From contig CAXHJY010000872.1 in the NCBI GenBank assembly GCA_964016885.1, positions 1-64,000 on the forward strand: 64,000 bases of DNA. The letters run 5' to 3'. Below, piece by piece: positions 1 through 64,000 of the stretch (position 1 is the stretch's first letter; every line of letters starts with the position of its first letter). The position numbers were made by a program, and so were the translations under genes. A model generated the notes under the pieces. The model did not search any database and was not told where the DNA came from. It saw only the letters and a program-made list of their open reading frames with translations. Source of the stretch: Eledone cirrhosa. Lineage: Eukaryota.

Positions 1-299
1 GTTTTATATGGAAAAAATAGGCTCGAAATGCTAGGTTTTTAGAGAGGTAATGTGGTTGGTTGGTGAATAAGTATAATACATTTCGCACCAGTTCACGTTA
101 CAAAGTTCTTATTATATTTGCCTTTAAAAAAATAAGAAGGGGGGGGGGGGGGGCTCAGGTTGTTTTTTCACATATGAGTGAAGTTTGGTTGGTTGATGCA
201 GTCACTTGAATAAGCACATCAGCTTTCACCGCCAGTTTGTGTTTGAATTTCTCTTTACTTATATATATAAATATATATATATATATAAATATATATATA

Positions 300-517
300 T
301 TGGGAACGATCGACTTTCGTGAAATCGGACCGAGAGAACAATGTTTTCCGTTGATCTTTCCAATTGCTAATACTATCTATCGGTCGCAACTCCAGTAGAA
401 GGAGCAACGTGAAATAAAGTGTCTTGCTCAAGGACATAACGCATCGCCTGGTCCAGAATCGAACTCACAACCTTACGATTGTGAATCAATTCTCTAACCA
501 CTCAGCCACACGCCTTC
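300..517 (-). mobile_element. tRNA-derived SINE, family 2 (decayed)
   Basis: Reverse strand reads GGCGTGTGGCTGAGTGGTTAGAG...GTGAGTTCGATTCTGG (pol III A/B boxes) then GTCCTTGAGCAAGACACTTTATTTCACGTTGCT; related copies at 6345-6455 and 49395-49720. Confidence 0.65.
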
Positions 518-920
518 ATATATATATATACACACACACACATACATACATATATATATATACATATTTTAAAAGAGAAAATAGAGAAAGGGGAGAATAG
601 AAAAAGAGATAAGAATAATATGGGCGATATTCCAACGAGCAGAAAAAGAATGACACTGAAGCATAGAGAGGGTAAGAAGGGAGAATTGTGGAAGATAGAC
701 AGGGTGGTGTGACATCTGTTGTATGATATGGCTATGTCTTTAGAATATTAATTCAAAATAGGAAACGAAGTGTGGTGCTCCACTCAGTACTACCTTAAGT
801 GAACCGTCAGTAGTAAACTTGCAGATACTTACTACTTTTGTGACCTTCGAGCATTCCTCGGGCCACATATATTACAATAGCAACAACACCCTTCATACTT
901 CTTAATCATCTCAATATAAT

Positions 921-1073
921 TGTTTTTACTTTAGGCACAAGGCCAGCAATTTGAAGAGGAGGTTTTTAGAGATTATTCAAGAGTGTTCAAAATAATCTAT
1001 ATCACACGTAAGGATGAAAAGCTAAGCTAACTTCAGTGGGATTTGACCTCAGATCGGCAAGGGTCTGAGTTCA
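921..1073 (-). mobile_element. SINE family 1, with TSD
   Basis: Family tail TGTTTTTACTTTAGGCACAAGGCCAGCAATT and core AAGGATGAAAAGC; flanked by near-identical AATCATYTCAATATAAT (904-920, 1074-1090). Confidence 0.65.
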
Positions 1074-1917
1074 AATCATTTCAATATAATGAAGTAATTC
1101 CGGATTTTAAACAGTTCACTTCGTTTTATAATTAGCGCAGGTACCCTCAGGTGAGGTGGACCGCAGCTGTCACATTTGGTTTCTATTGTTTACCAGATAT
1201 ATAATTTTATATATTATAATTACTCCACACGTTAATCACCTCAATTCAATGAACCACTTTTCAGATTTGATACAGTTCACTTCGTTCTGTGATTAATATA
1301 CTTGACCTCAATAGAAAGAAATATTTAAATGCCATATTAAGAAGTCAATATCAACGGAACTGTATGTTGTAGTTTTTATAGATTTTGGTTTTGTCTAACT
1401 TATATAGTAACACTAAAACAATATTTACGGTCATAAGGTCTAGAACATTTCTTTGTGTTTTGTTGAAACTAAAACTATATAAGACAAACGTAAAGAAAAA
1501 GAACATAATTATTGTTAACATATGCAATTTGCTAGAGTAAGCAAACAAAGAAAACTCAAATACACAAAGGACTTTCTAAATGAATAACTACTGGCGTCTG
1601 TTTTTTTTTTTTTTATTATGCTTCTATATTTGTATTCTTATTGTTATTCATTCTATTAACGATCAGTTTATACTGTATATATATCTCGACAGTTAACTAT
1701 AAGTGCTTTCAGAGACTTTGTATTCAGAGAAATATTGAATGGACATTGTTGTTTGCTCGTAGGAAACAAAGTGTAAGAGAGTGAAATATTATTTGGTTTC
1801 GTTTGGCTTCAGTTTCAAGATTTCAAGGTTTATTGTATTACCGATGACATGTTAGATAGTACTGCGTAAGATTTAAACTGTAACCTGTATATATATATGT
1901 GTGGGGGTGTGTGTGTA

Positions 1918-2004
1918 AAATGTAAACAGAAATAACAACACAATCGGCACAGTATATGGAAGTAATATACTAGGTTAACGCTTGAAATAGCAGGAAGAGG
2001 GTCT
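1918..2004 (-). mobile_element. 3' fragment of HHR element family H (homolog of 21834-21920)
   Basis: Reverse complement of AGACCCTCTTCCTGCTAT...CCATATACTGTACCGATTGTGTTGTTATTTCTGTTTAC found just downstream of the HHR at 21801. Confidence 0.7.
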
Positions 2005-2089
2005 CTCTCTCTCTCTCATTATGTAAGCATGTGTGTGTGTTCGTCTATATATATATAGATAGATGAACACATGCCAAAAATTATATATA

Positions 2090-2149
<60 letters not shown>

Positions 2150-2156
<7 letters not shown>

Positions 2157-2910
2157 ATACTTTGGGAGGGTCATGTTGCCAATAAGAAACACACGCACCA
2201 GCTGCTCCCAATTCAATTTATTATAAATTAAATTTATAAATTTAGGAATTTATAAATTTCCGGTTGGTTGCTTGGTTCCACAACCAGACGATTGTTCATA
2301 TATTGTCAAAGTTCTTTCGTCACACATTCTGTGACCTCTAAACATTGCGTCTTTAAAAGACGCAATGTTTAGACAAATCACAGAGGCAATAAACAAAAAT
2401 GAACTCCAACCAAAATTAAATAGAAAACATGAATGGAACAGCAACATCACGACTTACAATTAAGGACAAAATGAAAACACACACATAGAACAAACAACCA
2501 ACCAGTAACATGTAAATAAACAAACAAATAAACAAATATAAACACACACAGACACCCGTATGTAACACATTGCACAAACTAAGCACACAATACACAAAAA
2601 CAAGATGGCGTAGGACAGAACAAAGGAGAGACACAAAAACAAAGAAAATAATCCTCAGTCCCTGAAGAGATCACAGAATGTGTGACGAAAGAACTTTGAC
2701 AATATATGAACAATCGTCTGGTTGTGGAACCAAGCAACCAACCGGAAATTTATAAATTCCTAAATTTATAAATTTAATTTATAATAAATTGAAGTGAAAG
2801 CAAATGGTGCGTGTGTTTCTTATTGGCAACATGACCCTCCCAAAGTATAACAATATCGATTTCAACACACAGTTTCAGATAAAGAATCTTGCTAAACAAA
2901 TTCAGAAACG
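2150..2910. mobile_element. PLE-like HHR element family A, head-to-head inverted structure in (TA)n
   Basis: 2150-2340 is the reverse complement of ~2666-2856; flanked by TA repeats; other copies at 37960-38303 and 62080-62445. Confidence 0.75.
2657..2701 (+). ncRNA. Type I hammerhead ribozyme motif (family A)
   Basis: AGTCC-CTGAAGA-GA-TCACA gaatg TGTGA-C-GAA-AG aa CT-T-TGAC; helix I imperfect in this copy. Confidence 0.6.
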
Positions 2911-3108
2911 ATATATATATATGAATGAATGAATGTATGTAATGTATAGTAAATACAGGAACAAGAAAGCAATAGTCGTATTAAATATTGTGTGAATTAG
3001 GAATATTTGTTTAGCGTTCTAGCTAGAGAATTGTGAAGAAAAGAGGGAGAATAGAATGAAATGAGAAAAACAAAGTAAAAACACACCCACCCAGACACAT
3101 AGACACAG

Positions 3109-3142
<34 letters not shown>

Positions 3143-3532
3143 GTGTCTTCAGTAATGATAAAAATACAAAGGTGAGATAATTGATTTTATCCCGTAATAC
3201 GTTGTAGTACATTTAACTGTGGCGGTAATTATTACATAATGCAGCCTTCACGCAATTAACGACAAGACTTCACCAGTCAGCATGTTAAAAAGGGAACTAT
3301 GATATTATGATACATTGGCTGAAATAGAAGCAAAGTATTTATTTAATATACGAAAAAAGAATCAATTCAATATCATTCATAGGAGTTTGCATACTGACAT
3401 CATAAAGGTAAAAGGGGATTAAAATCGTGTGAAAGTGCGCATAAATATATATGTATATTCGTTCGAATATGTACATATAAACGTGTTGTTTGAGATATAC
3501 TAACACATTAGCTATCCATGTATCTATCATTA

Positions 3533-3614
<82 letters not shown>

Positions 3615-3619
<5 letters not shown>

Positions 3620-4045
3620 TAAAATAACAGATTAAAGTTTAAGCAAAGAATCGCTGCTTTCACCCTTAACGGGAACTTCTGATACTAACAAAGTCAATCT
3701 GTGAACGCAGAAGTGAATATTTCAAAAAATGTTGCAACCGCAGGAAGACAGGAAGACGATACTTTGGTTCGTGGAAACGTTCCCTGGCAAAGAAGGGGAA
3801 AAAACGAAGATAATACGCCATTATTTTTAGCGGTGAAAAACAATTACTCGCAAAGACAAAACCACGTTTATGGTATAAAAGAGGTCGTAGACTAATATTC
3901 TCTTAGGTGGTTCATAGAGACGTTCTCTGGAGATGAACGGAAAAAACGAAGATAATACGTCATATGTGGAACGTGGAGAACAATTGCACGCAAAGACAAA
4001 ACCACGTAAATGGTATAACTGAAGTCGTAGACTAAAATTCTAACT
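3615..4045 (-). mobile_element. Non-coding (TA)n-embedded element family D with internal ~140-bp partial tandem repeat
   Basis: Homologous to 20014-20347 and 61760-62040 (opposite orientation); ends in AATAAA then (TA)n; AAAAAACGAAGATAATACG...GTCGTAGACTAA occurs twice. Confidence 0.65.
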
Positions 4046-4109
4046 AAGAAACCTAATGATTCTCGGCTTCAGAGTTAAGAATAAAGTAAATAAAATACAG
4101 AGGTAATTG

Positions 4110-4147
<38 letters not shown>

Positions 4148-4151
<4 letters not shown>

Positions 4152-4340
4152 CATAACAAAGGAATTGTGGTAAGGAACCAGATGGACCATAACGCACCAT
4201 AGTACTCAATACTTAGTGGGAAATAGGAACAAGTATCACCCCGACGGTAGAGCTCAAGCAGTTTCGTTGGCTATTTCTGGACTCAGTCCAGAAATAGCCG
4301 TCGAAACGGCTTGAGCTCTGCCGTCGGGGTCATACTTTTT

Positions 4341-4345
<5 letters not shown>
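4148..4345. mobile_element. Fold-back element family C carrying two half-hammerheads
   Basis: Arms ~4223-4282 and 4286-4345; right arm GAA-ACGGC ttgagctct GCCGT-C-GGGGTC; (TA)n on both sides. Confidence 0.75.
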
Positions 4346-4387
<42 letters not shown>

Positions 4388-4389
<2 letters not shown>

Positions 4390-4502
4390 TTAAGTTGTTA
4401 AACAATATTCGCTGATTATGTCAAAGAATGAGTTTTACAGTAGATTGGAAGCACTCAACGAAGAAATAATTTTCAGGAGTTATTAATATTAAAATATTTT
4501 AA

Positions 4503-4510
<8 letters not shown>
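4388..4510 (-). mobile_element. 3' fragment of HHR element family B
   Basis: Reverse-complement similarity to 15340-15440 (AATATTAATAACTCC...GTGCTTCYAATCTAYTGT). Confidence 0.5.
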
Positions 4511-4558
<48 letters not shown>

Positions 4559-4587
4559 CATACACACAAACATATTTATATATACAT

Positions 4588-4626
<39 letters not shown>

Positions 4627-4940
4627 ATATACTGATATAAGGCCACGTGCAGAGTGTTATATAATACAATATATAATGCATTGTATTTGTAGTCATCGAG
4701 GATTTGCCCAGGATTTAAGTACAATTTATTATTGGAAGTGCAACATAAAATTCAGATATAAAAAAATTAAATATATAAAATAGAAAGTAAATGTAAGAAT
4801 ATTATGTCTTCATATGAATATAATTCTTCATATGATACCATGTAGAATTTATAAAACCATTCAAAGCACAAAGAACAATTCTTTTACAATAATTTTCCAT
4901 TAAGTGTGAGAATTGTAAGCAATTCGTCAGGATACATTTA

Positions 4941-4988
<48 letters not shown>

Positions 4989-5010
4989 TAAATGTATCCT
5001 GACGAATTGC

Positions 5011-5085
<75 letters not shown>

Positions 5086-5091
5086 GTACGT

Positions 5092-5133
<42 letters not shown>

Positions 5134-5889
5134 ACGAAAACCTTAATGTATCGTATGTATAGAAATATGTATATGTACGTATGCATATATACACGTGTGT
5201 ATGTATATCCGTATATATATCTATATCAATCTATATGTATTTACATCAAACTCTCTCTCTCACTCTCTCATATATATATATATATTTATATATATTTATT
5301 ATAAAGCACACACACAATCTCAGTGTAAAATAGTGCATATTGCATAAGAAACAATACGAATCAAGAAAAAAACACGGATTCTTATAGAAAAAGAATAAAT
5401 TGTCTCCTTCATAAATATCCAACAAGAATTTTCCATTTTCAAAAAATTGTGCGTTCATCCCGATTATTGTGTATAGTATCGCACAGGACAGGACAAGGTT
5501 TCATATCTTGCGCAACGCTGTGATTGTATGTAATGTAATTATCTGTATCTTGTTATTACTATATTCGTAAATATGTGTTAGACCTGGAGAAGAGATGGGC
5601 TCCACCTGTTTTACAGGAATGCCTTAGAAACACCCTAAATATGCATTTATATTTCTATTCTTATTGTTATTCATTCTATTAACGATCTCTTTATATTGTA
5701 ACTGCTTTCATAGACTTTGTATTGAGAGAAATATTGACTGGACATTGATGTCTGTTCGTAGGGCCCCCTTATTGACGTATGGCGTTTCTAGCGCATTTCT
5801 AAACCTGGCGCAACCTATTTCCTTTCGAGCAGATCTCTTTCAGTGAACGAAAGAGCGAGTGAAAGAATGGAAGCCAGAAAAATTGAAGA

Positions 5890-6045
5890 AAAATTGACCC
5901 CAGTTCTAGAACGATACTTGTTTTATCGATCTCAAAAGGATGAAAGGCAAATTTGACCTCGGCGGGATTTGAACTCCGATAGCCGAAACGAATACTGCAA
6001 AGCATTCTATCCGACGTTCTAACGACATTTACAATTTGCCGCCCT
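5890..6045 (-). mobile_element. SINE family 1
   Basis: TTTTATCGATCTCAAAAGGATGAAAGGCAAATTTGACCTCGGCGGGATTTGAACTC core (Meta-domain-like plus B box). Confidence 0.75.
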
Positions 6046-6919
6046 TTTATTACGAATATGAAATTTTAATTCAGCCATGAGTGAATAGGAAAACGCTAGG
6101 CATTGAAATTATCCATAGTTATATTCATAAGTTGACAATTTCCAAGAAGAGAAACCAATAATGAAGTTGAAGATGTAATTAAGAAGTAATTAGTTAGATT
6201 ACTTCTTGGTTTCATAAGTTATTGCTTTTATCGCTGGCAGTGTTTATGTGAAATCAATGAAAGACGAACAATTCTATATATCTTAGCAAATAACGGAAAA
6301 TACTTAAGTCTCAGCAAACCAGTAGTTTTTTTTCATTTCCTACAAATGCGTGGCTTGCGAGTTGTATTCATAATCGAGAGATTGTGAGTTAAATTCCCAA
6401 TCAGGGCGAAGTATTTTGTCCTTGAGTAAGAAGCTTTATATCACGTTGCACCAGTGGTCTGAGAATTATTATCTTTTCTATAGTATTAATGATATCGAAA
6501 TCTCTAGTTCTAGAACTAGATAATTATCAGTGGTGAGGCAGCCTCTCGTTTGCCCACACCAGGAAGAGAAGGAAACCTAGTTTCCTCGGCTGTTTATCTA
6601 ATTATAGCAGTAGTTTTTGATGTTATGTCCATGTTGTACCAGTTAATTTAGTTCTTGGAATTATTGTGGGTCTATTGTAGCTTTTACAGTTGCTGTTTAA
6701 ATGTTATTATAGGTGCTGTATTCTAGTGTATTTTATGAAAGCTGGATGTGAGCGGTGACATTGATGTATATATATATGTCTATATGTATGTGCGTGTCCT
6801 CGTGTGTGTGTCCAATCATTTCCAGGTCTGAATGCACTAAATGTCTTCAAGAGAAGGATAGAGAGTGAGATTCTGGAAGTGTGAAAGACATACAGAAGAA
6901 GAAGCAACTCCAGTACTTA

Positions 6920-7050
6920 ACTAGTATTTGTTCGTATCCACTTCTAATGGCTGAAATGCAAATGTGACCTCGGCGGGATTCAAACCCAGAGCGTAGAGAG
7001 TCGAAACGAATACCACAAAGTACTCTACCTTGCGTTCTAATTCATATGAT
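6920..7050 (-). mobile_element. SINE family 1 (decayed)
   Basis: GACCTCGGCGGGATTCAAACCCAG core. Confidence 0.6.
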
Positions 7051-7063
7051 CCATATAATTCTC

Positions 7064-7127
<64 letters not shown>

Positions 7128-7707
7128 GAGTATTATGAGTTTCATATATATATACTTATATATAGTCGAGTATTATAAGTTTTATATATATTCTATATAT
7201 AAATATGTGTAAATTATGTAAGTAAGTAGTAAAAATATAAAACTTAATGTGTTAGTGTATGCTAAATATGTTTATATATCGTTAACTATTATGAAATTAA
7301 ACTCGCTTTTAAATATATAAAAAAATAACTTCCAGAATATTCTACTTTAGAATTTCCCCTAACTCAGTGAAGGAGAGGAAATAAATATAAATAGGGTGAT
7401 ATAGATTATTTTGTACACTCTTCAATAATCTCAGTAAACTTTTTATTGTGAAAATGAATAGAAACAAAACTACGTTTGTTTGGTAGTTTTTCGTGTATAT
7501 GCTGGGAGCTTCTATTAGATTTATTGATAAATCCGTTTAAAAACGAATCCCAGAAAATGGTTGAAAAAAAACCTATATATTTGATGTCCATTTTTATTCT
7601 GCTATCTGGAATAAATCTTTAGAAGTAAAGAAATATATATATACACAATATATATATATATATACACAATATATATATATATATAGTGTATATATACACA
7701 ATATATA

Positions 7708-7760
<53 letters not shown>

Positions 7761-7795
7761 GTGTATATATACACAATATATATATATATATATAC

Positions 7796-7829
<34 letters not shown>

Positions 7830-7993
7830 GTATATGTATTGCAAACAAGAAATATGTATGTATTCTGTGAAAGGATTTAAAGAAATCCTCAGAAAGCAAT
7901 CTTCACTAACTTCATTTTAGAAGATGGTGAAGATAGAACGTTCGGTGAAGCATGTTCTTTGAATGGGCAGATTCTTGGATAATAATAACAATA

Positions 7994-8024
<31 letters not shown>

Positions 8025-8043
8025 AAATAATAATAATAATAAC

Positions 8044-8082
8044 GATTTCTTTATTAACCACAAGGGTTTACATAAAGTAGAC
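8044..8082 (-). mobile_element. Extreme 3' end of Tx1-like LINE inside (AAT)n
   Basis: ATTTCTTTATTAACCACAAGGG matches the 3' terminus ATTTCTTTATTGGCCACAAGGG at 26603; embedded in (AAT)n. Confidence 0.55.
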
Positions 8083-8374
8083 AATAATAATAATAATAAC
8101 AATAACAATGATGTCAATATGAACAACAATAAAGCTATTTTAATGCGATCCTTGTCTTTCTTTTGTCCATATATTTTAACTCATTTTACTCGCATAATTA
8201 CATATAATCTTCGGTAAATGCCCATATTCATTCATCTGATTCTAATGGCAGCTGCCACAAATTCTTCCCTCTACTTTGCTTTTAAGTAATAATATAATAA
8301 TAATTGCTTACTCTATGCATATAATAGTTATATACACGCTGGTTAATACACTCAAAATTACACTAAACCATACA

Positions 8375-8415
<41 letters not shown>

Positions 8416-8434
8416 TATATATATATATGTATAC

Positions 8435-8480
8435 GTTGATTAGAATGCTGATGAAGTGTGTACGTTTTTGGGACACCCTG

Positions 8481-8482
<2 letters not shown>
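8435..8482 (-). mobile_element. Tc1/mariner-type terminal inverted repeat fragment
   Basis: Reverse strand TA-CAGGGTGTCCCAAAAACGTACACACTT, a typical Tc1/mariner end abutting TA. Confidence 0.55.
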
Positions 8483-8554
<72 letters not shown>

Positions 8555-8559
8555 GATTA

Positions 8560-8637
8560 TACACCGGGAATTAAAGTTTCTATCCACACACACATAGATG
8601 TATGTATGTGGATAGAAACTTTAATTCCCAGTGTATA
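8560..8637. repeat. Short fold-back in TA/CA microsatellite
   Basis: TACACCGGGAATTAAAGTTTCTATCCACA / TGTGGATAGAAACTTTAATTCCCAGTGTA; third related copy at ~8717-8750. Confidence 0.75.
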
Positions 8638-9054
8638 TATATATCTATATATACACACATACATACATACACACACACACATATATGTATGTATGTGTGT
8701 ATATATAGATATATATATACACTGGGAATTAAACTGTCTATACACATCATTGTTATGGGATTCAACGGCTGATCTGCGTAGAATGTCGTCCGTTATTAGT
8801 TTCAAAGAAGATTAAATACTACAATATATATTAAGCAATACAAACAACCTATTGTTATTACTATTATTATTATTGTTATTATTATTATTTGTATTACTAT
8901 AAACGCATACATACACAGACACACACATACTCACACAAACATACGTTCATGTGTACACATACACACACACACACATATATATACGCACACATAATTGTGT
9001 GTGTGATGGTATACAACATTGTCCAATATCTACCACACCATGATGAAATATAAT

Positions 9055-9605
9055 TATACATGCATATATACATATATATATATATACACACACACACATA
9101 TATATACACATATATATATACACACACGCACATATATATATATACACGCTTATATATATACACGCACATATATACAAACATATATATACACACATATATA
9201 TACACACACATATATACAAACATATATATATACACACATATATATACACACACATATATATATATAAACACACACATATATACACACGCACACATATATA
9301 CATACACATATATATATATAAACACACACGTATATACACACGCCCATATATATACACATATATACACGCACATATATACACACATATATACACGCACATA
9401 TATACACACATATATATATACCCACATATATATACACACACATATATATATATATAAACACACTCACATATACACACGCACACATATATACACACACATA
9501 TATATATAAACACACATATATACACACGCACATATATATATACACATATATATACATATGCACACATACATATATCTATATATGTGTGTGTGTGTCTGTG
9601 TGTCT
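9055..9605. repeat. Compound (TA)/(CA) microsatellite
   Basis: Directly visible. Confidence 0.9.
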
Positions 9606-10094
9606 GTATAAATATAAGTACTAATTATTTCTTTCTTTCCTTTTTCTCTGTATTAATTCACCCTCCATCACGTCCTCACATTTTTGCATTGTATCCGTTT
9701 GTCTAAGTAAAATCTTTGCCGACAAACTCTTCGAACATTCAATTATATTTGCTGAAATATTTTATATTCTCCACAGCCTTGGCACCATTGTTTGATGCTA
9801 ACATAAAACAACCGACTGATGACAATAGATAACTCTGTTCAAGGCTCGTTGTAGATTACCAGCTTCCATTTCATTGGTGGCAATGTTATACACAGATTAC
9901 TGAGTTATAACTTAGTTTAAGAGACAATGGCATGGCGGTTTGACGATAAGCATTCGGTCTTCCGTTCAACTGAATGGCTGATTCGTGAATTATCCTTTAA
10001 ATGTTTGATTAATATTCGGCATTTTACTATAAAACTGGGCCTTTTCAATTATTTCAAATACAAGTACAGTAATGCTTGTACTATAGGAAGGAAG

Positions 10095-10370
10095 AAATCG
10101 CTGGAAATATTTTAAGGGCGAACCCAACCGGGAGGAGAGCCTGGGTTAGATCCCAATTAACATGGTTGGTCTCGCTTGGGGACCCAGCCGGATCAGTTGG
10201 AGACATTTGTTTTTAACAGGACGCGCTGGAAGGAGTGTTTGAGGACTCTGCCCCAAGACTCTCACAGGAATAAGTGGGTGAAGAAGAAGAAGAAGAAGAA
10301 GAAGAAGAAGAAGAAGAAGAAGAAGAAGAAGAAGAAGAAGAAGAAGAAGAAGAAGAAGAAGAAGAAAGAG
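10095..10370 (+). pseudogene. RTE-clade LINE 3' end with (GAA)n tail
   Basis: Translates as ILRANPTGRRAWVRSQLTW...LGTQPDQLETFVFNRTRWKECLRTLP, the typical RTE C-terminus (P.G.R.RGRP..RW...DR..W), followed by a long (GAA)n. Confidence 0.6.
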
Positions 10371-10439
10371 GAATAAATGTAGACGACAAAGGATAAGAAG
10401 AATGCAAAGAAGAAGACGGAGGCACAGAAGGCGAAGAAG

Positions 10440-10575
10440 AAAAAGAAGAAAAAGAAGAAAAAGAAAGAGAAACAAAATAATAATAAGAAGAAAAAGAAGA
10501 AAAAGAAAGAGAAACAAAATAATAATAAGAAGAAAAAGAAGAAAAAGAAAGAGAAACAAAATAATAATAAGAAGA
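10440..10575. repeat. ~42-bp purine-rich tandem repeat x3
   Basis: AGAAGAAAAAGAAGAAAAAGAAAGAGAAACAAAATAATAATA repeated three times. Confidence 0.8.
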
Positions 10576-11159
10576 AATGGTTGAGTATTCCACATACAGC
10601 TGATATACCTGCAATATAATTCTCCGGAAGTCACTGAGTAACGTAATATGGGGTAATACTCTAACTTTAGACTTACGAGTAGTACAATCCCTGTTGTATT
10701 ATAATATCAGTGGTTGAATAGTTCATAGACACGCATACCCTAACCTGATTCTTAAACACAATTAGTCAGGCTCAACATGCAATAAGGTAAGTCTGGGATT
10801 TGGAACTTTAATTATAGGTATAATTCACATAACTGGCTTCAGTTTCAGTCTAAGCCTTCCATGAGGTCCACAAGGCTAGTCATTGCTTTAACAGGCAAGA
10901 GGAGCTTAAATTGCTAGCCATAGTTCCAGTATTTTTATAGGGTGATGGTGATAAAACTATATACGAAATCAGAGTATAAAAGGGTTTTAATAGCCACGAT
11001 GATTATTTCATGACAAAATAATTTATTAGGTGCTATCGGTGTAAATATGCGGTAGTAAATAGATCTCGCTTCGCAATCAAATCATAAAATGTAACCATTA
11101 TAGATTTTTCTTTTTATTTCTCTAATACTAACGTCAGCCATCAAACGTGTATTAATTCT

Positions 11160-12555
<1,396 letters not shown>

Positions 12556-12849
12556 ATCGATATTACCGATCACAAAGCTTTAACGTTTTGCTTTCTTAGC
12601 GTCCATATACTTTAATGTTCTTAGGCTTCCTGCAAATTTTATGACAATGGCAAAGAAGAAATACGATAGACGGAATCAAACTGCTTTGAACGGCCAATGA
12701 ACTCTTTGAAAATACTCTTATATTATTCCTTTTTTTACTGCATTTATGTATTCTAATATTATTTACGTCCATAAATATTTCGTACAAAAAAAAAATTGCG
12801 AACGGACTTACTTATCTGTTTGAGATTTTCATACATCTAAAAAGTACTA

Positions 12850-13115
12850 GGTAGCCGATTGGTAGAATCATTAGGACGCCGGATTAAATACACTGTCATT
12901 TAATCCGACAGTCTGCAGCGTCAATTTAAATCTCATTAGGGTCAACTTTGCCTTTTTATTCTTCGGATGCCAGTGAATAAATTGCGAGTCTAGGAATGGT
13001 GGGAGGATTGTTCAGATTGGTAGAGCATCGTACCAGGTGACATGTAGCATTTGATCAGATAAGATGCTTTGTAGCATTGAATTTGGCTCTGTGCATTCTC
13101 AGTTCAAATGCTGCC
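12850..13115 (+). mobile_element. Two old SINE family 1 remnants
   Basis: GGTAGAATCATTAGGACGCCGG and GTCAACTTTGCCTTTTTATTCTTCGG; second head GGTAGAGCATCG...AGTTCAAAT. Confidence 0.45.
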
Positions 13116-13754
13116 TCCATCGTCAGTAATTTGCGGCTGGCAGATATTTTCAACAACGTAAAAAGGAAAAGAAATGTAGTTTCCATCGTTCGACCTCATA
13201 TTTCCCTCTCATCCTTTATGGAAGACTACTAAGTTTAGTCCTGAATTACTAAGAAGTTCAAGCAACATGAGTCTAGTTATTCATTTCAAAATCTAATTTT
13301 CTTCCTCGGTTTATGCCTGTAGTAGCTCCTAACATAATTATTTCGTTAAAGATATAGGTGGAAAAATGTTACTTATATGGATATCTCGTTTTATAGAAGC
13401 CAGAAAACTATTAAATTTCATATTGAATAGTATGAAAATAAAAGCAATAAATATATATATATATATTAGTTCCAAACTCTAGTTTCTTGGACGTTTATAT
13501 TTAATCTAAGTCTCAATTTAATTGGAAGTTAAGATTATTGAATTTAGTGTTTGTTTCAGTCTGCACAACACATTGAAAGTCATCTAAGTCAACTGGGAAT
13601 CAAGAAAATAAAATACGTAGACGAAAATATATATTTTATATAACGAATATGTCTGGTAGAAACTATCAACATAACTAGAGTTGAGTAATTAGGAAATAGT
13701 TTCAGCAGCTTAGGAATTTATTGAACTCATACCTTGTCATTGAGATATGCCATA

Positions 13755-13920
13755 TGGTACGGTACGGTACGATTACGGTACAATACAATACGATACGATA
13801 CGATACGATACGATATAATATATGATACATGGTATGGAATGGAATGGTATGGTATGGCATGGTGTGGTATGGTATGGTATGGTGTGGTATGGTATGATAT
13901 GGTCCGTTATGGTATGGTCC
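13755..13920. repeat. Pentanucleotide repeats (CGATA)n/(GGTAT)n
   Basis: Directly visible. Confidence 0.85.
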
Positions 13921-14084
13921 CACATATCCTGATGTAATCGTAGTGGTGCAGTAGAGACATGCATTTCTTGGACATTTTAAAGCCTGACAGAGCCCATCCA
14001 TCTCCAGGTCTAAACACAGAATATTTTTTCTAGAAAAGGATAGAAAATGAGAGAATAGAACTGAGAAAGAGATATAGAGGAAGA

Positions 14085-14243
14085 ATCGACCCCAGTACTT
14101 GACTGGTACATTTTTCATCGACCTGGAATGGAGAAAAAGCAAAGTTGACCGCGGCGGGATTTGAACTCAGAGAGCAGAGAACCGGAATGAATACTGCAAC
14201 ACATCCTATCCGCCGTCCTAACGACTCTGCCAATTTGGCGCCT
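14085..14243 (-). mobile_element. SINE family 1
   Basis: ATCGACCCCAGTACTTGACTGGTAC...AAAGTTGACCGCGGCGGGATTTGAACTCAG...GACTCTGCCAATTTGGCGCC. Confidence 0.75.
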
Positions 14244-14359
14244 ATATGACGTATAACACGTATTAAATAGCTGGGATACGAAATATATATTGTTTTAAAC
14301 TATTTCTCTGAGTAGGGAAGCTTAAACTGTTTACTGCGATACATACATACACACACATA

Positions 14360-14670
<311 letters not shown>

Positions 14671-14956
14671 TGTAGATATATATATACATACATACATACA
14701 TACATACATATGTATATACGTGTATATTATATATATATAATTTATTCTACAAATTTGCGTTCGATATATAAGGTGTTTGTGAGTTTGTCATTATCTGATA
14801 TAAAAATTTAGACTACAATTCAGCTGGCTTAAATATAGACACATGCACACACACACTCTCACACACATATTCTCTCTCTCTCGCACACACACATTCTCTC
14901 TCTCTTTCTCTCTCTCAAATCCTCTCAATCTGTCTCTCACACACACATACACACAC

Positions 14957-15020
<64 letters not shown>

Positions 15021-15024
<4 letters not shown>

Positions 15025-15455
15025 CTTCAAAATATTAATAAATATAGACATTCATGTGATCAAATATATTTTATTATACATATTTCAGAGGTACTGAGCT
15101 ATTTCTTCAGTACGTCCTCATCAGATAAAATAAGTTGATGCCTGACATACCTTGACTATGTTGATGGTTATAATTCAGTCATGGCAGTTTAATTATAACC
15201 ATCAACATAGTCAAGGTATGTCAAGCATCAACTTATTTCATCTGATTAGGACGTACTGTTGAAATAGCTCAGTACCTCTGAAATATGTATAATAAAATAT
15301 ATTTGATGACATGAATGTCTATATTTATTAATATTTTGAAGTAATATTAATAACTCCAGAAAACCTTACTGTAGTGTGCTTCTAATCTATTGTGAAACTT
15401 TATTCATTGATTAATTCATTGAACCCTGTTAAACTTTTAATCAAATTATCAATAT
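15021..15455. mobile_element. HHR element family B fold-back
   Basis: ~155-bp arms 15021-15175 / 15191-15345, right arm extends to (TA)n; each arm has an HHR reading outward. Confidence 0.8.
15068..15131 (-). ncRNA. Hammerhead ribozyme motif (family B)
   Basis: TTTTAT-CTGATGA-GGACGTACTG...CAGTACCTCT-GAA-ATATGTAT-A-ATAAAA. The partner at 15235-15300 (+) has a CTGATTA core mutation. Confidence 0.7.
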
Positions 15456-15464
15456 ATATATATC

Positions 15465-15598
<134 letters not shown>

Positions 15599-16084
15599 TT
15601 GTATATCGTGTCATAAAAGTTTCTCGTTTGTTCGTGTTGTAAGTCCATTTGTTTTCTTCATATTGGTTGTAAACTTGTCCGTAGGTCATGTCTTTAATGC
15701 CAACGTGCGACACATAAACAGAGATAATTACAAAATGACTATTATTCCGGATATATATAAACCACGTATTTATTGACGCGTTAACCTTTATATCCTGTCT
15801 TCTTGTTCCTTTTTATAAGGTCTATCTTATGATGTTGATTAGTATATAATATCTATAACATCTTTATCCTTCGGATATATCTTATTTGATTGTGGCTCTA
15901 CTTGTTAAAGATATAATTATATGTTAGATTCATCGTTGGTGGGGATTTCTTTTATAGAACTCAAATATGGCAAACTGTATCCATTTAGTTATTATCTGCC
16001 TTTGCTTCTGTTTCTTGTTTGTCGTTTATTATAAATTGGTTCTTTCACTTCTAAAGTACACAAGTTTATTATGTATATAAAATC

Positions 16085-16225
16085 GGTAAGTCTGATCGTC
16101 AGAACGTCAGAGAGAGTCCACTGTGGTATTTCGTTCGGCTCTCTGCGCTTTGCTCTACGTTCAAATCCCGCCAAGCAAGAATTTGTCTTTCAGCCATCTG
16201 AGGTCGATTAGTAAAGTACCAATAC
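16085..16225 (+). mobile_element. SINE family 1 (decayed)
   Basis: GTTCAAATCCCGCC...TTTGTCTTTCAGCCATCTGAGGTCGATTAGTAAAGTACCA. Confidence 0.6.
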
Positions 16226-16374
16226 AACACTAGATACATACTTCTTTTCTCTCATATTTGCTCTGTATAGACATGAAAGGAGATGGATCTCCCCTGGGTT
16301 AATATTTTTACTTCTTACTTAATAAGATTTCAAGTCACATGGATAGCCAGGTAGGCATTACAGACACCTCTCTT

Positions 16375-16413
<39 letters not shown>

Positions 16414-16420
16414 ACACACG

Positions 16421-16451
<31 letters not shown>

Positions 16452-16572
16452 TTGCATACTCACACATAAATTTGAATTACCTAAATAAAAAAATGTTTTC
16501 CGCTATCCAGAGACCTTCAACCGTCAAGGTTGTTTTTCTACGAGTATGTCAATATTTATAAAACAAATTTTG

Positions 16573-16638
16573 TATTTTATCTGATGAAAGTACACCAAAA
16601 TTTGCCCTGGTTGCCCTTGAAATATATATAATAAAATA
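16573..16638 (+). ncRNA. Hammerhead ribozyme motif (family B), within element ~16480-16770
   Basis: TATTTTAT-CTGATGA-AAGTACACCA...TGGTTGCCCTT-GAA-ATATATAT-A-ATAAAATA. Confidence 0.7.
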
Positions 16639-16767
16639 ATTATGGTTTTATAAATATAGTTTCCATTTATTAATATATTGAATATTTACTCCAGTAACTG
16701 TTGAGTGCTTCATATCAGTTATAAAACATTTAAGCTTGTTGAATCCCAACAAAGTAAATATAACTTT

Positions 16768-16816
<49 letters not shown>

Positions 16817-16817
<1 letters not shown>

Positions 16818-17183
16818 TACACGGGTGTGTATGATTGTGTACAGAAGATTATATAAATAAAAATAATTCCAACTTTTCTGATTTACCTCGTTTTATTTAC
16901 ATTCATTTAAAATTATAATATTATAATGAAATAGTATGGTGGAATATTAAATGTTAAATGTTAATTGAACAAGTACTTTCAAGCTTTCGTAATCTTCAGG
17001 TTCATATTCTCTGCTGACAGTCAAGTTTGCAATGAACCTCAAGATTGCGAAAGCATGAAAGTACTTGTTCAATTAACATCGAACATTAAATATTTTACCA
17101 TACTATTTCATTATAATATCATTATACTTTTAAAGATTGTAAATAAAACGAGTAAATCAGACAAAGTTGGAATTCCTTTTATT

Positions 17184-17185
<2 letters not shown>
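16817..17185. mobile_element. Fold-back element family E in (TA)n
   Basis: Arms ~16860-17005 / 17032-17182; single-arm homolog at 36055-36270. Confidence 0.75.
16966..17004 (-). ncRNA. Candidate helix-II-less hammerhead (family E)
   Basis: TGAAC-CTGAAGA-TTAC-GAA-AGCTT gaaa GTACT-T-GTTCA; helix III imperfect. Confidence 0.4.
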
Positions 17186-17704
<519 letters not shown>

Positions 17705-17996
17705 AAAAACAAATAAAGAAACGAAATTAAATTTCGTTTCATTTGTAACTCACTTTTGTATGACTGACGCTTAAACAATTAAGTTAAAGATGTACATCCA
17801 TATATGTATACTGAAATACTAGTATGTATATGAATACACACACGTATACATATGTAGATGTACCAAGTTTTTTCACTGGTCACTTTACTGTGAGTGGCAG
17901 CTATTCTGTATGTAAACACACAGACAAACCGTTTTTAGAGTCATACTGGTTTTTGAGGAAACACCTTTCCTCTATTCTCCAGAAAGCCAGACAAGG

Positions 17997-18041
17997 AATA
18001 TTGAACTAGTTTCGTTGTTGTTACAACTCATCAGCAATATT
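17997..18041 (-). ncRNA. Minimal type I hammerhead ribozyme (family R)
   Basis: AATATTG-CTGATGA-GTTG taacaa CAAC-GAA-ACTAGT-T-CAATATT on reverse strand. Confidence 0.85.
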
Positions 18042-18796
18042 TACCTATCTTCCGGCCTCTCTAGAGAATCGTAAAAGCACATATCGTTATATGCTTTTTC
18101 TATGAAAATTAGTAGTGGGCAGACTAATTTGCATAGAGTGTGAGTAAGTACCGGTTCAACGGAGACGATAAAAACAAATAACGAAACGAAATTAAATTTC
18201 GTTTCATTTGTAACTCACTTTTGTATGACTGACGCTTAAACAATTAAGTTAAAGATGTACATCCATATATGTATACTGAAATACTAGTATGTATATGAAT
18301 ACACACACGTATACATATGTAGATGTACCAAGTTTTTTTCACTGGTCACTTTACTGTGAGTGGCCAGCTAATTCTGTATGTAAACACAACAGACAAACCG
18401 GTTTTTAGAGTCATACTGGTTTTTGAGGAAACACCTTTCCTCTATTCTCCAGAAAGCCAGACAACAATAGCTGGCCACTCACAGTAAAGTGACCAGTGAA
18501 AAAACTTGGTACATCTACATATGTATACGTGTGTGTATTCATATACATACTAGTATTTCAGTATACATATATGGATGTACATCTTTAACTTAATTGTTTA
18601 AGCGTCAGTCATACAAAAGTGAGTTACAAATGAAACGAAATTTAATTTCGTTTCGTTATTTGTTTTTATCGTCTCCGTTGAACCGGGTACTTACTCACAC
18701 TCTATGCAAATTAGTCTGCCCACTACTAATTTTCATAGAAAAAGCATATAACGATATGTGCTTTTACGATTCTCTAGAGAGGCCGGAAGATAGGTA

Positions 18797-18841
18797 AATA
18801 TTGCTGATGAGTTGTAACAACAACGAAACTAGTTCAATATT
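18797..18841 (+). ncRNA. Minimal type I hammerhead ribozyme (family R)
   Basis: Perfect core, 7-bp helix I, 4-bp helix II, palindromic ACTAGT helix III, GUU triplet. Confidence 0.85.
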
Positions 18842-19263
18842 CCTTGTCTGGCTTTCTGGAGAATAGAGGAAAGGTGTTTCCTCAAAAACCAGTATGACTC
18901 TAAAAACCGGTTTGTCTGTGTGTTTACATACAGAATAGCTGGCCACTCACAGTAAAGTGACCAGTGAAAAAACTTGGTACATCTACATATGTATACGTGT
19001 GTGTATTCATATACATACTAGTATTTCAGTATACATATATGGATGTACATCTTTAACTTAATTGTTTAAGCGTCAGTCATACAAAAGTGAGTTACAAATG
19101 AAACGAAATTTAATTTCGTTTCGTTATTTGTTTTTATCGTCTCCGTTGAACCGGTACTTACTCACACTCTATGCAAATTAGTCTGCCCACTACTAATTTT
19201 CATAGAAAAAGCATATAACGATATGTGCTTTTACGATTCTCTAGAGAGGCCGGAAGATAGGTA

Positions 19264-19308
19264 AATATTGCTGATGAGTTGTAACAACAACGAAACTAGT
19301 TCAATATT
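19264..19308 (+). ncRNA. Minimal type I hammerhead ribozyme (family R)
   Basis: Identical to 18797-18841. Confidence 0.85.
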
Positions 19309-19730
19309 CCTTGTCTGGCTTCTGGAGAATAGAGGAAAGGTGTTTCCTCAAAAACCAGTATGACTCTAAAAACCGGTTTGTCTGTGTGTTTACATACAGA
19401 ATAGCTGGCCACTCACAGTAAAGTGACCAGTGAAAAAACTTGGTACATCTACATATGTATACGTGTGTGTATTCATATACATACTAGTATTTCAGTATAC
19501 ATATATGGATGTACATCTTTAACTTAATTGTTTAAGCGTCAGTCACTACAAAAGTGAGTTACAAATGAAACGAAATTTAATTTCGTTTCGTTATTTGTTT
19601 TTATCGTCTCCGTTGAACCGGTACTTACTCACACTCTATGCAAATTAGTCTGCCCACTACTAATTTTCATAGAAAAAGCATATAACGATATGTGCTTTTA
19701 CGATTCTCTAGAGAGGCCGGAAGATAGGTA

Positions 19731-19775
19731 AATATTGCTGATGAGTTGTAACAACAACGAAACTAGTTCAATATC
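19731..19775 (+). ncRNA. Minimal type I hammerhead ribozyme (family R)
   Basis: Same motif, one distal helix I change. Confidence 0.85.
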
Positions 19776-20013
19776 CCTTGTCTGGCTTTCTGGAGAATAG
19801 AGGAAAGGTGTTTCCTCAAAACCAGTATGACTCTAAAAACCGGTTTGTCTGTGTGTTTACATACAGAATAGCTGGCCACTCACAGTAAGTGACCAGTGAA
19901 AAAACTTGGTACATCTACATATGTTATACGTGTGTGTATTCATATACATACTAGTATTTCAGTATACATATATGGATGTACATCTTTAACTTAATTGCAT
20001 ATATATATACATA

Positions 20014-20347
20014 TTGTTTTTTCCGTTCATTGCCAGAGAACGTCTCCACGAACCACCTAATAGAATATTAGTCTACGACTTCAGTTATACCATAAACGTG
20101 GTTTCGTCTTTGCGTGTAATTGTTTTCACCGGTCCAAATAATGACGTATTATATTCGTTTTTCGTTCTTTGCCAGGGAACGTTTCCACGAACCAAAGTAT
20201 CGTCTTCCTGTCTTCCTTCGGTTGCCACGTTTTTCGAAATATTTACTTCTGCGATCACAGATTGATTTTGTTAGTTTCAGAAGATCCTCCCGTTAAAGGT
20301 GAACGCAGCGATTCTTTGCTTAAACTTTAATCTGTTATTTTAATAAA
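20014..20347 (+). mobile_element. Element family D
   Basis: Reverse-complement homolog of 3615-3945; ends AATAAA plus TA/CA repeat. Confidence 0.65.
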
Positions 20348-20368
20348 TACATACATACACATACACAT

Positions 20369-20686
<318 letters not shown>

Positions 20687-21139
20687 TGGGATGGGTCTGT
20701 GTGTATGTATGTATAAAAAGTAACTAGAAATAACTCCGGCATAATCTCGTCTGACATCTGTGACAGCTTGTGTCATATTCATTAGCTAAAAAAAAAAAAT
20801 TCAAGATAAAAAATTAAGATATCGAATCAATGAGGTGTGGATCGGCGATACCAATATCTAATCTTAAACAACTCCGGCAGAATAAATCAATAACAAAATA
20901 AATAAATAAATAAATGTATAAATAAATAAATAGGAAAGTTTTCCTGCAGATTTCTTCTGTTCTTTTGAAAGAAACAGTTCTAGTTCTGTAGAAGTCATTT
21001 CTATATTGAACATGATGTTTACACTCTACTAATATATTGAGTACCTTACTAAGTGTTACCCCCACTTTAACCCGACACGCACACACACACACACATGTAA
21101 TATATATATATATATATAAAATTATAAAATAAGACGAAT

Positions 21140-21318
21140 TAATTGTTTCTACTTTTGGCACAAGACCAGCAATTATTCAAGTGTATTACTGGTACTTTAT
21201 GTTATCGACCCCGTAAGGATGAAAGGCAAAGTTAACCTCGGCGGGATTTGAACTCATACCGTAAAGGGACGTAACTATGCTGGAAAGCATAGTGTCCGTT
21301 TCTCTACCGATACTGCCA
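21140..21318 (-). mobile_element. SINE family 1 (young subfamily)
   Basis: AATTGTTTCTACTTTTGGCACAAGACCAGC...ATCGACCCCGTAAGGATGAAAGGCAAAGTTAACCTCGGCGGGATTTGAACTC. Confidence 0.85.
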
Positions 21319-21411
21319 TGGAAATAATGGACAGAACTCTATATTTATTTTGTCTTCGAAGTCCCGAATATAACGTTTCGCTGATCTATATATCTATCTA
21401 CCCATATCTAT

Positions 21412-21489
<78 letters not shown>

Positions 21490-21800
21490 ACCCGAACTTC
21501 TACCAGGAAATCTTTCGTATCTTTGAAATTTTCTTTGCTTCTTGCATTTAAATATTCCACGACTCTCTACCACTTTTCCTCTACTACATTCTTCTCAACG
21601 TCTATTTTCACTCCCACCCTAGTACCTTCAATATGCCCAATCTCAAATCTTTTCTCTGCCAGCTCCATTCTACTCTCAAGCGCTACTCTCAACCTCTCCC
21701 CCCTATATGCATCCAATAATGGACCTATTATTTTTATCTAAAGACATGTTTTCCAATTCCATCCCGCCCGTCCCCTTAATCTATTTTATTTCTCATTCTT

Positions 21801-21836
21801 TCTTCTGATGAAGGACTAGCGTCCGAAACGTTAAGA
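21801..21836 (+). ncRNA. Minimal hammerhead ribozyme (family H), element ~21490-21925
   Basis: TCTT-CTGATGA-A-GGAC tagc GTCC-GAA-ACGT-T-AAGA; palindromic ACGT helix III as in PLE minimal HHRs; element ends in (TA)n. Confidence 0.8.
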
Positions 21837-21923
21837 CCCTCTTCCTGCTATATCAAGCTTTAACCTAATATATCCCTTCCATATACTGTACCGATTGTGT
21901 TGTTATTTCTGTTTACCTTTTTC

Positions 21924-21954
<31 letters not shown>

Positions 21955-22981
21955 AATTGGTGTGGGGAAATGAAAGAAATATCAACGTTTCGATCTGCGG
22001 CCCTTCTCTATCTTGAGTATTATTATTCCATTGCAATTACATTTCCTAATATAAATTCTACTAGCTTATCTGATGCTAATTTCATATAACAATAATATGC
22101 CTTATCTAAGTTTGTAGTGTGTTACAAGGTAAATCTCATGAGATTTCAATTATATATGTGACTATCTAATATTTGTGAATGACTGCCAGGGAGTTCTTCT
22201 GTTGAAAACATTATTATCGTGGTAAATGCACAATTATATAACAAGGTTAAAGCAACACTGACATACTCCGCACAATATCTTATCTAGTGGATATTTCTTT
22301 TACATTCTCATTATAAAAGATTGCAAAATATTTAAATATTCAACTTATAATTTTTTTAATAACTGGAAGGCGTCGGATAAATTGCCTTAAATATTTACTT
22401 TGGCATCAATGTTAATAAATTTAATAATAGAAAATTTGTTGCATATATTTTTCTTTATGAAAATAAAATTGTTCTCTAACCAAGTCAGAATATATAATTC
22501 TCAGTTTCTATAAGCTTGTTGATTACTGATAATGACCCACCCGGTGAACTGTATTGAGGAGATCCTGTGTCAACCCTATACACTAGTTGTTTAACACCCT
22601 CTGTACTAAATTTAAATTACTTCATTCCACCCGGTTAAACCCGGTAAATTGGCAGAAATGGGAGACCTTGGGCGTAATTTTCCTGATCTTTGCTTTGGAA
22701 GTCCCAAATTCCATTCTAGCCATCATTTCTTTTGGGGTTGATAATAGAGTGTATCAGTCCAGAACGGTGGATTTTCTATGGGAAATGAATAAACACCTAA
22801 ATTCAATATAATTCTATCACATTTATATTAGAATATGAAAGCAAACCGCAGAAAACAATATCAGTGTATATGGGAAATGTGTTCCAACAAAATATTCAAT
22901 TGTGTTGAATAAACATGTAATTATTTAAACAGCATAGGAATAATTAAAATCTAAGAAATTCAGAAAATATTTACCTAAATA

Positions 22982-23380
22982 TAATTGTTTCTACTTTAGG
23001 CACAAGGCCAGCAATTACCCAGTGCATTACTGGTACTTTATTTTATCGACCCCGTAAGGATGAAAGGCAAAGTCAACCTCGGCGGGATTTGAACTCAGAT
23101 CGCAAAGAGACGTAACTATGCTGGAAAGCATCGCGTCCGACCCTCTACCGATACTGCCAATCCACCTAAATATAATGGTTTCTTATATAGGCACAAGGCC
23201 AGCAATTTCTGGGGAGGGGAAAGTCGATTAAATCGACCCCAGTGATAACAGGTACTTTATTTTATCGACCCGGTAAGGATGAAAGACAAAGTAAACCTCG
23301 ACGGGATTTGAACTCAGATCATAAAGGGCCGTAACTCTATGTTGCAAAGCATGGTGTCCGACTCTCTACCAATACTGCCA
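22982..23380 (-). mobile_element. Two tandem SINE family 1 copies
   Basis: Copies at ~22982-23166 (TSD-like ACCTAAATATAAT at 22972 and 23164) and ~23172-23380. Confidence 0.85.
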
Positions 23381-23614
23381 AAATAAAGAAATAAATGTAT
23401 CGATGACTTCATTGCCGATTCATTTTCTAACATCTAATAATGTAAAGAAGTTGTGGTGTTCATGCTTATCTCATTGTCTATTATATATTTAAACGATGAC
23501 TAGATATTTCGGCGAAAAGTTTCAAACAGTAAAGTTATTATCTCCATCTACTTTATTTACTCTGCCATTGAATAATCAAAACCGTAACGGTATGTCCTAT
23601 ATCCAATCTCTCAT

Positions 23615-23677
23615 TATTTTATCCGATGAAAACGTACTTAAACACCATTGTACCTTTGAAATATGTATAATAAAATA
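23615..23677 (+). ncRNA. Hammerhead motif family B (core variant CCGATGA)
   Basis: TATTTTAT-CCGATGA-AAACGTAC...GTACCTTT-GAA-ATATGTAT-A-ATAAAATA. Confidence 0.55.
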
Positions 23678-23734
23678 TATATTTTGGTTATGAGAATATT
23701 TTTCATTTATTAATATTTTGAATAATATATATAT

Positions 23735-23963
23735 ATAGGAATATGTTCAGGACTTCGACGGCAGAGCTGAAGCCTTTTCGACGGCTATTTCTGGGCTGAA
23801 ATAGTCGTCTGGACTGAAATAGTCCAGAAATAGCCGTCGAAACGGCTTGGGCTGTGCTGTCGGGGTCCCGAACATTTTCCTATTACCCACTCTACTACCC
23901 GAAGTATCGAGGACTCTGGTGCGTTATGGTCCACCTGGTTTCTAACCACACTTCCTTCGTTAT
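23735..23963. mobile_element. Fold-back element family C
   Basis: Arms around apex ~23800; GAAACGGC...GCTGTC-GGGGTC; TA flanks. Confidence 0.7.
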
Positions 23964-24241
23964 GTATATATATATAATTATTATTGATTACCGTATTGAT
24001 TTCTCTAACAACGACAACAACAACAAAAACAAACTAATTATTTTGAGCTGGAAATGAGGCCGTGGGGTTTAATGTCTTTAAAAAATCATATGAAATTATC
24101 TTTGATAGTTAAAGGAGTTTCATTGATGGTAATATCATCATTGGATGTCAGACATGACTTTAACACCATTAATTATCTAGTTCTCTTTAACGTATGATAT
24201 AGCCTCCAAGTATATATATACACACATATATATCCATGTAT

Positions 24242-24289
<48 letters not shown>

Positions 24290-24520
24290 GTGCACATGTT
24301 TATATATGTGTGGATGTGTGTATATATATTTATATATTAATAGTGACAGAATCTATGTAAGTTATTGCTATTAGTGATAACTCCTTGTCATGTAGCTTTA
24401 AGTAAATATAGGTAGTACGTTTTACATTTTCTACAACGATATATTACAATCGATACTTGCTTGAAAGTAAATTTAAACAAGAGAAGACTACTTCCTCGAT
24501 TTTATTACTACACACACACA

Positions 24521-24604
<84 letters not shown>

Positions 24605-24723
24605 TCATATACATAGATACACACACGCACACAGATATATATATATGTATATATATATACATGTTCATATATATATACACATGTATATATATATATATAT
24701 TTACACAGACACACACACACACA

Positions 24724-24808
<85 letters not shown>

Positions 24809-25398
24809 TTACACGCAGGACTAAACATTAGTTCTTTGCATGCAAGTCATTGTTTAAGGGGAAAATTTGTAGATGACAGTTCTTGGCACAAACCATATGA
24901 GAATTAACTCGCAGATTATTGCCAAAAACATTTAGGATATTGACAATCCGTCATACCTAGCGCGCAAGATATTACAACAAATAATACCACCATTACTTCA
25001 TAAAATGTCCGCTGAGAATTCAGTCAAATTATTTGTTTTGCTATTTTACTAATGGTGGGGAACTGCAAACCGACAAGAGATTGAAGTGAATGTTTGAAGC
25101 TTTGAATTTAGAATCATGACGTGGCACCTGGCAGGAGACGTCAAAGAGAGTTTAGTAAGAATTTGTTTAGTCACAAACCTTACATGTCATGTACACATGA
25201 AGTTATTATGTATAATTTAGAGTGCAATAGATTTGTAGAACTGTTAGTGTATTAGAGTATTTAATTACAGTATTTAATTACAGCTTTTTGCATTCTGTGT
25301 TCAAATTCGGCTGTAGTCAGCTATTATATATAATTTTGAGAGCGGGGTTTGGCAGCATATTTAGAGCCACTGATAACATTTCTTGCCGTATATTTAAT

Positions 25399-25782
25399 AA
25401 AGACGCGGGGAGAGAGAGAGGAGAAAGAAGAGAGAAATCGATAGTGGCTTATAATATTACTGCTGAAAGATATTAGGGAGTACTTAAAAATTCAACCTCC
25501 ACAGCTGACAATCAGAACCCCATAATATAATTATTTTAATTATTTCTAACATTAAATAATTGTTTCTACTTTAGGCACAAGGCCAGCAATTATCCAGTGC
25601 ATTACTGGTACTTTATTTTATCGGCCCCGTAAGGATGAAAGGCAAAGTCAACATAGGCCTAACATTAAATAATACCTTCTAATTTTGAGTGACAATTTAT
25701 TTCATCAACTACAGAAGTATGAAAGAAAATTCTACCTCGTTGGGATTCATTTTGCGGTTATAAACTAGATAAATTAACTAGT

Positions 25783-25841
<59 letters not shown>

Positions 25842-26048
25842 CTTTCATACTTACGTAGTAGATGAAATAAATTGTCAGTCAAAATTAGAAGGTATTATTT
25901 AATGTTAGAAACAATTAAAAGAATAATATTATGAGGTTCTGATTGTCAGCTGTGGAGGTTGAATGTTTAAGTACTCCCTAATATCTTTCAGCAGTAATAT
26001 TATAAGCCACTATCGATTTCTCTCTTCTCTCTCTCCCCCTTCGTCTTT
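25399..26048. repeat. ~200-bp inverted duplication with (TA)n in the loop; left arm interrupted by a SINE
   Basis: 25399-25730 vs 25835-26048 reverse complement; SINE fragment 25561-25658 with 15-bp TSD CTAACATTAAATAAT. Confidence 0.8.
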
Positions 26049-26181
26049 CTCACTCTTCTTTTTTCCCAAATATCATATACTATTGTTTCTAATGTAGACA
26101 CACAGCCAGCGGTTCTGGTTGAATGGTTAGTCGATTAAATCGAGACGGTGTTTCACATGCTCTTTATTTTATCAAACCTCG

Positions 26182-26244
<63 letters not shown>

Positions 26245-26414
26245 AAATAGTAGAAATGAAATAGAATTTTTCAGAAGAAAATGTTGAGATATTTTTGGTG
26301 AAATATCAAAACATTAATTGATATACAATATCGATTTTAGCATTAAATGCATTGTCAATTGCGGATATGCAGAATATTGTTAAGTTGCATATTTGTACAA
26401 ATGGTGATAATAAA

Positions 26415-26468
<54 letters not shown>

Positions 26469-26469
<1 letters not shown>

Positions 26470-26590
26470 GGAACATCAAGAACCCTCCGATACGTCCTGA
26501 ATATCTGAGGCTGCAGGTAGTGGCTTGATATTCATTTCAACAAAACTTTCCAGTTAACTAACATCAATGACTGAGACTCAAAGAGTAATA
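26469..26590 (+). mobile_element. R4/Dong-like LINE extreme 3' end in (TAA)n
   Basis: GGAACATCAAGAACCCTCCGATACGTCCTGAATATCTGAGGCTGCAGGTAGTGGCTTGATATTC matches the 3' end of 50810-51632; (AAT)n flanks. Confidence 0.8.
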
Positions 26591-26601
26591 ACAATAATAA
26601 T

Positions 26602-53398: not shown

Positions 53399-53997
53399 TG
53401 GTGGCTGCCAACTCGTTTTCGAGTACGGCCACTACTTTATCTCCATGTAGGAGAACCCCTACCGATGCGCTGAACGAGTGCAACTTTTTAGTCCAGCCAG
53501 TGACTTGAAAACTCTGGTACAAACACGAGACTTGTGACAATTATTGACACATAGTGCTGAGCCCATGGTACCATGTGACGATAAGTGCAGAGATCTCTCC
53601 AGATATAAAGCAATGCCTGTGCCGTGAAACTTTTATAGTGAGCAAAGGCACTGCACAAAGCCAGTCCCACTCTCTTAACCAAGATGATATTTACCAAAAA
53701 GAAGAACGAGTGAACATCATTGGATACCATCAGAGTTGCAGGTGTTATATCAGAGTTTTCCTTCTCCTAGAATTCTGCCTTGACAAAGGCTAAGGCGGTC
53801 ATCTCTCCCGGTGATTTTGGATGGCCATTGACTCTTAAGAGCTCCTTTGCCCTTTGACAGGTTTTGTTTTTAGTCCTGCAGGATGTCCAAAGTCACCCTC
53901 CTCATCAAGAAACCTTTAGTCGCCAACGACCCGACGATGAGACAGGTTGTACTGGGATACATGTTACCAGTAGCACCAACTGGTGACCTGACATGTG

Positions 53998-54035
<38 letters not shown>

Positions 54036-54039
54036 TATA

Positions 54040-54415
54040 TAGTCTCTACCTATCGTCTCCGCCCTTCCCTACATTCACTCCTATTCTGCCCTCACACGTC
54101 TTCTCCACCTTATTCCTCCAATCCTCCTTGCACCCAGCAGCCTCCTCTTCCTCGATACACGCTAAGACAGTCAAGTTTATGGATTTGTTTTTCTCCAAAA
54201 TGACTCACTGAATCCACTCGTGTTTTCTTCTGAAAACGTGTTTCCGTTCCTTTCTCTTCTGACACTCTATCATTCTATTTTATCTTTCATATCTCATTCT
54301 ATCTTTTGAGTAAGGATTAACGACCGAAACCTTAAGACTCTTTTCATATTATATCAAGTGTTAAATTAATATATTTCTCAGTGTATTCTATCGGTTGTAT
54401 TGTTTTTTCTGTTTT
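54040..54415 (+). mobile_element. Decayed family H element with dead HHR (54302-54337)
   Basis: TCTT-TTGAGTA-AGGATTAACGACC-GAAACCTTAAGAC aligns to 21801-21837; downstream also similar. Confidence 0.55.
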
Positions 54416-55494
54416 AGTATACTCAGTATGAAAATATGTGAAGAGGCTGGAAAGTTGACTTGCATGCACAATGTATAAGAAATGCTTCCACAGTGGTTTC
54501 GTTACCAAACTTTCTCTCCACAAGGCTCGAGAGAATTGTTGAAGTCACATGCATAGGTATTTAAATGTGAGACCTCACGGTCACGTCTACATTTACACAC
54601 AGAGGCAAATATGACTGCATTTCACTTAGTAACCACGTATGAATCTGTACATGCAATAATGTAGATATAAATGTGTACATGTATGCCGGTATCGTTGTTT
54701 AAAGCAGTTTCACAAAATAAGATCGATGAAATATGTACCAGACCTGAGAAAGAATTAATGTTATCGGTATGATCTATTACATACATTTAAGGCGCGCCCC
54801 AGCTCGGCCGCAATCTATTGACTTAAATCAGAAAGAGAATAAAAGAATAATGGAGAAACGTTCTATGTTTTACATTAAATGTCTTTTCTGTCTGTGGCAG
54901 CAATTCCATTTCTTCATTAAGTTAATTACTCTAAGTCTTTTGTGTTTTAATTATCAAATTAGGCGATCATTGTTGTTTAATTATCCCACATGTCAAACTG
55001 TCTTACTCTGTTGACTGAAACACTAGAGACAGCATGAACACTCATCTACTACCAACGAGACAACAACCTCATACAATTTATTCCTTAGAAATTAAACAAT
55101 ATATGTATTCATATATTTATGTATTTAAAACGATGTTGTCTCTGAGCGAAAACGTTTTGCGTGTTGGAGAGCTGGTGAGGGTGAAGATGCGTGTGTAAAC
55201 TTGGCTTGTACATCCCCTTCGTTTATTTCCTTCTTCCAGTCAATTCTATGTCAGTACACTTCTCCTTGTCCTTATTCTCTTTCAATCTTTTCTATATTTC
55301 ATCTGCCGATCACCCACCCTATGGATTGTCTCGGTTGATAACTGCCCACCAGCTGATGCCTGTCATCTGAGGCAGTTTTGCCTATCACTGTCTTTCACAG
55401 CATTTAGCTGTATTAACGGCTTTTTCTAACGATGCGTTTTCACACTTTGACATGTATTCCTTTTATGTTTTTATTCATTCATTAATTGGTTCGA

Positions 55495-55668
55495 CTTTTG
55501 GCACAAGGCCAGCAATTACCCAATACATTACTGGTACTTTATTTTATCGACCCCATAAGGATGAAAGGCAAAGTTAACCTCGAAGGGATTTGAACTCAGA
55601 CCGTAAAGGGATGTAACTATGCTAAAAAGCATGGCGTCCAACCCTCTACCGGTACTGTCAATTCACCT
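55495..55668 (-). mobile_element. SINE family 1
   Basis: Consensus match. Confidence 0.85.
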
Positions 55669-55814
55669 ATTTATTCATTCATTAATGTTATGTTATATTA
55701 TGTATAGTTTTGTGAACAGTAGAGTGTTTAAACCACATGAATCGATTTACAAAAAGCGGGAAGATGTATTTCACACGAAATTTTACAAGTTCTTCAGAAT
55801 TCACGGCATATGCA

Positions 55815-55845
<31 letters not shown>

Positions 55846-55958
55846 AGACACAGACACACATATATATATATATATATAAGAATAAAAAATTAGGCGAAGA
55901 CAAGAAAATAAGCCAATACAAAGTTCCATCTCATCAGTCAACCGCTAGAGATACGTTG

Positions 55959-55992
<34 letters not shown>

Positions 55993-56036
55993 AGAAGAAG
56001 TTTATGAAACGGAAATGTGGGTATAAAGAATTTATT

Positions 56037-56153
56037 AGGTAACAATTGTTTCTATAGTGTATGGGTTACCTATACCTCGCTATTTGAATAATATAAAAAT
56101 ATTATCATAAACCGAAGGTACACTGTAAGCATACACACCATGTCGTCAGACCT
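56037..56153 (-). ncRNA. Hammerhead ribozyme with ~90-nt helix II, element ~55988-56312 with inverted 3' piece
   Basis: AGGT-CTGACGA-[..GTGTATG..TGTACCT...AGGTATA..CATACAC..]-GAA-ACAATTGT-T-ACCT; TATGGAGAAGAAGTTTATG inverted at 56184. Confidence 0.65.
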
Positions 56154-56314
56154 TTGTATTGGAATGATATGAAAATATTTTATACATAAACTTCTTCTCC
56201 ATATTTTCTCCGGATTTTAAAACACACTTTATTATACGTTGAGCAATCTCCGACGTCGGTTGACTCCATCCAATGCAACTACTTAGTAACATTGGAATAC
56301 AAATTTACTAATTC

Positions 56315-56346
<32 letters not shown>

Positions 56347-56451
56347 GAAAAATACATACATATATCTATCTATAACAACGTATATATATATATATATATG
56401 CACAGAAAATACATACATATATCTATCTCTCTCTATATATATATACACACA

Positions 56452-56495
<44 letters not shown>

Positions 56496-56739
56496 GTATA
56501 TAAACAAACATGTATATTTACATAATGTACGAGATTGACACATGATTACACCAATAGTACGGTATGATGTATTAGATATAGAAAAGAAATAAAATCATCA
56601 AGGAGAGGAAATGCAATGTTTCCATTGAACTTCTAATGAAAGTATTACGTCAGTGGAGTTGTTATATTTCTTTGGTTATTGTCTCCCCTCTCACAACCGA
56701 CCTCATCCAGGTGAGGTTGCTTCTGTCATAGGGATGGGG

Positions 56740-57360
56740 GTTGAGAGAGGGAGTGTGTGGAAAGAGGAAGGGAAGAGAGAGGAGGGAGATGGTTGCAGAG
56801 TGGGAAGTGGGAAGAGAGAACGGTTGTGAGAGGTAGATGTTGGAATAGTGAGAGATAGAGATGGAAATAGAGAGTGGGAAGAGAGAGGAGAGAGAGGGTT
56901 GGAGAGTCGGAAGAGAGAGTGTTGGAGAGTGGGAAGAGAGAGGGTTGGAGAGTGGGAAGAGAGAAGAGAGAGCGGTTGTGAGCGGTAGATGTTGGAATAG
57001 TGAGAGATAGAGATGGAAATAGAGAGTGGGAAGAGAGAGAGGAGAGAGGGGGTTTGAGAGAGGTAGATGTTGGAAAAGAGAGAGAGAGAGAAATATAGAG
57101 TGGGGGAAGAGAGAAGAGAAAGAGGAGATAGAGACATGGTGAGTGGGAAACGAGAGGAGAGATAGAGATGGAGAGTGTGAAATGAGAGGAGAGATAGAGA
57201 TGGAGAGTGGGAAACGAGAGGAGAGATAGAGATGGAGAGTGGGAAACGAGAGAAGAGATAGAGATGGAGAGTGGAATGAGAAAAAGGAGAAAGAGAGCTG
57301 GAGAGTTAGGAGAAGAGGGAAGGAGAATGGTGAGAGAGAAATAGGAGATCTGATAGAGAG
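56740..57360. repeat. GA-rich degenerate minisatellite (GAGAGTGGGAAGAGAG-like)
   Basis: Directly visible recurrent units. Confidence 0.8.
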
Positions 57361-57496
57361 ACCCACAGTGACAGCCTTCAGCAGTGTATTACCAATCTGA
57401 TGCTGGCAAAAATATTCTTACAATACACAATACATTCATTTATTTATGCAATCTCATAATAAAAAATCGATATCAGCATACATGTCCGGTTACGCC

Positions 57497-58095
<599 letters not shown>

Positions 58096-58235
58096 TAAAT
58101 ACTCACAGGTATGTATATAAATGTGTTTACATATATGCAGGTATATATGTATGTGTGCTTATTTGTTTAGTTCGATTGTTACTTTTGATATATGTGTTCA
58201 TAATTATCTCTTATAATCTATGCATGTGATCACAT

Positions 58236-58279
<44 letters not shown>

Positions 58280-58523
58280 CAAATGAACATAACAGAAAAC
58301 CAACACTTTTATTTTTTATAAAAACGCATAGCATCATACAGATTCTTAATTTTGCGCTGTCATCTTTTTGAAAATAGGAATACACGAGGAAAAAATAAGA
58401 TAAAAAATATATATATGTAAACATATATATAAATACATATACACACTTAAATAACTATATGTATATATAAACATATATATAAATAACTATAAATAAATAT
58501 ACTTAAATAACACACGCACACAG

Positions 58524-58573
<50 letters not shown>

Positions 58574-58746
58574 AATCTAGTCATCAGATTTGATGCATTT
58601 ATTTAAAACATTTTTTTATCACATGATTATTATTTTTATTATTTTTTTCGTCTATTGCGAACTTCAAACGCAAAGATATATATTTTAAAGTTATGTGTCA
58701 TTACAAATAGGAAGCGAAAATGTAATAGATAATGATTATCAAAAAA

Positions 58747-58815
58747 TCCAGAAAAAAATTTATTAAAACATTGAAACATCAATATGTTTCAATGTTTTAA
58801 TAAATTTTTTTAGGA
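58747..58815. repeat. AT-rich ~28-bp inverted repeat
   Basis: AAAAAAATTTATTAAAACATTGAAACAT caat ATGTTTCAATGTTTTAATAAATTTTTTT. Confidence 0.75.
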
Positions 58816-59169
58816 TGTTTAATATACGTTTTCAGGATGTTTAATATACGTTTATCTCAATTTCATTTCACACAATATTTAAATCCGCCATTTTGATGTA
58901 TGTTTACATGGTTCCTTATGAATTACACAGAATGATTCTATGATGTGATATGCTAAAATTATGTTGATATGTTCCTCTTCCTTCTCCTCTTCATCCTCCT
59001 TCGTCTCCTCCACCGTCTTCTCCCTCCTATTTTCCTTCTCTTCTCATCCACCTCCTTCTTGGTCTTCCTCTTCTTCAGTTACGCTCTGGGCAGTATTGAG
59101 CATCGTTCGATCCTTGGACAGTTGCAGTAGGAAACCATTGCTTTCTTTATTTGTGAGTTGAGATTACTA

Positions 59170-59450
59170 GTCAGTTGCTAAACAATTTACTCGTTTCTGG
59201 AGAAGCAAAGGGACACTATATGGGGGTCTATTCTGTTACTAACTGAATAACAACGGGTAGAGCCCACCTCAGTTTCGAAGATGAATATTCAGTTGTTAGA
59301 TCAGCTGAACATAATACGGTAAATTGACGTCTAAATGCTGTGGAATTGGTCGGTAGAAATTCTGCTGTGTAGAAGTACCAGAAGGCTGCCAAAGGCATGT
59401 TGGCACTATGATAGGACCCGAAGCGTCGATTCCACATGACCAAATATGGC
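59170..59450 (+). pseudogene. Highly decayed RTE LINE C-terminal remnant
   Basis: Translated pieces TLYGGL, GRAHLSFED and ELVGRNSAV resemble RTE LLYGEL..GRP.LR.KD..E.LA.DR..W. Confidence 0.45.
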
Positions 59451-60597
59451 CAGAGATAGGAAGCGCTAGAGGTCAACCAAGAGTTCCTCCATCAGGAGTG
59501 AGATGGTCCTGGATTTTGAAATCTGGATTAACATACATACATTCTCAAGTAGTATCACCTTGTCACTAGTATTACAAACGCAGTCCGTCTAATAGGTTTT
59601 CAAATACGTTCCCTCTACCAATTTCAATGACAAGGCTTGTGTAGACCCGTTCCTATTTTTAAAAAAATACCCCAAACAATTTCATAAGATGCTACGTAGT
59701 TTGATCGAATCCGGCACTCCTGTACCGTGAAGAAACTTCTAGACTGCAAAGCGAAGCCATTTTTGTGACTACTAACATTAACATACATTTTGAAAAACGA
59801 CAAAGTAACTGGGGATGAATGAAATACTGTTACTATGTATGAATAGCAATGAAAGCCAACAGTATTAACGTTAATGTTTCCATGGATTAAATGGTCATGG
59901 AATAATATCCCAAGGTACTTTGTCTTACCAATTTATAAAAGTTCAAATTAATAATCATTTCTTAACAAGTACTTCCAGCTAAGCTTGTAATAACGTTAGA
60001 TTTAACCTGCAATTAACAGGCCAATAAATTGATCTTGAGGGATATTAGATTCTGAAATATCGTTAAGTGCACAATACTTTTATTAATTTGATATATTAAG
60101 AACGTTTATATATTTATATCATTTCGAAAAGCAGAGAGAAGTATCTAGAATTAAGTACGGCTTAATTTACTGTATATTGAGTACAGTGGATAAGTTACGC
60201 GTTTCTTCCTTCAGTACATTCGAACTAAATGACACAGAATGTAAATTCGATTTTCAGATAAAATGTATTGTATTGAGTTAAATTAATCTTACAGAGATAA
60301 CCAGAAGTCAACACTGAATGACAATAGAAACTTAATGTCTTTCAATAGAATTTTAACAAAGTCTTTGTTAAAAACTTCCAGAAGATATTACATAATAGTA
60401 TTTCCTTAACACTATTTATTGTAGCTTGGTGAATCTCTGTCTATAAAATACTTATTTTGAAACAGAATTAACTAACACAAAGTTACGTTAATAGAAGACA
60501 TACTCAGCAACATCGTAGTTGTTTAGCTACAGGTCAGCCATGATCAAACGGCCATATGATGAAAAGGACTGCGGCCATTATTAGTCAGTCTTTCTTT

Positions 60598-60750
60598 TAC
60601 GGTGAATCGGCAAAATCATTTGAACGTCGGATAGAATATGTTGCGACATTCGTTTCGGCTCTCTGAGTTCATATTCCGCCGATGTCAAATTTGCATTTCA
60701 CCCATTCAAGGTAAAATATAAAGTCCCAATCTAGTACTGGGGTCGAATCT
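60598..60750 (+). mobile_element. SINE family 1 (old)
   Basis: GGTGAATCGGCAAAATC...CTGAGTTCATATTCCGCCGA...GTACTGGGGTCGA. Confidence 0.65.
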
Positions 60751-60751
60751 T

Positions 60752-60788
<37 letters not shown>

Positions 60789-61705
60789 TCCTCACTTCCA
60801 TTCCCCGCTTTCTATCCTTCTCTAGAAGAAAACTGTTGTAAGCAGATCTCAAGAGGAGATAGGTTCCGCAAAGTTTATAAATGTCATAGGAACACCTTAG
60901 ATTCCGCCAAGTTTACAAATGTCATAGAAACGCCTTAGTTTCGCCTACGGATAGTATATCTGTGCAAAGAAGTGTTGAAATTTATTGTTTCACAGTACTT
61001 GCGCAACACGCGCGTAGACGATGCCAGCCGAACAACAGAGCTGCGATGGAGTTGTTCTGCATGGTTGTCTAATGTGTGTTTTCTAAATTTAAGACAGTAG
61101 GGAGGGGTGTGATATGGGGGACAGTTAGCTGCTGTTTCTAGCAGGTTTAGTGACCTCATAGAGGATATTATTGTGTATAGTAAATGAACTGATACTTCCT
61201 TCTTCCACGTTCGTTGATAGATGTTTTAAAAAAGATTTATCGCTATTTTTGTTGTTGTTGAATAAATGTATCTGTTGCTTTTGAATAATTGTTGTTTCGT
61301 ATGAAATGTAATAAGTTCTCTTTGTCATTGAAGTAAATAAATGTTTGACCGTTCCACACTCAAAAACAAACGTTCTCTCTCTCTCTCTCATAGTTTAAGG
61401 GGAGTAGAGAGAGGATATCTGATTGTATTAGATGGGTAAAGCATCAGGTATTTAGTTGTATCGATTATTTCCGTAATTGTGGGTGAGTCTGAATGGAATA
61501 AAGAGTCGTTGACCTTTGTTAGACCATTTACAACATTCTTACAGGCACTGAGTCGAATCGGTTTGAAATTGTGCAAATGTATAAACATGGAACATGCACA
61601 CACATACACACACACACACAACAATCTGCCTGTGATAGATAATGATACTTATATATATATATATATATACTTATATATATATATATATACTTATATATAT
61701 ATATA

Positions 61706-61752
<47 letters not shown>

Positions 61753-61759
61753 TTATATA

Positions 61760-62035
61760 TAATATTAGTCTACGCCTTCTTTTATACCATAAATGTGGTT
61801 TTGTCTTTGCGTGTAATTGTTTGTCATCGCTCCAAATAATGACGTTTTATATTCGTTTTTCCCAGTTCTTTGCCAGGAGACGTTTCCACGAACCAAAGTA
61901 TCGTCTTCCTATTTTCCTCCGGCTGCCACATTTTTTGAAATATTTACTTCTGCGTTCACAGATTGACTTTGTTATGTTCAGAAAATCCCGGTAAGGGTGA
62001 AAGCAGCGATTCTTTGCTAAACTTTAATCTGTTAA

Positions 62036-62040
<5 letters not shown>
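61760..62040 (+). mobile_element. Element family D
   Basis: Homologous to 20063-20345; (TA)n flanks. Confidence 0.65.
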
Positions 62041-62079
<39 letters not shown>

Positions 62080-62081
<2 letters not shown>

Positions 62082-62444
62082 CCAACCACTAACATGAAAT
62101 AAACAAATAAATAAATATAAACACACACAGACACCCGGATGTAACACATGCGCAAACTAAGCACGCAACACACACAAAAACAAGATGGCGTAGGACAGAA
62201 CAAAGAAGAGGCACAAAAACAAAGAAATGAATCCCAAGTCATTGAAGAGGTCACAGAATGTGTGAGTAAAAGAACTTTGACAATATATGAACAACCGTCC
62301 GGTTATGGAACCAACGAACCAACTGGATATTTATAAATTCTTGCATTTATAAATTTAATTTATAATAAATTGGATAGAAAGCAACTGGTGCGTGTGTTTC
62401 ATATTGTCAACATGACCCCCCCCCCCCCGAAGACTAACAATATT

Positions 62445-62445
<1 letters not shown>
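62080..62445 (+). mobile_element. Family A element with degenerate HHR (62237-62281)
   Basis: Homologous to 2495-2855; core mutated to TTGAAGA / GTAAAA. Confidence 0.7.

Positions 62446-64000
<1,555 letters not shown>

Follow-up and report, generated by a model that had tools for sequence, protein, structure and literature searches.

Fold-back insertions in the Eledone cirrhosa genome as paired pseudo-LTR fragments of a Penelope-like element, probably primed twice on one RNA

Introduction

Four fold-back insertions in a 64,000-nucleotide stretch of Eledone cirrhosa DNA (contig CAXHJY010000872.1; called the window below) carry half of a hammerhead ribozyme on each of two head-to-head arms. How a ribozyme comes to be halved and mirrored in this way is the question that the locus raises. 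A first-pass annotation, made from the letters alone, placed the four in one family (family C) and proposed that the cDNA snaps back on the hairpin of helix II and self-primes its second strand, so that the ribozyme fold would set the structure of the insertion. Alternatively, it considered a palindromic derivative that propagates as its own unit and is perhaps cleaved in trans.

Structure of the fold-backs

All four family C fold-backs were confirmed at their annotated positions, 4148, 23735, 30009 and 36278 (Table 1). Their arms read outward as GAAA, a 5-bp helix III, the GUC triplet and GGGGTC, which is the 3' half of a type I hammerhead, and the 5' half of the core is missing from every one of them, as had been described. 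All are asymmetric: one arm ends 42 nt from GAAA (+42), at TTCC/TAT, the other about 80 nt further on, at about +112 to +124, and both ends enter (TA)n. The long arm of the first fold-back has a 10-nt deletion within its tail, and the apex of the second contains templated repeats of arm sequence. The variation reported for the loop of helix III is not free: most of the copies listed keep a palindromic GAGCTC core, and the variant at 30120, AAAGGTCA, is a degenerate copy of it. The output of the inverted-repeat finder on the window was dominated by (TA)n, and the top 150 of 556 Rfam matches, mostly to microsatellites, contained no match to family C.

Table 1. Family C features of the window
Feature	Position	Strand	Description
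Fold-back 1, arm motifs GAAA..GGGGTC	4303 / 4265	+ / -	
Fold-back 1, long arm	4153..4283	-	TYAGT A, then GAAA, helix III, GUC, helix I 3' strand, tail of ~80 nt, (TA)n
Fold-back 1, single apex base	4284		C on +, G on the sense strand of the long arm; parent has T
Fold-back 1, short arm	4285..4345	+	AGTCC to the end of helix I (TTCC/TAT), then (TA)n
Fold-back 2	23735..23963		short arm -, from 23735; long arm +, about 23821-23963
Fold-back 2, arm motifs GAAA..GGGGTC	23839 / 23779	+ / -	
Fold-back 3	30009..30234		short arm -; long arm + from 30094; second subfamily, helix II strand GATCTAGCTG
Fold-back 3, arm motifs GAAA..GGGGTC	30112 / 30053	+ / -	
Lone tail fragment, family C	30571..30613	+	between (TA)n runs
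Fold-back 4	36278..36475		long arm -, about 36278-36421; short arm + to 36475; asymmetric apex
Fold-back 4, arm motifs GAAA..GGGGTC	36431 / 36400	+ / -	

The parent element

Across the 3.0-Gb genome the exact arm pattern occurs at 40,615 places and its reversed control at none. Family C palindromes could be a large source of dsRNA in this genome. Non-folded parents, which the annotation had supposed, exist. Several of those in a position-ordered sample of matches extend upstream of the arm as ACCCC-YTGANRA-G-YTCGGCTATT, a loop of ~30 nt and AATTAGCCG-TC-GAAA. Non-folded copies lead into a frame with reverse transcriptase (RT) and GIY-YIG endonuclease, which is open for 710 aa in one locus (L096); elsewhere the family C tail enters a short ORF leader followed by ATG. 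The YRDD and VIY..YIG motifs of the L096 frame, recognized by eye, mark the single RT + GIY-YIG ORF of Penelope-like elements (PLEs) of the EN+ type. The pseudo-LTR (pLTR), the partial tandem, the inverted 5'-truncated copy and the optional tail of such elements are likewise present. The fold-backs are almost certainly paired head-to-head pLTR fragments of a PLE.

Several features of the L096 ORF are those of the Hydra clade: DKT instead of DKG (VHSDKTGNLY), a CxCX5C linker (CNCPDRSIC), CxxC and CxH around E and N (CNLCSEE..LLN..CKH), and a single Cys after VIY (by eye), with the CCHH motif absent from the endonuclease. The (TA)n target is another such trait. The N-terminal motif is RWR and aligns to RWK in the homolog P0002. 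At E<=1e-20 the ORF has 402 homologs, nearly all unnamed; scans of it against Pfam and PDB returned no match. By eye, the protein also resembles the Hydra alignments in the supplement of PMC8557442, as far as these were available. Judged by these motifs, the family C parent is likely a member of the Hydra clade. RT frames that look Penelope-like, but of different families, were seen in L100 (8336-6414, minus strand) and L095 (1097-3, minus strand). L091 has three tandem short arms at 1561-2030, each beginning at GTCC after a (TA)n-like spacer, which is likely a local duplication.

The hammerhead of the parent

The RNA of the parent pLTR is predicted to fold as a type I hammerhead, with three helices around the core. 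Across 26 parents, 94% of the cells of the fold (which count sequences, not events) are paired, and the full three-way junction appeared in two of five single folds of parents. Helix II has 9 bp and a loop of roughly 30 nt. The annotation had looked to the stem of helix III for covariation. Comparison of the subfamilies among these 26 parents showed three compensatory pairs in helix II and none in helices I and III. An Rfam search with one parent gave nothing relevant and did not detect the hammerhead.

The annotation had expected the parent core to read CUGANGA; mostly it reads UUGANAA, with a U3-A8 pair. Among the first 100 of 3,735 matches, counted by hand, 64 had U3-A8, 34 had a C3.A8 mismatch, two had U3.G8, and none had C3-G8. 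The canonical core is therefore absent from these 100 listed parents, and the 3-8 pair is preserved as U3-A8 in 64 of them; the third with C3.A8 may be impaired. The second subfamily had the canonical core in 3 of the first 100 of its 248 matches. The 3,735 exact matches to the 5' half are about one tenth of those to the 3' half, the two patterns being of different lengths, and ~90% of family C copies contain the 3' half only. Two sets of CUGANGA matches upstream of the arm were set aside: 60 at 8-38 nt were mutually unrelated and out of register and were read as chance flanks; 80 at 39-66 nt had 9-10 members in register, read as sporadic variants.

Pairing of the arms

Of 90 fold-backs, 77 join a long arm to a short one, three join two long arms, none joins two short arms, and ten have an unclassified arm. 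The arms of one fold-back differ from each other at 3.3 positions on average, against 6.7 between copies, and a subfamily-diagnostic bulge agrees between the arms in 72 of the 90, against 20% of random pairs. Among 66 apexes not chosen for their form, 65 were distinct. Taken together, the similarity of the arms, the agreement of the bulge and the distinct apexes indicate that every insertion builds its palindrome anew, from a single RNA or a single source. The 99 short arms include 11 whose long partner stops in the tail and does not overlap them, eight solo arms and ten that run past the core. These classes indicate that the short end acts as a real priming site, although the 11 junctions without overlap could instead be later deletions in a palindrome. 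TAT is common to both arm ends and to the target.

The apexes do cluster in the region of helix II, where the annotation had placed them, but they do not have the structure of the native helix II hairpin: left and right arms are reverse complements of each other, helix II lacks its native 5' strand, and the junctions vary by copy. An apex formed by a natural hairpin with flip-flop loops was rejected on the grounds that the parents have a different native 5' strand. Nor does the ribozyme fold dictate the structure of the insertion in general, as had been suggested: in other hammerhead families, of the window and of sampled loci, the apex lies 55-95 nt upstream of the core, whose CUGANGA is intact. 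These elements habitually fold back, and the stop inside helix II is found only in family C.

Where the arms stop

The stops were read from 133 arms of 75 loci along contig C1, mapped onto ten natural parents; the histogram comprises 130 of them, with three flagged second-subfamily arms left out. No fewer than 114 of the 130 stop at most 24 nt from GAAA, with 40 of them at -17/-18, whereas six end at 25-136 nt and ten extend 137 nt or more. Position -18 is the A of TYAGTY, a motif that keeps its spacing in both subfamilies, with the rest of loop II differing, and that resembles the invertebrate initiator. The pLTR of Drosophila Penelope has an internal initiator-type promoter according to the available part of PMC2377424; no match to its downstream promoter element, RGACGTGY as given there, was seen by eye in family C.

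Contigs of three public runs, possibly from the assembly's own sample, have a depth step at the stop site, and those of two of the runs have loose ends exactly at -18, +42 and +122. Of the 130 arms, 54 end short of -17, and run-off at a fixed end would have to ascribe these to end trimming or later deletion; a few second-subfamily arms score short only through their first-subfamily references. The arm stop likely corresponds to the capped 5' end of an RNA that begins at an initiator-like site within hammerhead helix II. A 3' splice site at TTTAG was ruled out as the cause of the stop: the arms retain AG. Poly(A)/(T) runs of 12-18 nt lie at the stop site in the apexes of L078, L082 and L172 and possibly reflect RT stuttering at the RNA end.

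The extra base at the apex

The cleanest apex reads TGGACT-N-AGTCCA and occurs at 118 loci. Among the first 50 of these, N is C or G in 46, and the parent base at that place is T in 99 of 100. In solo arms, for one phase of the repeat, (TA)n-G-AGTCC was read at 37 of the first 100 of 418 junctions; for the other, the first 100 of 558 gave 66 without an extra base and only six with G. Over both phases G stands at roughly a fifth of solo junctions. When the m7G cap is copied, the fixed 5' end gains a G that has no template, although RTs can also add a non-templated C without a cap. In either case the extra base marks run-off where the RNA ends, and the extra G is likely the copied cap, as is probably the base at 4284 in the first fold-back of the window. 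The G belonged to the long arm in 12, to the short arm in eight and to an unclassified arm in two of 22 cases. GC-GTCC replaces the TA-GTCC of the parent at 9 of 100 listed solo junctions, which looks like miscopying of the first RNA base beside the extra G.

Two proposed template pools

The same stop site is passed in copies of another kind. All 16 pLTRs with an intact arm that are joined to the ORF leader continue through it; seven other leader-joined pLTRs end within the tail or helix I, or lack an arm. The contrast between terminal arms (114 of 130 stop) and leader-joined pLTRs (0 of 16) has a Fisher P of about 7e-13 and indicates that stopping belongs to the RNA molecule and not to the sequence. 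All 11 inverted pairs in which one arm extends past the core, each again long plus short, have a partner arm that runs through the stop site as well. These loci were picked for having the 5' core; a complex duplication was excluded, as were ten loci with no partner within 1.5 kb, and three of the 11 pairs span separate loci with the join unread. Because the arms pass the site together (11/11) and the internal pLTRs never stop there, an explanation by jumps made independently from the stop site into the 3' repeat was discarded. As no full-length copy of the 16 ends at the proposed cap, a second template pool is required, and the copies imply that this template would be uncapped or circular. Hammerhead-made circles have been proposed for PLEs in the available text of PMC4209133.

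Origin of the palindromes

The reading that we prefer, with a probability of roughly two in three, is that two RTs prime from both ends of one cut and run off the 5' end of the same RNA. The GIY-YIG endonuclease would cut both strands of (TA)n, and the two 3' ends of the target would prime on a single RNA, each at a different UAU site: the base of helix I (+42) for one, the tail's end (+122) for the other. The long cDNA would displace the short one, and both would reach the cap, often adding C opposite it. The two cDNA 3' ends would then be fused by end joining, which would leave small deletions or templated insertions. As the start site splits the hammerhead, the 5' end of the capped RNA would retain just the GAAA/GUC half; either the mRNA or short transcripts from solo long arms could supply this template. 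The second RNA pool, circular or read-through and continuous across the stop site, would give rise to the long copies with an ORF. More tentatively, and in our view doubtfully, a promoter inside the ribozyme may keep the two templates apart, capped RNA that starts in helix II and lacks the 5' core giving tens of thousands of palindromes, and religated hammerhead circles, crossed by RT without a stop, giving the ORF copies.

An alternative builds on the snap-back of the annotation: a tail-primed cDNA would stop near helix II, fold on itself, prime the second strand and join the target at TAT microhomology. Self-priming has also been proposed for related structures in the consulted part of PMC3846280. 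Snap-back would account for arms that are nearly always of one subfamily, for the short self-templated repeats at some apexes (23780-23838 in the window; L145, L164 and L171) and for asymmetric apexes such as 36400-36430, which resemble a hairpin closed by a 6-nt loop. It predicts, however, that the extra base is always on the long arm, whereas the short arm has it in 8 of 22 cases. The short end is also the sole 3' end of non-folded and long copies, 11 short arms have the non-overlapping partner described above, and the native 5' strand of helix II is never reached. Inverted pairs of 0.3-5 kb retain the long/short polarity, and one fold-back (L094) has arms of two subfamily types. With an apex that is not the native hairpin and an extra base on either arm, snapping back on helix II fits these insertions poorly, and we consider this model quite unlikely. 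Two start sites, one stop and a G on either arm are better explained by two primers on a single sense RNA than by self-priming.

Priming from both ends could hold even if the stop were another kind of RNA 5' end or block (an endonucleolytic cut, a protein or a structure) and the G an addition by terminal transferase. The G in a minority of solo junctions, the GG and GC variants and the poly(A)/(T) runs at apexes would suit such a stop. A block should, however, also arrest cDNAs at the pLTRs upstream of the ORF, where none of 16 stops; the subfamilies share the motif as well as its 18-nt spacing, and the retained AG speaks against a splice site. A cut or block of this kind therefore appears unlikely. 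That a finished palindromic mini-element spreads as a unit, trans-cleaved or moved as DNA, is suggested by the single apex form at 118 loci and by the stereotyped ends, but it is contradicted by the almost uniformly unique apexes of the unselected set, by a central base found on either arm and by arm lengths that form a continuum into the ORF-bearing parent. We regard it as highly improbable. In a milder form of this idea, an internal promoter of the long arms may supply transcripts that act as non-autonomous templates, and each insertion would make its palindrome afresh.

Relation to known elements

L1 elements are known to form inversions by twin priming, in which two primers act on one RNA, and retroviral minus-strand strong-stop DNA is a short discrete cDNA made by run-off at a capped end. 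In family C, by contrast with both, the cDNAs usually cover one stretch, which gives a palindrome, and the copies bear no sign of efficient strand transfer. The type of element, the inverted ends, the tail and the U3-A8 core are already known. No report of the apex-to-RNA-end mapping, the rule of one long and one short arm, or the two template pools was found in the open literature; most subscription papers, Repbase and older Penelope reviews lay outside its range.

The Hydra clade of C-terminal-endonuclease PLEs, in the available text of Craig et al. 2021 (PMC8557442), shares with family C the single ORF of RT and C-terminal GIY-YIG, DKT, the CxCX5C linker, CxxC and CxH around E and N, the (TA)n target, the pLTR hammerhead, the inverted 5'-truncated partner and the optional tail on one end. 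It differs in RWK against RWR, in units that are generally under 3 kb against about 3.6 kb for the parent, in a tail of 30-40 nt against about 80, and in canonical hammerheads, where family C has mostly U3-A8, a 9-bp helix II and a loop of roughly 30 nt. Compared by eye with the consulted supplement of PMC8557442, the parent is not the listed Hydra-1_Obim: the hammerhead differs. In that supplement the hammerhead of Hydra-1_oBim has TAGTTC at the start of loop II, and the arrangement with an initiator in the loop is possibly wider.

Penelope of Adineta vaga (Arkhipova et al. 2013, PMC3846280), as far as that text was available, likewise has head-to-head inverted pLTRs, a tail on one end, a junction palindrome and, in the pLTR, an initiator-like motif. 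Its palindromes were explained there by self-priming on an antisense template, whereas the fixed 5' end of a sense RNA and the G on either arm favour two primers and sense RNA in family C. In the Poseidon element of Anolis (PAc), the purified protein cuts both strands and extends them, starting at two internal sites of the RNA (Frangieh et al. 2024, PMC11167929). According to the same partly available text, PAc belongs to a different clade, and it resembles family C in its AT-rich target, in two RT start sites that bracket the tail and in a template left uncleaved across the hammerhead site. Parts 1-2 of that account give no assignment of a start site to each target end, no run-off at the 5' end and no inverted product. 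The Cercyon PLEs of Schistosoma (Cervera and de la Pena 2014, PMC4209133), in the available account, have a type I hammerhead in the pLTR with U3-A8 and a long helix II, a palindromic loop III and pairs on opposite strands, 100-700 bp apart; their motifs are minimal, without a stable helix III, where family C has one of 5 bp.

The available parts of PMC8557442 and PMC3846280 leave open the origin of the inverted and tandem ends of PLEs and the role of the hammerhead. Family C provides natural products in their thousands, marked to the base by two start sites, one stop and a G on either arm. The terminal and internal stops (114/130 against 0/16) point to two RNA templates, and a circular intermediate becomes testable. 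Should the reading with two templates and circles be true, these copies would be genomic evidence for dimeric twin priming and for a circular intermediate of PLE transposition.

Other hammerhead repeats of the window

Head-to-head palindromes with complete CUGANGA minimal hammerheads of other families lie at 31539/31666, 35766/35913, 36958/37103 and about 15124-15260, with many more in the sampled loci. Their apexes, 55-95 nt upstream of the core, may mark the start sites of those families. Single CUGANGA..GAAA motifs of other repeat families occur at 2662, 21805, 38107, 43041 and 53238. A tandem 467-bp repeat at 17981-19900 carries an HH9-like hammerhead (18804, 19271 and 19738), with an inverted copy at 18034, and is retrozyme-like.

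Follow-up and report, generated by a model that had tools for sequence, protein, structure and literature searches.

Retrozymes of the non-LTR type are already known from the Metazoa, and it has been proposed that Penelope-like elements (PLEs) mobilize them (PMC7229834; bioRxiv 10.64898/2026.07.22.740005). In the parts of the two reports considered here, mobilization by PLEs and a circular template are both proposed and are not shown, and the second report favours a DNA-based model for the growth of the arrays.

The PLEs have been described in greater structural detail. Their copies include an inverted 5'-truncated copy and have a tail at one end only, and the origin of both features is called an open problem (PMC8557442). 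According to PMC11167929, the tail corresponds to the sequence that separates two internal start sites of the reverse transcriptase (RT), and both strands of the target are cut and extended; in the in vitro experiments with a PLE from Anolis, the start sites were alike on both strands, unprocessed RNA was the main substrate, and cleavage by the hammerhead ribozyme (HHR) was unneeded. Non-autonomous multicopy Chlamys elements (MRC1) also exist (PMC8557442; PMC11167929).

In this report, we describe a retrozyme family of the cephalopod Eledone cirrhosa, starting from one locus in a stretch of 64,000 nucleotides (contig CAXHJY010000872.1, hereafter “the window”). Thousands of young insertions of this family provide a quantitative footprint, which we read as two fixed start sites, one per arm, a 12-nt stagger, and one edited molecule per insertion.

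The locus in the window

A first-pass annotation of the window had described about five nearly identical non-coding units with four HHRs, an inversion at 18465, and an insertion in TA. These points hold: the locus (17694-20009) consists of 4.9 units of a 467-base non-coding repeat (longest ATG frame, 55 amino acids) in two arms that are ~99% identical, it contains four type I hammerhead motifs, one per full unit and all built on a stem I of 7 bp, a stem II of 5 bp and the palindrome ACUAGU as stem III, and the three small palindromes named in the annotation are all present in the unit (Table 1). The minus-strand and plus-strand arms do meet at 18465, through one untemplated C. The target is (TA)n, and we additionally found a 12-bp target duplication, CATATATATATA, that encloses the entire two-armed element, which therefore represents one insertion. 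Noise of the assembly may account for the small indels of this copy. The phases of the unit are numbered along 18933-19399 of the plus strand, in the sense of the HHR; because this natural unit lacks one T, the numbering is accurate to about 1 nt only.

The unit has a GC content of 0.35, and its monomer is predicted to fold much more strongly than shuffled sequences (z = -9.3). An older subfamily has a GUC triplet and a compensatory change in stem II (GTTGT/ACAAC to GATGT/ACATC), an example of covariation. Two observations count against the explanation that we prefer below, namely that the lowest-energy predicted fold of the monomer is not the active hammerhead, and that the youngest subfamily carries a GUU triplet. 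An Rfam search at the gathering score gave no hits for the HHRs of the window. The ORF of an autonomous PLE, with RT and GIY-YIG, is absent from the retrozyme unit. In run X4, one contig closes on itself at 467 nt, a form in which a circle and a tandem repeat are indistinguishable.

Table 1. Positions of the features of the window locus and of sister-family copies (window coordinates unless a locus is named).
Feature	Position	Strand	Details
Left target duplication, 12 bp, CATATATATATA	17694-17705	.	Within (TA)n run; its last 3 nt overlap the element end
Left arm, 1.63 units	17703-18464	-	The long end, at phase 205, is the outer (3') end; the inner end, at phase 379, lies 10 nt past the predicted ribozyme cut
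Type I hammerhead motif 1	17997-18041 (core 18010-18034)	-	Predicted cut between 18004 and 18003
Head-to-head joint	18465	.	Single untemplated C
Right arm, 3.3 units	18466-19997	+	The short end, at phase 132, is the outer (3') end; the inner end lies at ~phase 2
Type I hammerhead motif 2	18797-18841 (core 18804)	+	GUU triplet, with a 7-bp stem I, a 5-bp stem II and ACUAGU (palindromic) as stem III; cut predicted after 18834
Tail, example; the interval that separates the short (phases 131/136) from the long (phase 205) end sites	19063-19137	+	Contains hairpin 19100-19122 and T5 run 19131-19135
Promoter-like block, example	19170-19220	+	TATGCAAATTAG at 19170-19181; TATA-like box at 19211-19220
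Other TATGCAAATTAG copies in the element	18703, 19637	+	
Other TATGCAAATTAG copy in the element	18124-18135	-	
Type I hammerhead motif 3	19264-19308 (core 19271)	+	
Type I hammerhead motif 4	19731-19775 (core 19738)	+	One change at far end of stem I
Right target duplication, 12 bp, CATATATATATA	19998-20009	.	
Sister family copies	L097:1928-2780 and 5530-6289; L118:5690-5965; L166:1-720		

The family across the genome

The annotation had named a single-locus array with no transcripts as evidence against its reading; the array is not confined to a single locus. Exact-pattern matching in the 3.0-Gb genome gives 9,201 HHR copies of the window family and 2,146 exact junctions of phase 205 with TA; with the inclusion of sister families that share this stem III, exact patterns give 39,335 HHRs. 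We analysed 120 further stretches, of which 20 were top hits, 60 were chosen by an end at phase 205, and 40 by an end at phase 131/136, the latter two sets from contig C1 only; L081, a duplicate of L080, was left out of all counts. The identity of the copies spans 87% to 100%. One long arm (G000:C1:5,738,322-5,752,448) contains ~31 units (14 kb), and the shared minor variants in its fetched part (L055) suggest that it grew after insertion. A sister retrozyme family, with a unit of ~424-430 bp that is ~70% identical in part and a GUA triplet, is also two-armed, and its tail is ~61 nt. Words of the retrozyme unit are also present in public runs of many other organisms, among which related species, diet and contamination are not distinguished; those in run X5 are fragment-like.

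Fixed and paired ends

Among 208 arms, the outer end lies at phase 205 in 97 (long end) and at phases 131 and 136 in 43 and 40, respectively (short end); the sizes of these classes are partly set by the picking of loci, which does not so affect the pairing of long with short ends. Outer ends at two such fixed sites are the signature of a PLE tail. The annotation had pointed out that the two ends of the window element fall at different phases, as expected for a circular template, and had proposed to check other loci for circularly permuted ends. The phases do differ (205 and 132), but both are simply the two fixed end sites of the family, and only the inner ends are spread. A random circular permutation of the outer ends is thus ruled out by the fixed sites 205, 131 and 136.

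There are 86 head-to-head joints across the 120 stretches. In 68 of the 70 two-armed insertions that could be classified, one end is at ~205 and the other at 131-137, the two exceptions being one long-long and one short-short insertion (L092 and L122); the other 16 joints have one unclassified end, in six cases because the arm runs out of the stretch. Long and short ends are paired in 14/14 top hits, 33/33 long-end picks and 20/22 short-end picks, as well as in the window locus. Even very short inverted arms (12-22 nt) have the complementary class of end in all eight further loci where they occur. About 28 arms are without a partner arm. Target duplications of 11-13 bp are legible in 11 retrozyme loci, and the remaining loci are in pure TA. 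In contigs of run X1, loose ends run into TA at phase 136 and at phase 205 (19068 and 19137 in the window).

The annotation had also considered that the inversion and the copy number might come from chimeric reads. We reject such an artefact at the level of the family, in view of the 86 joints, the target duplication, and strand-switch joints at many other phases in contigs of the public runs X1 and X2, which come from one sample that may be the assembly's source. The head-to-head form is the usual layout of the family; the joint in the window itself is known from the assembly alone. A fold-back origin of the second arm is likewise rejected, because inner phases and arm lengths are independent, and because second arms often exceed first arms in length. 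Symmetric joints (L036, L073, L093, L095, L068 and L086) are located in the unit's own hairpins. Long-end arms pass the short site without stopping, for up to 13 units, and no tail-to-tail joint was seen among the loci apart from one nested case.

It should be mentioned that a retrozyme arm is joined to other PLE-type DNA in seven loci (L118, L069, L035, L094, L096, L103 and L097). We set these chimeric joints aside as evidence: a duplicated pre-insertion copy of L097 shows a target deletion, and the PLE of L118 is no more than 94% similar to the copies nearest to it. At L069:1620-1700, a short match joins a 40-nt retrozyme piece to a PLE ORF, within the RT region of the latter, and the piece faces a long-end arm head to head, as a result of either a template switch or a target deletion.

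Evidence for one RNA per insertion

Both arms of a locus share locus-specific variants. In 46 of 68 pairs, no arm of any other locus is closer to an arm than its own partner, which is strictly the closest in 27. The 67 arrays of at least three units represent 52 distinct haplotypes; 48 of them have no shared minor variant and 15 no variation at all, as exemplified by L066 and L113 with 16 identical units. Shared minor variants are found in four long arrays (L034, L045, L055 and L136), which therefore experienced some growth or conversion after insertion.

The substitutions are strand-biased. In these tests, we omitted L036, L048, L063, L122 and L127, which contain two insertions or a palindromic joint. 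Among changes fixed in an array, A>G outnumbers T>C by 30 to 7 (19 to 4 for changes in both arms), whereas single-unit changes are balanced (29 vs 33). On a tree of 74 loci, the terminal branches carry 38 A>G and 8 T>C changes (p = 5e-6), with G>A and C>T at 10 each, and the bias is absent from the internal branches (19 vs 18); it is weak among strictly private variants (7 vs 4). The A>G sites are not enriched at paired bases (26/40 vs 90/150), and their 5' neighbour is U or A in 45/57, compared with 99/150 across the unit. ADAR has a 5'-neighbour preference, which this pattern weakly resembles. A change that belongs to one molecule, by editing or by an error of transcription, is thus found in all units of both arms, and therefore one monomer was copied many times.

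Inner ends and the predicted ribozyme cut

Inner ends are distributed along the whole unit, apart from a pile-up immediately 3' of the predicted cut: at phases 370-389, 23 ends are found and 9.0 are expected (p = 7e-5, or 0.003 after correction for scanning; arms shorter than 40 nt omitted), with no excess upstream. The pile-up persists without the top-hit set (19 vs 6.8) and is seen in first passes (11 vs 3.4) as well as in later passes (12 vs 5.0). It is consistent with the predicted self-cleavage of the HHR, as far as ends of DNA reflect it. A smaller excess occurs at phases 151-180, on the tail hairpin (22 vs 12.4, uncorrected p = 0.009).

Most copying nevertheless continues through the site: 161 of 194 arms cross the predicted cut, in a total of 396 crossings, and the excess stops number only ~15. 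Only three indels are found in ~480 passes through the cut, a rate of 0.0005 per nt that is near the background (median, 0.0003). Because the crossings are seamless and the stops few, we take the template to have been nearly always continuous through the cut and sometimes open there. Such continuity would match the behaviour of a closed circle. In one locus (L125), copying stopped at the cut (phase 368/370) and then restarted at 135.

A candidate promoter in each unit

Each unit also carries a candidate promoter motif of the U6/MRP type (Pol III type 3), although its spacing is imperfect. The motif, TATGCAAATTAG, occurs once per unit at phase 238 (form TATGC[A/T]AAT[T/G]AG) and is retained in the ~70% identical sister family; it matches an element of the host that lies at ~-77 in RNase MRP and in three U6 loci, and is absent from the host U2. 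Its distance from the TATA-like box is 43-44 nt in both retrozyme families, compared with 47-49 nt in the host genes, that is, 4-5 nt short. From its position, the start is predicted near phase 316. A vertebrate-like PSE, which had been a candidate at phases 14-33, was rejected when the host U2/U6 promoters did not match it. In a U6 cluster on C19 (L187 and L190), a SINE-like repeat is inserted between the upstream element and the start in two U6 copies.

The first run of four or more T past the predicted start is the T5 at phases 199-203, which falls on the long end, as does the corresponding run of the sister family (for the lack of earlier T4 runs before the long end, p = 0.058). The long end could therefore be the true 3' end of a linear RNA. 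A transcript of a full unit requires read-through of three T4-T5 runs.

Penelope-like elements in the same genome

An active PLE-like family is present in the genome, with at least 73 copies that are 100% identical over 300 amino acids, and open frames of 1,216-1,218 amino acids whose RT/GIY-YIG is PLE-like by its features. We compared the arms of this family in 14 pairs of opposite-strand hits and one large array. Long and short ends (HHR+257 vs +300 to +316) are paired in 13/13 directly joined two-armed copies, and the fourteenth pair and the large array agree. Duplications of 13-14 bp are legible in 2/14. The array (G000:C28:42,003,900-42,066,200; L204-L207) extends over ~62 kb with two arms, a unit of 4,146 bp, a 1,218-amino-acid open frame and an HHR; its sampled parts are 99-99.9% identical, and its short and long ends are as in the retrozyme. 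No real unit-like sequence was found in this family (the best match, with E = 0.009, is antisense and AT-rich), and none resembling an autonomous PLE end in ~1.1 Mb of fetched loci. The active family is therefore a candidate mobilizer by its anatomy and age only.

Other elements are also found around the locus. A small head-to-head inverted repeat at 16912-17125, with an HHR-like core at 16977-16999 (minus strand), is probably what remains of a two-armed copy from another PLE family. A Pfam search of the L058 ORF gave no hit. Further HHR-like cores in the window (16581, 21805, 35726, 35914, 36917, 37104, 38107, 43017 and 53213) represent several PLE-type families, often beside TA runs, and PLE-type families with ends ~55-75 nt apart are present in the fetched loci. 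Broken LINE-like RT fragments, identified by inspection of the translation by eye, are located at 27339-29165, 45769-46977 and 50902-51636, all on the minus strand.

How the arrays may have been formed

The high copy number, the (TA)n target, the 11-13-bp duplications, the head-to-head arms, the long and short ends, and the single variant per insertion are all evidence at the level of DNA. They make it very probable that the element is a retrozyme mobilized by a PLE, a conclusion common to the reading that we prefer and to the first three alternatives below. As in non-autonomous PLEs, there is an inverted 5' copy with a tail at one end (68/70) and an AT-microsatellite target, and the retrozyme is non-autonomous, with Penelope-type ends on its copies. 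The annotation had proposed rolling reverse transcription of a ~467-nt circular RNA by way of PLEs; its identification of a retrozyme and of PLE mobilization is retained, and its reason for a circle, the phases of the ends, is mistaken.

We consider it probable that a PLE-type enzyme would copy a circle from two fixed priming sites on one RNA. The U6-type promoter in one unit would drive transcription into the next, and the read-through RNA would be cut at successive hammerheads, likely as dimers, the form in which HHRs with this type of stem are said to cleave (PMC6765202), after which a host ligase would close the 467-nt monomer. The PLE endonuclease would then nick both strands ~12 nt apart, and the two 3' ends would prime on the same RNA at phase 205 and phase 131/136, with a TA match of 1-4 nt. 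Both reverse transcriptases would travel the same way round the RNA, with strand displacement, and end repair would join the two cDNA ends, creating the inversion.

Alternatively, the same PLE machinery might use a linear template, namely a partly cut multimer that is read through from an array already in place and terminates at the T5 run. The first priming would be at its 3' end and the second internal, in the manner of L1 twin priming. The coincidence of the long end with the first T-run in both families, the excess of inner ends at the cut, in the first pass as in later ones, and the use of unprocessed RNA as the main substrate in vitro (PMC11167929) would all suit such a template; however, separately edited units should give singletons, whereas the A>G excess is fixed across units and arms, and arrays could only shrink and new haplotypes would not be fixed, although 52 haplotypes exist in 67 arrays. 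Because long-end arms also run past the short site, for up to 13 units, we regard the linear multimer as unlikely. It is rather improbable that the circle is first amplified from RNA to RNA, by rolling transcription into a uniform multimer that the PLE then inserts, a route of amplification proposed in PMC6765202. This route accounts equally well for the uniformity of the arrays, the fixed edits and the seamless passage of the cut sites, but two additional rounds of copying and an antisense intermediate are required, T>C scars are not in excess, and we saw neither antisense-primed ends nor an antisense ribozyme among the loci, where one nested joint is tail to tail and the cores lie on one strand only.

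If the enzyme, on reaching the 5' end of cut, linear monomers, instead jumped repeatedly to the 3' end, no closed circle would be needed, and both the stop and restart in L125 and the clustering of stops at the cut would follow; jumping should leave scars, however, and the near-background rate of indels at the cut makes it very improbable. We give the least credence to a spread of the family as satellite DNA (local expansion, unequal crossover or circular DNA) with the ribozyme as a passenger, or to a chimera of the assembly. The minor variants shared within some long arrays and the arm of ~31 units are in keeping with a DNA process, whereas reverse transcription is indicated by ends that are fixed and paired, by the 12-bp duplications, by the strand bias of the changes and by the stops at the cut, and the second arms that are longer than the first exclude fold-back copying. 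DNA-based spread is largely refuted as the origin of new loci and is possible as a secondary process.

Returning to the circle copied from two fixed sites, I would speculate, tentatively and with somewhat more doubt than conviction, that Penelope retrotransposition itself may run via a circular RNA held by a dimer of the enzyme, the two subunits of which would seize both ends of a single staggered break, at two fixed sites, and would each travel round one and the same circle. The tail would then be the spacing of the sites, and the retrozyme a minimal, self-promoting parasite. The autonomous PLE would do likewise, because its 4,146-bp unit forms a ~62-kb two-armed array with the same long and short ends. 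If the circular reading is true, a rolling-circle, double-primed form of retrotransposition is defined, and it is explained how an element with an upstream-type promoter retains that promoter. The 467-nt substrate and the intact PLE protein allow direct tests.

Comparison with known systems

In the twin priming of L1, both ends of the target prime on one RNA and a head-to-head inversion is generated, with short microhomology at the joint; the second site is variable and the arms do not overlap. The retrozyme is likewise head to head, but both of its sites are fixed and both arms repeat the unit many times.

With the metazoan non-LTR retrozymes, the family shares tandem units that are non-coding and contain a single type I HHR, a low GC content, a self-paired monomer, and dispersed multi-copy loci with duplications of more than 4 bp, and each of these defining features was found here. 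The 467-nt unit is slightly above the 170-400-nt RNAs of PMC7229834 and within the 51-972-bp range of bioRxiv 10.64898/2026.07.22.740005. A two-armed layout, fixed paired ends, editing scars, an internal promoter and a cephalopod case are not described for metazoan retrozymes in the parts of these two reports considered here, and we found no published description of retrozymes whose ends are both fixed and paired, or that have editing scars or stops at the cut, although supplements might hold cephalopod examples. Retrozymes of Xenopus have a pLTR homologue, and none was found for the window family.

Schistosome Sm-alpha and newt satellite 2 resemble the retrozyme in that every unit of the tandem has both a promoter and an HHR, which lets one unit drive transcription of its downstream neighbour (PMC6765202). 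Newt satellite 2 is reported there as Pol II, whereas the retrozyme motif matches the upstream U6/MRP promoter of the host, and the account of the two satellites considered here does not describe PLE-type ends for either.

The EN+ PLEs differ from the retrozyme in their tail of 30-40 nt, compared with 69-74 nt, and the retrozyme has no ORF and many whole units per arm. It also follows a strict rule of one site per arm, which the in vitro study, in the part considered here, did not see (PMC11167929). With these elements, it shares the inverted 5'-truncated copy, the tail at one end, the targeting of (TA)n, the two internal RT start sites, the cutting and extension of both strands, and the predicted dimer (PMC8557442; PMC11167929).
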